64,000 nucleotides of DNA. Source: an uncultured Acidobacteriota bacterium. Lineage in GTDB: Bacteria > Acidobacteriota > Vicinamibacteria > Vicinamibacterales > CAVVIG01. Under the pieces are notes generated by a model. It had not been told where the DNA came from and searched no databases. It was given only the letters and a program-made list of their open reading frames with translations. A program made the position numbers and the translations under genes. Below, in pieces: positions 1-64,000 of this stretch (positions within the stretch are counted from its first letter, which is position 1; each line of letters opens with the position of its first letter). The stretch covers positions 329,959 through 393,958 of the forward strand of contig CAVVIG010000001.1 of NCBI GenBank assembly GCA_963748265.1, read 5' to 3'.

Positions 1-183
1 TCGCCGGCGTCGTCGCCGCCTGTCCCAAACCGGGAGATCGGGACGCTGCTCGACATCAGCGAGAAGACCGTCAAGCGGCACCTGACCAACATCTTCGACA
101 AACTCGGGGTATCGAGCCGCATGGAGCTGGCGATGTTTGCGGTGCGGAACGGGATGGCCCTGCCAACGTTCCCGGCGTCGTAA
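1..183 (+). CDS. LuxR/NarL-family HTH response regulator, C-terminal fragment (5' truncated by window)
   Basis: Frame from 28 reads NREIGTLLDISEKTVKRHLTNIFDKLGVSSRMELAMFAVRNG, a typical LuxR HTH; stop TAA 181-183. Confidence 0.85.
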   Translation, partial: SPASSPPVPNREIGTLLDISEKTVKRHLTNIFDKLGVSSRMELAMFAVRNGMALPTFPAS

Positions 184-201
184 CCGCGTTCCCATCCTCC
201 C

Positions 202-248
202 TGCGACTTTGGTCGCACACCCGGTGCGACCTTCAGCCCATTGTCGCA
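202..248. promoter_or_regulatory. Two TGCGAC...GTCGCA inverted repeats, candidate NarL/LuxR-type operator
   Basis: TGCGAC-TTTG-GTCGCA at 202-217 and TGCGAC-N12-GTCGCA at 225-248, between the regulator and the next gene. Confidence 0.5.
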
Positions 249-320
249 ATCGATTCCTCCTCGCATAGTCAGCCATTGCTGAAGCGGCGCGTCCCGCCCG
301 CTTCGCGCCGAGGAGGCGAA

Positions 321-2093
321 ATGCGCAGCTCCACTCTCCGATCGCCGAATCGCTCGTGTCGAAACCGTCGCCGGACGGCCGTGCATCGTCGCCGCAGCCG
401 CCTGGGCGTGCGCTCCTGCTGTCCAACTGGTGCTGCGGCCCAGAATCCGTTTTCGAATCGAGGGCACGATCGCGCCGGCGAGCAACAGCGGCATCCGCAG
501 CGCCGCCAGGAACGCTGTCCCGTGTGTGACAGGCACTGACGGATCGACACAAGCCTGCCTCATCACCGATTCGAACGGATCGGCGAAGGAGCGCGGCCCG
601 GTCAACTCGAATACGACCAAGATGGGCGAGATCCACACGGCCCCCGTCGAAATGCTGGGTGACACAAACCCTAACGGCAACACGGACCTGCACAGGGTGT
701 TCTCGCAGTCGGCCAAGGCCATCAACACCGACCTCTGGTATTACTTCGGATGGATCCGCGACTCGGGAGGCACGGGGTTCATCGCCATCGAGTTCCAGCA
801 CAACCAGCTCGATGCCGGCTGCAAGGCGGCGAACGGCACCGTGAACTACACGCTAGCAACGTGCAACCCCTGGCGAGGCCGCCAGGGCGGTACGGGTGCC
901 AACGCAGACTTCCTGATCCTCTGGGACCAGTCGGGCAACTCGACCGACATCATCAAGCGCAACTTCGTCTGCTCGAACGGCTCGGCGAAGTGTTCGATCG
1001 CGCTCGGCACCGGCGCTCTGATTGCCCTGGCCGCATGTCCGAACCCGGTCACCTCCACGAACACGAACGATCCGTGCCACCGGATCACGGCCGCCGATGC
1101 CGTCGCCGCGTTCGGTCAGCCGCCGATCGAACAACAAGGATTCGAATGACTCGTCGAGAGGCGAAGTTGCGATTGACCTCACGACCGCGATTTTCAGCGG
1201 GGGCTCGTGTCAGAGCTTTGCGAACATCATTCCCGAGCACGGTTACGGGCAACTCCGATTCAGCCGACTACAAGGATTCGTTTTCTCCGCGTTCCCGCCT
1301 GTCTCGAACTGCGGCAGCGTAACAATCACCAAGCTCACCGATCCCGCGCGCCTGGCCGGCACGTTCACCTATGCGCTGACGCTGCGACGGACCTCTTCAA
1401 CTCGGGCGACGTGGACGCCGATTGCTCCGTCACCGGCAGCGGCGTGGGGCTCTGCAAGGGCACCCTGGCGACGACACGCGGTCGCGCCGGCCAGTACACG
1501 GAGACCGACACCATCTCCAATCTGCGCGAGAACGACACGACGTGGACCTTGACCGAGGACTCTCCCGGGCCCGACTTCGCGTTGAAGTCGATCGATTGCG
1601 TTGATTCGCTTAACGTCAGCTATCACCTGTTCGGCGACGGCAAGCTACGGTCAACACCTTCCGGGTCGAGGCGGGCGCCACGACCGCATGCACCATCGTC
1701 AACAGCGTGGTGAAGAACGATCCGAATAAGAGCACGGCGCAGGTAGGGACGGCGGCCATCAAGGATGCAGTCTCGTTGACGAACATCAAGGCGGGTGCCA
1801 CCGACGCCTCGAGCGCCACCGTCAGGTTCGCGCTCTACAGCGCCGCAACGTGCATCGATCCGGATCCGACCAACAACGTCGTCGGGAACCGCGTGGTACT
1901 TCTCTGATCCGATGCCCTCACCTACTCGAACAATGGCACGACGGCCAGTGCGGCGATCGCGAGCTTCCAGACCATCGTGCCTGGCCTGACTTACTACTGG
2001 AAGGTCCGATACACCGGTGACATCCTGAACAACAGCTTCACGACGACGTGCGGGAGCGAAACGGCGGCGGTAACGTTCACGTTCATCGAGTAG
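321..2093 (+). CDS. Large secreted/surface Cys-, Thr-, Gly-, Asn-rich protein with Ig/prealbumin-like repeats, broken by several frameshifts
   Basis: SD GAGGAGG before ATG 321; coding-like fragments 430-1149, about 1150-1380 (TVTGNSDSADYKD), 1207-1713, 1707-1907, ending ...CGSETAAVTFTFIE TAG 2091-2093. Confidence 0.6.
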
Positions 2094-2119
2094 GGACGAC
2101 TCGACAATCCCGGCAAGAA

Positions 2120-2146
2120 GGGCCCCGCCTGGAACGGGTGGGGCCC
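2120..2146. terminator. GC-rich hairpin between convergent genes
   Basis: GGGCCCCGCC-N7-GGTGGGGCCC. Confidence 0.5.
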
Positions 2147-2176
2147 GGACGCCTCGGGCAGGGCGAGTTGTCCCCC

Positions 2177-4490
2177 CTACCGCTGGTTCAACTTCGCAAA
2201 CGCCGCGGCCATCGACGTCGACTGCGCCGGCGCCGGGGCGGGAGCCGCCGGCTTCTGGGACGCCGGCTTCTGGAATGCCGGTGTCCGGGCCGCCGGACTC
2301 GACGCCAGGTTCGGTGCCGGGGGCCGATCCTGCAGCTTCATCGTCAACCCGATGCGCTTGCGTTTGAGGTCGATGTCGAGAACCTTCACCTTCACGATGT
2401 CGCCGGCTTTCACGACGTCGCGCGGATCCTTGACGAACCGGTCGGCGAGCTGCGACACGTGCACGAGGCCGTCCTGGTGCACGCCGATGTCGACGAACGC
2501 ACCGAAGTTCGCCACGTTCGTCACCACGCCTTCGAGCAGCATGCCTGGTTGGAGGTCGGACAGCTGTTCGACACCATCCTTGAACGCCGCCGTCTTGAAC
2601 TCGGGCCGTGGATCGCGCCCTGGCTTCTCCAGTTCCGCCAGGATGTCCTTCACAGTCGGCACACCGAAGCGGTCGTCGGCGAACTCGCCCGGCTGGACCG
2701 CGCGCAGCACCGTCGCGTTGCCGACGAGTGCACTGAGCTTCAGGCCGGTGCGTGCGGCGATGCGCTCGACGACCGGGTAAGCTTCGGGATGCACCGCCGA
2801 CGCGTCGAGCGGATTCTCGCCGTTCACGATCCGGAGGAACCCGGCGGCCTGCTGGAAGGTCCGCTCGCCGATGCGGGGCACCTTCTTCAACGTGCCGCGG
2901 TCCCGGAACGGACCGTTCTGATCGCGATACGCGACGATGTTCCGCGCGATCGTGTCGCTCAGCCCGGAGATCCGCGACAGCAGCGGAGCCGAGGCGGTGT
3001 TGACGTCGGCGCCGACGGCGTTCACGCAGTCCTCGACGACCGCGTCGAGCTTTCGCGCGAGCGCAGGCTGGCTCACGTCGTGCTGATACTGTCCGACACC
3101 GATCGCTTTCGGATCGATGCGTACCAGTTCGGCCAGCGGATCCTGCAGGCGGCGCGCGATCGAGACGGCGCCGCGCAGCGACACGTCCACGTCCGGGAAC
3201 TCCCGCGCGGCGAGCTCCGACGCCGAGTACACGGACGCACCTGCCTCCGACACGACGATCCTGGTGAGTCCGAGCTCGGGATGACGCGTCAGCAGATCGC
3301 CGGCGAGCCGGTCGGTCTCGCGTGACGCCGTGCCGTTCCCGATGCGAGATCAGCTCCACCTTGTGCTTCGCGCACAGGGCGGCGAGGGTTCGCAGCGATC
3401 CCTCCCAGTCGTTACGCGGTTCATGTGGGTAGATGGTGACGGTCTCGAGCAGCCGTCCCGTGCCGTCCACGACGGCCGCCTTCACGCCGGTGCGGATGCC
3501 GGGATCGAGCCCCAGCGTCACCCGCTGACCGGCGGGCGCAGCGAGCAGCAGGTCGTGCAGGTTGCGCCCGAAGACGGCAATCGCCTCCGCTTCCGCCTGC
3601 TCGCGGAGCCGCTGCTCGACGTCGGCCTCGATGTGCACCGACAGCTTGTACCGCCACGCCCACCGCACCGTCTCGAGCAGCCACGTGTCCGCCGCACGAC
3701 CTTTCTGCTCGATCCCCGCCCGCGCAGCGATGCGCCGGTCGGGGTTTCCGGACGGGTCAGCGCTCGCCGACTCCGGCAGGACGACTGCGAGGCGGAGCAC
3801 GTCCTCCTTGCGTCCGCGGAGCAATGCGAGCGCCCGATGCGACGGCACGTTCCGCACCGGCTCGCTCGACGCGAAGTAGTCGGCGAACTTGGCGCCGGCG
3901 TCTTCCTTGCCAGGCACCACGGCCGATGCCCACTCACCGCGCTCCCAGAGCAGGCGTCGCAGCCCGCCCACCAGCTCCGGGTCTTCGGCAAACATCTCGA
4001 CGAGAATCCAGCGCGCCCCCTCGAGCGCCGCGTCGGCATCTTCGACGCCTTTGGAGGCGTCGACGAACGCTAGCGCCTCGCGCTCCGGGACGCGGGTCGG
4101 GTCGTGCAGCAGCGCGAGCGCCAGCGGCTCGAGGCCGGCCTCGCGCGCGACCTGCCCCCGGGTACGTCGCTTCGGCTTGTACGGCAGGTAGAGGTCTTCG
4201 AGCCTCGCCTTCGTGTCGGCCTCCGCGATGGCGGAAGCGAGGTCCGGCGTGAGCTTGCCCTGTTCCTCGATGCTCCTCAGGATCGTCGACCGTCGATCGT
4301 CCAGGTCGCGAAGATACGTGAGGCGCTCCTCGAGCGTGCGGAGCTGGGTGTCGTCGAGCCCTCCCGTCGCTTCCTTCCGGTAGCGGGCGATGAACGGGAC
4401 GGTGGCTTTGTCATCGAGCAGCGCAACGGCCGCGTCGACCTGCGGCACGCGGACGTTGAGTTCGCGGGCAATGCGTTCGGCTATGGACAT
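2177..4490 (-). CDS. tex: Tex/YhgF RNA-binding transcriptional accessory protein with S1 domain (frameshifted near 3250-3350)
   Basis: [13 protein letters not shown]...[67 protein letters not shown]1 domain [19 protein letters not shown]. Confidence 0.95.
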
Positions 4491-4591
4491 GCGTGACGGG
4501 ACCAGGCTGGTGAAAAGGCCTTCCAGCGTAGCAGCCGCGGGCGCGGCTGGCCAGACGGGACACAACGGCCAGGAGCGGCGAAGACCTGACG

Positions 4592-4620
4592 GACTTGCGA
4601 CTTGCGACTTGCGACTACGA
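4592..4620 (+). repeat. Short tandem heptamer repeat (GACTTGC)3 plus a degenerate copy
   Basis: gacttgc gacttgc gacttgc gactacg, intergenic. Confidence 0.7.
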
Positions 4621-4622
4621 AG

Positions 4623-5195
4623 TCATACCCGCGCGACGTCGACGTGCGATTCGAGGCGCTTGCGCGTGCCGAGGGTGAGGTAATGGGTCTCGAGGTAGTC
4701 GACGCCGTCGACCGTGATCGCCAGCTTCGATCCGTCTTCGCGCGAGACGAGATTCTTCCGCGTCAGGTACCAGGTCGTGAACTCGAGGTGTTCGCGCGGC
4801 TGCCCGGTCAGTTCCTCGAGCTCCAGGACGAACACGCCAGGCGACCCGGGCTCCGCGCGGCGCCGCTCGTACAGCACCTCGAGCACGGTCATCCGGATCA
4901 TCTGTTCGACTTCGATGGGATCGGCAGCGTGCGACGGGGCTGCCGTGGGGGTCCAGCGCATCTGCCGGGTGCGCGAGTATTCGAGGTCGTAACGCGCACG
5001 GCGTTCCGGGTCGCTCAGGATCGCGTACGCATCGGTGAGGACGCGGAACCGGTTCTGGTCGCCGGTCTGCTGGTTGTCGGGGTGATACCGCTGGGCTAGC
5101 AGGCGGTAGACGCGATGGATGGTTTCAGGCTCAGCCTGGGGGCTGATCTGCAACAGCTCGTAGAAGTCGTGAACGTCGGTTTCCTGTAAGTTCAT
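4623..5195 (-). CDS. DnaJ (J-domain) protein with C-terminal winged-helix-like region
   Basis: DFYELLQISPQAEPETIHRVYRLLAQRYHPDN with HPD motif; AYAILSDPERRARYD. Confidence 0.9.
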   Translation of the reverse strand: MNLQETDVHDFYELLQISPQAEPETIHRVYRLLAQRYHPDNQQTGDQNRFRVLTDAYAILSDPERRARYDLEYSRTRQMRWTPTAAPSHAADPIEVEQMIRMTVLEVLYERRRAEPGSPGVFVLELEELTGQPREHLEFTTWYLTRKNLVSREDGSKLAITVDGVDYLETHYLTLGTRKRLESHVDVARV

Positions 5196-5350
5196 GCTTA
5201 CCACTGCTGATCAGCTGCTACACGTACAGACTATCTTTTCGGCTGAGTCAGTGCAAGAGCTTAGGCCTCCGGCTAATTGCCTGAAAAAAAGAGGTCAATA
5301 ATGATGAGCTAAGGTGAGGGCAGATGCCCTGCCCCCACCCGTGGGCCCCG

Positions 5351-6241
5351 CTACCCGCGGAGATTCTTATTGAAGAAGTCGACCGTGCGCTGCCAGGCGA
5401 GCTTCGCCGCCCCTTCGTCAAACCGCGGGGTGGTGTCGTTGTGGAACCCGTGCTGCGTATTCGGGTACACGAACGCTTCGAACTTCTTGTTGTTCGCTTT
5501 GAGCGCCGCCTCGAACGCCGGCCAGCCCTGGTTGATGCCCTGATCGTTCGCGGCGTAATGCAACAGGAGCGGCGCGTTGATCTTCGCCGTATCCTCGGCG
5601 CTCGGCTGCCGTCCGTAGAACGGCGCCGCACCCGCGAGGTCCGGAATCCGGACCGCGAGTGAGTTCGTCACGCCGCCGCCGAAGCAGAAACCGACGGCGC
5701 CGACCTTGCCGGAGGACTCGGCGTGGGTCTTGAGCCAGCCGGCCGAGGCGATGAAGTCCTGCAGCATCTTCGCGGCGTCCACCTGCCTGAACATCTCTCC
5801 GCCCTTCTCATCGTCGCCCGGATAGCCGCCGAGCGACGTGAGGCCGTCCGGCGCCAGCGCGATGAAGTTGCTGGTCGCGAAGCGGCGCGCGACGTCTTCG
5901 ATGTAGGGGTTGAGCCCGCGATTCTCGTGCACGACGATCACCGCCGGCAGCTTCCCCGCTGCGTTCGACGGGCGGGCGAAGTAGCCCTTGATGGTCCCGT
6001 TCCCCTGCGGCGACTGCACGGTGACGTACTCCGTCTTGATGCGGCGGTCGTCCTTCGGGACCTGCTGCGCCCAGGCGTAATTGGGCTTGAGGCTCTCGAA
6101 GATCGTCGCGACGGTCAGGCCGCCGACCGCGAACTTCCCGGCGCGATCCAGGAAGGAGCGGCGCGAGATATCACCGTGCTGATACTCGTGGAACAGATCC
6201 AGGAGTTCCTGCGGGAAGTCCGACGCCTTCTTGCGTTCCAT
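5351..6241 (-). CDS. Dienelactone hydrolase family protein (YghX-like)
   Basis: [28 protein letters not shown] nucleophile, [12 protein letters not shown], Tat-like SRRSFL. Confidence 0.93.
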
Positions 6242-6359
6242 GAAGCCTCCTCGTTCCGCGCAGTCTACCCAAGCTCGCCCGTCCGCGCCAGACAGGCTGC
6301 ACCGGACCCCCGGATGCTGGCATATGATCCGCCAGCATCACTCCCCAGGGAGCTACAAG

Positions 6360-7605
6360 ATGACGGCACTGGTTCGCCCGTACAGCGTGGCCCTCATGGT
6401 GGTAGCCGGCAGCGCTCTGCTCACGGCTCAGCAACAGAGCCTGGCGTCGCGCAGGCCACTCGGCACCATGCCGGTCGTGTTCGACAGCACCTCGCGCGGG
6501 CCGAGCGGCGCGCAGATCCCGGGCCCGAGGTTCCGCGTGGTACCGGTCAAGGGGCTTCAACGTCCCCAGGGCATGGCCTTCCTGCCCGATGGCCGGATCC
6601 TGGTCACCGAGCGCGCGGGCCGCATCCGCATCATCGCCGGTGACGCCGTGGATCCGCAGGTCGTGTCCGGCGTTCCGGCGGTCCTGAATCGGAACATGCG
6701 CGGCCTGAACGACATCGCGCTCCACCCGAAGTTCGGGGAGACCGCGCAGGTCTACTTCACCTACTACAAGCCGCACGCGACCGAGACCGACGCGGCGGCC
6801 GCCACGCTCGCGCGCGGGAAGTACGACGGTGCGTACGCGCTCACCGACGTGACGGACATCTTCACTGCCGACACGGTACGTGACGGGCCCGTCGTCCGCC
6901 AAGATCGTGTTCGCCCCGGACGGCACGCTCTTCATGGCGATCGGGGTGCCGATTCCGCCGCGGGCCCGGCCGGGCCTGGCAACACCGCTCGACGCACAGA
7001 ACCCGGGCAGTGTCTACGGCAAGATCCTTCGGCTCAACGACGACGGCAGCGTTCCTCCGGACAACCCGTTCGTCGGCAAGGAGGGCCATCGTGGCGAGAT
7101 CTACGCGATGGGGATCCGAAACGCGATGGGTCTGGCCATCAATCCGGCGAACGGCGAACTGTGGGAGACGGAGAACGGCCCGCAAGGCGGTGACGAGCTG
7201 AACGTGATCCTGCCGGGCAGGAACTACGGCTGGCCGATCATCTCCTACGGCCGCGCCTACAGCGGAGACGTGACCGGCGAAACCGGTCCGGTGACGACAC
7301 CGGCCGTCGCGAGCGCCATGGAGCAGCCCATGCTGTTCTGGTCGCCGTCGCTCGCGTTGACCGGATTGACGTTCTACACCGGCGACCGGTTTCCGGAGTG
7401 GAAGAACAGCGTCTTCGTCGGAGCGCTGGTCGGCGAGCAGGTGCAGCGCATTGTCTTCAATCTGCGCGGCCTGCCGACGCGGCGCGACCCGCTGATCTGG
7501 GAGCTCGGACAGCGCATCCGTGACGTCCAGCAGGGGCCGAACGGCCTGCTCTACGCGATCACCGAAGACGATGGGGCGCTGCTGCGGTTCGAGCCGGTCC
7601 ACTGA
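6360..7605 (+). CDS. PQQ-dependent glucose/sorbosone dehydrogenase (YliI/GSDH family), frameshift near 6875
   Basis: Signal peptide; GMAFLPDGRILVTERAGRIR, GKILRLNDDGSVPPDNPF, GIRNAMGL, ENGPQGGDELN...NYGWP, QRIRDVQQGPNG. Confidence 0.9.
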
Positions 7606-7682
7606 GAAGGATGTCGGGCCGCAAAAGGGCCCGCAATGAGCGATACTGCGCCATCAACAACCGCCTTTTAACGGGGGGAGAC

Positions 7683-8528
7683 ATGACCCGAGCACTGACG
7701 ATCGCCGCATTGATAACGGGCGCACTGGCAGGGCTGGTAACTGCGCAACAGCCAGCGGCCCCGGCGGCGCCGCCCAAGACCCAGGTCCTGATCGTGACCG
7801 GGCAGAACGGCCACAACTGGAAGGGCACGACGCCCATCCTCCGGAAGATTCTGGAAGACACGGAGAAGTTCGAAGTCCGCGTCATCGAAGAGGTCCGTGG
7901 CGCCGGCCCCGAGACGTTCGCGCCGTACGATCTGGTCGTCCTGAACTACTTCGAGCGCGGGCGCCAGGAGTTGAAGTGGGGAGAAAAGGCCAACACGGCG
8001 TTTCTTGATTACCTCCGCGCCGGCAAGGGTGTGGTGGTTTACCACTTCTCGATGGCCGCCTTCGATGGATGGACGGACTACGAGAAAATCTCCGGCGGCA
8101 ACTGGCGGCCGAACAACGGTCACCACTCCGCGACCCACGATTTCAATGTCGACATCAAGGATCAGGAACACCCGATTACCCGCGGCTTGAAGCTTCAGTT
8201 GCCGCAGACGAACGACGAGCTCTACGCCAATCTCCGCTGGCAGCCGACTGGCTCGTTCCACGTTCTGGCGACCGCGAACGACGACCACGCGCTCTACGCC
8301 GCGAGCCGCACGGACTCACGCGCGCCGCAGCCGCTCAACGGCCCCAGCGCGGACGAGCCGATGCTGTGGACGACCCAGTACGGGCAGGGTCGGGTCTTCG
8401 TCACCGCGCTCGGTCACGACGTCGCGCAGGTGCAGACGCCCACGTTCATGACTACCTTCGCGCGCGGCGCCGAGTGGGCCGCTACCGGAAACGTGACGCT
8501 GCCGATACCGCCGGCGCTCGCCAAGTAA
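7683..8528 (+). CDS. ThuA-like (class I glutamine amidotransferase-like) domain protein, secreted
   Basis: VLIVTGQNGHNW, DQEHPITRGL, DELYANL, YGQGRVFVTALGHD; SD GGGGGAG before ATG. Confidence 0.88.
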   Translation: MTRALTIAALITGALAGLVTAQQPAAPAAPPKTQVLIVTGQNGHNWKGTTPILRKILEDTEKFEVRVIEEVRGAGPETFAPYDLVVLNYFERGRQELKWGEKANTAFLDYLRAGKGVVVYHFSMAAFDGWTDYEKISGGNWRPNNGHHSATHDFNVDIKDQEHPITRGLKLQLPQTNDELYANLRWQPTGSFHVLATANDDHALYAASRTDSRAPQPLNGPSADEPMLWTTQYGQGRVFVTALGHDVAQVQTPTFMTTFARGAEWAATGNVTLPIPPALAK

Positions 8529-8541
8529 GGGGAAACCGGAC

Positions 8542-9147
8542 ATGACTCGTACGCTCTCGCAGTGGAAGTCGGTGGCGGTTGGAACGGGATGCGCGCTTCT
8601 GGCCTCCGCATTGGCGCTCGCCTTCACGTTCGCGGTCGGCACGACGCCTCTTGCTGCTCAAGCCGCGCCGCAGGCACAGGCGCCGACGCCCGAGGGATAC
8701 GTGCCGAGAGGCACGCGGCCCGGCAAGGGGCTCGCGCCTGGCATGAAGGTGACCGACCTCGGGAAGGGCGGCCGGACTTTCCGCGTCAACCTGGTCAAGG
8801 GCGACGAGGTCATGTCCGGGCTCACCGACTTCGCGGAGAAGTACCACATCAAGAACGCGCACTTCACCGGCATCGGTGCGCTCAACAAGGGCATCTTCGG
8901 GTGGGCGGACCCGGAGAGCGGCCTGGGACAGAAGAAGATCGAACTGAATCAGGAAGCGGAGATCGTGTCGTTCCTGGGCAGCATCACCACCAACGCACAG
9001 GGACGTACGTCGGTGCACGGACACGGCTCGGTGGCGTATTCCGACGGAAGCATCCACGGCGGACACTGGTGGGAGGCGCGCGTGAGCATCGTCGCGGAGA
9101 TCTACGTCACCGAGGAGGAAGAGGCGGCAGCGGAACCTGCGCGGTAG
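8542..9147 (+). CDS. PPC/DUF296 domain protein with N-terminal signal peptide
   Basis: GDEVMSGLTDFAEKYHI, FTGIGAL, EIVSFLGSI, VHGHGSV...GSIHGGH (HxH...GGH metal site). Confidence 0.85.
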   Translation: MTRTLSQWKSVAVGTGCALLASALALAFTFAVGTTPLAAQAAPQAQAPTPEGYVPRGTRPGKGLAPGMKVTDLGKGGRTFRVNLVKGDEVMSGLTDFAEKYHIKNAHFTGIGALNKGIFGWADPESGLGQKKIELNQEAEIVSFLGSITTNAQGRTSVHGHGSVAYSDGSIHGGHWWEARVSIVAEIYVTEEEEAAAEPAR

Positions 9148-9161
9148 CTGCCGGTCCCTGG

Positions 9162-9797
9162 TCAGCGGCCCTGTGGCTTCAGATGCCCCATCTCGGGGAC
9201 GGACCGTCCGAGGAACCCCTCGAGAGGCTGTTGATCCCCGCCCATCGGCGTGTCGTCCCGCAGGTTGATCTGTCGCGCGTGCGACAGCGCGTCCGCCACC
9301 GGAACGTGCCGGTCACGAATCAGATAGGCGGCCCAGAGATGGCTCGCCCGCCACGCGACGGTGCAGTGCAGGAGCACCTTGCCGTTCGCCGAGGCCATTG
9401 CCGCCGCGAAGGTGTCGAGTTCCTTCGGCCCGTACGGATTCTCGGCCGAGCCGCGCATCGGGATATGGACGTACCGCATCCCGAGTTCCTTCACGAGTGC
9501 GGCCTCGTCGAACCCGACCCGCGCCATTTCCTCCGGCATCCGCAGATTCACCAGCGTCGTGACGCCTTTGGCTCTCAGTTCGCGAAGCGCCTGTTCCGTG
9601 GGCTGGCCGGCGATGAACATGTCGTCGCCCACGCTCACGAACTTCGCCTGGAACATCGCGGTGGTGTCGAGATTCACCGGGTTGGGCACCGGGCCGGTCT
9701 TGTCCTTGCCGACCACACTCTGGGCGCCGACGGGAGGGGCGACCGAGGCAGCCAGCGCAACGGCCGCAACGGCGCGAAACAGCGATGGAAAGGTCAT
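9162..9797 (-). CDS. Secreted DUF442/Blh-like sulfurtransferase or PTP-like phosphatase
   Basis: IAGQPT, GVTTLVNLR, GMRYVHIP, VLLHCTVAWRA (HCx5R loop). Confidence 0.8.
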   Translation of the reverse strand: MTFPSLFRAVAAVALAASVAPPVGAQSVVGKDKTGPVPNPVNLDTTAMFQAKFVSVGDDMFIAGQPTEQALRELRAKGVTTLVNLRMPEEMARVGFDEAALVKELGMRYVHIPMRGSAENPYGPKELDTFAAAMASANGKVLLHCTVAWRASHLWAAYLIRDRHVPVADALSHARQINLRDDTPMGGDQQPLEGFLGRSVPEMGHLKPQGR

Positions 9798-9967
9798 GGT
9801 GCTCCCTCTCAGGAACGGCTGGGATTAGGTCCCGCCCACACGTCATAGGCGATCGACGAGGCGAACGAGTCGAGATTAACAGAAACGATACAGTCACCCC
9901 GACGCCTGGACCGTGACCGCAGCTCCTCACGGAGTATCATGCCCACGCACTTTCCTCGAGGAGCCTT

Positions 9968-10489
9968 ATGCCGATTTCGTTCACTGTCAACGGTGCCCGC
10001 CGCCAGGTCGACTTACCCGCCGACACGCCGCTGCTCTACGTGCTTCGCAACGACCTGGAGATCGGCAGCCCGCAGTTCGGCTGTGGCCTGTCGCAGTGCG
10101 GCGCCTGCTCCGTACTCGTGGACGGCAAGGAAGTCCGCTCGTGCGTGCTGCCGGTGAGAAACGTGGCCGACAAGCAGGTGACGACCGTCGAAGGGTTGCC
10201 TGCGCGATGGGCCGGCCAGAAGGGGCTGCCGGCCGCCGAGGCGGCAAAAGCACTGCACCCGGTGCAGCAGGCCTGGATCGACGAGCAGGTGCCGATGTGC
10301 GGGTTCTGCCAGCACGGCATGATGATCAAGGCCACCGAGCTCCTTGAAACCACGCCCTCTCCCACCGTCGCCCAGATCAAGACCGCCTTCATGAGCGGCT
10401 CGTCGCCCCACCTGTGCCGCTGCGGCACCTACTCGGCCATCGTGGAGGCCGTGCAGCACGCGGCCACACTCATGGCGAAGGGGAAGTAA
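9968..10489 (+). CDS. (2Fe-2S)-binding small subunit of xanthine-dehydrogenase-family oxidoreductase (IorA/NicA-like)
   Basis: FGCGLSQCGACSV, CGFCQHG, HLCRCGTY. Confidence 0.93.
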   Translation: MPISFTVNGARRQVDLPADTPLLYVLRNDLEIGSPQFGCGLSQCGACSVLVDGKEVRSCVLPVRNVADKQVTTVEGLPARWAGQKGLPAAEAAKALHPVQQAWIDEQVPMCGFCQHGMMIKATELLETTPSPTVAQIKTAFMSGSSPHLCRCGTYSAIVEAVQHAATLMAKGK

Positions 10490-10492
10490 GCC

Positions 10493-12832
10493 ATGGCCAG
10501 CAGCATCAACGTCCTCGGCGCAACGCTCACGCGGCGCCAGTTCGTCAAAGCGGGCGGCACCCTGTTCGTGGGCGTCAGCCTCGTGGGACACAAACTGTTC
10601 GAGGGCCAGGCGCAGGCCGCCACGGCGAAGAACTCCCTCGACGCCTCCCTGTCGTCGTCGTGGTTCGAAATTCACGCCGACAACACGATCGTGATGCGCA
10701 CCGGCAAGGTGGACTTCGGACAGTCCACTGCGCACACCGCCTACAAGCAGATTGTCGCCGAGGAACTGCGCGTGCCGTACGAGGCCATCACCACCGTCGT
10801 CATGGGCGACACGGACCGCACTCCCGATGGCGGGTTCTCCGCGGGCTATCTCGAATACGGCGGGCAGAACCTTCGCAAGGCGGCGGCCTACACCTATCAG
10901 GCGATTCTCGACCTTGCCGCCACGACCATGGGCGTGAGCAAGAGCCAGCTCACCGTGAAGGACGGCGTCATTACCGGCGGCGGCAAACGCCTGACCTACG
11001 GTGAACTCGTGCGCGGGCAGGAGCTGAAGCTCACGATTCCCGTCGAGGGCGACCTGACGACGATGTTCGGGCTGACGGTGGCGGGCAACCCGCCGATGAA
11101 GCCGACAAGCGATTACACGATCATTGGCAAGTCGTTCGCGAACACCGTGACGCCAGGCAAGGTGATGGGACAGGAGCAGTGGGTCACCAACGTCCGCCTG
11201 CCCAACATGCTGCACGGCCGCGTCGTGCACCCGAAGACACTTGGCTCGACGCTCGTCGCGGCGGGCACGCTCGACAAAGCGGAGTTTCCGAACGCGAAGG
11301 TCGTGGTGAAGGGCAACCTCGTTGGCGTCGTCGCGCCGACCGAGTGGGAAGCCGTCAAGGCCGCGCAGAGCCTCGCGAACTCCACGAAGTGGACCGACTG
11401 GAAGGGACTGCCCGGCCACACGCAGGTCCACCAGTGGATGCGCGAGAAGGCCGACTGGAAGTCGACGCCGGTCGCTGACGGTGAAAAGAACAAAGGCGCG
11501 GTTGCGCCGGCGCTCGCCTCAGCGGCGAAGACGATGAAGGCCAGCTACGAGCTCCCCTTCATGAAGCACGCGCCCATCGGCCCGACGATCGCCGTCGGCG
11601 ACGTCCGGCCAGACGGCACGGTGTTCGTGCACACGCACAACCAGAATCCGCAGGCGCTGCGGGGCCAGATTGCGATGATGCTCGGCACGCCTGTCGCCAA
11701 CGTCGTCGTCCGCATCTACGCGGGCCCTGGCCACTACGGTCGCTCGAACGGCGGCAACGCCGGCGCCGAAGACGAAGCGGTGATTCTCTCGCAGGCCGTG
11801 GGCCAGCCCGTGCGCGTGCAGTGGATGCGACCGGAGGATCTGCAGTGGTCCACGCAATCGCCGGCCGCGTACTCGGACATTCGCATCGGGGTTGATACCC
11901 ACGGCGTCATCACGGCGTACGAAGCCAACCACTACATGCCTGCGGGCCAGGACGATCGACTGGTCGGCGCGATCATCGCCGGATTGCCGACACCACCGGC
12001 ACCCGCGGTCAACAAGGACCCGATCGGTTCCACGTTCAACTCCCTGCAGGATCCCTGGCTGTATGGAAAGATCGCCAACGTTGCCGAATCCGGGTTTGGC
12101 ACCTTCCAGATCGGCCAGCGCGAGTCGCCGCTGAACGTCGGTCTCCGCGACCACAGCATGCGGACGCCAGGACAGCTTCAGCAGAACTTCCCGCGCGAGC
12201 TCGCGATGAGCGAGGCGGCGGCGCTTGCGGGCCTGGACCCGATTGACTTCCGCCTGAAGAACACCGACGACGAGCGGCTCATTGGCACGCTGAAGGCCGT
12301 TCGCGAAGCCTCTGGGTGGGAAACACGCCCGTCGCCGAACGCGAAGGCGTCCGCCACCGGCTCGGCGCCCGTGACGGGGCAAGGGGTCTCCGTCATGCTG
12401 CGCTCTGGCACGTACTGGGCGTGCGTATGCCAGGTGACGGTCGTGCCGGGCACCGGCAAGGTCACCGTCGACAAGTACACCATCGCCGTCGATCCCGGCA
12501 TCGTCGTCAACCCGCAGCAGTTGAAGCGGCAGATCGAGGGCGGCGCGCTGATGGGGTTGAGCCACGCGCTGTACGAAGAGGCGACCTTCGATGAAAGCGG
12601 CGTCACGAGCCGCGACTGGCGTACCTACCCGGTGTTGACGATGGCGGACATTCCGGAGATCAAGGTGGTGATCCTTCCCCACCCCGAGGTCGGGTCGTAC
12701 GGCGGCGGCTCGGAGGCGGCCAACGCGCTGGCCATCTCGGCGATCGCGGCGGCGTTCCACGACGCGACGGGCAAGGTGGCGCGCCGCCTGCCGCTCAAGC
12801 CGGCCTACGTGCAATCGGTGCTCAAGGCGTAG
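10493..12832 (+). CDS. Molybdopterin-binding large subunit (IorB/NicB-like) with Tat signal
   Basis: TRRQFVK Tat motif, TGKVDFGQ, MGDTDRTPDGG, VRLPNMLHGRVVHP, DPIDFRLKN, QIEGGALMGLSHAL. Confidence 0.92.
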   Translation: MASSINVLGATLTRRQFVKAGGTLFVGVSLVGHKLFEGQAQAATAKNSLDASLSSSWFEIHADNTIVMRTGKVDFGQSTAHTAYKQIVAEELRVPYEAITTVVMGDTDRTPDGGFSAGYLEYGGQNLRKAAAYTYQAILDLAATTMGVSKSQLTVKDGVITGGGKRLTYGELVRGQELKLTIPVEGDLTTMFGLTVAGNPPMKPTSDYTIIGKSFANTVTPGKVMGQEQWVTNVRLPNMLHGRVVHPKTLGSTLVAAGTLDKAEFPNAKVVVKGNLVGVVAPTEWEAVKAAQSLANSTKWTDWKGLPGHTQVHQWMREKADWKSTPVADGEKNKGAVAPALASAAKTMKASYELPFMKHAPIGPTIAVGDVRPDGTVFVHTHNQNPQALRGQIAMMLGTPVANVVVRIYAGPGHYGRSNGGNAGAEDEAVILSQAVGQPVRVQWMRPEDLQWSTQSPAAYSDIRIGVDTHGVITAYEANHYMPAGQDDRLVGAIIAGLPTPPAPAVNKDPIGSTFNSLQDPWLYGKIANVAESGFGTFQIGQRESPLNVGLRDHSMRTPGQLQQNFPRELAMSEAAALAGLDPIDFRLKNTDDERLIGTLKAVREASGWETRPSPNAKASATGSAPVTGQGVSVMLRSGTYWACVCQVTVVPGTGKVTVDKYTIAVDPGIVVNPQQLKRQIEGGALMGLSHALYEEATFDESGVTSRDWRTYPVLTMADIPEIKVVILPHPEVGSYGGGSEAANALAISAIAAAFHDATGKVARRLPLKPAYVQSVLKA

Positions 12833-12844
12833 CGAGCAGACAAC

Positions 12845-13901
12845 ATGCACGACTCGAGCGAAACGAGGACATCTACATCAACGGCGGAGGCTCCGGCGCC
12901 ACCGCCGCAAGCCGTGCTCATGCAGATGTCGCTGGGCTACACCGTCCCGTTTCTGCTCCGGACGGCGGCACAGTTGTGCCTCGCCGACCATCTCGCCGGC
13001 GGCGCCATGACCGCCGAGCAACTCGCAGCAGCCACTGGTACGCACGCGCCGTCGCTCTACCGGCTCCTGCGCGCCCTCGCCTGCAACGGGGTCTTCAGCG
13101 AGGACGAATCGCATCGATTCTCCCTCACCCCGCTCGCCGAACCGCTCCGCTCCGACGTCCCAGGCTCCGTCCGTACGTCCGTTCTCTCGATCACCGGAGA
13201 TCTCTTCGTCGTCCCATGGTCGAAACTCCTCTACTCCGTACAGAGAGGGCCAGTCTGCCTTCGACAAGTACTTCGGCGTTCCGTTCTTCGACCACCTGAC
13301 CAGCAATCCTGAAGAGGCCAGCCTGTTCAGCGATCTGCTCATCGGGCTCAACAGCGCGGATCCGCCCGCGGTCGCCGCCGCGTACGACTTCTCCTCCTTT
13401 TCGCACATCGCGGACATCGGCGGGGGCACGGGCCACCTTCTTGCCACGGTGCTCGCCAGCCATCCCGGACCGCGCGGCACCCTGTTCGACCTGTCGCACA
13501 GCCGATCCGGCGCCGAGGAACTGATCCGCTCCCGAGGCATGGCCGACCGCATCGCCTTCACCGCCGGCAGCTTCTTCGACGATGTCCCTGCCGGATGCGA
13601 TCTCTACTTGCTCTCGCACATCATCCACGACTGGAGCGAGGCACAGTGCCTCACCATCCTCGGCAACTGCCACCGTGCCATGTCGCCGACCAGCCGTCTG
13701 CTGATCATCGAGACGGTGCTATCCGAGGGCAACGCGTTTCATCCGGGCAAGATGCTCGACATCACCATGCTGACGCTGACGCCAGGCCAGGAGCGTTCCG
13801 AGCCCGAGTATCGCGCGCTCCTCGGCAAGGCCCACTTCACACTCACACGCGTCATCCCGACGAACTCCGCCGTGAGCATCGTCGAGGCGACTCCCGTCTG
13901 A
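12845..13901 (+). CDS. O-methyltransferase (Methyltransf_2 plus dimerisation domain), frameshift near 13245
   Basis: LRTAAQLCLADHL...LYRLLRALA; IADIGGGTG; GSFFDDVPAGCDLYLLSHIIHDW. Confidence 0.9.
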
Positions 13902-13921
13902 GTGAGGGTGGACCACACGAC

Positions 13922-14272
13922 ATGAGGGATGTCCCCGGTACGAACGCGCCTCCGCCAGTTCGCCAGATATCAGCGCCTGCGTTGAAGGCGTGGCTCGACA
14001 GCGGCGCACTGATCGAACTCGTCGACGTGCGCACCCACGAAGAACGCGCGATTGCGGCCATCGACGGAGCGCGGCTGCTCGATCAGGCGTATCACGACGC
14101 GCTTCTCCTCCTCGACCGCGAGACGCCCCTCGTGTTCCAATGCCACCACGGGATCCGTAGTCAACACGCCGCCGAGTACTTTCGAGGTCACGGATTCCGC
14201 AATCTGCACAATCTGAGTGGCGGCATCGACGCCTGGTCGCTGGTCGTCGACCCGTCAGTGCCCCGCTACTAG
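13922..14272 (+). CDS. Rhodanese-like domain protein
   Basis: LVDVRTHEE, VFQCHHGIRS, NLSGGIDAWSLVVDPSVPRY. Confidence 0.9.
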   Translation: MRDVPGTNAPPPVRQISAPALKAWLDSGALIELVDVRTHEERAIAAIDGARLLDQAYHDALLLLDRETPLVFQCHHGIRSQHAAEYFRGHGFRNLHNLSGGIDAWSLVVDPSVPRY

Positions 14273-14629
14273 GTGCTTCTCATCGACTTCGCGGCGCCCT
14301 CCGCCCTGCGGCGCGAGCAGGACCGGCCGTCGATGCTTCCGATCGTCGGCAACGGACCGCCGGGCACCTTCGTGCTCTTCCCGCACGGCCTCGCCGTCTC
14401 GTTACCAACGGACCAGATCGTCTTCTCGGACGATGCCGAGGGCCATGCGAGCGTCGGATTCGGCGGCATGGAGTTCGTCGGACTGGACGAGGGCAGCCTG
14501 GTATTCGTTCGGGCGCGAGAAGTGCTTCCGGCCGATCGGCTCTCGCCGGATCGCAGTCACACGATGCGCCTCGACCCCGCGTGGGTCGCGGCCATCTCGC
14601 TGGACGGCCAGCCTATTTGGAGTCGCTAG
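14273..14629 (+). CDS. Hypothetical protein
   Basis: 118-aa ORF with coding-like composition filling the gap to the convergent tannase gene. Confidence 0.55.
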   Translation: MLLIDFAAPSALRREQDRPSMLPIVGNGPPGTFVLFPHGLAVSLPTDQIVFSDDAEGHASVGFGGMEFVGLDEGSLVFVRAREVLPADRLSPDRSHTMRLDPAWVAAISLDGQPIWSR

Positions 14630-14636
14630 GACTCGT

Positions 14637-16257
14637 CTAGCGGACGCAGGCGAAGTTGGCGGCGTCGTTCGGATCGCCCGTCCCCTTGTAGCGGGGCACG
14701 GCCGGATAGAGACACACGGGACGCGTGTGCTGAACGGTCCTCGTGGTGGCCTGGTTGTCGGTGAACTTCGTCCCGATGAATTGCGCCGGCGCAGTCCCGT
14801 GTTCGACCCACGCTTCCAGGGCGGTCTGCAGATCGTGCGCCGCGTCGCGCACGGGCGGAATCTGCATCCCGACGCCGCCAAAGTTCGACGCGCCTATCCC
14901 GCTGTTGCAGTGGTTCATGCCCGGCACCATGAACAGTCGATAGAAGCGCTGCGTCTGCTCGAGTCCGCCGTTCGCCTTGACGAGCTGCTCGTAGTACCGG
15001 GGACTGTAATCCGGCTGGAGCGTCTGATCGTTCCAGCCGTGATACTGGATGATCTTGACGCCCCGCCGGATCGCTGCCGCGTAGTCGGTGGAGGTGGCGT
15101 TCCCGAGCCGCCCGATCATCTGGTCGGTATGCGCCATGTCGCTGTCGAAGTTGAACGACATGAGATCCCATTCGGGCTTCTGGTACACGAGATTGGAGAA
15201 GTAGACCATCAGGCCCGAGGTCGCCGTTGCCGGCCGGACCATCCCCTCCCAACCCGTTTCGGAGCCTTTCGCGAAGCCCGGAAAGATCGATTCGCCGGTT
15301 CGCGGACTCTTCGGACCGTCGTAGATCTTCTGCAGCGCGGCGACCTGTGGCGGCGTAAGACAGTTGTTCGCGTCCGCGCCCTTGCACGTGAGCGATCGTG
15401 CTTCGAAGCTGCATCGTGAAGGATCCGCAATGACACCGTCCTCGAGGCCGTCCTTCTTGTCACAGGCCGCCACGACCGCGGCGGTAATCGCGGGCAGCTT
15501 CTCGGCGGGGATCGCCGCGCCCGGTGCCGCGAGCGCCTGCGCGTTCCAGACGAAGCCGGCATTCGAATGCGACTGGAAGTTCCAGGGCGCACCGATGATC
15601 AGGCCGTCGAAATCCTCCGGGTACCGCTGTGCCTCGATGAGACCCTGCCGGCCGCCGTTCGAGCACGAGCTGAAATACGAATGCGCCGGCGCCTCACCGT
15701 AGTACGCCGCGACGATTGCCTTGGCGGCCACCGTGGTCACGTGCTTGGCGCGAAAGAGGTAGTCGGTCGCCTTCTCCGGATGGCCAATCGCCCACCACTG
15801 GTTCGTGGACACGTGGCCCGTGTCGGTGGACGCGGTCGCGTAGCCCCGGCGCAGGTGTTCGTCCATGGCGGCGTCCATGCCACTTCTCTGGTAGTTCAAC
15901 TGCCCGGCGAACCCGCCCTCACCTGTTGACAGGAACTTGCGGTTCCACGCGGCGGGGCCTGGCAGCCAGACCTCGAAGCGGATGTCCGAGTCGGAGGAGG
16001 GCTTGCTCACGGCGCTGTACGCGACAGAACTCCGGCAGGGTGGGGATCGTGATGGTGTCCGACACTCGCAGGGTGCCGCCCGGCACGAGCGTCGACTCGA
16101 CGATCGACGTGGCATTGTCGAAGGTGCGGCCCATCAACGCCGAACAGGCCGCAGGGGGCGCGGAACCCGCTGGCCGTTCGCGTTGCTGTGCCGCGATTCC
16201 CCCGACACATGCGAGAATCGCCGCGCTCACAAGGAAGGACGCGTTCTTCAGCATCAT
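14637..16257 (-). CDS. Tannase/feruloyl esterase family alpha/beta hydrolase, frameshift near 16020
   Basis: Signal peptide MMLKNASFLVSAAILAC; IRFEVWLP, GYATASTDTGH, SCSNGGRQG, YHGWNDQ, RLFMVPGMNHC, RPVCLYP. Confidence 0.93.
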
Positions 16258-16375
16258 GGCGCGCTCCATTCGGCAGCTCGACGGCACCGAGGATCGACCG
16301 CATTCCGGTCGTCGTGGCCCCACAGCGACGAGGCGAGGCAGTGATGATACGCGCGACGCCGTCCGGGGGACGACA

Positions 16376-17170
16376 TTGAAATGCCGGGGCGATGGCGGCA
16401 TCCGGCGCCTCGTTCACACCCTGTCCGTACTCGGCGCCCTGCTGGTGCTGGGGCTGCACACCCGCGCCGCCGCTCCAGAGGGGCCTCTCGTGCTCGTCGG
16501 TGGCGGGCCGACGCCCGCCGACGTCTTCAGCCGCACGCTCGCGATGTCGGGCGGACGCACGGCGACGGTCGCCGTCCTGCCGCAGACTTTTCCCACCGAC
16601 ACCATCGCCGATGCCGCGGTGGCGATGTGGCGGACGTTTCAGGTGCGCGACGTCGTGAAAGTGAGCCGGACGGATCCGGCCGCGGCGCGCGCCGCGCTCG
16701 AACGGGCGACTCTCATCTGGATGCCGGGCGGATTCCAGGGCCTCCTGATGCAGACGATCCGGGACACGCCGATTCCCCAGATCGTTCGCGCGCGCTTTCT
16801 GGAAGGCGTGACGATTGGCGGCGCGAGCGCCGGTGCGGCGGCCATGTCGCGCACGATGATTGCCGATGAGACAACGCCGGATGGCGGCGGCATCGACGGT
16901 CCCGCCACCGCCGAGGGCCTCGGCCTGTGGCCCGACGCGATCGTCTCGCCGCACTTTGCGGAACGCCGCCGGCTCGGTCCCCTCATCGCGATCGTGCGCG
17001 ATCAGCCGACACTCTTCGGCGTGGGCATTGACGAAGGAACCGCTGTCATCGTGTCCCGTGGTGAGCTCGAAGTCCTGGGACGCGGCACCGTCGCTATCGT
17101 CGATGCGCACAGCCCCAAGGCGCGGATCCTCAAGCCCGGGATGCGCGTGAAACTGCTCGAGATCCGGTAA
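16376..17170 (+). CDS. Cyanophycinase-like peptidase S51, secreted (start uncertain)
   Basis: GPLVLVGGG, IWMPGG, IGGASAGAAAMS, SPHFAERRR, GVGIDEGTA (Ser-His-Glu triad). Confidence 0.85.
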   Translation: MKCRGDGGIRRLVHTLSVLGALLVLGLHTRAAAPEGPLVLVGGGPTPADVFSRTLAMSGGRTATVAVLPQTFPTDTIADAAVAMWRTFQVRDVVKVSRTDPAAARAALERATLIWMPGGFQGLLMQTIRDTPIPQIVRARFLEGVTIGGASAGAAAMSRTMIADETTPDGGGIDGPATAEGLGLWPDAIVSPHFAERRRLGPLIAIVRDQPTLFGVGIDEGTAVIVSRGELEVLGRGTVAIVDAHSPKARILKPGMRVKLLEIR

Positions 17171-17187
17171 GCCTCAGGCCCACTGCT

Positions 17188-18165
17188 TTACGCCCGTCGC
17201 AGCGCCAGGATCGACACATCGTCGGCAAACGACGGCGAGCCGCCGAAGGCCGCGATCTCACGCACGCACGATTCCACCAGCGGACTGGGGCCGGCCCTTT
17301 CAGCCGATGTGATGAGTGCCATCATCCGGTCGAGCCCGTACTCGTCTCCATCGGGGTCCCGTGCTTCGAGCACACCATCCGTGTACAGCAGCAGTGTCTC
17401 CCCCGGCTGCAGGCGCAATCGCCTCGACGTGAACTGTTCGGTGCAGAACAGGCCGATCGGCAGGCCGGTCGCCTCGATCCGCTCGATGCCGGTGTGCGCG
17501 ATGACCAGCGGCGGCGGATGCCCGGCGTTGCACAGCTCGATCTCGCCGGACCGCTCCGCGCGGCCGCACACGAGCGTCGCGTAGTGCATCGGCAGCGTGC
17601 TCTCGCAGAAGACACGGCTCGTGCGCTCCATCAGCTGCTCCAGCGGCAGGCCGATCGAGATGAGGGTCCGCAGCAGCGCGCTCAGATGCGACATCAGCAT
17701 CGCCGCCGCCACGCCGTGCCCCGCCACGTCGCCGAGCAGGAAGTAGAGCTCACCGCCGGATCCCGGAATCAGGTCGCAATAGTCGCCGCTGACCGGGCCG
17801 GCCGGCTGGTAGTGATACGCGAACTCCCAGCCGTCGAATATGCGTTCGGGTCTTGGCAGCAGTTCGCGCTGGATGCGGACGGCCATGTCGAGGTCCTGCT
17901 GCAGCGCGCGTTGCGCGCGCGGCGTCAGGTGGTCCAGGCAGAACCGCGTCAGCGGGTCGGCAAACAGGCGGTCAGCCTCGATCGGATCGCCACAGGTCTC
18001 ACACCGGCCGAACGTGCCTGCGGAGATTCGCTGCAGCGCGGCATCGACCTCATCGAGGAGCTGCTCGATCTCGGCGTTGCCACCCCGTCGCGTGGCAATC
18101 GAGACGAGCTGCTGTCGTCGGTCGGCGAGCTGTTCCCGGTAGGAGTGGCCGGCAGTAATGTCCAT
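17188..18165 (-). CDS. TraR/DksA-type zinc finger fused to SpoIIE/PP2C phosphatase
   Basis: VDAALQRISAGTFGRCETCGDPIEADRL...TRFCLDH; VSGDYCD, GDVAGHGVAAA, NAGHPPP, YTDGVLEA, DDVSIL. Confidence 0.9.
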   Translation of the reverse strand: MDITAGHSYREQLADRRQQLVSIATRRGGNAEIEQLLDEVDAALQRISAGTFGRCETCGDPIEADRLFADPLTRFCLDHLTPRAQRALQQDLDMAVRIQRELLPRPERIFDGWEFAYHYQPAGPVSGDYCDLIPGSGGELYFLLGDVAGHGVAAAMLMSHLSALLRTLISIGLPLEQLMERTSRVFCESTLPMHYATLVCGRAERSGEIELCNAGHPPPLVIAHTGIERIEATGLPIGLFCTEQFTSRRLRLQPGETLLLYTDGVLEARDPDGDEYGLDRMMALITSAERAGPSPLVESCVREIAAFGGSPSFADDVSILALRRA

Positions 18166-18181
18166 CGCAGTCGCCCGTGCG

Positions 18182-19321
18182 TTACCTGCCCATTCGCACG
18201 AACTTCTGTGCGCGCCGCCCCGTGCCGACCTCGGCGGTGTAGATGTTCCCCTGCGAGTCGGTCGCGACATTGTGGAGGAACACGAATTCGCCGGCATAGT
18301 GGCCGATGCGACCGAAGCGGCTGACTTCCTGCAGCGACCGGCGATCGTAGACGTGCACCTTGCCGTTGCCGGCGTCCGCCACGTAGAGGAACTGCTGCTG
18401 CGGATCGGGCGAAAACGCCACGGAGAAGGCGGTGCCGAGCAGTTTCGTCTGGCGTTCGACGAAGATCTCCCGCTGGAATTTGCCGTCGATCGTGAACACC
18501 TGCACGCGGTTGTTCCGGCGCTCCGCCACGTACACGAGGCCGTCCTCCGACACGCGCACACCGTGCACCAGGTTGAACTGCTGCGGTCCGGCCCCCTCGT
18601 ACACCGGCCCGTTCGGCGCGGCGTCGTCCGGCTTGTTGCCGTAGGCCCCCCACATGCGCTTGAACGTTCCGGTATCGGCGTCGAGCACCACCACGCGGCG
18701 GTTCACGTAGCCGTCAGCGATGAACACCTCGTTCGTCTTCTGATGCACGTAGATGTCGGCGGCATTGTTGAAGTTTTCGGTGTCGAGACTCCCCTTGCTC
18801 GCACCGCGCTTGCCGACCTGCAGGAGGAACTTCCCGTCGCGCGTGAACTTCAGGATGTGGTTCTCCGTCCGTTCGCGCAGCCGGGGACCGCCAGCCGAGG
18901 AGATCCAGACGTTGCTCTTGTGGTCGACGAAGATGCCGTGCTCGTCCTTCGGCCACTCGTAGCCGGCGCCCTCACCTCCCCACCCCTGGATGTAGGTGCC
19001 GTCGGCATCGAACTCCATCACCGGCGGCGCCTCGCGGCAGCACTCGGCTTCCGGGTTCTGCGCCTTCTCGTCGCTCTGGATCGACCACGGACGCTGAATC
19101 AGCCAGATGTGATCCCGCGCGTCCACGGTAATGCCCGACACCTGGCCGAGGATCCACTGCTTCGGCATCTTCGGCCAGAACGGATCCACCTGGAACTGCG
19201 GCGCGGCCGGCGGTTGCTGGGCCGCGACGTGGGTGAACCTGCGCTCGGCGACGCCCAGTGCGACGAGCACCACCGCGAACGCAGCCACGGGCCATGTGCG
19301 GTTCTTCGACACCTGCGACAT
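18182..19321 (-). CDS. Secreted NHL-repeat beta-propeller (PAL-like)
   Basis: FQVDPFWPK, HILKFTRDGKFLLQVG, IADGYVNRRVVV, NNRVQVFTIDGKF. Confidence 0.88.
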   Translation of the reverse strand: MSQVSKNRTWPVAAFAVVLVALGVAERRFTHVAAQQPPAAPQFQVDPFWPKMPKQWILGQVSGITVDARDHIWLIQRPWSIQSDEKAQNPEAECCREAPPVMEFDADGTYIQGWGGEGAGYEWPKDEHGIFVDHKSNVWISSAGGPRLRERTENHILKFTRDGKFLLQVGKRGASKGSLDTENFNNAADIYVHQKTNEVFIADGYVNRRVVVLDADTGTFKRMWGAYGNKPDDAAPNGPVYEGAGPQQFNLVHGVRVSEDGLVYVAERRNNRVQVFTIDGKFQREIFVERQTKLLGTAFSVAFSPDPQQQFLYVADAGNGKVHVYDRRSLQEVSRFGRIGHYAGEFVFLHNVATDSQGNIYTAEVGTGRRAQKFVRMGR

Positions 19322-19395
19322 GCGGCCTACTTTACGCCAGCGGTTGCGCGCACGTCAGCCCGGCGGTTGCCGTCGGTATAATCCGCTGACCCCGC

Positions 19396-22024
19396 ATGCT
19401 CGCACGCGGTTCGCACATCGGCAGCTTCGAAATCACGGGTCTTCTCGGGTCCGGCGGAATGGGCGAGGTGTACCGCGCCCGCGACGTCCGACTCGGCCGC
19501 GACGTGGCACTCAAGGTGTTGCCCGCGGAAGTCGCGACCGATCCAGATCGGATCGCGAGGTTCCGGCGCGAGGCGCAGCTGCTCGCCGCGCTCAATCATC
19601 CGAACATCGCGGCGATCTACGGCCTGGAGGAAGCCGACGCGCTGGTGGCGCTCGCGCTGGAACTGGTCGAGGGTCCGACCCTCGCGGATCGTCTCGCGGC
19701 TGGTCCGCTACCCGTCCCTGAGGCCGTTGCCATCGGGCGACAGCTCGCCAACGCTCTGGACGCCGCGCACGAGCGCGGAATCGTCCACCGCGACCTCAAG
19801 CCAGCCAATGTGAAGCTGCGTTCCGACGGCGTGGTGAAGGTGCTCGATTTCGGCCTGGCCAAGGCAGTCGAGGGATCCAGCGAGCACGCGCCCCGAACTC
19901 GCCCACCATCACCTCGCCGGCATTCGTCACCGGCGCCGGCATGCTGCTCGGGACCGCCGCCTACATGGCACCGGAACAGGCGCGCGGCGCCGCCGTGGAC
20001 AGGCGCGCAGACATCTGGGCGTTTGGATGCGTGCTGTTCGAGATGGTCACCGGCCGCTCGACATTTCCCGGTGAGTCGGTCGCCGAGGTCGTGGCTGCCG
20101 TCCTCAAGGAGGAGCCGGACTGGTCGTTGCTGCCGCCCGAGACGCCGCCCGCGCTTCGGCGGCTGCTGCGCCGGTCCCTTCACAAGGACCGTGAACGCCG
20201 ACTGCAGAGTGCGGCCGATGCACGGCTCGACCTGGACGATACGATCTCGGAGCCGGTGGCTCTCGCGGGTCCGTCCGAGCCCGGGCCGCGGCGGTCAGGC
20301 GTCGCGTGGGCGCTTCTTGCGGTCGCGTTCGCCGCGATCGGCGCCCTCACCGCCTCGCTGCTTCAGGACGACAACGACGCCGGACCGCTCACCACGTTGC
20401 GGGTGGACATCGCCACGCCTCCCACCAGCACGCCGGCCGCATTTGCGCTGTCGCCCGACGGGACGCGGATCGTGTATAGCGGCAGGGGCGAGAGCGGAAG
20501 GACTCAGCTCTTCGTGCGCCATCTCGAAACGGGTGACGTGCGCGAATTGCCCGGGACGGATGGTCCGAACGCGCCGTTCTGGTCGCCCGATGGGCAGTCG
20601 ATCGGGTACTTCGGCAGCGGCGCGTTGAATCGCGTCGACATCGAGGGGGGCCGCGTCCGGCGGCTGGCGCAGGCACCGATCGCGGGCGGTGCGTGGCTGG
20701 CAGACGGAACGATCCTGTTCACGAACGAGCGGAGCGGGAGGCTGGCACGCGTGACGGCGAATGGCGACGCGGCACCCCTGGATCTCGGACCGGCCGACAC
20801 GCCCACCAACCCGCTCGGCCAGGGTGCGCCCCTCGCGCTGCCGGACGGTCGCCACTTCATCTGCGCTGTCAACCGCTTCGAAGAAGGCAACGGGCTGTAT
20901 GTGGGCTCGCTCGACACACCCGGACTCACCCGCCTGACCGACGCCGAGAGTGGCGCTGCGTATCATCCTGCCGGCTGGCTCCTCTTCCTGCGCAAGGGAT
21001 CACTCATCGCGCAACGCTTCGACATGGCGAGCCTGGCGTTGTCAGGAGAGCCGGTGGTTGTGATTTCCGAAGTGGCACAGACCGATTTCAACCAGCCGCC
21101 GGCCGTGTCGATTGCACGAACCGGCCTCGTTGCCTACCGGGCTGGCATGAATGCGACGAGCCAGTTCCAGTGGTTCGACCGCGCAGGCACCCCGGGTGCG
21201 CTCCTCGGTGTTACACCGCCGATCAGCAGACGACGGTCGAACTGTCGCCAGACGGAAAGCGCGCGGTGACATGGCGGGACCTTCGCGAGCGCGGTCGCAA
21301 CAACTACGACATCTTTCTCGTGGACGCCATTCGCGAGAGCCGCCTCACGGTCGACCCGGCCATGGACCGCTTTGGCATCTGGTCGCACGACGGACGGTTC
21401 GTGCTTTTCGACTCGGACCGCAGCGGCGTCCGCAACCTGTATCGGAAGCCCGCCGACGGGTCGTCGCCGGAACAATTGATCGTGGAGAGCGATGAGCCGA
21501 AGACCGCAAACGACGTCTCAGCGGACGGCCGCACGCTCCTCTTTCGAGCCGGCAACGATCTCGCCGTGATGCCGCTTGACGGCTCCAGCCCGCCGCGAAA
21601 ACTGTTCGAGACGCCATTCGACGAGCGCACCGCGCAGTTTTCGCCGGATGGTCGATGGATCGCGTATCAGTCGAACGAGTCGGGCAGGGTCGAAGTGTAC
21701 GTTCGCGCCTTCCCGGAATCACCGGCGCGCTGGCAGGTGTCGGTTCAGGGCGGCTACGCACCGCGCTGGAGTCCGGACGGTCGCGAGGTGTACTACGTCG
21801 ATCTCGCCGGCACGCTGATGGCCGTGCCGGCGGCGGCGAGCGGCGGCACGTTCGTGCCGGGCGCGCCGAAGACGCTCTTCGCCCCCGGGTTGCTCGGCTC
21901 CAGCGAGTTCAGCCGCCAGCAGTACGACGTCGCGCCAGATGGGCGCTTCCTGATGCGTGTCGAAACAGCCTCGGCTCAGCGTCCCATCACCCTGTTGATC
22001 GACTGGAGGCCCGACGCGCGATAG
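19396..22024 (+). CDS. Hanks-type Ser/Thr kinase with TM and TolB/PD40-like beta-propeller, frameshifts near 19900 and 21230
   Basis: LGSGGMGEVYRA, VALK, HRDLKPAN, DFG, GTAAYMAPEQ; repeated SPDG propeller motifs. Confidence 0.92.
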
Positions 22025-22093
22025 CCGCGCCGCCCGGCTTCGGCGCACCTGGCCTAAGATCGAATCTGTGCACGGAGCGCACCCGGACACTTG

Positions 22094-24379
22094 ATGCAGT
22101 TGCAGTCAGGAATCAGCCTCGGCCCGTATGAGATCGTCGAGCCCCTCGGGGCCGGCGGCATGGGCGAGGTGTATCGGGCACACGATCGACGTCTCGGGCG
22201 CGACGTCGCGGTGAAGGTGCTGTCGCGGCATCTCAGCGGCGACCCCGATGCGATGGCGCGGTTCGAACACGAAGCGCGCACGGTGGCCGCGCTCTCGCAC
22301 CCGAACATCCTCTCGATTCACGACTTCGCCGTCGAGGGCGGGATGCCCTACACGGTCACCGAGCTCCTCGAGGGCGAGTCGCTGCGCGAGCGGCTGGAGC
22401 GCGGTCCGCTCGCCTGGCGCGAGGCGCTCGCGCTCGGCATTGCGATCGCCGATGGCCTCGCCGCAGCACACGGCCAGGGCATCGTCCACCGCGACCTGAA
22501 GCCCGAGAACCTGTTCCTGCTGCGCGACGGCCGCCTGAAGATCCTCGACTTCGGCCTGGCCCGCTACGTGCCGACATTTTCAGGACCCTCGGACACGCAC
22601 CTGACCTTCGTCGGCACGCCGGAGCACGGCCTCGTGATGGGGACACTCGGATACATGTCGCCCGAGCAGGCCCGCGGCGGCCCCATCGGCGCCACGAGCG
22701 ACATCTTCGCGCTCGGGTGCGTCCTGTACAAGCTCGTCACCGGCGACCGGCCATTCGAGCGGGCGACCCCGGCCGATGCCATCGCCGCGATCCTGCACGA
22801 GACCCGCGGCCGATCGGGGACAGCGGCGCACAGGTTCCCGCCGAACTGGGCCGCTTCGTCGCGCACTGCCTCGAGAAGCAGCCGTCCGCCCGCTTCCAGT
22901 CGGCGCGGGATGCCGCGGTGGCGATGCAGGCGCTCCTGCACGACTCCTCGGAGCGCTCCCTGCCCGGCACGGCGCTCCAGCCGTGGCTCGACCAAGGCCG
23001 TCGCAGTGCTTCCCTTCGTCAACGAAGGCGGCGACGCCGACCTGGATTACTTGACCGACGGGCTGACCGAGATCCTCGTCAACGCGCTCTCGGCACTGCC
23101 GAAGCTGCGCGTCGTGCCGCGCACGGTGGTACAGCGCTACAAGAACCGCGCGATGGAGCCGACACGGATCGGCGCCGAACTCAACGCCACGGCGCTCGTC
23201 ACCGGACGGGTCGTCTCGCGCGGCGGTCAGGTCAGCGTGCAGACGGAGCTGATCGACGCGCCCTCCAATGCGCAGCTCTGGGGACAGCGGTTCGTCCGCC
23301 CGGCCAGCGAGGTCTTTGCCCTGCAGGAGGCGCTCGCGGCCGAAATCGTCGAGGCGTTGAGCAGCAGGCTCGGCGGCCAGAAGAAGGCTGCGCGCCGGGT
23401 GCGTGCGGCGCACACTCCCGCGCCAGCGGCGTTCGAACACTATCTGCGCGGCCGTCATGCGTTCCAGCGGTGGGGCCCCCGCGCGTTTGCCCGGGCCATC
23501 GAGCACTACGAGCAGGCCATCCTCGCGGATCCCGACTACGCGCCGGTGTGGGCAGGCCTGTCGGACGTGCTCGGAGCATCCGCGTACTTCGGCTACACGG
23601 ATCAGCAGACGTCGATGGCGCGGGCGCGCGCCGCAGCTGAACGAGCCCTCTCGCTCGACGCCACGTCGGCGGAGGCACACGCGGCGCTCGCCGTATCACG
23701 ACTCTTCGGCCACTGGGATTTCCCTGGTGCCGCCGCGGCATTCGAGCGATCGCTCTCGCTCAACCCGCGGCTGGCGACGACGCACGTCTTCCACTCGCTG
23801 TATTTCGCCGCGCACAGCAGGTTCGACGACGCTCTGGCCACGGCGCGGAAGGCCGAAGCGCTCGACCCGCTGTCAGTGCTGCCGGTGTTGTCGGTGGTCT
23901 GGGCCTGCCATTTCGCCGGGCGCGACGAGGAGAAGCTCGCGCAGGTGCACCGGCTGCTGGACCTGGATCCCGGCGCACCCACGCCGCACACACTGCTCGC
24001 TGCCGAGGCGGAGCGGGTCGGCGACTATCCCCTCGCGATCGCGCGCATCGAGACGCGGCTCCGGATTGCAGGCGACCCACCCGACCTGGCCAACGCGCTC
24101 CGTGCAGGCTGGGAAAAGGACGGCCGCGCCGGCTTCCTCCGCGCCAAGCTCCAGGCCATCGAAAGCGGCGTCGGCATTTTCGGTGCGCCGGCGATCGAGG
24201 CCGCCGCGATCCTGATCAACCTGGGCGAACCCGAGGCCGCACTCGATCGGCTGACCGCGGCGTGTGACGCCCGCGTGAGCGGCGTGGTGCTGATGGGCGC
24301 GGACCGGTGCTTCAGGACGCTGCACGGGCACCCGCGATTCAACGCACTCGTCCGGCGCGTGGGCCTGCCGCAGGGTTAG
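22094..24379 (+). CDS. Ser/Thr kinase with TolB-like adaptor and TPR repeats, compensating frameshifts about 22800-22970
   Basis: LGAGGMGEVYRA, HRDLKPEN, DFG, GTLGYMSPEQ; AVAVLPFVN...DYLTDGLTEIL; TPR; PRFNALVRRVGL. Confidence 0.92.
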   Translation: MQLQSGISLGPYEIVEPLGAGGMGEVYRAHDRRLGRDVAVKVLSRHLSGDPDAMARFEHEARTVAALSHPNILSIHDFAVEGGMPYTVTELLEGESLRERLERGPLAWREALALGIAIADGLAAAHGQGIVHRDLKPENLFLLRDGRLKILDFGLARYVPTFSGPSDTHLTFVGTPEHGLVMGTLGYMSPEQARGGPIGATSDIFALGCVLYKLVTGDRPFERATPADAIAAILHETRGRSGTAAHRFPPNWAASSRTASRSSRPPASSRRGMPRWRCRRSCTTPRSAPCPARRSSRGSTKAVAVLPFVNEGGDADLDYLTDGLTEILVNALSALPKLRVVPRTVVQRYKNRAMEPTRIGAELNATALVTGRVVSRGGQVSVQTELIDAPSNAQLWGQRFVRPASEVFALQEALAAEIVEALSSRLGGQKKAARRVRAAHTPAPAAFEHYLRGRHAFQRWGPRAFARAIEHYEQAILADPDYAPVWAGLSDVLGASAYFGYTDQQTSMARARAAAERALSLDATSAEAHAALAVSRLFGHWDFPGAAAAFERSLSLNPRLATTHVFHSLYFAAHSRFDDALATARKAEALDPLSVLPVLSVVWACHFAGRDEEKLAQVHRLLDLDPGAPTPHTLLAAEAERVGDYPLAIARIETRLRIAGDPPDLANALRAGWEKDGRAGFLRAKLQAIESGVGIFGAPAIEAAAILINLGEPEAALDRLTAACDARVSGVVLMGADRCFRTLHGHPRFNALVRRVGLPQG

Positions 24380-24450
24380 TCGCAAGTCTTCAGTCGCAAG
24401 ACTCAAGTCAGAGCATCGAGTCGCGTCATCGACCTGCGACCTGCGACGGT
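24378..24450. repeat. Degenerate AGTCGCA/GACCTGC heptamer cluster between convergent genes
   Basis: agtcgcaagtcttcagtcgcaagactcaagtc...gacctgcgacctgcgac; same family as 4592-4620, in both orientations. Confidence 0.55.
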
Positions 24451-24465
24451 CGCCTTCGACAATCC

Positions 24466-25947
24466 CTATCTGTTGAACGATTCGTGCCGCGACGCGGTGG
24501 TCAGGCGGACCATGTAGCGCGTCGGCTCCTCGTCGAACCGTTCCTTCAACTCGCGCAGGCTGCTGGCGCCGCCGTAGCTGATCGACGAGCACAGGTGCCT
24601 GAGCATGTCCTGGATGACGCTGCGCACCGAGCCTCGTGCCGGCACGCTCACCTCCAGCCCCTCGGCGCCGAGCGCCTCCACTTCATTGGCATCGGCCTCC
24701 TCGAGATCGAGCCGATCCCTCACCGCGGCCAGCGACGCCATCCCGCGGAACACCTTGAACGGGACCTGCACCATCTTCTGTGAGTCGGGCATGAGCACCG
24801 ACTTCAGCACGATGTCCCCCGGGGTTTCCTGCGTGCCGGCGAAGGCGCTGCCCAGCATCACCGTGTCGCCGCCGAAGAGCAGCGCCTGCGCGATGCCGCC
24901 GTGGCGCTTGATGCCGCCGTCCGCGATGAGCGGCACCCGGTTCCCGACCGCCTGGCGGGTCTGCACGAGCGCCTCGACCTGGGGCACGCCGAAGTTCGTC
25001 GTGAGGCGTGTGGTACAGCCGCCGCCAGGCCCGATGCCGACCTTGATCGCGTTCACGCCACGCTCCAGGAGAAAGCAGGCCCCCTCGGCCGTGGCGACGT
25101 TGCCGGCAATCAGGTCCACGTCGCCGAAGCGCGCGCGGATCTGTTCGATCGCGTTCGCCATCACCATCGAGTGACCGTGCGCGATGTCGATGACGATGAG
25201 GTCGGCGCCGGCGCGGAGGACTTCGGCGGCTCGTTCCAGGTAGTCGCCGGTGGCGCCGACGGCCGCACCGACGCGCAGCCGTCCGCGGTCGTCGCGCGTG
25301 GCGAACGGATGGCGGCGATGTTTCATCAGGTCCTTGGCCGTGACGAGGCCGAGCACCGTGCCGTCCGCGTTGACCAGCGGGAGCTTCTTGACCTTGTGCG
25401 CCACCATCAGCGCCTCGGCGTTTGCCAGCGACGTGTGGCCCGTGTGCACGACGAGCCGCTCGCGCGGCGTCATGCGATCGCGCACCAGCGCATCGCCCGG
25501 CACGAACCGCACGTCACGCTCGGTGAGCAGCCCCTGCAGCCGCTGGGCGCCGTCCACCACCGCCAGCGAGCCGACGCCGGTCTGCCGCATCTCGCGCCTC
25601 GCGTCGGACACGGTCGCGTCGCCGCCGATCGCGTGCGGGTCGAGGATCACGCCGTGTTGCGTCCGCTTGACCGCCAGCACCTCCGCTACCTGCGGCGCGA
25701 CGTCGCCCGCGCGAAAGCCGCGATCGATGATGCCGATGCCCCCTTCTTCAGCGAGCACCACCGCCATCGCGGCTCGCGTGATCGTGTCCATGTTGGCCGA
25801 GACGATCGGGCGGTTCAGCGTGAGACGCGTCGTGAGCCGCGCGCGCAGATCGATCGTGGACGGGTCGCGGCTGGGGACCACGCCAAGCTGCGGCGTGAAC
25901 AGGAAGTCGTCGAAGGTGGCGCCCCGTACCAGGTCGAGCAGGTTCAT
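24466..25947 (-). CDS. IMP dehydrogenase/GMP reductase family protein with CBS pair (atypical GuaB)
   Basis: TFDDFLFTP, PIVSANMDTIT, CBS domains, DIAHGHS, GNVATAEG, KVGIGPGGGCTTR, IADGGI, GMAS. Confidence 0.92.
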   Translation of the reverse strand: MNLLDLVRGATFDDFLFTPQLGVVPSRDPSTIDLRARLTTRLTLNRPIVSANMDTITRAAMAVVLAEEGGIGIIDRGFRAGDVAPQVAEVLAVKRTQHGVILDPHAIGGDATVSDARREMRQTGVGSLAVVDGAQRLQGLLTERDVRFVPGDALVRDRMTPRERLVVHTGHTSLANAEALMVAHKVKKLPLVNADGTVLGLVTAKDLMKHRRHPFATRDDRGRLRVGAAVGATGDYLERAAEVLRAGADLIVIDIAHGHSMVMANAIEQIRARFGDVDLIAGNVATAEGACFLLERGVNAIKVGIGPGGGCTTRLTTNFGVPQVEALVQTRQAVGNRVPLIADGGIKRHGGIAQALLFGGDTVMLGSAFAGTQETPGDIVLKSVLMPDSQKMVQVPFKVFRGMASLAAVRDRLDLEEADANEVEALGAEGLEVSVPARGSVRSVIQDMLRHLCSSISYGGASSLRELKERFDEEPTRYMVRLTTASRHESFNR

Positions 25948-26423
25948 CGGGTCCTCTGCAGCCGCTTCAGCAGCTGAATCTGTCCGGCATGATACAGGTC
26001 GTGTGCGGCGATGCCGCGCACGAGGTATCGCGCGCTTCGACCATTCCTGAGGAGCGGGCGGGCGAGTGCCGCGTCAGGCAGCGCGGCAATCGTCGCGCGC
26101 AGTGCCTTGTGCTCCGCGGCCAGCAGCTGGATCTCCGACGCCCAGGTGCGCGCAGGATCTTCCCTGAACCAGTTGCTCCCCTTCAGCGGAAAGCTTCCCC
26201 GCTTGTCGCCGGTGAGCCTGCGCCGGACCGCATACTTCCAGTACGCGGTATGCACGGTGATCTCGCGGATCGAGTGCCGCCGCGGCGCCGGACGCCAGCC
26301 CGCCTGCGCCGGCGTGACGCCGCGCAGCGATCCGCGCAGATTCGTGCCGTGCCACGATTGCTTGTCGTACGCTTCGTCGATCAGCGCCAGCAGGAGATCC
26401 GATTCAATCACGAGCAAGAGCAT
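25944..26423 (-). CDS. DinB family protein
   Basis: SWHGTNLRGSL, HSIREITVHTAYW, GIAAHDLYHAGQIQLLK. Confidence 0.88.
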   Translation of the reverse strand: MLLLVIESDLLLALIDEAYDKQSWHGTNLRGSLRGVTPAQAGWRPAPRRHSIREITVHTAYWKYAVRRRLTGDKRGSFPLKGSNWFREDPARTWASEIQLLAAEHKALRATIAALPDAALARPLLRNGRSARYLVRGIAAHDLYHAGQIQLLKRLQRTR

Positions 26424-26467
26424 ACCTGCTTCGCAGTGAGGCCGATGTGTGCTCAAATGCGGCCAGC

Positions 26468-27988
26468 ATGATGCCTCTGCCGATACACCGCACCCGTGCC
26501 GCCGCCTTCGTCCTCGTTGCCCTGCTGCCACTGCGCGCCGCCGGAGCGCCGCCGGTTCCTGACGTGCGCGGTCCGATTCCGGCGACGGCGCAGTCGTATC
26601 CGTTCGGGGCGGCGGACCACACGCGGGTGCCAGAGGATCTGCGCTCCATCGGCTACGTCGAAGAGGAGTTCTTCGTCAGCGGCACGGCGAACGTGTACGA
26701 CTGGCCTGTCGAGGGCCCGGCAACGGTCCGCACGGCAGGCGCGCCGTATACCACGCGCGTCCTGGTCCGGCGTCCCGCCGACCGCCGCCGCTTCAGCGGC
26801 AACGCCATCGTCGAGATGCTGAACCCGTCCAACCTGTTCGACCTCAATCTCGCGTGGGCGATCTCGCGCGCCGAGATCGTGCGTCGCGGCGACGCGTGGG
26901 TCGGCATCACGGCGAAGCCCGTGTCCGTGGAGACGCTCAAGACGTTCGACCCTGCACGCTATGCGCCGCTTGCCTGGCACAACCCCCTTGCGGCAGACGA
27001 TCCGCGCAACTGCCAGACCGTCGCGGCGGACAGCAGCCGCACGTCCGAGAACGGGCTCGTGTGGGATATCCACACGCAGGTGGGCGCGTGGCTGCGGAGC
27101 GGCGCGGCGTCCAACCCGCTCCTGTACGGAGGCGAGCCGGCTGCACCCCATCCGGTGCAGCGGGTCTATGCATGGGGCTACTCGCAGACCGGCAGCTTCC
27201 TCTACACCTACGCGAACGCCATCCACCCGCTGGTCGTCAAGGAGATGGGGCGGTCGATGTTCGACGCCTACCTGATAGGCGTGTCGAGCGGCCCCTCCCC
27301 CATCAACCAGTGCGCGGACCCGATTCCAGCCGGCGATCCGCGACGCACCATCCGGAATGCCGGCGTCCCGGTGGCGCGCGTGATGACCCAGTCGGACTAT
27401 CTCACCGGCATTGCCGCACGGCGTCCCGACAGCGAATCGGCACCCGACTTGTATCGGAACTACGAGGTTGCCGGATCGGCGCACGCGACTCCCGACGAAC
27501 TGAACTTCGCGGCCGCGCCGGCGGACATCGAGAAAGGCGGACGCGCCGTGCCGCCGATGGCCTGCAACGAAGGGGCGCGCAGCCGGTTCCCGAACGGCCC
27601 GGCGTTCAACGCCGTCTTGCGGAACCTGGACACCTGGGCACGGACCGGCACGCCGGCGCCGCGCGCCGAACCGATCCTGGTCGCCGACGGTAAGCCGGTG
27701 CTCGACCGGTTCGGCAACGTGATCGGCGGGATCCGCTCGCCGTTCGTCGAGGCGCCGATCAGCACGTGGTTCGGCAACTCGACCGGCCCATCGTTCTGTC
27801 GCATCGCGGGGCACGAGGTGCCGTTCGACGCAGCGCAGTTGAAAGCGCTGTATCCAACGCCGAACGACTACATGCGCGCGGTGGTGGCCTCCGTCTCGCG
27901 GCTGGTGGTCGAGGGCTTCATGATTCGCGAGGACGCGGAAGCCATCGTCGCGGCCGAGCAGCGGCGGGCGGTGGAACTTCTGCGGTAG
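26468..27988 (+). CDS. Secreted alpha/beta hydrolase domain protein (ABhydrolase_10-like)
   Basis: GYVEEEFFVSGTA, YTTRVLVRRP, AWGYSQTG, YEVAGSAH, GNVIGGIRSP. Confidence 0.85.
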   Translation: MMPLPIHRTRAAAFVLVALLPLRAAGAPPVPDVRGPIPATAQSYPFGAADHTRVPEDLRSIGYVEEEFFVSGTANVYDWPVEGPATVRTAGAPYTTRVLVRRPADRRRFSGNAIVEMLNPSNLFDLNLAWAISRAEIVRRGDAWVGITAKPVSVETLKTFDPARYAPLAWHNPLAADDPRNCQTVAADSSRTSENGLVWDIHTQVGAWLRSGAASNPLLYGGEPAAPHPVQRVYAWGYSQTGSFLYTYANAIHPLVVKEMGRSMFDAYLIGVSSGPSPINQCADPIPAGDPRRTIRNAGVPVARVMTQSDYLTGIAARRPDSESAPDLYRNYEVAGSAHATPDELNFAAAPADIEKGGRAVPPMACNEGARSRFPNGPAFNAVLRNLDTWARTGTPAPRAEPILVADGKPVLDRFGNVIGGIRSPFVEAPISTWFGNSTGPSFCRIAGHEVPFDAAQLKALYPTPNDYMRAVVASVSRLVVEGFMIREDAEAIVAAEQRRAVELLR

Positions 27989-28030
27989 TTCGGCCGTCGA
28001 GTACTAGGGTAAGCGTCGTGGAGGACTGCC

Positions 28031-28561
28031 ATGGCATGCCTGCGCTGTCAGCAAGAGGTTGCATCTGAGGCCCGTTACTGCCCGGCGTGTGGCGCACCGC
28101 AACACGGGGAGAACGGACCGGTGTTCGGGCGCCGCCGGCTGACACGGATTCCGGTCGACGGCAAGATCGCGGGCGTGTGCGCCGGCATCGCGGAGTACCT
28201 GGACGTCGACGTCTCGTTCGTCAGGGCGCTCTGGCTCGCGCTGTCGATCGTCCCGGGCGCAATCGTGGGCGGCGTCCTTGCGTACGCGCTCGCCTGGGTG
28301 GTCATGCCGGAGGGTCCTCCCGCAGCGGCCAGCACCGGCAGGCGTCTGGTGCGCTCGTCGACCGACGCGCAGCTCGCCGGCGTCTGCGGCGGCCTCGCCG
28401 ATTATTTCGGCGTGGACTCCACGCTGGTTCGCGTCCTGTGGATCGTGCTGACGGTGCTGCCCGGCGCGATCCTCGGCGGCGTGCTCGCGTATCTGGCCGC
28501 CTGGCTGATCATCCCGAAGGCGCCGACGATCGTGTCGGCGCCGCAGCCGCACGTGGTCTGA
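28031..28561 (+). CDS. Double zinc-ribbon plus tandem PspC domain membrane protein
   Basis: CLRC...YCPACG; two [12 protein letters not shown] and [14 protein letters not shown] PspC motifs. Confidence 0.9.
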
Positions 28562-28603
28562 TCGCCAGCCGGCTCGCCGGGATCGCCGCAATGTCATGAC
28601 CAG

Positions 28604-30106
28604 TTGGTGGATACTGGGCGTGTGACCGCACGTCCAGCTGCCGCCGCGACCCTCTCGGCGGAGCTCCTCGAACGCTTTCCCGCCTACGGCGGCACCTCGG
28701 TGCTCGACGACCTGCGCCGCACCGAGTACTCCCGCCTCGATCGGCAGGGGCACGCGTACCTCGATTACACAGGCGGCGGGATGTACGCGGACTCGCAGGT
28801 TCGTGCGCACGCCGGAATGCTCGCGGGCCACGTCCTCGGCAACCCGCACTCGGCGAGCCTCAGCTCCTCGGAGTCAACCGCGCTGGTGGAGAGCGCGCGG
28901 CGTGCGGTGCTCGAGTACTTCGGCGCGGCTGACAAGTACACCGCGATTTTCACCCTGAACGCCAGCGGCGCGCTCAAGCATGTCGGCGAGTGCTTCCCGT
29001 TCCAGCCGGGTGGACTCCTGCTGCTCTCCTTCGACAACCACAACTCGGTGAACGGCATCCGCGAGTTCGCGCGCGCGAAGGGCGCGGCGTTCGACTACGC
29101 GCCGCTCTCGGTCCCCGACCTCCGGCTCGATCGTGCGCGCCTGGACGAGATGCTCGCGTCGGCCGACCGGTCGCGCGCCAACCTGTTCGCGTTCCCGGCG
29201 CAGTCGAACTTCACCGGGGTGAAGCACCCGCTTGCGCTCGTGGACCAGGCGCGCGATCGCGGCTGGCACGTGCTCCTCGATGCGGCGGCCTTCGTGCCGA
29301 CGAACCGGCTCGATCTCTCGCGGGTCCAGCCAGACTTCGTGACGATCTCGTTCTACAAGATGTTCGGGTATCCGACCGGCGTCGGCTGCCTGCTCGTGCG
29401 CAACGCCGCGCTGCCGCTGCTGCAGCGCCCGTGGTTTGCCGGCGGCACGGTGAACTTCGCGACCGTCCAGGGGCGCGCCCACATCCTGTCGCCAGGCGAG
29501 GCGGGGTTCGAGGACGGCACGCTGAACTACCTGAGCATCCCGGCGGTGGAGATCGGCCTGCAGCACCTCCAGCAGGTCGGCATCGACACCATCCACACGC
29601 GCGTGGAATCGCTCGCCGCGCTCCTGCTCGAGAAGCTTCTCGAGCTCCGGCACACGAACGGCCGGCACATGGTGCGGATCTACGGCCCGGCGACCATGAG
29701 CGAGCGGGGCGGGACGATCACGATGAACTTCTACGATCCGGAAGGCCACCTGGTGGACTACCGGCGGGTCGAGGAGCTCGCGAGCGAACGCCGCATCTGC
29801 CTGCGCACCGGCTGCTTCTGCAACCCGGGCGCGGGCGAAGCTGCCGAGGGGCTTACCGCCGACGACATGCGCGCCGCCGTCGAATCCGGGAGCGACATGA
29901 CCCTCACCCGATTCGTACAGCTCATGCAGCGCCGCGGCGGCAAGAGCGCCGGCGCGATCCGCGTGTCGCTGGGACTGGTCAGCAACGTCGACGATGTGGC
30001 GAGGTTCCTGGCGTTTGCGGAGGAACTGCGCGATCAGACGCGGCTGACGCTGGGGGAAGTGACGTTCGACATCGAATCGTGCCGTGTCATCCGCGACGGG
30101 TCCTGA
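28604..30106 (+). CDS. PLP-dependent class V aminotransferase, Moco-sulfurase (MOCOS/ABA3 NifS domain)-like
   Basis: YLDYTGGG, GNPHS, DNHNSVNGIRE, FPAQSNFTG, LLDAAAF, SFYKMFGYPTGVG, LRTGCFCNPG. Confidence 0.88.
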   Translation: MVDTGRVTARPAAAATLSAELLERFPAYGGTSVLDDLRRTEYSRLDRQGHAYLDYTGGGMYADSQVRAHAGMLAGHVLGNPHSASLSSSESTALVESARRAVLEYFGAADKYTAIFTLNASGALKHVGECFPFQPGGLLLLSFDNHNSVNGIREFARAKGAAFDYAPLSVPDLRLDRARLDEMLASADRSRANLFAFPAQSNFTGVKHPLALVDQARDRGWHVLLDAAAFVPTNRLDLSRVQPDFVTISFYKMFGYPTGVGCLLVRNAALPLLQRPWFAGGTVNFATVQGRAHILSPGEAGFEDGTLNYLSIPAVEIGLQHLQQVGIDTIHTRVESLAALLLEKLLELRHTNGRHMVRIYGPATMSERGGTITMNFYDPEGHLVDYRRVEELASERRICLRTGCFCNPGAGEAAEGLTADDMRAAVESGSDMTLTRFVQLMQRRGGKSAGAIRVSLGLVSNVDDVARFLAFAEELRDQTRLTLGEVTFDIESCRVIRDGS

Positions 30107-30108
30107 GT

Positions 30109-30150
30109 GTAGGGCCGGGTGTAGAGGCCGGTCTTACGATCCGGCCCTAC
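30109..30150. repeat. GTAG-initiated inverted repeat (REP-like element or terminator)
   Basis: GTAGGGCCGG (30109-30118) and CCGGCCCTAC (30141-30150). Confidence 0.5.
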
Positions 30151-30189
30151 TCGGTCCTGCATCGCGATTTGCTACAGTAGCCGTTCGCG

Positions 30190-30843
30190 ATGCCCGCATA
30201 CGCTCTCCTCGCCACCGCCTCGAACCAGCCCGGGATTCTGTTCGGTCTCACGAGGGTGCTGGCGGACTACTCCGCCAACATCACGTATGTCGACATCATC
30301 CCGCACACCGATCTCGGCGCCGACCTTTACCTCGAGTTCTCCGTCGACAGCGACATTGACGACCTGATGGCGGAGCTCGGTCGGGTCTCCGGCGTGTCGC
30401 GCGTCGAGGTGACGGCGTCGTTCTCGAAGATCTACGGCAAGCGCATCGTCATCATGGGCGGCGGCGCGCAGGTCGGTCAGGTCGCGCTCGGCGCCATCAT
30501 CGAAGCCGACCGCCACAACATCCGCGGCGAGCGCATCTCGGTCGACACGATCCCGCTGGTCGGCGAAGAGGCGCTGGCGAGTGCAGTGCGCGCACTCGTG
30601 CGCCTGCCCCGCGTCCGGCTGCTCGTCCTCGCGGGGTCGATCATGGGCGGGGAGATCTCGCGCGCGGTCGAGGAGGTCCGGGAGAAGGGGCTCTTCGTCA
30701 TCTCGCTGAACATGGCGGGCAGCGTGCCGGACGTCTCGGACCTGGTGGTGTCGGATCCGGTGCAGGCGGGGGTGATGGCGGTGATGGCTGTCGCGGACAC
30801 CGCGAAGTTCGACCTGATACGGCAGCAGAAGAGAAGGTACTGA
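30190..30843 (+). CDS. ACT domain plus DUF5612-type protein (family typical of archaea)
   Basis: N-terminal ACT NQPGILFGLTRVLA...ANITY; KIYGKRIVIMGGGAQVGQVALGAIIEADRHNIRGERISVDTIPLVGE; LAGSIMGG; DPVQAGVMAVM. Confidence 0.85.
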   Translation: MPAYALLATASNQPGILFGLTRVLADYSANITYVDIIPHTDLGADLYLEFSVDSDIDDLMAELGRVSGVSRVEVTASFSKIYGKRIVIMGGGAQVGQVALGAIIEADRHNIRGERISVDTIPLVGEEALASAVRALVRLPRVRLLVLAGSIMGGEISRAVEEVREKGLFVISLNMAGSVPDVSDLVVSDPVQAGVMAVMAVADTAKFDLIRQQKRRY

Positions 30844-30876
30844 TCAGGGAACGGGGATCAGGGATCGGGGATCAGG
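30841..30876 (+). repeat. Tandem GGGATCR heptamer array (copy 1)
   Basis: TGATCA GGGAACG GGGATCA GGGATCG GGGATCA GG. Confidence 0.85.
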
Positions 30877-30913
30877 CCTTGCCCTCGTTTCCCACCGTTG
30901 CATGGTGTGTGAT

Positions 30914-30953
30914 GTAAAGAATACTTGACATGCAGTCCTGTATTCTTTACTTT
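30914..30953 (+). promoter_or_regulatory. Sigma70 promoter overlapped by an 11-bp inverted repeat (probable XRE operator)
   Basis: TTGACA 30925-30930, 17 nt, TACTTT 30948-30953; GTAAAGAATAC (30914-30924) and GTATTCTTTAC (30940-30950). Confidence 0.8.
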
Positions 30954-30980
30954 CTCCCGGACAACGTGGCAGGAGGGCCC

Positions 30981-31394
30981 ATGTCGTTCCGCGAGAAAAG
31001 CGCCTGGATCTCGCTCGTGTCGATCCTGTTCTTCGTCGCCGTGTACTTCGGCCGGCTCGCTGCCGGAGGGTCTGGCAGCGGCAGCGCCAACTTCACCACC
31101 TTTGTCATCGCGGTCGCCGGGGTTGTCATTCTGGAGGCTGTCCTGCACCTCGCGATCGCTCTCCGCTCCCCGCGCGAGGCGCGCACGCCGAAGGACGAAC
31201 GCGAGCGCCTCATCGAGATGCGCGCCACCCGGCTGGCCTTCCCTGTCTTGCTGGTCGGCTCGCTGGCGTCGATCTGGACGCTGCACACCGACATCGGCCG
31301 GACCGGCATGGCGCACGCCGTGCTCTTCGCGATCGTCGTTTCGGAGCTCGTCAAGTTCAGCGCGCAGATCGCGTATCACCGCCGCGGCTTCTGA
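30981..31394 (+). CDS. Small four-TM membrane protein
   Basis: SD AGGAGG; MSFREKSAWISL...; PKDERERLIE motif between hydrophobic helices. Confidence 0.8.
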   Translation: MSFREKSAWISLVSILFFVAVYFGRLAAGGSGSGSANFTTFVIAVAGVVILEAVLHLAIALRSPREARTPKDERERLIEMRATRLAFPVLLVGSLASIWTLHTDIGRTGMAHAVLFAIVVSELVKFSAQIAYHRRGF

Positions 31395-31395
31395 C

Positions 31396-31614
31396 ATGGC
31401 CGTCTCGATCGCGAACCAGATCCGGCGGCTCCGTTTCGAACAGGACGAGATGACGCAGCAGCAGCTTGCGGATCGGATCGGCGTGACGCGCCAGACGATC
31501 AACGCCATCGAACTCGGCAAGTACTCCCCGTCGCTCGAAATCGCCTTCCGGATTGCCGCCGTGTTCGAGGTGCCGCTCGATCGGGTGTTCCAGTTCACGA
31601 ACGGCGCACGATGA
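31396..31614 (+). CDS. XRE-family HTH transcriptional regulator
   Basis: IRRLRFEQDEMTQQQLADRIGVTRQTINAIELGKYSPSLEIAFRIA. Confidence 0.93.
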   Translation: MAVSIANQIRRLRFEQDEMTQQQLADRIGVTRQTINAIELGKYSPSLEIAFRIAAVFEVPLDRVFQFTNGAR

Positions 31615-32411
31615 ACATCTCGAGCTACGACTTCGGCTACGCATGGCCCTGGACCCTCGGCCATCTCCTCGCCGCCGCGATCTTCGCGGCGCTGGGTCTG
31701 ATCGCCTGGAGGCTGGTGCGCGCGCGCCGCGTCGCCGTCTTCTTTGGCGCCTTGACCGCCTGGGCGCTCGCCGGATCGGCCATCGTGAACGTCGCGCTGC
31801 GTCTGAGCCTGCCGCTGGCGCTCCCGACGGAGGCGTTCCTGCGCGCCGGCGAGGGACGAGTCGTGGACCTCGGCGCGGGCTCCGGCCGGGCCACGGTCAT
31901 GGTGCTGCTCGCACGCCCGCACGCCACGGTCGTGGCGCTGGACATCTTCAGCGACCGCTACGGCATCGACGGCAACACGCCCGTACGCCTCCGCGCCAAC
32001 GCCACGGCGGCTGGCGCAGCCGCGCGTCTGGAGGTGCAGACCGGCGACATGCGCGCGATGCCGCTGGCATCCGCCTCGTTCGATGGTGCCGTGAGCGCGT
32101 ACGCCATCGATCACCTGGGGAACGACGACGTCGCGCGCACGCTGGCCGAGACGCGCCGGGTGCTTCGGCCGTCGGGCGAGTTCCTGCTGATGGTGCTCAA
32201 TCCCGACGCGTGGGTACGCATGGCGCTGCCGATGTTCTACGAGCACGGCTACTTCGGACACCAGCCGGCCCCGGCGCTCTGGCGCGAGCGGCTGGAGACC
32301 GCAGGGTTCGAGGTCGTGGAGGTTGGCCGTCAGCCGGGCACACTCTACGTGCTGGCGATCAAGCAGGATCACACAACACGCGTGGAAACTGGTCTTATGC
32401 CTGATCCCTGA
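31611..32411 (+). CDS. Membrane-anchored class I SAM-dependent methyltransferase
   Basis: Two TM helices, VVDLGAGSG, GDMRAMP...FDGAVS, RVLRPSGEF; ATGA overlap with XRE gene. Confidence 0.88.
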   Translation: MNISSYDFGYAWPWTLGHLLAAAIFAALGLIAWRLVRARRVAVFFGALTAWALAGSAIVNVALRLSLPLALPTEAFLRAGEGRVVDLGAGSGRATVMVLLARPHATVVALDIFSDRYGIDGNTPVRLRANATAAGAAARLEVQTGDMRAMPLASASFDGAVSAYAIDHLGNDDVARTLAETRRVLRPSGEFLLMVLNPDAWVRMALPMFYEHGYFGHQPAPALWRERLETAGFEVVEVGRQPGTLYVLAIKQDHTTRVETGLMPDP

Positions 32412-32435
32412 TCCCCGATCCCTGATCCCTGATCA
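32400..32435 (-). repeat. Tandem GGGATCR heptamer array (copy 2, inverted relative to copy 1)
   Basis: CC TGATCCC TGATCCC CGATCCC TGATCCC TGATCA. Confidence 0.85.
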
Positions 32436-32448
32436 ATAATCCCTGACC

Positions 32449-33582
32449 ATGAACATGAGGACCGTCAGGCTGACCGCCGTCGCGCTGGCACTTGCGGTGG
32501 CCGTACCCGCCCTCGTCGCGCAGTCGCCCAAAGCGGAAATCTCCGGTCCCGTCGGACCGAGCCCGTACGATGTCGTCCGCGCCTGGCACAAGCCGTTCGC
32601 CGAGGCGGGCTTTGCGTTCGGGGGCAACTCGGGCGTCTTCGCCGAGTCGCCCGACCGCATCTTCGTCGCGCAGCGAGGCGAGGCCCGGCTGCCCAGCCCG
32701 ATCCCGCCCGAGTTCAGCGGGTACGCCGGGTCCATCGGTATCAACGTGCTGAGCGCTGTCGATCGGCGCGTGTGGAAGAACTGCCTCTACACGCTCGACG
32801 CCAATGGCAAGGTGAAGGAGCTCTGGAAACAGTGGGACACGCTGTGCGAAGGGTCGTCCGGCCCGGGCCCCCACCGCCTGCGCATCAGCCCGTACGACCC
32901 CGAGCGGCGCGTCTGGCTGGTCAACGAGACGTTCAGCCAGATCTACGTGTTCTCCAACGACGGCAAGCAACTGCTGCAGACACTCGGCGAGAAGAACGTC
33001 CAGGGGACTGACGGCAAGCACTTCGGCAAGCCGCAGGACGTCGCGTTCCTGCCCGACGGCCGTGTGCTCATCGCCGATGGCCTCGATAACCATCGCGTGA
33101 TGATCATGGACAAGAACCTGAACTACCTCGGCGAGGTGGGAGGCAAGGGCGCCGGCCCGGGTCAGTTCAACGGCGTGCACGCTCTCGGGATCGGACCCGA
33201 AGGACGCGTGTTCGCGCTCGATCGCTCGGGCGGCCGGATCAACGTGTTCCGCACGACGAGCAACCCCGCGACGCTCCAGTTCGAGCAGGCCTTCACCGGC
33301 TTCTCCCTCCCGCTCGACATCGTCGTCAACGACGACAGCCTGTGGATGACCGACCTGAACCCGCTGCGGTTCACCAAGCTCGATTTCAAGGGGACGCACC
33401 TCTACACGTGGATGGTGCCGCGCGAGCTGCCCGACGGCTACCTGGAGGTGCACACCTTCAGCGTCGACTCGAACCGGAACATGTACGGCGGCGATAACCA
33501 GTACGGCCGGACGCAGAAGTTCGTGCCGAAGGCGGGGGCCGATCCAAAGCTGATTATCGGCCCGCCCTGGCGCGCGCGCTGA
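32449..33582 (+). CDS. Secreted NHL-repeat beta-propeller protein
   Basis: Signal peptide; HFGKPQDVAFLPDGRVLIADGLDNHRV, GPGQFNGVHAL. Confidence 0.85.
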   Translation: MNMRTVRLTAVALALAVAVPALVAQSPKAEISGPVGPSPYDVVRAWHKPFAEAGFAFGGNSGVFAESPDRIFVAQRGEARLPSPIPPEFSGYAGSIGINVLSAVDRRVWKNCLYTLDANGKVKELWKQWDTLCEGSSGPGPHRLRISPYDPERRVWLVNETFSQIYVFSNDGKQLLQTLGEKNVQGTDGKHFGKPQDVAFLPDGRVLIADGLDNHRVMIMDKNLNYLGEVGGKGAGPGQFNGVHALGIGPEGRVFALDRSGGRINVFRTTSNPATLQFEQAFTGFSLPLDIVVNDDSLWMTDLNPLRFTKLDFKGTHLYTWMVPRELPDGYLEVHTFSVDSNRNMYGGDNQYGRTQKFVPKAGADPKLIIGPPWRAR

Positions 33583-33591
33583 CCGAGGCGC

Positions 33592-33993
33592 TCAGTTCGC
33601 CGGCCGCGTCGCCGGCTTGCCCTTGTCCTTGATCATGAAGACCAGGATCTTGGCGGGGGCCGTGGCGCTGGCGTTCTTCGACGTGGCGTGCACGTCGGTC
33701 GGGTTCTCGTAGAAGGTCTGGCCCGGACTGAGCGTCACGGGCTGTCCGCCCGTGACCTGCATCACCACGGATCCCTCGAGCACGTACACGAACGTGTGCG
33801 CGTCGTGGCGGTGCGGCGCGGAGGCGACACCGGCCGGATATTCGACGGTCGAGATCGTGACTTCCTTGCCGGCGAAGTCCGGCAGGTCCTTCGACAGGAG
33901 CGGCGTGGCCCTGGTCTGCTGCGCCTGCGCGCCTGCCGCCCATGCCACTGCCATCGCCACCAGCAGTGCTCGCCGGATCGAGGTCCCGTTCAT
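33592..33993 (-). CDS. Secreted cupin domain protein
   Basis: APHRHDAHTFVYVLEG, PGQTFYENPTDVH. Confidence 0.9.
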   Translation of the reverse strand: MNGTSIRRALLVAMAVAWAAGAQAQQTRATPLLSKDLPDFAGKEVTISTVEYPAGVASAPHRHDAHTFVYVLEGSVVMQVTGGQPVTLSPGQTFYENPTDVHATSKNASATAPAKILVFMIKDKGKPATRPAN

Positions 33994-34043
33994 CTCATGT
34001 CCTCCCCGGCGAATCCTACCTGAAGGTCCCGCGCCAGGACACC

Positions 34044-34090
34044 TGATCCCCGATCCCCGTTCCCTGATCCCTGTTCCTGATCCCTGATCC
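34044..34090 (-). repeat. Tandem GGGATCR heptamer array (copy 3)
   Basis: TGATCCC CGATCCC CGTTCCC TGATCCC TGTTCC TGATCCC TGATCC. Confidence 0.85.
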
Positions 34091-34097
34091 TTGGTTT

Positions 34098-35331
34098 CTA
34101 TCCGAGCAGCTTCAACTCCGACGGCGGCTTCCGCTGCAGCCCGCGCTTGATCGCCCGCAGCCGCTCGGCGCGTTCGATCAGGCGTGTCAGCAGGTCGGTG
34201 ATCGTCCAGTAGTGCGGCGCGGCCGACCAGAGGTAGAACGCCAGCGAGCCCGGCAGCGTGTTGATCTCGTTGAAGATAGAGCTCGTTCGCTGTCGGCGTC
34301 GATCAGGAAGTCGATGCGCGAGATCCCCTCGCATCCGAGCGCGGCGAATACGGTGGTCGGCGTAGCTGCCGCGCGCTCGCGCGCATCTCCGCCGGCAGAT
34401 CCTGCGGGTCCAGCACGCGCAACGCGCCGGCCATGCCCTCGCTCGAGCCGACGCTCTTGCGTCCCTGGCGCTGGTACTTCTCGCTGAACGTGAGCGGCGA
34501 CGCCTGGCTGCGTCAGCGGCATCTCGGTGACGGAGGCCACGGGCTCGTCGAGTCCTGCGACGGCGACGTTGATCTCGAGCCGGTTCTTGATGAACGGCTC
34601 GATGAGCGCTTCGACGTCGTACTCGAACACCTTGAGCACGCCGGCGACGAGCTCCGTGCCGTCGTGGCCGCCGCGCGACACACCCGCGCTCGACCCAAGG
34701 TTGCAGGGCTTGACGATGACCGGCCAGCCGAACGTGCCGGCGACTCGTGCGGGCAAGCTCGTGCAGCCAGCCGTGCGACGCGATCGAGCACGCTGCGCTC
34801 GCACGAAAGCCACGGCACGACCGGGACGCCGGCCTGCGTCGCCATGACCTTCGTCGACGCGCTTGTTCATGCCGACGGCGGATGCCATCACGCCGCAGCC
34901 GACGTACGCACAGCCGCCCAGCTCGAGCAGCGCCCTGGATGCAGCCGTCCTCGCCAAACGTTCCGTGCAGGACGGGCACGAAGACGTCCACCGGAATCCG
35001 GCCTGCCTCGCCCCGCGCAACCCGCCGAGCGGCGCTCCGCCGACCGGCATCAACGCGCTGAGGTGCCGAACCCGGCGCCAGCGTGACCTCGGTCGACAGG
35101 GATTGATCGGTCGGTCCGCCGCCCCCGCTTGAAGAACTCGCTGTGCCAGAGCGCATCGCCGATCCACCACCGGCTCGCATCGATCGATGTAGATCGGCAG
35201 CGGCGCGAAGCGCGTCGGGGTCGACGGCGTGCAGAATCTGAAGCCCGCTGACGACGGAGACGTCGTGCTCGAGCGATCGGCCGCCGAACAAGACGGCGAC
35301 GGTGGGGCTTCACGTCGATCGGCACGCTCAC
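34098..35331 (-). CDS. ddl: D-alanine--D-alanine ligase, many frameshifts (boundaries approximate)
   Basis: FGGRSLEHDVSVVSG, PVLHGTFGEDGCIQG, WPVIVKPCNLGSSAGVS, GISRIDFL, NEINTLPGSLAFYLW distributed over frames. Confidence 0.85.
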
Positions 35332-36985
35332 TCGACGGCTGTCCCTTCGCGCGAGGGCCAGAACACGCCGGCCGGCGCTCGTACAGATCCGGCAGATCGT
35401 TCTCGAGAACGACGAGATCGCCGTCCGCGAGGTGTTCGCGTCAGCCAGCGGAACGCTTCGGTCCGGCCCGGCACGGCGACAGCCGGTCCTCGCGGCCGGC
35501 GTCCTGGTGGCCGGCCACGAACGCCGTCGCGGTTGGTGTCGGACACGACGAGCGTGCCGGTCGCACACGGCCGCTGCGTCGCGCGAGAGTGCCCGGTTGA
35601 CGCTCGTACTGCTCGGCCCGAGCTCGATGACACCGGGCGTCGCGAGGAAGCGGCGCGTGACCGGAAGCGCCGCAGCCACCTCGAGCGCCGCGCGGAACCC
35701 GAACTGGTTCGAATTGTAGGCGTCGCGAATCCAGGTGACGCCGCGTCTCCTCGACGACCTCCAGACGGTTCGACACCGGCTTCAGGGTGCGAACGGCGCG
35801 ACAGCGATCTGCCGGATCGACGCCGACCGCCACGCGAGCGTGAATGCGCCGGCCAGGTTCAGGATGATCGGGCGGCCGAAGAGCGGCGTGAAGCACGCGT
35901 AGCGTCCGATCGCGGGTCCTGCAGCGCGAAGCGACGTGCCCTCCGGCGAGAACCGGACCTGCTCGAGCCGCGTCGTCGAGATCCTCGGCCGACGTCTCTC
36001 GCCGTAGAGCAGTACCGCGGCTGTCGGGTCGCGCTTCGCGATTCGCAGCGCGCCGGGGCTGTCGGCGTTCACGACGAGCAGCCCGCCGGGCGGCACGCGC
36101 CTGCGCCAGCTCGCTCTTGGCGCGTGACGATCTCGTCGGTGCGACCCGAAGCGTTCGAGATGCATGTCGCCGACAGCCGTGATGAGGCCGGCCGACGGCG
36201 GTGTCAGCTGGCAGAGCCGCCTGATCGATCCGCGTCTTGAAGGCGCCCATCTCCACGACCATGAACGCGGTGTCCGGGCACGAGATCTTCGCGGATGTGG
36301 CGCGTCGACGCCCATCAGCGTATTGATGCTGCCTGTCGCGGCGAGCGTCGGCGCCTGGAACTGGAGGATGTGGGCGAGCATCGCCTTCGTGCTGCTCTTC
36401 CCGTAGCTGCCGGTGATGCCGATGATGAACGGCTGCACGCGCGGCGACGCTGCTGCGCGGCCTCTTCCTCGTAATCGCCGCTGGACGCGGCGCTCGTACG
36501 GCGTCAGCAGGAGCGTTGGCCGCCACCAGGAGCAGCGGCAGCACCGCGAACAGGACCGCCGACGCGATGAGCGGCGCGCCGGACTTCGACGTCGATGACG
36601 GCACAAGACGCACACCCAGGCGAGCCGCTGCGAGGCACGAAGGCAATCGCGAGCACGCGGCGCGCCCGCCAGGTGAGCCGCAGCGGAACTTGCCCGAACG
36701 CCGCGGGTCCGGCTGACGCATGCCAGAGCGACGAGCGCCCGCGGCGAAGAACAGCCCGCCGACGGCGGTGCACGGCCGGCTCGCCAGCGAACAGGAACGC
36801 GCAAGGAGCGACAGCCAGAACGCCGGGATCGGTGAGCGAGCGGACGTTGGTCCAGCTTCAGGAACCGGACGTGCTCGTAGCCTTCCTGCTGGAAGTAGCG
36901 CAGGTACGCCAGCAGCCGGCGCCACGACAGTACAGCTGCGCGGCGCGCCAGCGACGGCACGAGCAGCGGCCAGAAGCTCAGGCAT
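35328..36985 (-). CDS. murF: MurF-like Mur ligase with N-terminal TM helices, many frameshifts (boundaries approximate)
   Basis: LRYFQQEGY, IGITGSYGKSSTK, GSINTLMG, VVEMGA, AVGDMHLERFGS, LKPVSNRLEV, TPGVIELG, ENDLPD. Confidence 0.8.
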
Positions 36986-37793
36986 CGCCTGCGAGCCGCT
37001 CAGCCACGCCCGCATCTCTCGACGCGCAGAGGTGGGCGCCCGTGCCGGTGTAGAGATGATGGTCCTTGTGCGGCAGCAGACCGAGCGTCGCCTGGGCCCG
37101 ATCAGCTCCCGGTAACGGCGCGCCAGCCACGGCGGCGTCTCACGATCGTCCCCGCCCCAGATGAGGAGCACCGGACAGGCGATGGCCTGCGCGCTCTCGG
37201 TCAGGTCCTCGTTCACGGTCCGGACGAAGACGGCGCGCAGCACGCCGGCAGCCTTGATAGTCCTTGGACCCGAACCGCTCGCGTGTGCCACTCGCACGGC
37301 GTCCGGACCCCAGGAGCGGCTGCAGCGCCACCAGCGCGCGCCGCAGCGCTGCGGATCCCCTGGCGCCGGATGCGCGTGCGCGACAGCGCCGGCAGCGGCA
37401 GGCCGGGACCGCCATGCAGCACCAGCGCGCGGATGTGCGGCAGGCGCCGCGACGGCCAGCCGAATCGCTGACGCGCCCGCCGAAGGAATGCCCCACGAGC
37501 ACCACCGCGCCGCCGACCTTCTCGAGCAGGTACTGCTGAACGAGGTCGCGTGTACTTGATGCGTGCCCCAGCCGTCCGGCGGCGGCGGCGCCTCGCCAAA
37601 CCCGGGGAGGTCGACGCAGGTGCACGCGGTGCGTGTGTTGAAAGAGCGTCGCGATGCCGCGAAGGCTCTCGCGGTTGCCGCCCCACCCGTGGAGGAAGAC
37701 GAGGTGACGCGACGACGGGTCGCCGGCTATTTCGTCAACGAGGCTCGCTCCGTTGTACTCGAAGCGTTCGACGGTCTGGAGTGCACTGCCCAA
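36978..37793 (-). CDS. Alpha/beta hydrolase, frameshifted (start uncertain)
   Basis: LVFLHGWGG, LVGHSFGGRV, TVNEDLT...CPVLLIWGGDDRETP. Confidence 0.8.
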
Positions 37794-37822
37794 CGTGGAA
37801 AGCGTAGTGTAGCACGCGCATG

Positions 37823-38956
37823 TCAGCCGACGGCCGCGCGGCGGCCCTCGATGACGGCGTCGTAGATGGCACGTGCGCGGCGGCCGACCGCATCCCAGAT
37901 GAGGTGATCGTCGAAGTGCTCGCGCACCCGTCGCCACTCCACGTCGAAGTCGAGTGCGGCCGCTGCGGACAATGCCTCGACGAGCGCACCGGAGTCGCCA
38001 ACCCCCCAGTGCACGCCGATGCGTCCTCCACCGGTGAGGGCCTGGAACGGCGCGATGTCGGTCACGACGGGAACGCATCCGCACGCACAGGCTTCGATCA
38101 GCGCATAGCCACAACTCTCGTAGTGGCTGCCGAGGACGAAGAGATCGGCCGCGCGGTACCAGGCCGGGAGCGAGTCATGCGGCACCTGGCCGGCCAGGCG
38201 CACACGGCTCGCAAGAACGTCAGACGCCTCGATCCGGCCACGCACGTCAGCCAACAGGCTGCCGCCCTGATACACCATCGTCAGCTTCGCAGGCGGCTGA
38301 CGTGACGCGAAGCGCTCGAAGCCGTCGAGCACCGTCATCGGGTCCTTGTTCGCGTCGAGCCGACCGACCCACAGCAGCGCGGGAGCTCCGTCGACGCCCG
38401 AACGCAACCGCGCACGGTCGCGAGCCATGGGCTCGAATCGGCTGCCGGCTTCCGGCACCGCATGTACAAGTTCGGGCGCCCGGATCGCGCCGGCCCGCAC
38501 CCAGACAAGCCCCTGCTCCACGGAGGTGAAGAGGAACGCGTCGGCCGCGCGCATCGCCACACGCCGCGCCCGCCCCCGCCACGACTGCCGCGGAGGCGGC
38601 GCGCCGCCGTGATCCTGCACGACCATGGCTGTCTGCAGCGGTAGACCGCGCCGCAGCCACCACGCATCGACGACTGCGTCGAGGCCGTTGACATGTACAA
38701 GGTCCGGCTCGAGACGGGCGACGGCAGCGGCAACCGCCTGCGTACGCCGCCAGCGATCCGCGCCGCGGCGGAAGACGTAGGCGACGCCATTCCGCGAAAG
38801 GGCCGCGTCCGTGTGGAACGCCTGTACCGACGTGACGGACGCGCCCGTCGCAGCGATCGCCTCGTTCCAGTCCGTCAGCGTCCGGTACCCATCGAGCAGC
38901 GCCGAGGGTGTCTCGATCGACGGGTCGAATGCGAAGGTGACCTGGACGACTCTCAT
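37823..38956 (-). CDS. Glycosyltransferase family 4
   Basis: LWVGRLDANKDP, ADLFVLGSHYESCGYALIEACACG. Confidence 0.9.
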   Translation of the reverse strand: MRVVQVTFAFDPSIETPSALLDGYRTLTDWNEAIAATGASVTSVQAFHTDAALSRNGVAYVFRRGADRWRRTQAVAAAVARLEPDLVHVNGLDAVVDAWWLRRGLPLQTAMVVQDHGGAPPPRQSWRGRARRVAMRAADAFLFTSVEQGLVWVRAGAIRAPELVHAVPEAGSRFEPMARDRARLRSGVDGAPALLWVGRLDANKDPMTVLDGFERFASRQPPAKLTMVYQGGSLLADVRGRIEASDVLASRVRLAGQVPHDSLPAWYRAADLFVLGSHYESCGYALIEACACGCVPVVTDIAPFQALTGGGRIGVHWGVGDSGALVEALSAAAALDFDVEWRRVREHFDDHLIWDAVGRRARAIYDAVIEGRRAAVG

Positions 38957-38992
38957 CGCGGCCAGCCGGGCGGCACCGTACTATAGTGGCCC

Positions 38993-40120
38993 ATGCGCGT
39001 TGCGCTCGTCGCGACCGGCGGCTTCGATCGCAGTGGTCGCGAGCGGATCATTCCCGCGATGGTCGCCCTTGTCGGCCGCCTCGCGCGGGCTCACGACGTA
39101 TTCGTCTACGTCCTCCGCTATCACGATGCGCCGTGCAGCTATCCGCTGGCCGGGGCGACCATCCGCGACCTCGGAAGCCCGCGAGGCATGGCGCGGCAGT
39201 GTTCCGCCCTGCTTCGCGCGCTGCGTGCCGATCGCCCTTTCGACGTCCTCCACGCGTACTGGGGCGTCCCCGCGGGACTGGTGGCCGCCGCTGCCGGGCG
39301 CCTCCTCGGCGTCCCCGCTGTGGTGACCTGCGACAGCGGCGAGTTCGTCGCGCTGCCCGACATCGGCTACGGACAGCAGTTGCGGCTGCGCCATCGAGTG
39401 GCCATCACGGCGGCGACACGCCTGGCCGCGCGTGTCACGGTCTGCACCGAGTACCAGGCGCGGCTCGCGCGTCAGCACGGTCTGAGCCCGGAGGTCATTC
39501 CGCTCGGCGTCGACCTCGATACGTTCGGGCGGCGCAGCGAGCCGCCGGAGGGGCCTCCGTGGCGCCTGCTGCATGTTGCCAGCATCAACCCGGTCAAGGA
39601 CCACGAGACCCTGCTCCGCGCCTTCAGCCGGCTGGCGGCTCGTGGCATCGACGCCAGACTCGACATCGTGGGCGTCGATACCCTCCAGGGCGGCACCCGC
39701 GCACTGGCGTCGTCGCTTGGCGTCGCCGACCGTGTCACCCTTCACGGGTTCCTGCCGACCGACGCCCTCGTGCCGCTCTACCACGCCGCGCACCTGAGCG
39801 TCCTCACATCGCGCCATGAAGCCGCTGGCGTCGTGCTCCTGGAATCGGCGGCGTGCGGGGTGCCGGTGATCGGCTCGCGAGTCGGCTACATCGCCGACTG
39901 GGCGCCGGACGCCGCGACCGCGGTGCCGCCACACGATCCAGACACGCTCGCGGAAACCATCGAGCGACTTCTTGGCGACCCGGCGCGCCGTGGCAGCACG
40001 GCCGATGCGGCGCATCGATGGGCCCGCTCGCACGACGCGGACGGCACCGCCCGGCAGTTCACGGCGCTCTACGTGCGGCTCGCAACCGGGCACGCGGTCG
40101 GCCGGAAGGCGACGGCCTGA
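38993..40120 (+). CDS. Glycosyltransferase family 4
   Basis: LHVASINPVKD, LTSRHEAAGVVLLESAACGVPVIGSRVG. Confidence 0.9.
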   Translation: MRVALVATGGFDRSGRERIIPAMVALVGRLARAHDVFVYVLRYHDAPCSYPLAGATIRDLGSPRGMARQCSALLRALRADRPFDVLHAYWGVPAGLVAAAAGRLLGVPAVVTCDSGEFVALPDIGYGQQLRLRHRVAITAATRLAARVTVCTEYQARLARQHGLSPEVIPLGVDLDTFGRRSEPPEGPPWRLLHVASINPVKDHETLLRAFSRLAARGIDARLDIVGVDTLQGGTRALASSLGVADRVTLHGFLPTDALVPLYHAAHLSVLTSRHEAAGVVLLESAACGVPVIGSRVGYIADWAPDAATAVPPHDPDTLAETIERLLGDPARRGSTADAAHRWARSHDADGTARQFTALYVRLATGHAVGRKATA

Positions 40121-40137
40121 CCTCGGGCGCGGTCCAG

Positions 40138-41353
40138 TCACCACTCCACGCCCTCTTCACGCAGACTGCTGCTGGCGATACGCGCCATCAGGCCGCGCTC
40201 GACCAGCCGATGCGCTCCGTCGACAACAACCGGTGCGCACTGACATCCGCGCGCGCGGAACACAGCCGCGAGCGACGGCTCCGCGATGGCTGGGCGTCCG
40301 TTCACCATGACGAGCGACACGGCCGCCCGGGTCGTGCGCAGCAACGCGTCGGCAGCGCCTGCGGCGCTCGGCGGAATCACACACAGGTCCGCGGGCGCAC
40401 CGGTGCGCAACTCACCCGCTCCATCGAGGCGGAGGACCGACGCCGCGCCCGTCGTAACCTGGCGCAGTAGGTCGTCCGCACCGACGCCCGTGCCAGCCGC
40501 CACGCGGAGCTCGTCCAACAGGTCGCGCGCCCCCGTCAGCCTTGAATCCGTTCCGAGGCAGACGCGCCCGTTCGCATGCGGCGATTGGAGCACCGCGGGC
40601 ATGTCCACGGTCCCTCCGAACAGCGAGAGGTTCGATGAAGGACACCACGCGAGGCTCACACCGCGCGCGAAGAGGTCGTGCCACTGCTCCGGCGCGATCG
40701 CCACGCCGTGGACGAGGACCGTGTTCTCCCTCAGGCAACCGCGAGCGTCGAGCTGGGCGATCTCCCCCGCCGCTGTTGTGTCGACGCCTTCCGCCGCGTG
40801 GACGATGAACGGCCAGTCAGGTGGCGTCGCCCGCCACCGCATCTCGACGACGCCTCCGGGCTCGCCGTTGGCTCCTGCGGGACCGTCCTCGAGCGCCAGC
40901 GAATGCGCCCATCCCATCCGGCGGACCGTTCGCACGGGAAACCGCCGGCCAAAGGCCCGGTACAGAGGGTTGTGGTGGGCAACCGTCGTCGCACCCGCAA
41001 ACAGGTTCTTGACGGCGCCGACGAACAGCCGCTCGTCGAGTGGCGCCTGGCTCCGCCGGCGGATCTCCGGGTCGTCGCGGATGAGCGGCCGCAGATCGTC
41101 AATCCACTCGCGTGCGTTCGAATAGCGCTCGCGCGGGTGCAGCCGGCCGTAGTGATTGAGCTCCAGGTGATCGTGCGCGTTGACCAGGCCTGGCAGAACG
41201 ACGCGCCCGTCGAGATCGACGACGCGATCCCCGGCGGCGTGGAGCGTCGTCGAGCGCCAGCACCCGACGACCGACACGGATGGACCGCGCCTCTCCGGAC
41301 GGTGTGACGACGCGCGCGTTGACGAACGTGGTCGGACGCAGCCACCCGAGCAT
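40138..41353 (-). CDS. Amidohydrolase superfamily protein (deaminase-like), frameshift near 41270
   Basis: PGLVNAHDHLE, IVHAAEG, VLVHGVA, WCPSSN, LGTDSRLTG. Confidence 0.88.
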
Positions 41354-42024
41354 CACGCGCGCGTCCGCATCCGCCTCGAACCGTGAAAGACCACCACCAC
41401 CGGCGCGCCGCGCCCGTCGACGCGTGGTTCGCGGATCGCGCAGATGTCGATATCGTGGGCATCCAGCAGCTGGAGGTGCTCCTCGATCGCATGCGGGCAA
41501 TACGGCAGTTCGTAGCGCTGGCCATCCGCCGCCGCGAAGGTGCGGCGCCATCCGAGCGCCGTCCACGACGGGTGGAAGTCCGAGTAGACGAGCTGACCAC
41601 CGACAGCGAGGACCCTTGTCGCTTCACCGATGAACGCGTCGAGGTCCGCGATGTCGCCGCACATGAGCGACGAGCTGACCACGTCGAACGCGCCGCTCCT
41701 GAACGGCAGGCCGCAGGCATCGCCTCGAATGCGCGCGAACGAGCCGTCGGCACACGCGAGCATCGCCTCGGACAGGTCGACACCGACGACCAGTGGCACG
41801 CCGGCCTCGCGCAGGAGCGCAAGGTTGCGACCGGTCCCTGTGCCGACGTCGAGCGCACGACGCGCGCGGGTCGAGCGCAGAAGCGGGGCGACGATCACCT
41901 GCTCCGCCTGCATCAGCGGGTTGTGCGGGCGCGCGGGATAGGTCGGCGCCCAGAGGGCGTACGCCTCGTCGGCCGGAAGGAGCGACACCCGACGCGGCAA
42001 CAGGCGCGCCAGCAACCCTTTCAT
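41353..42024 (-). CDS. Class I SAM methyltransferase (BioC-like fold)
   Basis: AYALWAPTY, ALDVGTGTGRN, GVDLSEAML, LPFRSGAFDVV, YSDFHP. Confidence 0.88.
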   Translation of the reverse strand: MKGLLARLLPRRVSLLPADEAYALWAPTYPARPHNPLMQAEQVIVAPLLRSTRARRALDVGTGTGRNLALLREAGVPLVVGVDLSEAMLACADGSFARIRGDACGLPFRSGAFDVVSSSLMCGDIADLDAFIGEATRVLAVGGQLVYSDFHPSWTALGWRRTFAAADGQRYELPYCPHAIEEHLQLLDAHDIDICAIREPRVDGRGAPVVVVFHGSRRMRTRA

Positions 42025-43508
42025 CAGAACCCCGTCGTCTCGGGCCGTTGATAGTGCATGAGCCGCTGCAGGATGCGCAGCTCGTACGGTGCGTCGTACA
42101 CGCGAAGCTTGTAGCGCCACGCGCTGGCCATCCGCAGCAGCGCCCGCCGCGCCCGCGTGAGCCGGCGATCGGTGACGGTCGGATAGAACGCGTTCAGGAC
42201 CCGTTCGAAATTGCGGACACGGCGCCGGATCGCGCCGTCCATCCACGGGATCCCGTCTCCGCGCCGCATCATCGCCTGGCGCCACTCGTGCGAGGCCCAC
42301 TCGTCGAGCGTCTTCGGAAACGCGAAGCCCCACGTCTCCGCCTGCTCGTACATCGAGCCGTCCATCGGGACCGGCGTGTAGGTGTACAGGATGACTTCGG
42401 TCGCGGGGTTTACCGCCTTGATGCCCCTGATGAACTCGAAGGTCCGCACGGCGTCGCCCTGCGGATCGGGCGGCGATCCGAGCACGAACGAGTATTCGGG
42501 CACGACGCCGTAGCGCTTCATGCGCGCGGCCAGCGCGACGGCCAGTTCCGGCGCCGCGGTGCCCCCCTTGTTCATCGCTGCCAGGGTCTCGGCAGATCCG
42601 GACTCCGCGCCGGCAAACACCATGGCGAGCCCCGATCGCGCCATCGCGTCCCACGTGCGGTCGGAGTACTTCATCAGCGTGTCCACGCGCCCGAGCGCCC
42701 ACCACCGGAGGCCGAGCGGCGCGATCCGTTCTGAGAATTCTGCGACGCGCGCCTCCGAGATGAAAAAGTCCATGTCGTGCATCATCACGGAGTCGATGTG
42801 CCAGTCCGCCTGGAGGCGGCGCAGCGTCCGCTCCATCCGCCCCGGCGACTGGGCCAGCCAGCGGCGCTGGCTCATCGCAACCACTGCGCAGAAGCTGCAC
42901 GCGAAAGGACACCCGAACGACGAGTTGTGCGCCACGGTCCGGCGACCGAGGTACGTCGGATGGATGTACTGATCCATGTCGACGCGGTCGTACGGATACT
43001 CCGGCAGTTCGTCCAGTTGCGTCATCGCGGCCGGCGCGTTCCGGACGATTGCGCCGTCGGGCATCCGCCGGCAGAGGCTCCCGACGGACGCCAGCGGCCG
43101 CTCCCCGCGCAGCGCGGCGATCAGTTCGAGAAGCGGCTGCTCCCCCTGGGATCGCACGACATAGTCGACGAAGCCGGATGCCAGCACCGTGTCGGTGTGA
43201 TGTGTCGGGAAGTAGCCGCCCCACACGATCACCAGATCGGGGTACGCGGCGCGCAGGCGCTTGCAGACCGGAACGGCCTGGCTCACCTGCGGACCGGGCA
43301 TCACGGTGACCGCCAGGACGACTGGCTGCGATCGGCCGCGCCACTCCTCGATGTGTGCAGCGATGGCCGCCGCCGGCTCCGGAACCGTGTTGCCGTCCAC
43401 CAGCACCCAGGGCTCGCGGCCTTCGACCACCGCGGCGAGCGCCATGATCGACAACGGCAGCGGCTGCTTCCCTGGCGTCGTCGAGAGCGGGTTGAAGAAG
43501 ACGATCAT
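42024..43508 (-). CDS. Cobalamin-binding (class B) radical SAM protein
   Basis: B12 domain (PLPLSIMALAA, VWGGYFPT, QGEQPL) plus GCPFACSFC; GAESGS. Confidence 0.92.
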   Translation of the reverse strand: MIVFFNPLSTTPGKQPLPLSIMALAAVVEGREPWVLVDGNTVPEPAAAIAAHIEEWRGRSQPVVLAVTVMPGPQVSQAVPVCKRLRAAYPDLVIVWGGYFPTHHTDTVLASGFVDYVVRSQGEQPLLELIAALRGERPLASVGSLCRRMPDGAIVRNAPAAMTQLDELPEYPYDRVDMDQYIHPTYLGRRTVAHNSSFGCPFACSFCAVVAMSQRRWLAQSPGRMERTLRRLQADWHIDSVMMHDMDFFISEARVAEFSERIAPLGLRWWALGRVDTLMKYSDRTWDAMARSGLAMVFAGAESGSAETLAAMNKGGTAAPELAVALAARMKRYGVVPEYSFVLGSPPDPQGDAVRTFEFIRGIKAVNPATEVILYTYTPVPMDGSMYEQAETWGFAFPKTLDEWASHEWRQAMMRRGDGIPWMDGAIRRRVRNFERVLNAFYPTVTDRRLTRARRALLRMASAWRYKLRVYDAPYELRILQRLMHYQRPETTGF

Positions 43509-44416
43509 CGCGCCACCCAGACGCCGAAGGCCGCAGGGTCGCGTTTCAGCCGCCGCCGCGACCACGTGCGCCGCGCGCGCCAGGCCAATGGCCCCCGGGA
43601 CGGATAGAACGCGGATCGCCGGCCCAGCCTGCCCGCGATCGCACCGAGCCGCTCGAAAGTCAGGAATCCGACGCCCGGCCGGATCGGCGGTGCCGCATCG
43701 CCGCTCTGTTCGCGAATCCGTTCGAGCTGCTCCTGCACCATGGCTTCTCCGTCCGCAGTGGTCTTGAAGGTCGGTGAGTCCATGACGACGAGCGCCCCGC
43801 CCTCGCTCAGCATGTGGTCGGCTTCACGCAGCGTCTGCGCCGGATCGCTGGCGTAATGCAGCGACGCGTTGAGAACGACGACATCGAATTGCCCTGCCGC
43901 AAACGGCAGCGCATCGAAGTCCGCACGCACGGCGACGAACGCGTGGTCGTACATGCGGCTGATCGGCAGTCCTTCGTCGTCGTCATCCAGCAGATCCACC
44001 GCCACCGCGTCATGCCCGAGCGACGCCATGCGGTTCGAGAACCAGCCGGATCCAGCGCCCAGGTCGAGGACCCGCAGCGGGCGATCGGGGTTCGAAAGCA
44101 CGCCCGCGCGCGGTGACAGCAGCGTGCGGTAGCTTTCGCCGCGGATGCGCCATTCGTCGGCGTGCGGATCCTCCGCGTCGGTCAGCGGCAGCGCGCGATA
44201 GTACGCAGCCGTTCGCGCCGTGCGCCCTTCTTCCCGGCGCACGCGCCGGTACTGCTCGATGAACGGCTGCCGTGCGGCGGCACGGGCGCTGGTCAGGAAC
44301 CGGTAGATGCCGTCGTCGTGGTCGAACCTGAGCTTGCACGTGCGGCATTCGAATCCCTGGCCGCGCGTCGAGACGCGGGCGCGGCACTCCGGGCAGACGA
44401 AGGCGGGCAGCCACAT
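43505..44416 (-). CDS. Class I SAM methyltransferase with N-terminal Trm112-like zinc ribbon
   Basis: CPEC...CRTC; VLDLGAGSGW; LPFAAGQFDVVVLNASLHY. Confidence 0.88.
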   Translation of the reverse strand: MWLPAFVCPECRARVSTRGQGFECRTCKLRFDHDDGIYRFLTSARAAARQPFIEQYRRVRREEGRTARTAAYYRALPLTDAEDPHADEWRIRGESYRTLLSPRAGVLSNPDRPLRVLDLGAGSGWFSNRMASLGHDAVAVDLLDDDDEGLPISRMYDHAFVAVRADFDALPFAAGQFDVVVLNASLHYASDPAQTLREADHMLSEGGALVVMDSPTFKTTADGEAMVQEQLERIREQSGDAAPPIRPGVGFLTFERLGAIAGRLGRRSAFYPSRGPLAWRARRTWSRRRLKRDPAAFGVWVAR

Positions 44417-44419
44417 GTC

Positions 44420-45232
44420 TCACATCCGCTCGAGCACGATGAGGAAGTGATCGCCCAGCAGCCGCACCACGGGCCACGTGCCGACAGCTTCGTCCACCCC
44501 GAGCAGTCGCGCCAGCAGCCGCGGCCGGCGCGCTGCCGACCCGGCAAGGTACGGTGGAGGCGCGACGACGCCGAGCCCTTCGAGGTGCCGGCATCTGAAG
44601 CCAGCCGCGCGGAACATCCTGGTGAACGCGCGCGGCGCGATGTACTGCATCCACACCGTGCCGCCCTCGAGCGGGACGGCCACTGCCTCGCCCGCCCAGC
44701 GCACCGTCGCGCGCCGGACATCTCCCCGTAACAGATACAGCGCCACCTCCCAGGGGCACGCCCGGCCGATGACCGAGGCGACCAGCACCCCACCGGGCCT
44801 GATCAGGGCGTGGATCTGGTTCGCGACGTCGGGGAGATCGCCAACGCAGTTCAGCGGGCCGAAGTTCGACAGCGCGGCGTCGAAGCGGCAGGTGCCGAGA
44901 CTCGCCACTTGCTCGAGCGGAAGTTGTTGCACGGTGACGTGGTCCGCCATGCCGGTCGTGGCCGCACGCAGCGCCGCGACGCGTGTCATTTCCGGCGACG
45001 CGTCGATCGCGGTCACTCGGTATCCGGCGGCCACGAGCGCCGGATGGTCGGTGCCAGGCCCGCACCCCAGATCGACGACCTCCGCGCCGGCCCGGGCGTG
45101 AGCCGTCAGCGCTCGCATCACCCTGCGCCGCATGTGCTCGAGAATCGGGTTCTCGATGTTCGATCGGTGGTAAGCCGCCGCGACGCCGTCGAACGCCCGG
45201 ACGGTGGCCTGGCTGCGGACGGCACTGCTCAC
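44420..45232 (-). CDS. Class I SAM methyltransferase
   Basis: RAFDGVAAAY, VVDLGCGPGTD, AIDASPEM, FDAALSNFGPLNC; GTGA overlap. Confidence 0.88.
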   Translation of the reverse strand: MSSAVRSQATVRAFDGVAAAYHRSNIENPILEHMRRRVMRALTAHARAGAEVVDLGCGPGTDHPALVAAGYRVTAIDASPEMTRVAALRAATTGMADHVTVQQLPLEQVASLGTCRFDAALSNFGPLNCVGDLPDVANQIHALIRPGGVLVASVIGRACPWEVALYLLRGDVRRATVRWAGEAVAVPLEGGTVWMQYIAPRAFTRMFRAAGFRCRHLEGLGVVAPPPYLAGSAARRPRLLARLLGVDEAVGTWPVVRLLGDHFLIVLERM

Positions 45233-46254
45233 TGCCACGGCGCGCTCCGCCAGCCGGTGCGCATCGAACAGACGCAGCGGGTGCAGATGGGATCGTCGGC
45301 CATGGACAACGCCGCCCGAAACACCGGCAGCTGACGGCGGACGATGGTGTCGAGAGTCGCGTGCCTGATGGATCCGACCGGTTCGTGGAAGAAGCACGGG
45401 CGCACGGCGCCGTTCGCCTCGATGACGACCGACATGTACGGCGCGTTGCACTGCACTGGCGGAAACGGCCCCAACCCCGCCACCGCGGCGTAGTACAGCG
45501 GCAGGCGGCGAAGCTTGTCCGGCGACTCCGCGATGAAGCCGCACGCAAAGTCGTCCGCACGTTCGGAGATCGTCTGCTCGACGAGGTCGGCGAACTCGGC
45601 GATGTCGTTCGCGGAAAGCGCCAGCGACGCCGCGTCCGGTTGCTCGCGCCGCCCGAACGCGCGCGACGACAGGTCTGCCGCGAGGAACGAGATCCCGTCC
45701 AGCGCCATCGCCCTCGCGTGCTCGACCAGCCGCGGCAGCTCGCGGAAGTTCAGGCGGTGCAGCGTCGTGCGCGCGGTCACCGGCAGCCGGGGGCCGATCG
45801 CCCGCAGACGGGCGACGCCCTGCTCGACGATCGGAAGCGCCGCGATGCCACGCACGGCGCGGTAGCCCTCCTCGTCCGAGGAGTCGAGCGAGACGATGAC
45901 GCGGCTGAAGAGTCTGGCCACGTCCGGCGCGCACCGATCCAGCAGCACACCGCTCGTATGCAGGTGCAGCGTGATGTTGCGGCTCGCGAACAGCGCCGCG
46001 GCGTCGAACACCTCTGGCCGGAGCAGCGGCTCCCCTCCCGAGAACAGCACGACCCGTGTGCCAAGCGCGGGCAACGACGCAGCGAACCCCTCGATCTCTT
46101 CGAGCGTCAGCTCCCCTTCGCCGTCGGCCTTCCACCAGTCGCACGACACGCAGCGGCTGTTGCAGCGGCCGGTCGGGTAGAACACCACCACCGGGAGGAC
46201 CAGCGTCCGGTTGGTCAGCTCGCTCATGCGGACCAGCAGTGCGGTGTTCAGCAT
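45229..46254 (-). CDS. Radical SAM protein with SPASM/twitch domain
   Basis: CNSRCVSC, FSGGEPLLR, C-terminal CNAPYMSVVIEANGAVRPC...CTRCVC. Confidence 0.92.
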   Translation of the reverse strand: MLNTALLVRMSELTNRTLVLPVVVFYPTGRCNSRCVSCDWWKADGEGELTLEEIEGFAASLPALGTRVVLFSGGEPLLRPEVFDAAALFASRNITLHLHTSGVLLDRCAPDVARLFSRVIVSLDSSDEEGYRAVRGIAALPIVEQGVARLRAIGPRLPVTARTTLHRLNFRELPRLVEHARAMALDGISFLAADLSSRAFGRREQPDAASLALSANDIAEFADLVEQTISERADDFACGFIAESPDKLRRLPLYYAAVAGLGPFPPVQCNAPYMSVVIEANGAVRPCFFHEPVGSIRHATLDTIVRRQLPVFRAALSMADDPICTRCVCSMRTGWRSAPWQ

Positions 46255-47813
46255 GTGAGCGGACCCTGGTCGCTGGGCACCGCCGCAGCCTGCGGCGACA
46301 GCACGGGCACGAGCGGCAGCGTCGGACGGACCGACTGTGGCTCAGAGGCAAGCCGACGGACGCGGCGCGACAGCAGCGGATAGCGAAGGGCGGCGCTGAG
46401 GCCACCGGCCAGCACGGCCATCGTCCCCGACTCCCTCCGGTGCCCGTGCGCGTCGCAACGGCGCACATGCCTTCCGCGCAGCAGGTCCGCCGCCCTCTGC
46501 ATGCGCATCCGCGCGTGCACCAGCGGATGCAGCGCACGATAGAACTCGGGCACATACGTGGCGCGGAACATCACGGCGAGATCTGCGGAATCGATCCAGT
46601 TGCGCTTGTCTCCCAACTGCGACTGCACCCGGTCGTGGAACGCTGTCCCCGGCAGCGGGTACGACACCGAGATCCCGACATCGTCGGGCCGGCATCGGCG
46701 AAGGACCGCGAGCGTCTGGTCGATGTCCTCCATCGTCTCGCCCGGGTAGCCGAACTGCAGGAACCAGCCGACCTCGATGCCGGCGCCTCGCAGCAACCGC
46801 GTCGCCTCTTCGATCTGATCGACGCGCGTGCCCTTCTCCATCGCGTCCAGCACGCGCTGCGATCCGGACTCCGCACCAATCCACACCGTCCGGCACCCGG
46901 CGCGCTGGAGTGCCGCGGTTCTGGCCTCGTTCACGCCGTCGGCGCGCATCAGGCACTTGAAGGGAATGGCCGCGTCGCGTGCGCGCATTTCGTCGGCAAA
47001 CACCTCGATCCACCCCGGCTTCAGGCCGAAGATGTCGTCGGTAATCCACATGTGGTCCGGGCGATAGGTCGTCTGCAGCCAGGCAACTTCGTCCGCCACC
47101 GACGCCGCCGACCGCGCTGCATACCGTTGCCCGTAGATCGGTTTCGCGCACCAGTTGCAGTGATAGGGACACCCGCGCGTTGTCGCGATGCTCATCGAGA
47201 AGTAGCCGTGTGCCTGCGTCCAGATCGCGCGATACCGCTCGATGTCCACGAGGTCCCAGGCCGGTCTCGGAAAGGCGTCGAGATCGCGCGCGACAGAGCG
47301 CGCCGGCGTGCGGATGACCGTGCCACCACGATCGAGGACCAGACCCGGCACGTTGTGCAGCGACGCGACGCCGGATCGGATCGTGCCGATTGCGTGCACG
47401 AGCGTCGCTTCGCCCTCGCCGGCGATCACAGCCAATGCGCCCTGCCGCAGGTAGATCTCCGGGTGATCGGACGCGTCCGATCCGCCCACCATGACGGGAA
47501 CGCCGCGCGCACGCGCCGCGGCTATCATCACGAGCGCGGCTTCGCGCATCCGAAGCAGGCACATCTTGCTCAGATAGTTGAAGCTGTCTTCGTAGATGAC
47601 CGCGACGGCCGGGCGGTGTCGGTCGAGCGCCTCGGCCCACTCGTCTTCAGACTCCGCCAGCATGGCGTCGAACAGCGCGACCGAGTACCCGCACTCGCGC
47701 ACGCAGGCCGCTGCGTAGAGCGCGCCAAGCGGCGGATACGGCTGGCGCGCCGCCCGGAGCGCCGGATCGAATCGCAGGTAGTACGCCTGCCCGATGAGCA
47801 CGTCCACAGACAT
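46248..47813 (-). CDS. Cobalamin-binding (class B) radical SAM protein
   Basis: PYPPLGALYAAA, GEGEATL, RGCPYHCNWC, GAESGSQRVLDAMEKG, FGYPGET, YPLPGT. Confidence 0.92.
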   Translation of the reverse strand: MSVDVLIGQAYYLRFDPALRAARQPYPPLGALYAAACVRECGYSVALFDAMLAESEDEWAEALDRHRPAVAVIYEDSFNYLSKMCLLRMREAALVMIAAARARGVPVMVGGSDASDHPEIYLRQGALAVIAGEGEATLVHAIGTIRSGVASLHNVPGLVLDRGGTVIRTPARSVARDLDAFPRPAWDLVDIERYRAIWTQAHGYFSMSIATTRGCPYHCNWCAKPIYGQRYAARSAASVADEVAWLQTTYRPDHMWITDDIFGLKPGWIEVFADEMRARDAAIPFKCLMRADGVNEARTAALQRAGCRTVWIGAESGSQRVLDAMEKGTRVDQIEEATRLLRGAGIEVGWFLQFGYPGETMEDIDQTLAVLRRCRPDDVGISVSYPLPGTAFHDRVQSQLGDKRNWIDSADLAVMFRATYVPEFYRALHPLVHARMRMQRAADLLRGRHVRRCDAHGHRRESGTMAVLAGGLSAALRYPLLSRRVRRLASEPQSVRPTLPLVPVLSPQAAAVPSDQGPLTC

Positions 47814-47815
47814 CG

Positions 47816-48973
47816 TCACGACCGCAGCACGGCAGGCATCGGCTGGCGCGCGCCGACGCGCGCCAGCACGACACTCCTGTAGACATCCAGCGTCTCCGCT
47901 GCGGTGCGCTCCCACGAGAACTGCGCGGACCGTCGAAGGCCCAGCGCGGACATCTGGCGCCGCCGTTCCCTGTCGTGCGCCAGCGAGACCAGTGCCTCAC
48001 CCAGTGACTCGACGCTCAGCGGATCCACCCGGCAGACGGCATCGCCGCCGACCTCCGCCAGCGCCGCCGCGGCACCGACGATGACCGGCGTTCCGCAGGC
48101 CATCGCCTCCACGACCGGCAGGCCGAACCCCTCGTAAACGGATGGGAACACGAACATCTCGGCAAGGCTGTAGAGACACGGCAGATCCTCGAACGGCACA
48201 TACCCGGTGAACCGGACCGCATCGCGTACGCCGAGGCGATCGATCTGGTGATCGACGTCGCGCGACAGCCACCCGTACGGTCCGACGCAGACCAGCTGGT
48301 GCGGCAGGCCTGCCGCGCGCCGACGCCGCGCGAACGCTTCGAGCAGCAGCGGAAGGTTCTTGCGAGGCTCGATCGTCCCGACATAGAGCACGAAGCGATC
48401 GGCCAGCCCGTAACGGTCGCGCACGCGCTCGAGCGCCGCCGCGTCGCGCACGGGACGGAACGCCGGCGCCGCGGCCTCGTGGACCACGTGCACGCGACAC
48501 TCATCGATCCCAAAGAGGCGGACGATGTCACGCCGGGCTGCCTGGGAAACCGTGATGATGGCGTCGGCCCGCCGTGCCGCGACGTGGACGAACGGCCGGT
48601 TGAGCGCCACCCGGCGCGGCGGGTGGAACCGCGGGAACAGCGTCAGGCTCATGTCATGGATGGTGACGATGGTGGGTACCGGCAGTGCGAGCGGCACCAT
48701 CCCGTTGGTGAAGTGCACGACGTCGGCCCGCAGGCGGCGCAGCAGCCGTGGGGCATGCGCCTGCATCCAGACCAGGCGCGGCGCCCAGGCTGCGCAGACT
48801 TCGGTCTTCACCGACTCTGGCAATGGTGCCTCGGTGTCGATGGGACGATTCGAGATGACCGTAATCGCGTCCGCGTCTGCACGCGCGGCGAGGTGCCGCA
48901 GCAGGTGCTCGCTGTAGTAGCCGACCCCGGTGCGGCCCGGCCGGATCGTGGTCCCGTCAAAGGCGATGTGCAT
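47816..48973 (-). CDS. Glycosyltransferase family 4 (mannosyltransferase-like)
   Basis: TIHDMS, YVGTIEPRKNL, FPSVYEGFGLPVVEAMACG. Confidence 0.92.
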   Translation of the reverse strand: MHIAFDGTTIRPGRTGVGYYSEHLLRHLAARADADAITVISNRPIDTEAPLPESVKTEVCAAWAPRLVWMQAHAPRLLRRLRADVVHFTNGMVPLALPVPTIVTIHDMSLTLFPRFHPPRRVALNRPFVHVAARRADAIITVSQAARRDIVRLFGIDECRVHVVHEAAAPAFRPVRDAAALERVRDRYGLADRFVLYVGTIEPRKNLPLLLEAFARRRRAAGLPHQLVCVGPYGWLSRDVDHQIDRLGVRDAVRFTGYVPFEDLPCLYSLAEMFVFPSVYEGFGLPVVEAMACGTPVIVGAAAALAEVGGDAVCRVDPLSVESLGEALVSLAHDRERRRQMSALGLRRSAQFSWERTAAETLDVYRSVVLARVGARQPMPAVLRS

Positions 48974-50711
48974 GGTGTCCAGCGGCGGTCCCACTCGCTG
49001 CGGCAAGGCCGATCACGATGGCGATGAGGATGTAAGTGCCCGTGAAGGAGAGAAACGAGTCCAGCAGCCCGTGAGCCCCGATGGCCACACAGCCTGCGGC
49101 GATGCCGCATCCGAGCGCCGACGCCTGAAATGCGATCAGCGCATGACGCGACGTGCGCAGGACCAGCCACAACAGGGCCGCCGCGCCGAGAAGACCGGCG
49201 CCCGCGAGCACCTCGATGTACATGTTGTTGCTGTGAACGCGCGGGTCGGCCTCGCCCAGGCTCGCATATGGCCCGTAGCGCAGGCGGTAGTTGTCCGGGC
49301 CGACTCCGAGGAGCGGACGCTCCGCCGTCATCCGCAGCGCAGCCCCCCACAGGACTCCCCGCCCCGGCCGAACCGCGGCACGGGGTAGACGCTCGGGTCC
49401 TGAACGCCGGAGAGGCATCGCGCGTTCCGGCCCGGTCACCACGCCCTTCGTGAACCAGAGCACGGCGCCGGGTTCGGTCGAGAACCACAGTCGCTTCGGC
49501 TGCTCGATGTCCCACAGCAGTCGATACGTCCCGGGTTTCCCGGGCGCGCGGACGTCCGCCTCCAGCGTCGACCACGCCCCGCGCGGCATCCGGCTGCTGA
49601 AGGGGGTGCGATCGTTCTCCCAGGCCACCACGCGGTCCGAATCGGCGGCGATCCAGTGATACGAGAGCTGCACGGCGTCCGGCGACGCGGGGTCCCAGGT
49701 TGTCCGCCCGTCGTTGGTCACGCGCAGCTGCACGCGGCGGATTTGCCCGGTCTCGAAGGACAACGTGGGCGGCGCATCGATGCGGGCGCTGTACCAGTTG
49801 CTCTGCCCCTCCGTCGTGAACCGAAGACGGAGCGTCTCGAATGAGCGCGACGAGGCGATCAGCGCGATCACCACGAGCGCCACGACGCCAAGCGCGCGCG
49901 TCTCCCGCGACAGGCCATGCCGGCGCCATTGCCACACACCGGCGACCGCGAGACAGAGGGCCATCGTGATCAGACCGGCACGCGTGAACGTCAGGATGAT
50001 GGCCTGAGCGATCAGCACCAGGACGGCTCCGCGCCCCGTCAGCGCCCGCAGCGTCCCGCCGCGGGCGTCCAGCAGCAGCCCGAGACCGATCGCAAACGCC
50101 ACTTCCAAGTACATGGAGGTGATCGTGGGGTACTGAAACGGCCCGGACGCTCGCACCTGCGTTCCGACGACCGCCACACCTTCGCGAAACGGCGCGAACA
50201 GGCGTGCGGCCAGCACGGGTTGTGTGTAGTCGAGCACCACGAGACCCGCGACCAGTACGCCCGACGCGACAATGGCCACGGCAACCAGGCGCACGTGACG
50301 CTCGGAGGAGAGCCCCGCCACGCACATCGTCCAGATCGCTCCAGCCGCGATGATGCGTGCGGCCATGTGAAGCGCGTTGAGCTGATGGAGGGGCGCGGCG
50401 AGCGCCGCGATCACGCAGATACCTGCGAAGAGTGCCCAGGCTGCCGCGTCGCGCATGGGAAGGCGCGGCACCGTGCGGGTGCGCACCACGCTGAGCGCAA
50501 ACATGCCGAGCACCGTGGCCAGGACCACCTCCACCGAGGACAGGGCCTGGCCTGGCAGCGCGAGCACCGGCTGCAGCGTTTCGAACGGCGCCATCGCGAC
50601 GAGCGCAACGCATCCGACCGCCGCCACGCGGGCCGCTGCGGCGACAGACCCGTCGTGACGAATGAACGCGAGGCGCGCGTCCGAGCGCGTCCACGCACCG
50701 ACATCAGACAT
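48957..50711 (-). CDS. O-antigen ligase/Wzy-like membrane protein with inserted Ig-like periplasmic domain
   Basis: Many TM helices; RASGPFQYP, LTFTRAG, PLLGVGPDNY, HSNNMYIEVLAGAG; insert VTNDGRTTW...LSYHW...PGTYRLLWDI. Confidence 0.85.
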   Translation of the reverse strand: MSDVGAWTRSDARLAFIRHDGSVAAAARVAAVGCVALVAMAPFETLQPVLALPGQALSSVEVVLATVLGMFALSVVRTRTVPRLPMRDAAAWALFAGICVIAALAAPLHQLNALHMAARIIAAGAIWTMCVAGLSSERHVRLVAVAIVASGVLVAGLVVLDYTQPVLAARLFAPFREGVAVVGTQVRASGPFQYPTITSMYLEVAFAIGLGLLLDARGGTLRALTGRGAVLVLIAQAIILTFTRAGLITMALCLAVAGVWQWRRHGLSRETRALGVVALVVIALIASSRSFETLRLRFTTEGQSNWYSARIDAPPTLSFETGQIRRVQLRVTNDGRTTWDPASPDAVQLSYHWIAADSDRVVAWENDRTPFSSRMPRGAWSTLEADVRAPGKPGTYRLLWDIEQPKRLWFSTEPGAVLWFTKGVVTGPERAMPLRRSGPERLPRAAVRPGRGVLWGAALRMTAERPLLGVGPDNYRLRYGPYASLGEADPRVHSNNMYIEVLAGAGLLGAAALLWLVLRTSRHALIAFQASALGCGIAAGCVAIGAHGLLDSFLSFTGTYILIAIVIGLAAASGTAAGHHAHRL

Positions 50712-50932
50712 GAGCGTGGCTGCCGTCGGTCCAAGAACCTTGCCACGGCGCGCGACGAGCGCCGCGCGAGGGGCACGCGCGGTGCATACCGGCAAGGCCG
50801 CCGTCGCGCCGCGTTTTCTGCCGCATTTCGCCGTGCGTCGGGATCGCGCCGGCATTCGCGGCGGTTGTGCGCCGACGGCGTCGCCCAGGTATCCGACGCG
50901 ACGCCCGCAGGATGGTTACGACAACCGAAAAG

Positions 50933-52259
50933 ATGTTTCGCAAAGGGAAACCGGACGGACCGCGCGTGGTCGCTGACGCCGCCCTGCCCGCGCGCTCGCA
51001 GCGAGGACTCGTCCTCTATCGCGCTGTCTCCGATGTCGCCGCCAAGGGCGCCATGTTCCTCGTAACGGTTGCGGCAGCACGGCGCCTCGATGCGAACGCT
51101 TTTGGCCTCTTCGCACTCGCGACGACACTCGGATGGCTCGTCGCGGTCGGTTCCGACTTCGGGCTGCAGCTGCATACGGCACGTGCGGTCGCGCAGGCGC
51201 CGGCCGAGGCCTGGTCGCTGGTGCGCCAATGGCTCCGCGTGCGCATCCTCACGGGCATCGCAGCGCTCGCGATCGCGGTCGTCGCCCTGGGGATCGTGGA
51301 CATCGACCGCGCGACGCGCCCGATCGTCCTGGTGTTCGTCCTGGCGTACTCGGCCCAGGGGCTCACCGAGTTCTTCCATTACGTCTTCCGTGGGCTTGGC
51401 CGCAGCGACGTCGAGTCCACCCTCACGCTCGTGCAACGCGGCCTGATGCTGATGTGCTGCGCCGTCGTGCTCGTGTGGGCGCCCTCGGCAGCAGGGCTCG
51501 CCGCCGCGCTGCTCATCGCGTCAGCCGTGGCAGCAATGATGGGATGGGTCGTCACTCGACGCCTCGTCGCCGAAACCTCGTCGGAAGCCGACTCTCGCCC
51601 GCCGGACGGCAGCCAGACCCGCGAGTTCATGGCCCTGGTCGCGCCGATTGGCGCGGGCATCCTGCTGTCGGCGCTGTACCTTCCGGATCGATGTGTTCCT
51701 GCTCGATCGCTGGACTGGCGCCGCGGCCGTCGGCCTCTACGCGTCGGTGTTCCGCATCGTCGACGCGCTGCGGCTCTTCCCTGCGGCAGTACTGGCCGTG
51801 GCGTTGCCGGAGCTGTGCCGGACCACCATCCTGCAGCCGGTCACACGGCTCGCCCTCCGCCTTGGCGCGGCGGCCGCTGCGTTGAGCGCCGCGCTCTGGG
51901 TCGTCGCGCCGCGACTGGTTCCGGCGGTGTACGGTCCCACATTTGTCCCGGCGGTCGAGCCGTTTCGCGTGCTGCTGCTCGCCTTCCCGCTGATGGCGAT
52001 CAACTACGCGCTCACTCACCAGTTGATCGGCTGGCATGGGCAGAGGGCGTACGCCCTGCTCTGCGGCTCGGCGCTCGCGCTCAACGTCGGCGTCAATGCG
52101 CGATGGATCCCGCGGTACGGTGCGGCGGGCGCCGCGTGGTCCACGCTCGTCACCGAGCTGTTCGTGCTCGCGGGCTGCGCCGGCGCGCTCCTCTACGCGC
52201 GCCGGACGGCGACGGCGCGCGTCGACGCGATTCCCGAGCAGGTGCCGGTGGCCTCATGA
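50933..52259 (+). CDS. Wzx-type oligosaccharide flippase, frameshift near 51680 (start uncertain)
   Basis: ARRLDANAFGLFALA, SDFGL, FRIDVFLL...AAAVGLYASVFRI, IPRYGAAGAAWSTLVTE. Confidence 0.87.
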
Positions 52260-53185
52260 CGCCGCAGTCGCTCCCTTCTGTCGCGCAGCGGCTCGGCCTG
52301 AGCGCCAGCGAAGAGGCCATCGCGCGCAGCGTCCTGTACGCGTCGCTCTTCGACTACCCGCTCACCCTTTCCCAGTTGCGGCAGACGCTGATCGAATCGG
52401 CACAGACGCCTACGCAGATCCTCGCGACGTTCGAGCGGAGCGCTCCGCTGCGAGAGCTCGTCGAACATCGCAACGGCTTCTTCTACCCGGCCGGCCGCCA
52501 GGAGCTCGTGGCCGAACGGCGAAGGCGCGAGGGGCGCAGCCGTGCCTTCCTCAAGGCGCACCGGCGGCTGCTGCGGCTGATCGGGGGACTCCCATACGTG
52601 CGGCTCGTCGCCCTCTCGGGCAGCATTGCGCACCTGAATCTCGAGAAAGGCGGCGATCTCGACCTCTTCATCGTCACACGGGGGGCACACGTCTGGAGCA
52701 CGGCGGTCGCCGTGGTGCTCCTGGCGAAGGGTATGCGCCGCCGCCGGACGCTCTGCGCGAACTTCGTCGTGGCAGACACGGCGCTCGCCTTCGCGCAGCA
52801 GGACCTGTTCACCGCAAGCCAGATCGTCGGCCTGAAGCCGCTGGCCGGCGCCGCGACATTCCAGCAGCTCCTCGATGCGAATCCCTTCGTGCGGCGCTTC
52901 TTTCCGAACTTCCACGCGCCGGCGTGCGGTGCGCTGCCCGCGCTCCAGCCGGCCTCGCCTCCACGACGGAAGCGGGCGGCGGAGTGGCTGCTGATGGTCC
53001 CTGCCTGGGGCGTGGAATGGGTGTGCCGGCACGCCTACGGCAGGTACCTCCGCAGGCGCGCGGGCGGATGGGAATCGCCGGATCAGGTGCGGCTCGAACC
53101 GGGCTGTCTGAAGCTGCACACACGCAGCCACCGCAGCACCGTCCTCAACCGGTTCGACGACCTGGTGCGAGCGGCGCTGAAGTAG
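52256..53185 (+). CDS. Uncharacterised protein with Pol-beta-type nucleotidyltransferase motif
   Basis: YASLFDYPLT N-terminus; VALSGSIAHLNLEKGGDLDLFIV (hGS-x10-DhDh); ATGA overlap with flippase. Confidence 0.75.
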   Translation: MTPQSLPSVAQRLGLSASEEAIARSVLYASLFDYPLTLSQLRQTLIESAQTPTQILATFERSAPLRELVEHRNGFFYPAGRQELVAERRRREGRSRAFLKAHRRLLRLIGGLPYVRLVALSGSIAHLNLEKGGDLDLFIVTRGAHVWSTAVAVVLLAKGMRRRRTLCANFVVADTALAFAQQDLFTASQIVGLKPLAGAATFQQLLDANPFVRRFFPNFHAPACGALPALQPASPPRRKRAAEWLLMVPAWGVEWVCRHAYGRYLRRRAGGWESPDQVRLEPGCLKLHTRSHRSTVLNRFDDLVRAALK

Positions 53186-53207
53186 ACACCGCCCGCTGGC
53201 TCGCGCG

Positions 53208-54512
53208 TCAGGACAGGAGCGCTTCGAGCTCGCGGCGCATCACGTCGATCGCCTCATCCTCGGTCGCCGCCGCCCGGGCCAGCCGCGCGAGGCGCTCCGC
53301 CGCGCCCTCACGGCGCCTCAACGTCGCGGCGCCCTCCGGCAGGATCTCGGCGACCATGCCGGCCGCCGCCGTGAAGTTAGTGGCGGGGTCGATCAGGATG
53401 AAGCTGCCGGTTCCGCGGTTCTCGACGTACGGGTCCAGCATCACCGGACGCGCCGTGGAAATGTTTACCGAACCAATCTGATTGAGCGTCAGCGGACGGT
53501 CCACTTCCGCGGTGACCGACCGCGTCGAGTGCTTGAGCAGGTAGATCCGCGACGGATCGAGCGGCCGCTCGTCCATCCAGACGATGTCGGCGCGGAAACG
53601 CTGGGCGACTGCCACCTCACCGATCGTGATCATGTCGCCGCGGCTGATGTCGATCTCGTCGTCGAGCGTCAGCGTGATCGCCTGGCCGGCGTGAGCGGCG
53701 TCGATCTCGCCGTCGTAGGTGACGATCTGCTTCACGCGCGACGACCGGCCGCTCGGCCAGATGTTGACCGTGTCGCCCCGGTGCACGGACCCCGACAGCA
53801 CCTGTCCGGCATACCCGCGGAACTCGTGCGTGGGCCGAAGCACGAGCTGCACCGGGAACCGGAACGGGCGGTCGATCGCGTCGCGCTGCACTTCTACGGT
53901 CTCGAGGAACTCGAGCAAAGACATCCCCTCGAACCAGGGGGTCCGCTCGCTGCGGCCGATGACGTTGTCGCCGTGCAGCGCGCTGATCGGAATCGGGTGC
54001 AGCTGTGCGCCGGCGAGGATCTGCTCGAAGTCGTCGACGATCGTCTCGAACACCGAGCGATCGAAGTCGACGAGATCCATCTTGTTCACCGCCAGGACGT
54101 AGTGGCGGATGCCGAGCAGTTGTGCGATCTGCGCGTGGCGGCGCGACTGCGGGCGGACGCCGTGCCGGGCGTCCACGAGCAGGATGGCGAGGTCGGCCGT
54201 CGACGCCCCGGTGGCCATGTTGCGCGTGTACTGCTCGTGGCCGGGCGTGTCGGCCAGGATGAACTTGCGGCGCGCCGTCGCGAAGTACCGGTACGCCACG
54301 TCGATCGTGATCCCCTGCTCACGCTCCGCCCGCAGGCCGTCGGTGAACAGCGAGAAGTCGATGGCGCCGGCCGAGCGGTTCTTCGAGGCGCGCTGGATCG
54401 AGTGCAGCTGGTCCTCGTACACGGAGCGCGAGTCGTACAGCAGGCGCCCGATCAGCGTGCTCTTCCCATCGTCCACGCTGCCTGCGGTGCAGATGCGGAG
54501 CAGACCCGACAT
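53208..54512 (-). CDS. cysN: Sulfate adenylyltransferase subunit 1 (GTPase), no fused APS kinase
   Basis: TAGSVDDGKSTLIGRLL, AEREQGITIDVAYRYF, DTPGHEQYTRNMATGAS, NKMD. Confidence 0.96.
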   Translation of the reverse strand: MSGLLRICTAGSVDDGKSTLIGRLLYDSRSVYEDQLHSIQRASKNRSAGAIDFSLFTDGLRAEREQGITIDVAYRYFATARRKFILADTPGHEQYTRNMATGASTADLAILLVDARHGVRPQSRRHAQIAQLLGIRHYVLAVNKMDLVDFDRSVFETIVDDFEQILAGAQLHPIPISALHGDNVIGRSERTPWFEGMSLLEFLETVEVQRDAIDRPFRFPVQLVLRPTHEFRGYAGQVLSGSVHRGDTVNIWPSGRSSRVKQIVTYDGEIDAAHAGQAITLTLDDEIDISRGDMITIGEVAVAQRFRADIVWMDERPLDPSRIYLLKHSTRSVTAEVDRPLTLNQIGSVNISTARPVMLDPYVENRGTGSFILIDPATNFTAAAGMVAEILPEGAATLRRREGAAERLARLARAAATEDEAIDVMRRELEALLS

Positions 54513-55468
54513 CAGAAGTAGCCCTCGCGCTTGCGGTCTTCCATGGCGGCTTCAGACGCTCGGTCGTCGGCCCGGGTCGCGCCGCGCTCGGTGATGCGGC
54601 TCGTCGCAACCTCCTCGACGATCTTCTCCACGGTGTCGGCGTCGGACTGCACGGCCGCGGTGCAGGTCATGTCGCCGACCGTGCGGTAACGCACCACCAT
54701 GCGGAGGGTCTTCTCGTCGGCCTGCGGCGGCGTCACCGGCGTGACGGCCATCAGCATGCCGTCCCTCCGGAACACGTCGCGCTCGTGTGCGTAGTAGATG
54801 GACGGCAGTTCCAGACCTTCGCGCGCGATGTACTGCCAGATGTCCACTTCCGTCCAGTTCGAGAGCGGGAACACCCGGATGTGCTCCCCCTTCCGGTGAC
54901 GGGCGTTGTAGAGCGACCAGAGCTCGGGGCGCTGGTTCTTGGGATCCCACTGGCCGAACTCGTCGCGGAACGAGAACACGCGCTCCTTGGCGCGGGCCTT
55001 TTCCTCATCCCGCCGCGCGCCGCCGAACACCGCGTCGAAGCGATGCTCGCGGATGGCGTGCAGCAGCGGCACCGTCTGAATCTGGTTGCGCGAGGCGCGC
55101 GGACCGGTCGGGTCGACGACGAGCCCCTGCGCGATCGCCTCCTCGACGGAGGCCACGACGAGCCTGGCGCCGAGCTCCGCGACGCGGCGGTCGCGATAGT
55201 CCATCACCTCGGGAAAGTTGTGTCCCGTGTCGACGTGCATCAGGGGGAACGGGATGCGCGACGGGAAGAAAGCCTTCTCCGCGGCACGCAGCATCACGAT
55301 CGAGTCCTTGCCGCCCGAGAACAGCAGCACGGGCCGCTCAAACTCGGCGACCACCTCCCGCATGATGTGGATGCTTTCCGCCTCGAGCGCGGCCAGGTGG
55401 TCGTAGCTCGGGGCCACCTCGGAGTGGCCGGTGCGGGTCAGCGGCGATCGGTTGAGGGCTGCAGCCAT
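54512..55468 (-). CDS. cysD: Sulfate adenylyltransferase subunit 2
   Basis: LEAESIHIMREV, LFSGGKDS, HVDTGHNF, GGARRDEEKARAKER, WDPKNQRPELW, MEDRKREGYF. Confidence 0.96.
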   Translation of the reverse strand: MAAALNRSPLTRTGHSEVAPSYDHLAALEAESIHIMREVVAEFERPVLLFSGGKDSIVMLRAAEKAFFPSRIPFPLMHVDTGHNFPEVMDYRDRRVAELGARLVVASVEEAIAQGLVVDPTGPRASRNQIQTVPLLHAIREHRFDAVFGGARRDEEKARAKERVFSFRDEFGQWDPKNQRPELWSLYNARHRKGEHIRVFPLSNWTEVDIWQYIAREGLELPSIYYAHERDVFRRDGMLMAVTPVTPPQADEKTLRMVVRYRTVGDMTCTAAVQSDADTVEKIVEEVATSRITERGATRADDRASEAAMEDRKREGYF

Positions 55469-55483
55469 GGGCATGTCGGCACC

Positions 55484-55518
55484 AAAAACAAAAGCCCGGG
55501 GTGGGTCCCCGGGCTTTT
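55484..55518 (-). terminator. Intrinsic terminator in the cysD leader (attenuator)
   Basis: Minus strand AAAAGCCCGGGG-accca-CCCCGGGCTTTT-GTTTTT: perfect 12-bp stem plus U tract, about 15 nt upstream of the cysD start. Confidence 0.9.
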
Positions 55519-55544
55519 CGGTCTGTGGCTTCTGAAGCTCGTGT

Positions 55545-55646
55545 TCAGCAGATGTCTCGAAGCATGGCCAGACGACCGTTCGGCGCGGGACCCTGACGGC
55601 CCGTACAACAACACGCGCAGCAACAGACGGCGGCCTTCTGTGACAT
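55545..55646 (-). CDS. Cys-rich leader peptide of cysDN, 33 aa: MSQKAAVCCCACCCTGRQGPAPNGRLAMLRDIC
   Basis: ATG 55646, TGT TGC TGC GCG TGT TGT TGT at 55625-55605, TGA 55547-55545; lies between promoter and terminator. Confidence 0.85.
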   Translation of the reverse strand: MSQKAAVCCCACCCTGRQGPAPNGRLAMLRDIC

Positions 55647-55657
55647 CAACGTATAGA

Positions 55658-55687
55658 TATGTATCAACTTACGGGCGTCGAAGTCAA
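55658..55687 (-). promoter_or_regulatory. Putative sigma70 promoter of the cysDN leader
   Basis: TTGACT (55687-55682), 18 nt, TGn-TACATA (55663-55658) in a locally AT-rich patch; -10 imperfect. Confidence 0.55.
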
Positions 55688-55698
55688 CTGGAGCCGTG

Positions 55699-56689
55699 TC
55701 AGTCGGGCTGGGTGGCCCTCATGCCGACGTACCGGTGGGCCACCTGCTCGTCCGCGTCGATGACGGCAAAGAAGCGATACAGCAGCCAGGCGTCCAGCAC
55801 AATCACCCCCGCCAGCACGAGGTAAGCCTCGTTTCCGGGCACGATGTGCAGGTCGCGCAGCAGCTTGGAGAGGCCGAAGGCGACGACCCAGGCGTCGAAA
55901 CTCATGCAGATACGCCGGAACGTCTCGGGCCGCATCCGCTGGATGATCATGGCGCCAATCGGCACACCAACCGCCACGCTGGGGACGATCCAGGGCACCA
56001 GCGCGAAGCTGGGCGCCGCAAACAGGCCGACATACCAGTAGGCGACCGCCGTCATCGACGACTCCGCCAGCCGCACGACGCCGAGCGCCGCGCGGAACTC
56101 GCGCTTCTCCAGCCCCTGGTTGTTGAGCGCGATCGCCAGCGGCGGACCTGAAATGGTCGTCACCGAGGTACAGGACCCCGACGCCTGCGCCGAACACGAG
56201 GCCGGCGCTCCGCTCGGCCTGGATCGGGCGCCGGAACCCGGCCGCCTGCAGCAGAATCAACGGGAGCAGCACGAGGAACGTGTCGAGCTTCAACCAGTCC
56301 GGGCTCACCCTCGACACCAGCGTCGTCCCCACGAGGACGCCCGGGATCAGCCCGATGATAATCGGAAGGACGCGGCGCCAGACGGAGGGAAGGCTGGCGC
56401 GGTTCACCCAGAGGACGTAGGCGTTCAGCGGCACCTCGATCAGGATGAGCGCCGGGTTGAGCACGCGGTTCGACAGGAACAGCAGTGCGAGCGGCACCGT
56501 GATCGAGGAGAACCCGTAGCCGAGGGCGCCGTTCACCGTCGCGGCGAGCAGCGTGATGCCGCTCAGCCACATCATCTCTGGCGTCACGACCGAGACCTCT
56601 TCGCGTCGCCGGGCAGACGGCCGGGTGCCGTGCCGCCTTCGCCGGGACGCGGCCTGTACGCTGTCAGATTGGGTGCTTTCGGGAATCAT
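55699..56689 (-). CDS. Sulfite exporter TauE/SafE family permease, frameshift near 56165 (alternative start GTG 56587)
   Basis: LLAATVNGALGYGFSSITVP, GVGVLY...TTISGPPLAI, multiple TM helices; SD GGAG 7 nt before ATG 56689. Confidence 0.87.
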
Positions 56690-56691
56690 CA

Positions 56692-56785
56692 CGCTTCTCC
56701 GTCACGGGTGAACGTCGACCAGCCGACTGACTGGCCTGGAGAAGCGGAGCAACCTGGGGGTTGGAACTATCTGAGGGTGCTTCTC
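56692..56785 (-). promoter_or_regulatory. SD-sequestering switch in the tauE leader
   Basis: Anti-SD CGCTTCTCC (56746-56738) is the perfect complement of SD GGAGAAGCG (56700-56692); competing GAGAAGC (56785-56779) overlaps the leader stop codon. Confidence 0.7.
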
Positions 56786-56879
56786 ACCAGCCGATCGTCG
56801 GCCCGATACACGCGCAGCGACACGCCAGCGCGCAACAGGGACAACAACAGCTCAGGTTCGAAGCGATCACTTCCGGCAT
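56784..56879 (-). CDS. Cys-rich leader peptide of tauE, 31 aa: MPEVIASNLSCCCPCCALACRCACIGPTIGW (possibly leaderless from GTG 56870)
   Basis: ATG 56879 or GTG 56870; TGT TGT TGT CCC TGT TGC ... TGT CGC TGC GCG TGT (8 Cys); TGA 56786-56784. Confidence 0.82.
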   Translation of the reverse strand: MPEVIASNLSCCCPCCALACRCACIGPTIGW

Positions 56880-56907
56880 TGTTGGCTAGGACGCGCTGGC
56901 AAGTCAA
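56878..56907 (-). promoter_or_regulatory. Putative sigma70 promoter of the tauE leader
   Basis: TTGACT (56907-56902), 18 nt, AACAAT (56883-56878), 7 nt, GTG; same TTGACTT -35 as the cysD leader promoter. Confidence 0.55.
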
Positions 56908-56909
56908 GC

Positions 56910-56924
56910 TGGCACCCCGCTTGC
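56910..56924 (+). promoter_or_regulatory. Sigma54 (-24/-12) promoter upstream of wzm-wzt
   Basis: TGGCAC-CCCGC-TTGC matches the consensus TGGCAC-N5-TTGC. Confidence 0.6.
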
Positions 56925-56953
56925 GAACTGAGCTTCACGCCAGCGAGGGTGTC

Positions 56954-57811
56954 CTGATTCCAGTCAGCAACCGGCCCGTCACGCGCTTCCAACCCGCGTC
57001 CGCGGGGGCGATCCGCCCGCTGGCGGCGCTCGCCCGCCTCGCCCGGTTCCAGGATCTGCTGCTGACGCTCAGCCTGCATCGCATCAGGGTCCGGTACAAG
57101 CAGTCGCGCCTGGGCATCGCATGGGCGGTGCTGCAACCGCTGGCCATCATGCTCGCTTTTTCACTCGTCTTCGCGCTGCTCGGCGGCGCGCCGAGCAACG
57201 GCGTCCCCTACGCGCTGTTTGCCTACGCGGGGCTGGTGCCGTGGACCGCGTTCGCCTCCGGCCTTTCGAGCGCCACGACGTCGCTCACCGGCCACGCGGC
57301 GCTGCTCACCAAGGTCTCGTTCCCGCGCGAGATTCTGCCGATCACCTACGTGATTGCCGCGATGGTGGACGCCGCCATTGCCTGCCTCCCGCTCGGTCTC
57401 CTGATGGCGTGGTACGGCGTTGACGTCACGCCGATGCTGGGATGGGCGGTCGTCGCGCTGCTGCTCCTCGCCGTCTGGCTCCTCGGCACGGGGCTGCTCC
57501 TGGCCGCCCTGCAGGTGCGCCATCGTGACATCGGTCTCGCGATCCCCGTCGTCCTGCAGGTGTGGATGTTCGCCACGCCGATCGTGTACCCGCTGTCGCT
57601 GGCCCAGGCGCGGTTGTCGGGGCCGCTGTTCTGGCTGTATGTCGCGAACCCGATGGCAGGCGTCGCCGACACGTTCCGGCGCGCGACGGTGCTCGGACAG
57701 TCGCCCGACATCCCGACGCTCCTCGCCGGTGCGGTAACCGCCCTCGCGCTCGTTCCCCTGGCCTACGTCTACTTCAAGTACGCCGAGTTCACCATGGCGG
57801 ACGTGGTATGA
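56954..57811 (+). CDS. wzm: ABC-2 polysaccharide exporter permease (start uncertain)
   Basis: [51 protein letters not shown]. Confidence 0.92.
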
Positions 57812-58995
57812 GCGGGGTCATCGATGTCCGCATCGATCACGTCTGGAAGCAGTACCGGCTCGGCACGCGGCGGAACGCACCGACGTTCTGGGCGCTGAAG
57901 GATCTCGACTTCGCTGTCGCGCGCGGAGAGTCGGTTGGCGTCATCGGGCCGAATGGGGCCGGCAAGAGCACGCTGCTCAAGCTGCTCGCCGGCATCACCA
58001 CGCCGACGCAGGGCGAGATCACGATTGACGGGTCGCTGTCGGCACTGATCGAGGTCGGATCCGGGTTCCATCCGGAGCTCACGGGACGGGAGAACGTCTT
58101 CCTGAGCGGCGCCATCCTCGGCATGCGGCGCCGCGACATCGCGAGCCGGCTCGATGCCATCGTGTCGTTCGCCGGCGTCGAACGCTTCGTCGATACGCCG
58201 GTGAAGTGGTACTCGTCAGGCATGTACGTCCGACTCGGCTTCGCCATCGCCGCACATCTCCAGCCGGACATCCTGCTCGTCGACGAGGTCCTCGCGGTCG
58301 GCGACGCCGAATTCCAGGCGCGGTGCCTCCAGCGCATCGACGATTTGAAGCGCCAGGGCGTGACCACGCTGCTGATCTCGCACGACCTCACCGCGGTCGA
58401 ACAGCTCTGCGACCGGGTCGTGCTCCTGGATCGCGGCGAAGCGATCGCAAACGGGGCGCCAGGCGACGTCGTCGCCCTCTACCATCGCCGCGTCATCGCG
58501 GCGCAGAAACACGAAGCGCCCCCGACCGACCCGGCATCGCTTCACAACCTGCTCAAGCTCACGAACCTCACCTTCCACGCGACGTCCAGCGGGGGAAACG
58601 CACGCTTCACGACCGGCGAGCCGCTCGTCGTCCGCCTGCGCTTCTCAGCGTCCGCTGCGCTTCCGGGCGTGCGTTTCGAGGTCGCGTTCCACTCCCCGGA
58701 CGGGCGGACGCTTCACGCGACGATTGCGACCGAGGCCGCGCCGGTGCGCAGCCCCGGTGGCGTGGCGGAGTTCACGGTGCCCGTTCTGCCGCTCCAGTCG
58801 GGTGCGTACCACGTGGGCGCTGTCGCGCGCGACGGCCGGACCGGTCATGCCATCGACTGGTGGGACGGTGGGAGCACGCTGTACGTCGAACGCGGCTCGG
58901 CAACGGCGCCGGGGCTCGTCTTCGTGCCGCACACGTCTCGAGTCATCGAGGGCGTTCCGGACCGCGATCCGGTGTCAGCGTCGCGAGACCGCTGA
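57808..58995 (+). CDS. wzt: ABC polysaccharide exporter ATPase with C-terminal carbohydrate-binding domain
   Basis: [48 protein letters not shown]; Wzt_C-like tail. Confidence 0.93.
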
Positions 58996-61071
58996 CGCGC
59001 CATCAGCGGCGCGGGGACCGTCGACGCGGAACACCGTCATGCGCTGGTCCTCGTACAGCTCCGCCAGACAGCAGGTGCGCATCCGATCGCTGACGATCGC
59101 CTGGTGGCGCAGCCTCGGCTCTTCGAGACGGCGCCGATCCAGCAGCACATGCGTCACGCCGAGCCGCCGCAGTTCGCGGAGCGCAGCGTCCTCCTGCCCT
59201 GCGGGCGCGTTCCAGATCGCGGCGTACGACGGCGCCGCGTCGCTCCACAGCCTCGCGCGGTGACTGTACAAGTGGTCGCCGCCTGCGAACGTCAGCACGA
59301 GCGCGTCCGGCGGCGTGTGTGCGTCGATGAACTGCCACGCGCGATAGGCCGGCACCGTCCGCGCGAGGTACGACTCCTCCGCCTCGCCACCGGCGACGAC
59401 GGCTGCGGGAAGCGCACGGAGGACGTGGGTGACCCAACCGTCCCACCCGCGGCGGTCGCGTTCCTGCCACTCCGTGAGCGGCGGAAGCATCATCACCATC
59501 AGAATCGCGATCGCAGCTGCGGGAATCCGCGAGACGCCGGCTCGCAGACGGTCCGCGTGATACGCCAGCACGCCGAAGCCGGCGGCCGCGAGCACCGCAA
59601 GCGCCGGCACGAGCGGAATGAGAAAGCGCAGCTGCAGGCTGCCGAGCGGCGACGCCCACACGCCGACGTACATCGCGCACCCGGCGGCAAGCGCCGCGAG
59701 CGTCCGGCGGCGGCGGGCGAAGACGGCGAACGGCGCCAGCATGAGGAACGATGGCCCGAGCGCTCCCCCGAACGCCGCGCCGTGCGTGGTGATATCCCAC
59801 GGCAGCCGCAGCATCGGCCCGACTCCGCGACCCGCGCCGAAGTGCGCCTTGAATCGTGCGAGATCCCGATCGGTCTCGGCCGACCATCGTTCCGGCGGCA
59901 CCGCGCCGAAAATGCCGACCATCTCGGGAAAGAACGGGTTGCGAGCCCCCGACCAGGCGCGCGCGTACCACGGCGAGGCCAGGGCGAGCGCGATTGCCGT
60001 CATCAGGACACCGGCCCGCAGACCGTGGAGCCGGCCGCGCCCGGCCTGTGCCGGGAACGCCAGGAGCACGAGCGCCGCAAGCCCCAGCACAATCAGCCCG
60101 AGATGCTTCACCGATAGCGCCGCGCCGAAGATGACGCCGGCCACGAGGAGCCACCTGCGATCGCCCTCCGTCCGATAACGCAGGACACAAACGATTGCCA
60201 CGGTCACAAGCCAGGTGAGCGCCAGATCGACGTACGCCGTGGACGCCTCCCACATCATCGTCGGCGCGGTCACGGCGAGGGCGAACACCAGGTGGCCTGA
60301 GACGCCCGGCGCGGCGTGACGCGCGAGCGCCACCGCAGCGCTCGCCGTGAGCGGCAGGCAGACGAAGTGCAGCAGCTTGGCGCCCCCGGGTCCGCCAAGC
60401 ACCAATGCCGGCCCGTTCAGCACTTCCCATCCGAGCGGATAGAGCGAGATGAACTCGTTGACAAAATCGACCGGCCGCCCGGCCGCGAGCCACTGCGCAG
60501 GCAGCCACAGGTGGTACCAGACCGCGTCGTACTCGATCTCCGGCGCGAGCGCGGCGACCAGTGCGCATCCGAGTGCCAGCACGGCGCAGGCGGCGTAGAG
60601 GGCATCGCTCCCCGTCACACGCGGCCGGCCAGTGCGGACCATCGCCATCGCGGACGACAGGATCGAACGAACCTCAGACGGCCTCGACGCAGCCGCGGCC
60701 ACGATGACAATCGCGACGACGACCGGCCGATACAAGCCGATGGCGGCGAAGGCGAACATGAGCGCGCTCACCGCGGCCACGCCGACCGCGAGGGTCACGT
60801 GCACCCGCTCGGTGGGGCTCGGAAAGAGGTCCGTCGCGCGTGCGAGCACTGCGCGGCCGGCCTGCCAGGCCGCGAGATACACCAGCGCACATGCGCCCAG
60901 TGCCCGTCCCGCGCGCCGCATCGCCTCGAACGCGAACGGCAACTGGTTGAAGTTCCGGTCGATCAGGTCGAGCGTATCAGTGGGAAACCTGAACGAGTGT
61001 GAGGCGACTATCGCCACCCACGCGCCGGCCGCCGCAACGATCGCGAGCGAGCGGGCGCGTTGTGCCGTCAT
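58975..61071 (-). CDS. GT-C fold integral membrane glycosyltransferase (ArnT/GT39-like)
   Basis: [33 protein letters not shown]...NPFFP, LRFLIP; many TM helices. Confidence 0.8.
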
Positions 61072-62363
61072 GCGACACGCGCCTGCCCCGCAGCCGGTGC
61101 GATCGGTGGCCCGACGTGCCGCTGCGCGAGCGAGTCGAGGAATACCGCAGGGAGCATCCCGGCCCGCGCCGCGGCTGCAGCGAACTCGACCGGGTATCCC
61201 TTCAGAAGCAGCGGACGCAGGTGGACGCCGCGCAACCGCTCGGATCCGGGACGCTCATCGAGGACGCAGATCGGATCCGGCCCCATCGTCACCCGGATGC
61301 TTCGTGGACGCTCGCTGTCGATCAGCCGTTCGGCGCGCTCCAGCCCCTGCGCCAGGTCCACGTGCTGCGGCTCGGCCTCGGGCGGATCGACCCGTGCGCG
61401 CACGCTGCGCACGGCCTCCGCGCTTCCTGCGCCAGCGACGACGCCGCGCCAGTACCAGTAGTCCATCGCGCGTTCGAGCGCTTCGCGCCACTTGTCGCGC
61501 ATCGCGAGCCGCTCGAACACGGCCATGGACGCCACCAGCGATCGGGCCAGCTGCTCTCCGGTCCGCGACGCCGTGAGCGCGGACTCGTAGACGCGCGCCT
61601 GGAACCCGGTCGCGACGTTCGGCCGCCCGAGCGGCAGCGCGCGCAGCAGTGCCGGATGGCGCGCCACCAGCTGGATGTGGGCGATGCCCTCGTCGAACTT
61701 CCTCGCGAGAATCTTGCGCAGGTCGGTTCCGTCGCGATGCTGTCCGTCCGCCCCGGGTACGAAGCGAAGGTCCACGCCAGCTTCGATCGCGCGGTAGCCG
61801 AACTCGAAGTCCTCATGGCATCGCAGCGATTCGTCGAAACGCCCGAGCTCCTCGAACAGCTGGCGCGGCATCGAGCAGTGGCCGGTCAGCAGATCGCGGA
61901 ACGTGAAGCGGTGCCGGGGATCGTGCAACCGATCGCACATCGCCTCCCACCAGCCACACAGCGCCGCGCCGATGAATCCTCCCGCCGCAGGTGCGGGCGC
62001 CAGGTCACCCGCGCCGATCGTCGAGAGGTGGGTCGCGTGGAAATCGGCATGCGCCGCAAGAGCCTTCTCCCCCGGTACGACGTCGTCGTCGATGAAGAGC
62101 AGGATGTTTCCCCGCGCTTCCTGAGCGCCCCGGTTGCGCGCAACCGCAGGCCCGGCGGACTCCTGCGCCACAGGCACCACCGTAAACGGCCAGTCCCCCG
62201 CCAGCGCAGCCTGCAACGCAGGCGCCGGCACACCGTCCCCGACCACGACGACCTCGAAACGCGGGGGGTGCACCTGCGTCGCAAGCGCGTCGAGGAGCCG
62301 GCGGAGCGACTCGGGCCGTCCGCAGGTCGGCACAACAACAGAGAGTTGCGGCGGCGCGCTCAT
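61068..62363 (-). CDS. Glycosyltransferase family 2
   Basis: LSVVVPT, GPAVARNRGA, LFIDDD, GRFDESL...HEDFEFGYR. Confidence 0.9.
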   Translation of the reverse strand: MSAPPQLSVVVPTCGRPESLRRLLDALATQVHPPRFEVVVVGDGVPAPALQAALAGDWPFTVVPVAQESAGPAVARNRGAQEARGNILLFIDDDVVPGEKALAAHADFHATHLSTIGAGDLAPAPAAGGFIGAALCGWWEAMCDRLHDPRHRFTFRDLLTGHCSMPRQLFEELGRFDESLRCHEDFEFGYRAIEAGVDLRFVPGADGQHRDGTDLRKILARKFDEGIAHIQLVARHPALLRALPLGRPNVATGFQARVYESALTASRTGEQLARSLVASMAVFERLAMRDKWREALERAMDYWYWRGVVAGAGSAEAVRSVRARVDPPEAEPQHVDLAQGLERAERLIDSERPRSIRVTMGPDPICVLDERPGSERLRGVHLRPLLLKGYPVEFAAAAARAGMLPAVFLDSLAQRHVGPPIAPAAGQARVA

Positions 62364-63541
62364 GCGTGTGTCGTGGTCGAACGGCGCGAGGCCAGCCATG
62401 CTCGGGGTCCTGCGACGCACCCGCGCAACTCGGCCCGCCGGAGCGCGTCGCGGCCCTCCCCCGCACGCAGCCGCGACGGCCGCCGGAGGATCGGCAGATG
62501 GTCGTAGCGGAACCACTGCCAGGCAAGCCGCAGCACGCCGAACTCGCGGCGCTCGATCAGCAGGCCCGACCACATCGCATAGACGCCCGTGCCGTATCCG
62601 CGCACGACGTCCACGAGCTCCTCCTGCGTCCGCCGGTGCCGGTGCCAGCTCACGGCGCGAGGCTCGTAGATGATGCGATAGCCCGCGAGCAGGATGCGGG
62701 TGAACATCTCGTGGTCGCCACCAGACCGGGTCGCCGTACCCGCGTCGAGCCGTCCGTCGAAGGGTCCCACCAGCTCGATGGCGCGGCGCCGCAGGGCCAT
62801 GTTGGCCCCCGCGCCAACGCGCGACACCGCAAGCGGGTTGTCGATGCGGCCGTTGAAGACCCGCCGCCGGAACCCGCGCGCGAACGGGCAGTGTTCCTCG
62901 AACAGCTCCTGGGCGGGCGTCTCGAGCTCGCTGGGCAGCGTGAGCCCTGTCACGCACAGGACGCGCGGGTCGCCGAAGTTCTGGAGCAGGCCGTCAAGCC
63001 ATTCGGGCTCCGGCACCGCATCGTCGTCGGTGAACGCGACGACGTCGCCGCTTGCCTCCCTCATCGCACGGTTGCGCGCGTTGTTCAGGCCGCGTGCCGG
63101 CTCGACGACGTAGCGGACCCCGGGTACGCCGGCCACCACGTCGCGCGCCCGTGCTGTGGACGGTGCGTTGTCCACCACCAGAATCTCCAACGGACGTGGT
63201 TCCAGTGCGATGACGCCGGCCAGCGTGCGGACCAGATCCTCCGGCCGCTCGCGCGTGCAGATGGCCACCGTCGCGGTTGGACGCCGGGTTCCGGGAGGAT
63301 CGCGTTCGTCGAAGCCGAGTGCGCTCTCGGTCCAGGCATGGAGGGCATCAGGACCCAGCGCCTCGCGGGCGTGGCGCTCCACTTCCTCGGGCGCGAGCCG
63401 CCCACGATTGAGCGGCACGAACGAGCGACCGACGATGCGGCCGTGCCAGCGGAGAACGAGCATGCACCGGCGATAGCTGTCGAGGCCTTCGAACGCGGGC
63501 CAGGGCGCCGAAAGCTCGACCTGGCGGATGGCGGTGGCCAT
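62360..63541 (-). CDS. Glycosyltransferase family 2 with N-terminal extension
   Basis: VAICTRER, VVDNAPS, GLNNARN, AFTDDD, GAGANMA, GGDHEMF. Confidence 0.92.
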   Translation of the reverse strand: MATAIRQVELSAPWPAFEGLDSYRRCMLVLRWHGRIVGRSFVPLNRGRLAPEEVERHAREALGPDALHAWTESALGFDERDPPGTRRPTATVAICTRERPEDLVRTLAGVIALEPRPLEILVVDNAPSTARARDVVAGVPGVRYVVEPARGLNNARNRAMREASGDVVAFTDDDAVPEPEWLDGLLQNFGDPRVLCVTGLTLPSELETPAQELFEEHCPFARGFRRRVFNGRIDNPLAVSRVGAGANMALRRRAIELVGPFDGRLDAGTATRSGGDHEMFTRILLAGYRIIYEPRAVSWHRHRRTQEELVDVVRGYGTGVYAMWSGLLIERREFGVLRLAWQWFRYDHLPILRRPSRLRAGEGRDALRRAELRGCVAGPRAWLASRRSTTTHA

Positions 63542-64000
63542 CAGCGCACCTCGACGCGCCCCGCGTCGTCCCTCGCCGCGGGGCCTTCGCTGAAGCGCCC
63601 TGGCTCGACCTCCGCCGGCGGCAGGCCGCGCGCAACTCGGGTGAGCTTGCGTCCGAGGTGCGTCAGCACCAGGCCCCGGCACTCGCGAACGAGCAGCGCG
63701 ACTGCGGCCAGCTCGTGGCGGCTGAAGCTCCCCGATCGGGTCGTGGTCCGCAGTTGCTGGATGATTTGCTCGCCGTAGAAGCGACGCCAGGCGCGGAGGC
63801 CCGCGCGATACTGATCGCGATAACGGGCCGGCAGGTAACGCCGCTCGCGCCGCAGCACGGCGAGCGTGGCGCGCAGCATGCTCTGAACGTCGCGTGACAT
63901 GTTCGACTCGTGCTGCCGGTAGTGGACAGCCAGCCGGTCGTCGAACAGCACGCGTCCGCTTCGCGCCAGCGTGAGGTACACCGAGTAGTCGGCGGCCGGT
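63541..64000 (-). CDS. Glycosyltransferase family 2, C-terminal part (5' end outside window)
   Basis: ADYSVYLTLAR...VHYRQHESNMSRD; TGATG overlap with the next GT2. Confidence 0.75.
   Translation of the reverse strand, partial: PAADYSVYLTLARSGRVLFDDRLAVHYRQHESNMSRDVQSMLRATLAVLRRERRYLPARYRDQYRAGLRAWRRFYGEQIIQQLRTTTRSGSFSRHELAAVALLVRECRGLVLTHLGRKLTRVARGLPPAEVEPGRFSEGPAARDDAGRVEVR

Follow-up and report, generated by a model that had tools for sequence, protein, structure and literature searches.

In the window, by which we mean the whole stretch of 64,000 nucleotides that was analysed, two adjacent units lie on the minus strand, U1 in front of tauE and U2 in front of cysDN (Table 1). The tauE gene is broken by one frameshift near 56168-56178; in tblastn with an intact relative, residues 1-140 are found in one frame and residues 137-303 in another. 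CysD is also assigned via TIGR02039, whose curated NCBIfam cut-off is passed, and the cysN product comes without an APS-kinase domain.

Table 1. Genes and leader elements of the two units.
Feature	Position	Strand	Details
U1 promoter	56878..56907	-	TTGACT 56907-56902, 18-nt spacer, AACAAT 56883-56878
U1 Cys sensor sORF (predicted)	56784..56870	-	GTG 56870 or ATG 56879; stop TGA 56786-56784
U1 region 2	56779..56804	-	sORF 3' end and stop: GGGCCGACGATCGGCTGG TGA GAAGC; pairs with region 3, SD mimic
U1 region 3	56721..56747	-	anti-SD GCTTCTCC 56745-56738 and GTCGGC 56727-56722
U1 region 4	56692..56700	-	Shine-Dalgarno (SD) GGAGAAGCG
Second small frame MIPEST...	56588..56689	-	started by U1 SD; in frame with tauE here
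tauE, TauE/SafE-family (TSUP) permease	55699..56587	-	Pfam TauE in two frames
U2 promoter	55658..55687	-	TTGACT 55687-55682, 18-nt spacer, TACATA 55663-55658
U2 Cys sensor sORF (predicted)	55545..55649	-	TTG 55649 / ATG 55646; stop TGA 55547-55545
U2 hairpin P1	55583..55602	-	GGGCC gtcag GGTCC, plus CGCGC
U2 intrinsic terminator	55480..55518	-	12-bp stem, 8 G-C, then T-run
cysD, sulfate adenylyltransferase subunit 2	54512..55474	-	NF009214 466 bits, cut-off 413
cysN, sulfate adenylyltransferase subunit 1	53208..54512	-	TIGR02034 560 bits, cut-off 336

As the earlier note had described, both units start with TTGACTT and an 18-nt spacer, followed by a short Cys-rich ORF on the same strand, and CCC-x-CC is found in both peptides. 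One detail of this layout did not hold: TTGACTT and the annotated ATG are unequally spaced in the two units (21 and 34 nt), and common to both units are the -35 hexamer, the 18-nt spacer, the -10 hexamer and then 7-8 nt to the start codon. This last stretch measures 7 nt from AACAAT to GTG 56870 in U1 and 8 nt from TACATA to TTG 55649 in U2, and the alternative in-frame ATG 56879 of U1 overlaps the -10 hexamer. With so short a stretch the ORFs are predicted to be leaderless or nearly leaderless. The U1 promoter is the sole sigma-70-like match of a promoter scan within 55300-57100 (shuffles mean 0.1); the U2 promoter begins 12 nt past the tauE stop and its -10 hexamer is too weak for the scanner used. 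The 5.5-Mb genome has 93 copies of TTGACTT, an average of about 1.1 per 64 kb, and two of the three copies in the window are those of U1 and U2. The arrangement is kept in homologues of the two leaders, here called the SD class (with U1) and the terminator class (with U2). TTGAC stands upstream in 32/41 SD-class homologues, usually with NACAAT 18 nt downstream, and in 99/111 of the terminator class. Among leaders having TTGAC, the start codon follows 37-45 nt past it in 23/32 of the SD class, and the first in-frame start 36-44 nt past it in 91/99 of the terminator class. Metatranscriptome contigs with at least 99% identity span parts of both leaders; being matches to contigs only, they give a weak hint of expression.

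The U1 sORF would encode (M)IASNLSCCCPCCALACRCACIGPTIGW, with 8 Cys among 28 codons, 6 of them TGT, and the predicted U2 product is MSQKAAVCCCACCCTGRQGPAPNGRLAMLRDIC, with 7 Cys among 33 codons, 4 of them TGT. The U2 Cys run reads TGT TGC TGC GCG TGT TGT TGT (55625-55605). Genome-wide, TGT accounts for 17.6% of Cys codons (1706/9712; long ORFs with coding signature), which bears out the strong TGT usage noticed earlier, and Cys codons for 0.89% of all codons. GC-rich DNA readily yields off-frame ORFs rich in Cys, and a pair of these might precede sulfur genes by coincidence; genome-wide, 399 frames have 4 or more Cys within 8 residues, mostly off-frame translations of genes. However, covariance models of both classes find five loci in the source genome at E values of 1e-34 to 1e-5, the next matches being above 0.1, and hundreds of homologues precede the same gene families. 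A chance origin of the Cys-rich frames, which had been called unlikely from the start, is refuted by these matches and the gene association, and its probability is close to nil.

In U2, region 2 consists of the 3' arm of P1 with CCCGCGC, i.e., the antiterminator strand, and the terminator stops a few bases short of the cysD ATG. By its sequence, U2 is a predicted classical four-region attenuator with an intrinsic terminator. In each unit the sensor ORF would lie at or a few bases from the 5' end of the RNA, and a ribosome short of Cys-tRNA would stall within the Cys-codon run. This run is mostly UGU, a minority codon presumably wobble-read by tRNA-Cys, which may make for a more sensitive sensor. 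In U2 the stalled ribosome is expected to melt the 1:2 helix (GCGCG, UGU run, GGGCC, GGUCC-CGCGC). The freed GGUCC-CGCGC could then pair with the terminator 5' arm GCCCGGGG (2:3), the 3:4 terminator would be blocked and cysDN transcribed. When cysteine is ample or translation does not occur, 1:2 and 3:4 would form and transcription would end just before cysD.

The consensus fold of the terminator class comprises P1 and the terminator. In alignments that were fitted to the models' structures and favour them, all 5 pairs of P1 covary (95.4% paired), 97.7% of the cells of the class are paired compared with 11-76% when slid, and 0/500 shuffles reach the score. For the antiterminator, folds were computed with the stalled-ribosome footprint masked and the terminator 3' arm not yet made, and in 14/14 and 101/104 such folds the P1 3' arm/CCCGCGC is the partner of the terminator 5' arm. 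Against shuffled upstream sequence the median z is -2.05 (104-sequence set), and the paired fraction of the 5' arm has a native median of 0.69 and a shuffle mean of 0.54; the shuffled control is only moderately worse than the native sequence.

For U1 no intrinsic terminator was found in a terminator scan of the region. Its region 1 is the first Cys cluster CCCPCC, and the stop-codon region, the anti-SD and the SD form competing helices; in the minimum-energy fold each of the 8 SD bases is paired to the anti-SD. The design appears to be that of U2, except that a Shine-Dalgarno sequestor takes the terminator's place: region 2, the stop-codon region GGUGAGAAGC, would act as a copy of the SD GGAGAAGC (region 4), each being able to pair with the anti-SD GCUUCUCC (region 3). 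With the ribosome stalled in the first Cys cluster, region 2 would be free to capture the nascent region 3 and the SD would stay open; with a ribosome at the stop codon, or none, region 3 would close the SD. The two mechanisms that the earlier note had proposed are thus supported, by the terminator of U2 on the one hand and, in the terminator-less U1, by the conserved pairing of anti-SD and SD and a competing helix that covaries on the other.

Helix 2:3 has 29 pairs in the RNAalifold consensus. Among 53 aligned matches, in an alignment likewise fitted to its model and favouring that structure, 87.5% of the cells are paired compared with 31-49% when slid, compensatory changes occur at 21/29 pairs and 0/500 shuffles reach the score. 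The stop codon inside region 2 is invariant. Of 41 homologues, 18 have a strong SD-type partner with a start codon after it and 9 more a weaker one (27/41, ATG/GTG); a crude duplex search found no clear SD partner in 14/41. In some lineages regions 2/3/4 change jointly, to GAGUG / CUACUC / GGAGUGU or to GAGAAC / GUUUCUC / GGAGAAAC. Helix 1:2 is 70% paired in such model-fitted alignments, with covariation not beyond shuffles (67/500 reach the score). Folds of the nascent transcript pass from 1:2 without a ribosome to 2:3 on a stall in the first Cys cluster. At equilibrium, whichever of the 8 Cys codons the masked ribosome occupies, the SD of U1 stays paired to the anti-SD, and its open state is less stable by 8.6-13 kcal/mol; the proposed U1 switch works only given kinetic, co-transcriptional folding.

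An SD helix that at equilibrium stays closed during a stall would also fit a U1 that acts mainly on transcription, by Rho-dependent termination or polarity if the sORF and the second frame are untranslated, with SD:anti-SD pairing as a secondary matter. The second frame is in relatives a separate ORF of 18-24 codons with its stop at or 2-30 nt before the tauE start (of the relatives read, G002, G007, G014 and G011, it is absent from G011), and its position between SD and tauE in several of them suits translation-coupled polarity. Rho was moreover proposed for terminator-less mycobacterial Cys leaders (Seliverstov et al., 2005; PMC1262725). We nevertheless consider this unlikely, given the strong covariation of helix 2:3, the SD as conserved partner of the anti-SD with both changing together, and a tested mycobacterial case that, as described, proved translational (10.1101/834739).

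Conserved and covarying helices are likewise expected of a ligand- or tRNA-binding switch (riboswitch or T-box-like) with an incidental Cys-rich frame, and much of the conservation at the C-terminal end of the SD-class "peptide", where C-R-C-A-C-x-G-P-T-x-G-x-stop is kept in the better covariance-model matches, is that of paired bases. Such a switch is very unlikely: no Rfam family matches at E up to 10 beyond chance, a large conserved unpaired pocket is absent, the invariant SD-class stop codon lies within region 2, and the Cys-rich frame is kept, with a constant spacing between promoter and start codon. At least 3 Cys within 8 residues occur in 110/111 terminator-class leaders, the SD-class Cys-rich ORF is kept in about 40/51 homologues, and the terminator-class peptide outside the Cys codons drifts freely. 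This drift also speaks against functional Cys-rich peptides (metal-binding, redox or RiPP precursors) that are merely co-expressed with sulfur genes. Small Cys-rich peptides do exist, and one weak NCBIfam match was obtained (thiazolyl peptide family, E 5.4), but this is chance level and no other NCBIfam family matched; modification or export genes were not seen among the first downstream genes, and a terminator or SD sequestor follows directly 3' of each ORF, which makes a functional peptide extremely improbable. We consider it likely, with good confidence, that both units are ribosome-mediated, cysteine-sensing leader-peptide attenuators with their own sigma-70-type promoters; on cysteine shortage, U1 would very probably open the ribosome-binding site and U2 cancel the transcription stop.

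The five units of the source genome, U1 and U4 of the SD class and U2, U3 and U5 of the terminator class, precede tauE, a TonB receptor gene, cysDN, siroheme/sulfite reductase genes and a YeiH-type transporter gene, and together they may form a ribosome-run sulfur regulon. The leaders are not confined to one assembly: among 118 genomes of the family, 103 have the terminator class and 42 the SD class. In a sample of about 140 genomes from the phylum outside the order, neither RNA turned up. The first downstream gene is sulfur-related in 100/106 cases of the terminator class and 43/48 of the SD class, a non-random association that supports the attenuation reading of the earlier note. The 106 terminator-class genes include 49 CysD-type PAPS_reduct, 42 siroheme-synthase NAD_binding_7, 4 YeiH-type, 2 TauE, 2 Porin_O_P and 1 TonB-type barrel, the 48 SD-class genes 22 TonB receptors, 18 TauE and 3 Porin_O_P. 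Uptake genes (TSUP permease, TonB receptor, porins) would fall to the SD class, and the genes for activating sulfate, reducing sulfite and making siroheme to the terminator class. As anticipated, the leaders point to further sulfur genes, with TonB receptors, OprO/P-type porins and the YeiH-type transporter turning up. Of the targets predicted for the source genome, sir was recovered, but no Cys leader precedes the cysH-like and cysK-like genes, from which it follows that other regulators must exist, and a sulfate-binding protein was not found. As to the suggested absence of CysB/CymR, one CysB model (NF009327) was searched in 118 genomes; nothing passed its cut-off, and a single match came close.

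Leaders of this kind are already known from mycobacterial polycysteine sORFs, the cysS uORF of Rhodobacterales and classical attenuators; new here is the predicted SD-sequestering class with its outer-membrane targets. The enterobacterial leader-peptide attenuators trpL, hisL, leuL, thrL and pheL are textbook transcription attenuation. The terminator class resembles them in its 1:2, 2:3 and 3:4 helices, in the regulatory codons in region 1 and in a terminator that immediately precedes the operon and whose 5' arm is overlapped by the antiterminator. In contrast, the amino acid sensed here would be cysteine, the sORF appears leaderless and without SD, Rfam leader families do not match, and the regulon includes a translational version too.

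Classical attenuation is described as the standard model in the mycobacterial study of Ms5788A and the "Cys ribulon" (Canestrari et al., 2020; 10.1101/834739), which showed ribosome-run Cys-leader logic experimentally in M. smegmatis. There, too, a leaderless Cys-run sORF is the first cistron and several independent loci make up a ribosome-run regulon; the SD class (U1, U4) resembles these attenuators in its presumed working. The authors of that study left open whether their remaining loci are transcriptional. The leaders here differ in belonging to another phylum, in a defined four-region RNA whose stop-codon region mimics the SD, in their targets (TSUP permease, TonB receptors, porins) and in the co-existing intrinsic-terminator class. 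A sequence relation was not found, no NCBIfam family being assigned to 4 peptides here, and 80 mostly actinobacterial cysD loci gave no preceding Cys leader. Earlier, Seliverstov et al. (2005; PMC1262725) described terminator-less Cys-run ORFs ahead of cysteine-synthesis (cys/cbs) operons in Mycobacterium, P. acnes and B. longum; these actinobacterial leaders are purely predicted and come without a defined RNA switch. In Rhodobacterales, uORFC-8-2 before cysS, proposed to sense Cys-tRNA, has conserved Cys codons in the first stem and then an intrinsic terminator, as here (Brewer et al., 2021; PMC8632094). It has only two tandem Cys codons, mostly UGC, controls a tRNA synthetase gene rather than sulfur assimilation or uptake, and is described as a single locus per genome in Alphaproteobacteria. 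In the ermCL and cat leaders a stalled ribosome likewise shifts the hairpins so that the SD of the following gene becomes accessible, as proposed here for U1, but stalling there depends on a drug and the nascent peptide and not on a lack of charged tRNA (10.1101/834739).

The genes concerned all lie on the minus strand of the window, where two leaders with Cys-rich short open reading frames (sORFs) follow one another: U1, a leader of the SD class before tauE, and U2, a leader of the terminator class before cysDN (see table). Over the confident ORFs of the genome, 0.89% of codons specify Cys, and 17.6% of these are TGT. The U1 sORF has 8 Cys in 28 codons, 6 of the 8 being TGT, and the U2 sORF, which has 33 codons and reads MSQKAAVCCCACCCTGRQGP..., has 7 Cys, of which 4 are TGT. 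The U1 sORF would have 31 codons if it began at ATG 56879, a codon sharing bases with the -10 hexamer. The genomic frequency of TTGACTT is roughly one per 64 kb; the window has three copies, two of them in the U1 and U2 promoters. Anatomy, codon counts and homologues together confirm the claim of the earlier note that two adjacent Cys-leader units precede sulfur genes. A permissive Rfam scan of 53000-57200 returned five matches, all far below gathering scores and none of them a leader or riboswitch, and an NCBIfam scan of four sORF peptides with E up to 10 gave a single chance-level match and no curated peptide family.

Features of the two leader units, matching metatranscriptome contigs, split genes and repeat sites. 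Plain numbers are window positions; L031 and L032 are extracted loci, and G000 is the genome under study, followed by its contig.
Feature	Location	Strand	Remarks
U1 promoter-like site TTGACT-18-AACAAT	56907-56878	-	promoter scan
U1 sORF, 28 codons	GTG 56870	-	encodes IASNLSCCCPCCALACRCACIGPTIGW
Spacer, 90 nt	between U1 sORF and SD	-	
U1 SD GGAGAAGCG	56700-56692	-	
TauE/SafE-family permease gene	55699-56587	-	in-frame extension back to 56689
Second TTGACT (U2)	55687-55682	-	12 nt past tauE stop; then 18-nt spacer, TACATA
U2 sORF start TTG/ATG	55649/55646	-	8 nt beyond TACATA
U2 intrinsic terminator	55518-55480	-	12-bp stem, then T-run
cysD	54512-55474	-	above curated NCBIfam cut-off
cysN	53208-54512	-	above curated NCBIfam cut-off
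Metatranscriptome contig	55554-55735		spans tauE 3' end and U2 leader
Metatranscriptome contig, 210 nt	55400-55609		spans U2 sORF, terminator and cysD start; RNA origin uncertain
Metatranscriptome contig	56673-56858		U1 from 12 nt after GTG to SD
Split gene, tauE	56168-56178		
Split gene, sulfite reductase	L031 4990-6824		
Split gene, homoserine dehydrogenase	L031 3818-4932		
Split gene, ABC ATPase	L032 3814-4852		
Split gene, cysK-like	G000:C9:362981-363802		
YCCCC-type repeat	G000:C3:24716-24925	-	
YCCCC-type repeat	G000:C3:99786	+	
YCCCC-type repeat	G000:C3:27507	-	
YCCCC-type repeat	G000:C1:467683	+	
YCCCC-type repeat	G000:C6:68980	+	

The U1-controlled SD starts a second small frame (MIP..., window 56588-56689), which is here fused in frame to tauE. 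In the relatives G002, G007 and G014 it is a separate ORF of 18-24 codons with its stop at, or 2-30 nt before, the tauE start, and in the relative G011 it is absent. The in-frame fusion may be caused by translational coupling or by an indel. Divergent from the U1 promoter, on the plus strand (56935-58995), are genes for an ABC-2 permease and for a Wzt-type ATPase carrying a Wzt_C domain, a pair for polysaccharide export that has no relation to the sulfur units.

For both classes four regions were distinguished, i.e., the Cys cluster (1), a competitor strand (2), the anti-SD or terminator 5' arm (3) and the SD or terminator 3' arm (4). U1 and seven relatives have a first Cys cluster CTGTTGTTG and a second cluster TGTCGCTGCGCGTGT in common, followed by GGGCCGACGA..GGCTGG TGA GAAGC with an invariant stop codon; past the stop come about 35 variable bases, GCTTCTCC and then ..CAGTC.GTCGGC. 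With RNAalifold the sORF 3' end and the stop-codon region pair with the GCTTCTCC..GTCGGC segment in 29 pairs (2:3). The minimum-energy fold of U1 with the SD included consists of the Cys cluster paired with the sORF 3' end (1:2) and of GCTTCTCC paired with the SD GGAGAAGC (3:4), where 8 of 8 SD bases are paired to the anti-SD. Since the anti-SD is taken by region 2 in the one structure and by the SD in the other, region 2 appears to be an SD mimic, which would compete with the real SD for the anti-SD.

Across 53 aligned matches of the SD class 87.5% of cells are paired, compared with 31-49% when the 3' partner is slid, compensatory changes occur in 21 of the 29 pairs and none of 500 shuffles reaches any of five measures; the alignments used for pair counts in both classes were fitted to the covariance models, so the counts lean towards the model structures. 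An SD-type complement with a start codon is strong in 18 of 41 homologues, weaker in 9 and not clear in 14. In several lineages regions 2, 3 and 4 have changed in concert, with matching changes on both the SD and the anti-SD strand; for helix 1:2 of this class no covariation support was found. Equilibrium folds of full-length U1 did not open the SD: it stayed closed whichever of the 8 Cys codons the masked ribosome occupied, and the open-SD form costs 8.6-13 kcal/mol. Nascent U1 folds ending before the SD changed from 1:2 to 2:3 on a stall in the first Cys cluster, and only these switched. As the SD stays closed in the full-length folds and only nascent folds switch on stalling, the modelling implies that the SD class would have to act kinetically, or in part through polarity.

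U2 and 13 relatives, located upstream of cysD or of a siroheme gene, share the block TGCGCG TGT TGT TGT, directly followed by a 5-bp hairpin (P1), an almost invariant CCCGCGC and the terminator GCCCGGG...CCCGGGC with its T run. At least three Cys within 8 residues were found in 110 of 111 homologues of this class. The RNAalifold consensus consists of P1 and the terminator; in the single-sequence fold GCGCG ahead of the UGU run pairs with CGCGC past P1 and the UGU codons lie in an internal loop. Folds were also made without the terminator 3' arm and with the footprint of a ribosome halted on the final Cys codon masked; in all 14 sequences the 3' arm of P1 together with CCCGCGC then paired with the terminator 5' arm. 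This antiterminator was not recovered by RNAalifold from the shortened alignment, owing to the poor quality of its middle part, and single-sequence folds were substituted. By folding, for which the shuffle control was only moderately weaker than native, the antiterminator is predicted in 101 of 104 evaluable homologues (7 of 111 could not be parsed). As modelled, these folds correspond to the classical 1:2 / 2:3 / 3:4 attenuator logic. Pair counts were made over 127 aligned rows, about 103 of them full-length: the terminator helix is 98.6% paired, P1 has 95.4% of cells paired, and all five P1 pairs show compensatory changes. Four of five measures were matched by 0 of 500 shuffles; for the fifth, the number of pairs changed on both sides, 12 of 500 shuffles reached the native value.

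The earlier note had also seen a -35 box shared by both units. This is supported by TTGAC upstream of 32 of 41 leaders in the SD class and 99 of 111 in the terminator class, at a near-fixed distance from the start: the first in-frame start lies 37-45 nt past TTGAC in 23 of the 32 and 36-44 nt past it in 91 of the 99. From these distances the start would lie 0-8 nt beyond the expected transcription start, without an SD, which points to sensor ORFs that are leaderless or nearly so. The metatranscriptome contigs contained no more than 0.25 of the sampled words. Three libraries, all from soil, yielded contigs with matches of at least 99%; such contigs cannot show ends, strand or level, and stretches that they leave uncovered carry no meaning.

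To take a census, covariance models of the SD class (R1) and the terminator class (R2) were searched against genomes. In its own genome R1 finds two sites, U1 and a further unit, U4, on contig 14 (E 1e-34 and 8e-27), and the next match has E 0.17. R2 finds three sites: U2; U3, in front of an operon for siroheme synthase / uroporphyrinogen methyltransferase / sulfite reductase; and U5, in front of a gene for a YeiH-type transporter. Within the family R1 matches in 42 of 118 genomes (22 of 43 genera) and R2 in 103 of 118 (41 of 43 genera), and in a sample of the order R1 matches in 26 of 151 genomes (7 of 19 families). In the phylum sample of 151 genomes 3 match R1, including the own genome, and 6 match R2; all belong to the same order and neither model matches beyond it. 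The models gave a cleaner census than ORF searches, as U5, with only 3 Cys, was missed by the ORF scan. A home-made GC3-based gene caller for intergenic Cys-rich ORFs yielded 260 noisy candidates and was replaced; because it covered only 60-70% of the genome, intergenic Cys ORFs could not be listed cleanly. The replacement, a local phase-GC filter with TGT ranking, gave 87 candidates, of which the top few were inspected closely; candidate C14:474434 was dropped for its low-complexity look near a contig end.

The first genes behind SD-class matches (48 ORFs from 51 matches) encode TonB receptors (Plug, 22), TauE (18), Porin_O_P (3), unrelated families behind the weakest matches (3) or no family (2). 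U1 itself is not counted here, since it was missed by the first-gene ORF rule because of the tauE frameshift. Behind the terminator class (106 ORFs from 111 matches, 4 being without ORF and 1 duplicate removed) the first genes are PAPS_reduct of the CysD type (49), NAD_binding_7, i.e., siroheme synthase (42), YeiH type (4), TauE (2), Porin_O_P (2), Peroxiredoxin (1), a TonB-type barrel (1) and no family (5). Downstream of U4 are genes for a TonB receptor, for a BrxC-like monothiol protein and for an ABC-2 transporter, which together may form an uptake module for thiol/sulfur compounds. The monothiol bacilliredoxin-like gene of the BrxC type lies downstream of the U4-controlled receptor at 4782-5144 of L032 (G000:C14). 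The cysH-like and cysK-like genes of the genome have no Cys leader. The sulfate-binding protein model TIGR00971 found nothing in the genome, whose completeness by markers is 62%; this does not prove absence.

For CysB one model, NF009327, was used: its highest score in the own genome is 113 bits (cut-off 402), and among the 118 family genomes none exceeds the cut-off, one reaching 369.9 bits, while the E. coli control was positive. The proposal that this lineage may run its sulfur regulon by leader-peptide attenuation gains support from the sequence evidence as a whole. CysD sequences of the own genus share 86-89% identity with one another, only some 53% with those from the family's other genera and 67-79% with CysD of Actinomycetota and some Chloroflexota/Myxococcota MAGs; the Cys leader, unlike CysD, is common to the family. 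A possible history is that transfer replaced cysDN while the resident leader stayed in place. Among the best 80 cysD matches in named genomes, mostly Actinomycetota, no Cys leader was found (5 weak chance matches in 80).

In M. smegmatis, polycysteine leaderless sORFs were shown to expose a sequestered ribosome-binding site when cysteine is limiting, and the term 'ribulon' was coined (Canestrari et al., 10.1101/834739), Cys leaders were predicted in Actinobacteria (Seliverstov et al., PMC1262725), and Rhodobacterales carry a Cys uORF with terminator before cysS (Brewer et al., PMC8632094). The SD class resembles the mycobacterial Ms5788A type in that an RNA duplex covering the downstream SD is predicted for U1 too, and U2 has the Cys-enriched ORF, the terminator and the predicted antiterminator of a classical ribosome-mediated transcription attenuator. 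In the literature on Cys leader-peptide attenuation, supplements excluded, no report of these elements in Acidobacteriota was found. Judged on sequence, the kind of mechanism is already known, and what appears new is the lineage, the RNA families and the two-tier layout.

We regard it as possible, if somewhat short of probable, that the whole order Vicinamibacterales, an order of soil bacteria, does without a CysB-type regulator and uses the ribosome as main cysteine sensor, via two related RNA designs on one leaderless UGU-rich sORF that act translationally on uptake genes and transcriptionally on assimilation genes, together with an undescribed uptake route. Leader-controlled TonB receptors, OprO/P-type porins, TSUP and YeiH-type transporters would then be this route, for sulfate or organic sulfur across both membranes. 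If confirmed, ribosome-run cysteine regulons would reach, beyond Actinobacteria, a second soil phylum that is unrelated and has been little studied, and terminator and ribosome-binding-site sequestor would be read-outs of one sensor design in a single regulon. The Cys leaders would account for the absence of an evident protein regulator of sulfate assimilation. R1 and R2 could tag sulfur-starvation genes of uncultured genomes and single out TonB receptors and anion porins lacking known substrates. The strong bias towards UGU, in a genome rich in GC, leads to the testable idea that sensor sensitivity is tuned by wobble decoding.

Several genes are split over two frames and intact in relatives (see table); the assembly has 14 contigs, and its marker completeness is only 62%. 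Indel noise from long-read assembly is a better fit to this than decay of the genes. A repeated sequence that reads ...YCCCC..C.(L/F)TPLVTPTP in one of its frames, the Cys codons being of the TGC type, recurs in the genome at several sites; instead of a leader it may be a repeat element or an RNA gene. At G000:C10:600800-601006 (+) three successive short Cys/Pro/Trp-rich frames (CCPCDCCPCCWPP...) have the look of a low-complexity repeat.

Follow-up and report, generated by a model that had tools for sequence, protein, structure and literature searches.

Transcription attenuators of the classical type combine a short ORF rich in codons for the cognate amino acid with three mutually exclusive helices (1:2, 2:3 and 3:4), directly 5' of the biosynthetic operon. 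They control trp, his, leu, thr, ilv and pheA in Proteobacteria, and trp and ilvB in Actinobacteria. To our knowledge, cysteine is the one amino acid without an established classical, terminator-based leader-peptide attenuator of its biosynthetic pathway. Known control of the genes of this pathway (cysDN, cysK, sulfate transport) is exerted by S-box/SAM riboswitches, Cys T-boxes and CysB/CymR, which sense SAM, uncharged tRNA and N- or O-acetylserine via an RNA aptamer or a protein. As far as we know, gene regulation is almost unknown in the Acidobacteriota, a soil phylum whose members are hard to culture.

Leaders that read cysteine have been described in mycobacteria. Polycysteine leaderless sORFs are found there at the 5' end of cysteine and sulfur operons, several per genome, and constitute a ribosome-read regulon, or 'ribulon'; according to the accessible part of that report, annotation pipelines miss them (Canestrari et al., 10.1101/834739, Mol Microbiol 2020). 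The mycobacterial leader tested there is translational, acting by sequestration of the ribosome-binding site, and its authors contrast it with terminator-based attenuators (10.1101/834739). For actinobacterial Cys leaders, no terminators were found, as stated in the accessible part of the study by Seliverstov et al. 2005 (PMC1262725). The uORFC-8-2 motif, located 5' of cysS in Rhodobacterales, has been predicted to be a ribosome-mediated attenuator; it has a uORF whose Cys codons are conserved, two stems and a U tract fitting an intrinsic terminator (Brewer et al. 2021, PMC8632094). In the accessible literature, this is the only terminator-type Cys-leader prediction that was found, and the available parts of PMC8079986 and PMC11109978 hold nothing relevant on such leaders. 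The novelty claimed in the original prediction is thus narrowed, as a Cys-codon leader with an intrinsic terminator had been predicted earlier, for cysS. Neither the element in Acidobacteria nor a poly-Cys terminator attenuator on cysDN was found described in a search that had subscription journals and supplements outside its scope; related motifs could be listed in the supplementary tables that accompany Brewer 2021 and Canestrari 2020.

The window analysed here, a stretch of 64,000 nt, contains a leader that resembles the classical attenuators in its cognate-codon run, its three exclusive helices and its position directly 5' of the operon, in this case cysD-cysN. Unlike them, it reads cysteine and targets sulfate-assimilation genes, its mRNA probably has little or no 5' leader, and its stop codon is located in the apical loop of the antiterminator, not on region 2. 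It also differs in its many paralogous copies, which form a regulon, and in having no sequence kinship to any Rfam leader family. As in the mycobacterial system, poly-Cys ORFs precede sulfur genes in several copies per genome; unlike the mycobacterial leaders, as far as their description is accessible, the conserved output here is an intrinsic terminator with a U tract, in another phylum. Sequestration of a ribosome-binding site was not found at the cysD leader, which ends in a terminator and is followed by a cysD gene without Shine-Dalgarno sequence. The available description of uORFC-8-2 gives two tandem Cys codons at positions 14-15, compared with six or more in the leaders here, and UGC dominates in that motif, whereas UGU is enriched in ours. 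That motif controls a tRNA synthetase gene (cysS) in Alphaproteobacteria, whereas the present leader precedes cysD and assimilation genes; uORFC-8-2 is absent from the Rfam-scan results for the cysD leader region. We consider it very likely, judging from the sequences, that the cysDN leader is a ribosome-mediated, Cys-tRNA-sensing transcription attenuator of the trp/his type. The device would most likely turn on the sulfate-activation genes only when cysteine is short, and it is best understood as belonging to a sulfur regulon of Vicinamibacterales-like Acidobacteriota. The guess of an Acidobacteria-like taxon fits the titles of near relatives.

Organization of the cysD leader

The leader is located on the minus strand. 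The -35 box of its promoter, TTGACT, is read directly at 55687-55682, and its first five bases, TTGAC, are invariant in the 17 leaders of alignment A1. A candidate extended -10 element, TG-N-TACATA (55658-55666), sits 15 nt past the -35 box, in a block, GTAAGTTGATACATATCTATAC, that is kept among the relatives in A1. A promoter consensus scan did not list the leader promoter, the -10 (TACATA after TG) falling under the rule of that scan. Nearly all of 88 leaders have 36-44 nt between the -35 box and the start codon. This fits a 5' leader of 0-6 nt and implies an mRNA that probably lacks a 5' leader or has a very short one.

The leader ORF of 33 codons and a stop (55545-55646, minus strand) begins with an ATG at 55646, ends with a TGA at 55547-55545 and has no Shine-Dalgarno sequence. 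In the ORF listing, the same frame is given from an upstream TTG (55545-55667). It contains seven Cys codons, four TGT and three TGC. Six of them are gathered in the seven codons of the regulatory Cys run (55605-55625, codons 8-14), which consists of TGT TGC TGC (55625-55617), GCG and TGT TGT TGT (55613-55605). The core of the run, TGCGCGTGTTGTTGT, is conserved at the nucleotide level in related leaders. In comparison, Cys makes up 0.84% of the codons in 1011 long proxy ORFs of the same genome. The TGT codon is rare in the genome and enriched within the Cys runs, accounting for 53.7% of Cys codons across 109 leaders versus 17.3% in the proxy genes.

The leader ends in an intrinsic terminator (regions 3:4; 55484-55518, minus strand), recognized by the consensus scan and by folding. 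It consists of a 12-bp stem (55518-55507 with 55501-55490, eight of the 12 pairs being G-C), a 5-nt loop and a U tract, GUUUUU, reaching 55484. With this terminator included, the consensus scan finds three terminator-like sites in 2.5 kb, 1.1 being expected. The cysD gene (54512-55474, minus strand) starts with an ATG 10 nt past the U tract, has no Shine-Dalgarno sequence and is the sole copy in the genome. It encodes the small subunit of sulfate adenylyltransferase (NCBIfam NF003587, 475 bits; TIGR02039, 453 bits). The cysN gene, for the GTPase subunit without an APS-kinase domain (53208-54512, minus strand; TIGR02034, 560 bits), overlaps the stop of cysD. The promoter box, 33-aa ORF, Cys run, hairpin and U tract of the original prediction are thus located on the minus strand exact to the base, and the cysD-cysN pair that it named downstream is borne out by the profile matches.

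Two further structures compete with the terminator. The minimum free energy (MFE) structure of the full leader contains an anti-antiterminator (regions 1:2; 55583-55618, minus strand), made of two stacked helices. The helix P0 pairs GCGCG (55618-55614) with CGCGC (55587-55583) and takes in the TGC GCG codons of the Cys run; P1 pairs GGGCC (55602-55598) with GGUCC (55592-55588) and begins 3 nt past the last Cys codon. P1 is also the RNAalifold consensus, with compensatory changes. The second structure, the antiterminator (regions 2:3 with inner helices; 55503-55593, minus strand), is the MFE structure of the transcript truncated at 55502. Its outer helix joins 55593-55583 with 55514-55503, and its inner helices are CGGUC (55578-55574) with GACCG (55523-55519) and UGGC (55570-55567) with GCCA (55529-55526). 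The nested helix proposed earlier (55593-55587 with 55509-55503, together with the two inner helices) is recovered in this MFE structure. The proposed switch between terminator and antiterminator is supported by sequence comparison; it had missed P0 and P1, which would hold region 2 when no ribosome is stalled. The stop codon falls in the apical portion of the antiterminator, flanked by its GGUC and GACC strands. This does not agree with the earlier claim that a ribosome at the stop codon masks the antiterminator, as it is not on region 2 and a ribosome there would block the long-range helix instead.

Conservation and covariation among relatives

Naive scans of the genome itself for TGY runs or Cys-dense windows gave 904 windows and were rejected, because out-of-frame CTG repeats and shadow frames rich in Cys and Arg overwhelmed them. 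Promoter-filtered scans recovered three of the four leaders of the genome, together with several doubtful ones. Covariance models were relied upon instead. The model R1 was built from the leader with the automatic RNAalifold structure of a MAFFT alignment; this structure is poor, with hairpin columns shifted between groups, and the model served for searching only. R1 matches 102 of the 118 genomes of the same family, representing 40 of its 43 genera, and 50 of the 56 high-quality genomes, with one to five copies of the leader per genome. Three weak R1 matches without a Cys ORF (L111, L124 and L137) are probably false.

An in-frame, Cys-dense short ORF (at least three Cys in eight residues) is kept in 109 of 113 copies, in line with the poly-Cys conservation that the original prediction called for. 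The conserved ORFs have a median of six Cys and 34 codons. Their geometry is also constant: 81-106 nt separate the Cys run from the terminator in 100 of 102 leaders, the median distance from the Cys run to the stop codon is 54 nt (10th-90th percentile, 42-63) and that from the stop codon to the terminator core is 32 nt (28-43). The stop codon is upstream of the terminator in all 101 leaders and inside it in none. The paralogous classes have only the Cys run, the helices and the terminator in common. Their peptides differ (..CACCCTRT..VPAP in the cysD class, MIGQSTCMCSCCCCCGL.. in the siroheme class), and in both classes regions 1 and 3 mimic each other, with GGACC and GGGAC(C) in the cysD class and GGGCUC and GGCUC in the siroheme class. 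Every part of the trp/his/ilv geometry is supported by this comparison, from the ORF and its codon run to the three alternative helices, and the leader, as judged from its conservation, is not a chance feature.

The helices of the terminated state covary. In the cysD class, 95.3% of their cells are paired and eight of 21 pairs change on both sides, with a covariation score of 0.212, compared with 0.142 for shuffled alignments (0 of 500 reach 0.212) and at most 0.123 for slid partners. For the siroheme class, the corresponding figures are 88.5% of cells paired and double-sided changes in 10 of 28 pairs. The terminator itself is 98.5% paired among the relatives of the cysD class and 98.6% in the siroheme class, and P1 is 97.3% paired in alignment A3, three of its five pairs changing on both sides. 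The antiterminator of the siroheme class is a 12-pair helix with 94.5% of its cells paired, versus at most 50% for slid partners; that of the cysD class has 73.6% paired. The covariation sought at the outset is weak here, with changes on both sides in one of nine pairs (cysD class) and two of 12 (siroheme class), so that the antiterminator is supported by conserved complementarity and not by compensatory change. Its bases are mostly invariant G and C, and its GGUC/GACC helix has GC, GU and AU variants among the relatives. In the cysD class, the weak column-based signal is partly due to the existence of two pairing registers.

In a sample of the phylum, the model R2 matches 38 of 151 genomes at E <= 0.001, a number of matching genomes and not of leaders, which includes the unpublished genome G156 (26.9 bits). 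Only six of the 151 reach at least 45 bits, all in the same order, and four of the five R2 loci inspected outside this order are bare terminators. The alignment A4, made with R2, contained reverse-strand terminator matches and was filtered to 96 rows, from which no counts were drawn. A scan of 2 kb around the leader with Rfam 15 gave nothing at gathering score. The best matches over the leader reach 19.6 bits (gathering score 55), 17.0 bits (40) and 16.9 bits (49.5). Eight related or analogous loci gave no Rfam match, and neither an S-box/SAM riboswitch nor a Cys T-box family was matched at the cysD leader or at these eight loci.

Ribosome-mask folding, proposed mechanism and rival explanations

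When the Cys run is masked by a ribosome, as the original prediction had proposed, 91 of 102 leaders form the 2:3 antiterminator, defined by at least five of seven bases of the 5' arm of the terminator being paired with the segment immediately 3' of the Cys run. The energy of sequestration is -13.6 kcal/mol with the mask and -7.4 without it, compared with -7.8 for 31 ordinary terminators of the same genome; the leaders are kin, and the Mann-Whitney p value of this comparison overstates the support. G+C-rich sequence pairs readily, as a shuffled region 2 in the cysD class still reaches -13.8 kcal/mol, versus -16.2 for the true partner. A cross-class swap, joining region 2 of the cysD class with region 3 of the siroheme class, gives -17.2 versus -15.9 within the own class, which is the wrong direction. 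This swap is ambiguous because the siroheme class has a longer terminator arm with a higher G content. In the equilibrium fold, the 12-bp terminator prevails even with the ribosome mask in place, and the attenuator model therefore needs kinetic, co-transcriptional control. The leader truncated before the 3' arm of the terminator has the antiterminator as its MFE structure with or without the mask, so that termination under cysteine plenty depends on 1:2 forming first.

In the proposed mechanism, transcription would begin a few bases 5' of the ATG, and a ribosome would translate the 33-codon ORF behind the moving RNA polymerase. With plentiful cysteine, the ribosome would clear the Cys run and P0/P1 would re-form behind it, holding region 2, while a ribosome at the stop codon would also occupy the inside of the long-range helix. 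The terminator 3:4 would therefore form, and the RNA would end at about 55484, 10 nt short of cysD. Upon scarcity of Cys-tRNA, the ribosome is predicted to stall on the six Cys codons with its footprint over region 1, leaving region 2 (GGGUCCCGCGC) to pair with the 5' arm and the loop of the terminator. Joining of the two antiterminator strands may be aided by the inner helices, GGUC/GACC and UGGC/GCCA. The terminator would then fail to nucleate and cysDN would be transcribed. With no translation at all, 1:2 is expected to form and transcription to terminate.

Six runs are recorded as RNA, each with less than one fifth of the sampled words and all as contigs; four of the six were examined. An identical contig (55400-55609) spans the terminator into cysD, and another (55554-55735) joins the end of TauE with the start of the leader. 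Both may be DNA and show no ends, strand or level, and they count neither for nor against termination.

Several other explanations can be weighed against this attenuator. The Cys ORF might sense by stalling with cysD translation, mRNA decay or Rho access as its output, the hairpin being mainly the terminator of TauE. The tested mycobacterial leader, in its accessible description, does sequester a ribosome-binding site (10.1101/834739), the TauE leader in the window has a sequester/anti-sequester triad and no terminator, and the cysD terminator is directly 3' of TauE, one RNA-library contig (maybe DNA) joining the 3' end of this gene and the leader. This explanation is nonetheless improbable, as the leader and its terminator are also found at loci that lack TauE on the 5' side, and in front of siroheme synthase and other genes, while cysD, with its ATG 10 nt past the U tract, has no Shine-Dalgarno sequence to be sequestered. 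In addition, the alternative helix overlaps the 5' arm of the terminator in 91 of 102 leaders. A riboswitch-like or protein-bound RNA that senses a sulfur metabolite directly, with an incidental or secondary ORF, would account for the high nucleotide conservation, which includes the synonymous positions of the Cys codons, for blocks such as ACAUCCGCUGA being kept even where the stop codon moves, and for the compact, multi-helix fold. We consider it very improbable: the start codon and the in-frame Cys run are kept in 109 of 113 copies, and this run is the only element besides the terminator that is common to the unrelated-looking leaders of other lineages. Moreover, no Rfam family matches, and the 1:2 / 2:3 / 3:4 switch fully accounts for the helices.

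Conservation of the peptides within a class extends past the Cys run (..TRT..VPAP for the cysD leaders, GL..SPCANGL for the siroheme leaders), which would suit a functional Cys-rich micropeptide, for instance metal- or redox-binding, co-expressed with the sulfur genes and followed by an ordinary, partial terminator. The conserved residues are encoded by helix arms, such as ACC AGG ACC and G GUC CCC GCG CC, so that constraints on the RNA explain them. As the peptides of the classes have only the Cys run in common, and stop positions shift among members of the own genus although the nucleotide sequence is kept, such a micropeptide is extremely improbable. High-GC genomes do yield many spurious Cys/Arg-rich frames, as the 904 Cys-dense windows of the naive scan illustrate, but an ORF arising by chance in G+C-rich intergenic sequence beside an ordinary terminator has a negligible probability and is rejected by the comparative data, with frame, position and context conserved over 40 of 43 genera and paralogous copies present before sulfur genes.

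Sulfur genes downstream of the leaders

By motif, the gene that follows the leader in the 113 copies is cysD in 46, siroheme-synthase-like in 35 and another gene in 31, one copy being followed by none. Family searches covered 17 genes, from the 'other' group and from the genome itself. YeiH-family proteins (PF03601) were found in five of them and Porin_O_P in two; TauE, an outer-membrane barrel, a CysM/K-like PALP enzyme, a redoxin and a siroheme synthase were found once each. The remaining five are unrelated or unmatched, namely a peroxiredoxin, a homoserine dehydrogenase, a sigma-70 region-4 fragment and two without a family. The first three of these follow L111, L124 and L137, respectively. 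The siroheme synthase, cysteine synthase-like enzymes and sulfur-related transporters that follow paralogous leaders, together with CysD and CysN, belong to the route that makes the sensed amino acid, cysteine.

The leader provides a clean, testable example in this soil phylum and defines a regulon recognizable from sequence alone, which aids the annotation of genes for sulfur uptake whose role is unclear, for example those of the YeiH-family proteins, TauE and Porin_O_P. It is a regulatory element found in most genomes of the family and missed by annotation pipelines and Rfam, and it could work as a compact cysteine-responsive switch. In a wider reading, to which we give an even chance, Vicinamibacterales-like Acidobacteriota may control the entire route from sulfate to cysteine through a Cys regulon that ribosomes read, with no dedicated transcription factor. 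Its targets may comprise anion porins of the outer membrane, YeiH/TauE transporters, CysDN, CysH, siroheme synthesis and cysteine synthase. It may use two designs, sometimes in tandem as in the window: a terminator (cysDN) and sequestration of the Shine-Dalgarno sequence (TauE). If true, such leaders would represent a widespread, largely undescribed class with repeated origins.

A second poly-Cys leader of the window, that of TauE, is located at 56907-56689 on the minus strand. It has no terminator, and a sequester/anti-sequester triad (GAGAAGC / GCUUCUCC / GGAGAAGC) is arranged around its Shine-Dalgarno sequence. This leader resembles the mycobacterial design, as far as the latter is described in the accessible part of its report. 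The TauE gene ends directly 5' of the cysD terminator.

Unrelated-looking poly-Cys leaders with terminators are also found elsewhere, both in another family of the Acidobacteriota and in MAGs that carry the labels Binatia, Deltaproteobacteria and Clostridia, where they precede genes for a sulfate-binding protein, CysT, cysK, cysM and cystathionine lyase.

Anatomy and alternative folds of the cysDN leader

On the minus strand, a 224-nt gap separates cysD from the stop codon (55701-55699) of a TauE/SafE-type gene and carries what its sequence predicts to be, in all likelihood, a Cys-tRNA-sensing attenuator of cysDN of the terminator type. A TTGACT box (55687-55682) is followed by a conserved, A+T-rich block that probably includes an extended -10 element (TG-N-TACATA, 55666-55658). 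The leader ORF starts at an ATG (55646) without a Shine-Dalgarno sequence and runs for 33 codons to a TGA stop codon (55547-55545); codons 8-14 form the Cys run (TGT TGC TGC GCG TGT TGT TGT). The same frame is present in the ORF listing, opened from an upstream TTG. A 12-bp G+C-rich hairpin (55518-55507/55501-55490) was found by a terminator scan, and the U tract ends at 55484. Family searches identified the next ORF as CysD (55474-54512; NF003587, 475 bits), encoded once in the genome, followed by a CysN (54512-53208; TIGR02034, 560 bits) in which the APS-kinase domain is absent. Minus-strand reading, scans and family searches confirmed the leader elements observed in the original prediction, with all coordinates correct.

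Nearly all of 88 leaders have their -35 box 36-44 nt ahead of the start codon. Together with the lack of a Shine-Dalgarno sequence, this spacing makes a leaderless or near-leaderless mRNA the probable template for translation of the leader ORF. In many copies (55474-55490 in the window, as well as related loci), the regulated gene has its start codon 0-15 nt past the U tract, also without a Shine-Dalgarno sequence, as in the paralogous class of leaders preceding siroheme-synthase genes (...CUUUUUGUUUUUAUG). Translation of the first structural gene in the read-through RNA must therefore begin beside the terminator hairpin.

The full leader folds into three parts: a 5' domain, the P1/P0 hairpin and the terminator. 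P1 (55602-55598/55592-55588) starts 3 nt past the last Cys codon, and P0 (GCGCG/CGCGC, 55618-55614/55587-55583) is stacked under it. When the transcript is cut at 55502, before the 3' arm of the terminator, the minimum-energy fold is a nested helix, which matches base for base the one originally proposed. Its outer helix (55593-55583/55514-55503) consists of seven pairs, a bulged G and three pairs, and is accompanied by the inner helices CGGUC/GACCG (55578-55574/55523-55519) and UGGC/GCCA (55570-55567/55529-55526). The two folds thus give region 2 two partners: region 1, directly behind the Cys codons, or region 3, which is the 5' arm and loop of the terminator. The 1:2 pairing (P0/P1) is the anti-antiterminator, 2:3 the antiterminator and 3:4 the intrinsic terminator. 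Regions 1 and 3 are alike in a class-specific manner, with GGACC versus GGGAC(C) in one class and GGGCUC versus GGCUC in the other.

With ample Cys-tRNA, the ribosome would clear the Cys run and 1:2 would close behind it. At the stop codon, the ribosome would occupy the loop closed by the GGUC/GACC helix, so that the long-range helix could not close; the 3:4 hairpin would form, and transcription would stop 10 nt short of cysD. With scarce Cys-tRNA, the ribosome would stall at codons 8-14, its footprint covering P0 and the 5' arm of P1; region 2 would pair with region 3, assisted by the inner helices, and RNA polymerase would continue into cysDN. The attenuator interpretation of the original prediction is supported in this form, refined by the anti-antiterminator hairpin and by the position of the stop codon.

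Conservation and evidence for the switch

Upstream DNA was read at cysD loci taken from a set of 40 relatives; with the genome under study included, matches came from 29 of 41 genomes. An in-frame poly-Cys short ORF was found in 17 of the 29 cysD loci with upstream sequence, and a GCCCGGG...CCCGGGCUUUU terminator at 19, including genera whose CysD is ~53% identical to that encoded here. Across the 118 family genomes, R1, a covariance model of the leader, has matches in 102, which represent 40 of 43 genera and include 50 of the 56 genomes at least 90% complete, with one to five copies per genome. A short ORF with at least three Cys in eight residues is present in 109 of the 113 leader copies collected from the family (median 6 Cys, 34 codons); Cys accounts for 0.84% of codons in the studied genome (1011 proxy genes). 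The Cys run and the terminator are 81-106 nt apart in 100 of 102 leaders, and 28-43 nt (10th-90th percentile) separate the stop codon from the terminator core; the stop codon lies within the terminator in none of 101 leaders.

TGT makes up 53.7% of the Cys codons in leaders (354/659; 109 leader ORFs, loci L031-L145), compared with 17.3% in the proxy genes. This enrichment in regulatory runs could reflect a tuning of stalling by wobble decoding, or a run that stays unstructured. The core UGUUGUUGU of the Cys run is almost invariant among these ORFs. At one locus (L030, genome G011), the promoter block and terminator are kept and the Cys ORF and leader middle are deleted. In another genome (G010, 74% complete; L025/L042), the leader is kept with its Cys run out of frame with the ATG, and the cysD match is broken into three pieces, which looks like assembly indel errors or a decaying locus.

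For 17 leaders, RNAalifold returned only P1, with compensatory changes, and the terminator. A hand-written terminated-state structure (P1, the GGUC/GACC helix and the terminator) was counted on two alignments. In the cysD class (37 leaders), 95.3% of cells are paired and two-sided changes occur in 8 of 21 pairs, giving a covariation score of 0.212, versus 0.142 in shuffles (0/500 reach 0.212) and at most 0.123 with slid partners. With a small hairpin holding the stop codon added, 88.5% of cells are paired in the siroheme class (35 leaders), with two-sided changes in 10 of 28 pairs.

The 2:3 helix of the siroheme class comprises 12 pairs across the whole 5' arm, with 94.5% of cells paired versus at most 50% when slid. 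Its covariation is poor (2/12 pairs), as is that of the cysD class (1/9 pairs, 73.6% paired). Good pairing is also obtained with shuffled G+C-rich partners, and swapping partners across classes went in the wrong direction in one case. A ribosome-sized mask was placed over the Cys run in 102 leaders, 91 of which then pair at least five of the seven core terminator-arm bases with the segment just 3' of the run. The arm-sequestering energy is -13.6 kcal/mol masked and -7.4 unmasked, with -7.8 for 31 ordinary terminators of the same genome, a comparison whose p value is not a true probability, as the leaders are kin. At equilibrium, the terminator wins under every mask, and truncated RNA favours the antiterminator with no ribosome present, so the switch has to be a kinetic one. 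We infer that 1:2 forms first and is held open by the stalled ribosome, the same kinetic order as in textbook attenuators. RNA-library contigs span the leader, although contigs cannot show transcript ends.

A sulfur regulon and its relation to known systems

At least four poly-Cys leaders are present in the genome, all on the minus strand. Besides the cysDN leader, a second with a terminator (L035, MNCVCGCCCCADQGP..., G000:C1:202302-202485, outside the window) ends exactly at the ATG of a siroheme-synthase gene (NAD_binding_7 + Sirohm_synth_M), followed by a gene judged by eye to be uroporphyrinogen methyltransferase-like. The third, also with a terminator (L032, VFAVLTRACCCSG..., G000:C4:131502-131672), precedes a YeiH-family (PF03601) membrane protein, and the fourth lies before TauE (56907-56689). 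By sequence motif, the first ORF downstream of the 113 copies is cysD in 46, siroheme-synthase-like in 35 and other in 31, with none in one. Family searches on 17 downstream genes, from the "other" group and the studied genome, gave PF03601 in five, Porin_O_P in two, and one each of TauE, an outer-membrane barrel with a carboxypeptidase-regulatory domain, a CysM/K-like PALP enzyme, a redoxin and siroheme synthase; three were unrelated proteins, all at matches without a Cys ORF, and two had no family. Since poly-Cys leaders with terminators precede PF03601 genes in this genome and four more family members, a role of these transporters in sulfur uptake rather than export is suggested.

Peptide and RNA are strongly conserved among the 35 family members of the siroheme class. 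Leader peptides of different classes have the Cys run alone in common, and the residues conserved within a class are coded by helix arms. The poly-Cys leaders form a regulon, not a single site, and define a sulfur regulon readable from sequence in a poorly known phylum.

A gapped pattern scan, with one genome per species, matched at least 118 stretches; among the 80 matches listed, 53 titles name Acidobacteria/Acidobacteriota or Vicinamibacter-type taxa. In an even phylum sample, the second covariance model, R2, reached at least 45 bits in six genomes, all of the same order as the studied genome, in whose other families poly-Cys leaders precede siroheme synthase and TauE-like and CysH-like genes, the latter two identified by eye. 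Outside the order, R2 matches are mostly bare terminators, with one exception in another Acidobacteriota family, where a cysM-like gene is preceded by a 7-Cys leader and its terminator. Of the listed stretches, 27 have other taxon labels, and in five of these a scripted search placed a Cys-run short ORF and a terminator ahead of a sulfur gene. That gene encodes a sulfate-binding protein in two MAGs (labels Binatia and delta proteobacterium) and CysT in a third, labelled Deltaproteobacteria; it is cysK in a MAG labelled Anaerovoracaceae and a cystathionine lyase/synthase gene in one labelled Clostridiales. The other 22 look mostly like chance matches; a few have a short Cys-run ORF before a gene without family assignment. 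As the pattern was designed for exactly this layout, these cases are leads, not a census. They point toward a wider, undescribed class of poly-Cys leaders.

Rfam 15 holds no family matching the leader or the other-lineage leaders, including the cysM case (L162, L176, L149, L187, L189, L275). For actinobacterial Cys-rich leader peptides, a 2005 prediction reported no terminators (PMC1262725). Mycobacterial Cys leaders have been shown to be leaderless, cysteine-responsive attenuators, the tested case working through ribosome-binding-site sequestration (10.1101/834739), and a 2026 paper cites them as translational (PMC13236596). In Rhodobacterales, cysS has been predicted to be preceded by a two-Cys uORF and a terminator (PMC8632094). 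The literature search found no description of such a leader in Acidobacteria or on cysDN. Given these differences and the lack of an Rfam match, the leader is a new case, unrelated to earlier ones, of a known type of control: a predicted terminator-type Cys attenuator of the assimilation pathway that has multiplied into a regulon. Its design is textbook, yet it closes the cysteine gap among classical attenuators.

The TauE/SafE leader and its neighbourhood

The leader before the TauE/SafE gene (56907-56689, minus strand) has a promoter-like TTGACT-18-AACAAT (56907-56878) and an ORF from ATG 56879 (or GTG 56870, then leaderless) to TGA 56786-56784, encoding ..SCCCPCCALACRCAC.. No U-tract terminator was found in this leader. 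A sequester/anti-sequester triad is formed by GAGAAGC, which overlaps the stop, GCUUCUCC and the Shine-Dalgarno sequence GGAGAAGC, and is kept with matching changes in five relatives from three genera (L005, L008, L012, L024, L030). The leader has the look of a mycobacterial-type translational Cys attenuator, with a similar ribosome-binding-site sequester design, and stands in tandem with the transcriptional one of cysDN. In three genomes (L007, L012, L020), TauE adjoins cysD and the cysDN leader is absent, so that cysDN may there be under the TauE leader.

The TauE/SafE gene (56692-55699, minus strand) is split into two frames, with a break at about 56172; in tblastn, the intact protein of a relative matches one frame with residues 8-144 and another with residues 141-297. 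Either a real frameshift or an indel in the assembly accounts for the split. Together with cysDN, the gene sits amid polysaccharide genes (window 48957-61071), among them a Wzy_C O-antigen ligase-like gene, a Polysacc_synt flippase-like gene convergent with cysN, an ABC-2 permease with a Wzt-type ATPase, and a PMT_2 glycosyltransferase.

Follow-up and report, generated by a model that had tools for sequence, protein, structure and literature searches.

Results

Organisation of the locus

The window analysed here is a stretch of 64,000 nucleotides from an uncultured soil Acidobacteriota bacterium, and the region of interest lies on its minus strand, where a short Cys-rich reading frame and a set of complementary RNA segments precede a tauE gene. 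The features are as follows, in window positions and in the order of transcription.

56878..56907, minus strand: predicted promoter-like site, with -35 TTGACT at 56907-56902, an 18-nt spacer and -10 AACAAT at 56883-56878
56784..56870, minus strand: leader short open reading frame (sORF), 28 codons from GTG 56870 to TGA 56786-56784, (M)IASNLSCCCPCCALACRCACIGPTIGW
56832..56849, minus strand: first Cys cluster, TGT TGT TGT CCC TGT TGC, as read from the sequence
56808..56822, minus strand: second Cys cluster, TGT CGC TGC GCG TGT (CRCAC), the best-conserved stretch of the peptide among relatives
56719..56829, minus strand: match to covariance model R1 (G000:C1:386677-386787, 102.2 bits)
56779..56802, minus strand: segment 2, the 5' arm of the predicted anti-sequestrator, GCCGACGAUCGGCUGGUGAGAAGC, comprising the final codons of the sORF with its stop; RNAalifold predicts a helix of 27 pairs
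56722..56745, minus strand: segment 3, GCUUCUCCAGGCCAGUCAGUCGGC, predicted partner of segment 2, or of the Shine-Dalgarno (SD) region through its 5' part
56692..56700, minus strand: segment 4, the SD region GGAGAAGCG, followed by GTG 56692-56690 and ATG 56689-56687
56588..56689, minus strand: short frame MIPESTQ..., in frame with tauE here and a separate ORF of 10-53 codons in relatives
55699..56587, minus strand: tauE (TauE/SafE, TSUP family), with start GTG 56587 aligned to the ATG of relatives

Distribution of the RNA element

A covariance model (R1), built from 17 relatives, matches the window copy with 102.2 bits (E = 8e-19 for its genome). Within the family, 41 of 118 genomes yielded 48 matches to the model; within the order, the element was detected in 30 of 151 genomes; and of 80 loci from a pattern scan that took a single genome for each species, 77 had matches, 78 in all. 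Three pattern-scan loci without a model match (L107, L121, L133) and a fourth with a weak one (L160) were taken as chance matches. In total we obtained 98 distinct leader copies, nearly all from metagenome-assembled genomes titled Vicinamibacterales, Vicinamibacteria or Acidobacteriota; L084, L160, the match L092:758-856 and duplicates with an identical core sequence were dropped before this count, and a second, weak match in L067 never entered it. One match, L139, carries the title Luteitalea sp. All 98 lie just 5' of sulfur-assimilation or uptake genes and on the same strand. By Pfam, the first downstream gene encodes a TonB-dependent receptor in 37 copies, CysD in 31, TauE in 26 and Porin_O_P in four.

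The genome of the window carries a second leader copy, on contig C14. A genome-wide screen for Cys-dense frames returned 406 mostly spurious matches, from off-frame GC-rich DNA, and helped only to spot this copy. When positions 53000-58000 were searched against Rfam (cmscan, E up to 1), no match fell in the leader; the sole match, sR-tMet (E = 0.69), lies outside it and is at chance level. Conservation among relatives was a check that the earlier note on this DNA had named for its model, and relatives do keep all four parts: sORF, anti-SD, SD and the stop-codon competitor. By these sequence comparisons, the leader is a member of a conserved RNA family.

The leader sORF and its promoter

Read directly on the minus strand, the sORF runs from ATG 56879 to TGA 56786-56784 and translates as MPEVIASNLSCCCPCCALACRCACIGPTIGW, so that the 8-Cys frame reported by the earlier note at 56879-56784 has correct coordinates, and it is conserved among relatives. 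GTG 56870-56868 lies in the same frame, and the alternative start ATG 56879 falls within the -10 hexamer. The window sORF follows a pattern of CCC.CC plus C.C.C codons, with tauE and cysDN on its downstream side. Homologous peptides are present in the 98 leaders, with 3-10 Cys each (median 7; at least five in 85 of 98). In all copies bar probable false hits, the start codon is kept, the Cys codons stay in three-base register and the stop codon has a fixed position in the helix, with the stop inside segment 2 in nearly every copy. The Cys codon is TGT in 64.7% of cases in leaders (202/312), compared with 16.7% (407/2430) across 363 long ORFs from the window's genome.

The promoter-like site TTGACT-18-AACAAT was found where it had been placed, and it is the only one in the 1.8 kb scanned (55400-57200), where shuffled sequences average 0.2. 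A site of the form TTGACn-N16-19-nAnnnT lies 5' of 52 of 95 leaders. Among relatives a GTG or ATG start is kept in frame after the -10 element, at a spacing of 7-14 nt in 43 of the 49 leaders with a recognisable promoter; the GTG at 56870 is 7 nt past it. Given this spacing, and since an SD-like motif intervenes between the -10 element and the start codon in only 3 of the 49, the sORF fits a leaderless or nearly leaderless frame. The proposal of a leaderless mRNA thus agrees with the position of the start codon, the transcription start itself being a prediction. The same 1.8 kb holds no terminator-like site within the leader (56687-56907), in agreement with the claim that no U-tract terminator follows; the sole such site, with a canonical U-tract, is at 55518..55490, 1.2 kb off, and is part of the neighbouring cysDN leader.

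Two mutually exclusive pairings

Read on the minus strand, CGCTTCTCC occupies 56746-56738 and GGAGAAGCG occupies 56700-56692. The anti-SD as originally written, CGCUUCUCC at 56746-56738, begins with a C that is 1 nt beyond the span of segment 3; it lies 38 nt past the sORF stop, and the Cys codons are outside the anti-SD:SD helix. In the minimum-energy fold of 56880-56670, CGCUUCUCC is bound to GGAGAAGCG; the energy is -87.3 kcal/mol (z = -2.96), a stability matched by 2 of 200 shuffles of this sequence. Hence the pairing of the anti-SD with the SD, as first proposed, is recovered in the predicted fold and is matched by conserved complementarity. Helix 3:4 is paired in 85.4% of cells in an unfitted alignment of 16 copies, as against 46.5-62.5% when slid, and segment 3 pairs with the GGAG ahead of the downstream gene in 40-42 of 42 leaders, with the caveat that CUCC is complementary to any GGAG. 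Each anti-SD prefers its own SD, at -15.3 kcal/mol against -13.3 +/- 0.43 for permuted partners, and none of 2000 permutations is as good. Matched variants occur in the second copy of the same genome (ACCCUCUCU with GGAGAGGGU) and in G001 (GUUUCUCCC with GGGAGAAAC). Covariation in this helix is modest, with four pairs changed on both sides compared with 2-5 in slid controls.

The alternative pairing, helix 2:3, spans about 25 bp and joins the 3'-terminal sORF codons, IGPTIGW and the stop, with the anti-SD and a conserved UCGGC motif. Pairings 2:3 and 3:4 are mutually exclusive, and the sORF stop lies in segment 2. Using alignments fitted to the covariance model, 89.3% of cells are paired across 50 copies, against 29.6-50.2% in slid controls, and both sides change in 18 of 26 pairs, against 2-6 when slid. 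None of 500 shuffles reaches the observed values, a figure that, like those of the Wilcoxon test, overstates the support since the sequences are related to one another. A wider set of 78 copies, likewise aligned to the model, behaves similarly (86.3% paired against 27.7-43.4%; 13 of 26 pairs changed on both sides against 3-7). At the level of sequence, these compensatory changes show support for a conserved helix 2:3. The earlier note had proposed GAGAAGC (56785-56779) as the competitor; this does overlap the sORF stop codon and is conserved, but the helix extends over some 25 bp rather than 7 nt.

Modelled folding with ribosome positions

Equilibrium unpaired probabilities hardly shift with ribosome position, and we therefore used the cost of opening the SD. 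For the window copy this comes to 14.8 kcal/mol when no ribosome is present. A ribosome stalled at the first Cys cluster reduces it to 10.1, one stalled at the last three Cys codons, in the second cluster, leaves it practically unchanged at 14.5, and one that has reached the stop gives 14.7; means over 32 leaders for the same four states are 10.9, 8.0, 10.6 and 11.2. A first-cluster stall lowers the cost by at least 3 kcal/mol in 16 of the 32 and raises it in seven. At equilibrium the SD in the window copy stays paired in all modelled ribosome states (unpaired probability 0.27, 0.31, 0.22 and 0.23), and the mean unpaired probability is 0.31 without a ribosome and 0.37 on stalling, with a rise above 0.2 in 5 of 43 leaders. 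Even with the stalled ribosome included, hiding the SD is still favoured by 7.4 kcal/mol over freeing it, and a switch would consequently need kinetic, co-transcriptional folding. Thermodynamic modelling therefore backs the switch modestly: the claim that stalling frees the SD is in line with the reduced opening cost, but not with the equilibrium fold, where the SD is still paired.

A search of 50 leaders for a conserved helix joining the first Cys cluster to segment 2 found none and gave only seven invariant pairs (UGUCG..GC with GC..CGACG). For this reason we do not claim a trp-like version with four segments.

The downstream frame and tauE

In relatives, receptor genes begin with ATGATTTC.. 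right behind the same SD, and the short frame MIPESTQ... may be read from its sequence as the remnant of a TonB-dependent receptor signal peptide. The tauE gene itself matches Pfam TauE (PF01925) in two pieces, covering profile positions 3-139 (E = 2.8e-14) and 148-229 (E = 8.1e-08), the frame being split by one extra base near 56168 when located against G009; this is likely an error of an assembly that is 62% complete in 14 contigs. Orthologues of tauE are present in 26 of 41 relatives. GTG 56587 lies 102 nt 3' of the start codon under the proposed regulation, a separate GAGG precedes it by 8 nt, and tauE in G007 carries a strong SD of its own. The claim that the sequestered SD controls tauE is hence retained in part: the SD is conserved and predicted to be hidden, but in relatives it serves a receptor gene or its remnant, and the conserved start of tauE corresponds to GTG 56587. 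A tauE start at 56587 was among the findings that the earlier note had listed as counting against its model; coupling or in-frame fusion keeps regulation possible.

The operon partners of tauE are a TonB-dependent receptor or an anion porin. A TauE/DUF81-type permease of the CysZ/TSUP kind has been tied to assimilatory sulfate reduction and taken as a sulfate importer in the cited part of PMC5840216. By analogy, import of a sulfur source by TauE fits both the operon partners and the TSUP/CysZ literature.

Cover in RNA libraries

The leader is present in four soil metatranscriptome runs, each of a different study and each with one short, leader-only contig; one end of these contigs falls at 56656-56685 and the other at 56848-56858. 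Cover was assessed on Logan contigs with a word share of at most 0.26, and the contig ends are not RNA ends. The lack of contig cover for the promoter and the tauE body is not evidence of absence. Contigs limited to the leader leave room for transcriptional attenuation.

Discussion

Proposed mechanism and its rivals

We consider the leader to be, with fair probability, a ribosome-mediated, cysteine-responsive attenuator that hides a Shine-Dalgarno sequence. In the mechanism that we propose, where the transcription start, the ribosome stall, the switch itself, its connection with tauE and the transport direction are all predictions, transcription would begin at or just 5' of GTG 56870 and the 28-codon sORF would be translated immediately. 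With Cys-tRNA plentiful, the ribosome would reach the stop codon and cover segment 2 (56802-56779), leaving the anti-SD in segment 3 (56745-56722) to pair with the SD at 56700-56692, and the next frame would not be initiated. With Cys-tRNA scarce, the ribosome would stall at the first Cys cluster (56849-56832) and segment 2 would be free to form the helix of about 25 bp upon synthesis of segment 3, such that the SD would come out unpaired. Under the presumed ancestral layout, the freed SD would belong to a TonB-dependent receptor gene with tauE next; in the window the receptor gene would have been lost, and the SD would start a remnant frame running into tauE. The latter might be reached by fusion, translational coupling or polarity, and would encode an inner-membrane importer of a sulfur source.

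The same Cys-sensing leader could instead act mainly on transcription, the untranslated OFF-state RNA past helix 3:4 being terminated early by Rho or by a U-poor terminator that helix 3:4 forms, so that tauE would not be transcribed, with SD hiding secondary or a trigger of polarity. We regard this as rather unlikely, although such control would extend to a tauE that follows a remnant ORF and has a separate SD, like that of G007, or to one starting at GTG 56587 with its GAGG, and the stretch past the helix, UGAUGAUU, is moderately U-rich. Rho was proposed for Cys leaders without a terminator by Seliverstov et al., in the cited part of PMC1262725. A weak hint comes from the leader-only contigs, which in four studies end 7-36 nt past helix 3:4 (56685, 56676, 56673, 56656), but such ends reflect assembly and strain variation. 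The leader has no terminator-like site, whereas canonical U-tract terminators are used in the neighbouring cysDN leader and also before tauE in other genera (L014, L016). Moreover, segment 3 pairs in every case with the SD itself, and a pure terminator would have no need of that.

Conservation of the sORF might alternatively reflect a small Cys-rich peptide that is functional in itself, such as one with metal or redox activity, rather than a sensor; a CRCAC..P(T/A) motif is kept in nearly all 98 copies, and Canestrari et al. leave a role of their own possible for such peptides (10.1101/834739, in the part cited). This is highly improbable given that the C-terminal codons form the 5' arm of helix 2:3 and change together with their partners while the residues vary (IGPTIGW, TGPTTVR, MQPTTGS, TVPATGR), that Cys number varies from 3 to 10, that the rare TGT codon is favoured in leaders and that the element is always 5' of sulfur genes on their strand. 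It is just as improbable that the RNA is a riboswitch-like element binding a ligand or protein in response to a sulfur metabolite, with the reading frame incidental. The long covarying helix does hold conserved internal motifs, such as UCGGCUGA, and the lack of an Rfam match would allow a new class; however, the start, Cys codon register and stop position are kept in all copies but probable false hits, and no conserved multi-stem junction or pocket-like core is predicted.

Significance

On the sequence evidence, attenuation through the hidden SD most likely serves to switch sulfur-uptake genes on under cysteine shortage. A broader reading, which we advance tentatively and at slightly less than even confidence, is that a single RNA family, with at least 98 distinct copies in seven families of the searched order (Vicinamibacterales by record titles), ties tRNA-Cys charging to outer-membrane entry (TonB-dependent receptor or anion porin), a TSUP permease and CysDN. 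This would represent the first ribosome-sensed 'Cys regulon' outside Actinobacteria, operated by a kinetic switch of three parts, its anti-sequestrator made up of the final sORF codons and the stop, and would imply a previously unrecognised TonB-dependent sulfur uptake with TauE as importer.

Acidobacteria are abundant in soil and have almost no predicted attenuators with an assigned function, according to the cited part of PMC2965389; the leader offers them a concrete, testable candidate RNA switch. If true, cysteine sensing by ribosome stalling reaches beyond Actinobacteria into a diderm lineage. The co-regulated set (TonB-dependent receptor or porin, TSUP permease, CysDN) suggests a sulfur uptake route and also hints at the true transport direction of a 'sulfite exporter' homologue, while the covariance model may be used to annotate the element in metagenomes.

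Comparison with known systems

No cysteine leader in Acidobacteria was found in the literature searched, coverage of which excluded most subscription journals. The nearest layout is that of the mycobacterial polycysteine sORFs (Ms5788A, the 'Cys ribulon'), which control an SD, as described in the cited part of Canestrari et al. 2020 (10.1101/834739); the comparison rests on layout and not on sequence relationship. There, as here, a short Cys-rich ORF precedes cysteine or sulfur genes at several loci per genome, its start codon adjoins the promoter and there is no terminator; its place at the 5' end of the transcript and the accessibility of the downstream SD as output are, in the acidobacterial case, predicted. 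The likeness to mycobacterial attenuators drawn by the earlier note is sound in these respects, but not in the pairing: in mycobacteria, by the same account, the Cys codons form a duplex with the SD region that a stalled ribosome blocks, whereas the Cys codons of the acidobacterial leader do not pair with the SD, a separate anti-SD lies about 40 nt past the stop and the 3' end of the sORF competes as a third element. The host, too, is a diderm Acidobacterium (Vicinamibacterales by record titles) rather than an actinobacterium, and its targets include an outer-membrane receptor and porin, unlike those of the mycobacterial system.

The ermC and cat leaders, as outlined in the cited part of 10.1101/834739, likewise combine a leader ORF with alternative 2:3 and 3:4 pairings, such that a stalled ribosome frees the next SD. 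Their signal is an antibiotic together with an arrest peptide, where here it would be the supply of charged tRNA-Cys, and a conserved 1:2 helix was not found among 50 leaders. With the trp, his and leu attenuators, and with the cysDN leader of the window, the element shares a peptide rich in the regulatory codon, a stop within the region of alternative pairing and exclusive helices; their helix 3:4 is an intrinsic terminator that ends in a U tract, whereas here no such terminator is found and the SD is part of helix 3:4.

Outside Actinobacteria, the candidate uORFC-8-2 upstream of cysS in Rhodobacterales is also a putative ribosome-mediated attenuator with tandem Cys codons (Brewer et al. 2021, PMC8632094, in the part cited); it has two Cys codons, mostly UGC, with a terminator stem and U run, and the same part describes it for cysS only. 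Finally, CysZ of Corynebacterium glutamicum is, like TauE, a TauE/DUF81-type permease linked to sulfur assimilation (Marietou et al. 2018, PMC5840216, in the part cited); unlike CysZ, the TauE described here, a putative importer, is partnered with a TonB-dependent receptor or an anion porin.

The tauE leader and its neighbourhood

The minus-strand leader at 56687-56907, which precedes tauE, is a real and conserved regulatory element. We think it rather probable that it operates as a cysteine-responsive, ribosome-mediated attenuator acting on a Shine-Dalgarno (SD) sequence, and hold with greater confidence that it senses cysteine in some manner. The components listed by the earlier note (a short Cys-rich reading frame, or sORF, with eight Cys codons, an in-frame GTG, an anti-SD, an SD and a GAGAAGC on the stop codon) are all present on the minus strand, and a scan recovered its promoter-like site:

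56907..56878, minus: promoter-like site TTGACT-18-AACAAT (promoter-like-site scan)
ATG 56879 to TGA 56786-56784, minus: Cys-rich sORF, eight Cys codons (direct reading)
56870, minus: in-frame GTG of the sORF (direct reading)
56785-56779, minus: GAGAAGC across the sORF stop codon (direct reading)
56746-56738, minus: anti-SD CGCTTCTCC (direct reading)
56700-56692, minus: SD GGAGAAGCG (direct reading)
55545-55667, minus: Cys-rich leader of cysDN, ..MSQKAAVCCCACCCTGRQ.., behind TTGACT-18-TACATA
55518..55490, minus: canonical terminator of the cysDN leader, with U tract (terminator scan)

TTGACT-18-AACAAT is the single promoter-like site that the scan found in 55400-57200, where shuffles average 0.2, and the same scan gave no terminator-like site in the leader, bearing out the claim that no U-tract terminator follows the sORF. 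Since ATG 56879 falls within the -10 hexamer, GTG 56870 is the more likely start of the sORF. Across the wider set of leaders, TTGACn-N16-19-nAnnnT lies upstream in 52 of the 95 with sufficient upstream DNA; where both promoter motif and in-frame start are present, the start codon stands 7-14 nt past the -10 hexamer in 43 of 49 leaders, and an SD-like motif intervenes in just three. Both the spacing and the rarity of SD-like motifs fit the earlier proposal of a leaderless, or nearly leaderless, sORF, the start being a prediction from sequence motifs and not a mapped 5' end. A TAG in another frame (56769-56767) lies 15 nt beyond the sORF TGA (56767-56786, minus); in the printed alignments several relatives likewise have a stop at the later TAG position, and in some related genomes (G007, G008, G036, G130, G125) the Cys frame is shifted and the later stop used. 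With stops in two frames, a ribosome would finish on or just beyond the 3' end of the sORF (segment 2) in either frame.

The gene downstream encodes a TauE/SafE (TSUP) permease broken into two frames (55664-56692 and 55699-56163, minus), one piece matching Pfam PF01925 at profile positions 3-139 and the other at 148-229; alignment with the orthologue in G009 places one additional base near 56168. The frameshift is likely an assembly indel, because marker genes put the genome at 62% completeness and yet it comprises just 14 contigs, a combination that suggests frequent indel errors in the assembly. After tauE come cysD and cysN, whose leader in the window is of a different type; the type studied here precedes cysD in other lineages of the order (31 of 98 leaders). 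On the other side, an ABC-2 permease and a Wzt-type ATPase (Pfam ABC2_membrane, ABC_tran, Wzt_C) are encoded divergently at 56960-58995 (plus), and a 260-nt intergenic region is common to this pair and the leader.

Distribution of the leader

TauE orthologues occur in 26 of 41 related genomes, and a homologous Cys-rich sORF, its peptide ending ..C(R)C(A)C(I)GPT(I)GW, lies no more than 450 nt upstream of tauE at nine of the 26 orthologous loci. At most remaining loci in the same genus tauE stands immediately behind a TonB-dependent receptor gene, and the leader was found upstream of that receptor in seven of eight genomes checked, the eighth being interrupted by a contig end. Other tauE genes lie behind cysH, cysWA or a porin gene, while in two other genera (loci L014 and L016, in genomes G020 and G018) a poly-Cys sORF and then a hairpin with a U tract precede tauE, so that the gene is found under two kinds of Cys leader across lineages. 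The window's own genome carries a second copy (locus L029; G000:C14:194891-195002, minus) before a TonB-dependent receptor.

Of 118 genomes from the family, 41 matched a covariance model of 17 leaders (111 positions, 26 pairs), with 48 matches in all; among 151 genomes sampled across the order 30 matched, belonging to seven of the 19 families scored. A degenerate pattern scan of one genome per prokaryote species returned 97 stretches; among the 80 listed, nearly all are titled Vicinamibacterales, Vicinamibacteria or Acidobacteriota MAGs, and 77 contain a match to the covariance model. Three public MAG records of about 65% G+C (L105, L130, L134) that match the model are titled Bifidobacterium or Bifidobacteriaceae, titles that look wrong because the bit scores of two of them equal those of the family members G009 and G048. 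With duplicates and three probable false hits taken out, 98 distinct leaders remain, having 3-10 Cys per sORF (median 7), and all 98 precede one of four gene classes (Pfam): TonB-dependent receptor (37), CysD (31), TauE (26) or Porin_O_P (4). Rfam returned no family match for the leader.

There are signs of the leader in RNA libraries. One short matching contig (167-195 nt) is present in each of four soil metatranscriptome runs, which come from four studies; three of the contigs are 1-2 letters away from the window sequence, and the fourth has five letters changed and a gap. These contigs span 56673-56858, 56676-56855, 56685-56852 and 56656-56848, all short of the promoter and the tauE body; as assembled contigs they are uninformative on the termini and amounts of the RNA, and where they stop may mirror strain variation. 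They give a weak hint that a short leader RNA is abundant, and on that account transcriptional control is still a candidate mechanism.

Two predicted alternative helices

RNAalifold returned one long helix of 27 pairs from 16 full leaders, and none of the small hairpins expected beforehand. Its first arm comprises the final sORF codons and stop codon (GCCGACGA.UCGGCUGG.UGAGAAG), and its second the anti-SD and the stretch following (CUUCUC.CCGGUCAG.UCGNUCGGC; segment 3). This helix 2:3, which would leave the SD free, explains the nucleotide-level conservation of the peptide tail IGPTIGW, whose codons form an arm, and also the conservation of UCGGCUGA, a motif that lies beyond the anti-SD and belongs to the helix as well. 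The competitor formerly placed on the stop codon exists as GAGAAGC, and by RNAalifold and the pair counts the actual arm is longer, part of a helix of about 25 bp. Over 50 model-aligned copies 89.3% of cells are paired, against 29.6-50.2% with slid partners, and both sides have changed in 18 of 26 pairs, against 2-6; none of 500 shuffles reached the observed values. For the wider scan, with its 78 copies, the values were 86.3% against 27.7-43.4%, with two-sided changes in 13 of 26 pairs against 3-7, all these figures being biased towards structure by model-fitted alignments of related sequences.

The opposing helix 3:4, in which the anti-SD would hide the SD (segment 4) as the earlier note proposed, is present in the minimum-energy fold of the window copy (-87.3 kcal/mol, z = -2.96; two of 200 shuffles as stable). 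In an unfitted alignment of 16 leaders 85.4% of its cells are paired, against 46.5-62.5% when slid, and two-sided changes (four pairs, against 2-5) show no excess over controls. For 43 leaders whose start codon was curated, the strongest duplex that segment 3 can form with the 20 nt preceding that codon has a mean of -15.3 kcal/mol; with partners reassigned at random the mean is -13.3 +/- 0.43, and none of 2000 permutations was as low. Forty-two leaders have a GGAG ahead of the downstream gene, and in 40-42 of them it is paired with segment 3; several lineages have matched variants beyond this core, e.g. GGAGAGGGU with ACCCUCUCU and GGGAGAAAC with GUUUCUCCC. In the L029 copy anti-SD ACCCUCUCU and SD GGAGAGGGU both differ from those of the window copy and are mutually complementary. 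As the spacer from segment 3 to the start codon varies from about 25 to 135 nt, this complementarity is no by-product of fixed spacing.

Ribosome position and choice of pairing

With the ribosome modelled as a 33-nt unpaired block, the equilibrium probability that the SD is unpaired changes little on stalling at the first Cys pair (mean 0.31 without a ribosome, 0.37 with it; 0.27 and 0.31 in the window copy). In these models the energy of opening the SD is the more informative quantity.

Cost of opening the SD (kcal/mol) by ribosome position: none; stalled in first Cys cluster; stalled at last three Cys; at stop
Window copy: 14.8; 10.1; 14.5; 14.7
Mean of 32 leaders (at least 5 Cys in the part scanned): 10.9; 8.0; 10.6; 11.2

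Stalling lowers the cost by at least 3 kcal/mol in 16 of these 32 leaders and raises it in seven; in the window copy with a stalled ribosome the SD-hidden state is still more stable by 7.4 kcal/mol. A search of 50 leaders turned up no conserved helix joining the first Cys cluster to segment 2; together with the modest equilibrium effects, this makes the attenuator model depend on co-transcriptional timing. Were segment 2 free as segment 3 emerges, the 25-bp helix 2:3 would be made before the SD exists; a ribosome terminating on segment 2 would leave segment 3 to pair with the SD.

Proposed route from the SD to tauE

The earlier note took the hidden SD for tauE's own, a reading corrected by comparison: the SD opens a short, probably remnant frame at ATG 56689, in frame with tauE, and the conserved tauE start aligns with GTG 56587, which has GAGG 8 nt upstream. 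In receptor-first operons the sequence after GGAGAAGCG is ATGATTTC.., where the receptor signal peptide begins. Among the 19 tauE-first leaders of the family, the same SD opens a short ORF of 10-53 codons in ten, four run directly or in frame into tauE, and five have no SD-like motif under the criteria used. These short ORFs start MI(S/P).. in the window's genus, that of G007 still resembles a receptor signal peptide, and several end on or beside the tauE start (TAATG in G009, ATGA in G002, TGATG in G045 and G036). Our reading of these sequences is that the receptor gene was probably lost from a leader-receptor-tauE operon with its first codons retained. Control would then reach tauE through fusion, translational coupling or polarity, and this route is the weakest link at the window locus.

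Comparison with known systems

The literature searched, in which subscription journals were mostly outside coverage, held no earlier report of this leader family. Import of sulfur by the tauE product is an idea with precedent by analogy, in that CysZ of Corynebacterium glutamicum is a TauE homologue taken to have such a role (PMC5840216). For Actinobacteria, terminator-less leader peptides rich in Cys were already predicted in 2005 (PMC1262725), and their control of an SD has been demonstrated in Mycobacterium smegmatis (10.1101/834739). In Rhodobacterales a terminator accompanies the Cys uORF that lies ahead of cysS (PMC8632094). The likeness to mycobacterial polycysteine attenuators drawn by the earlier note extends to the principle; in that case it is the Cys codons that base-pair with the SD region (10.1101/834739), whereas here a separate anti-SD does so. 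The present family shares its principle with the known Cys leaders and differs from them in layout, host and target set.
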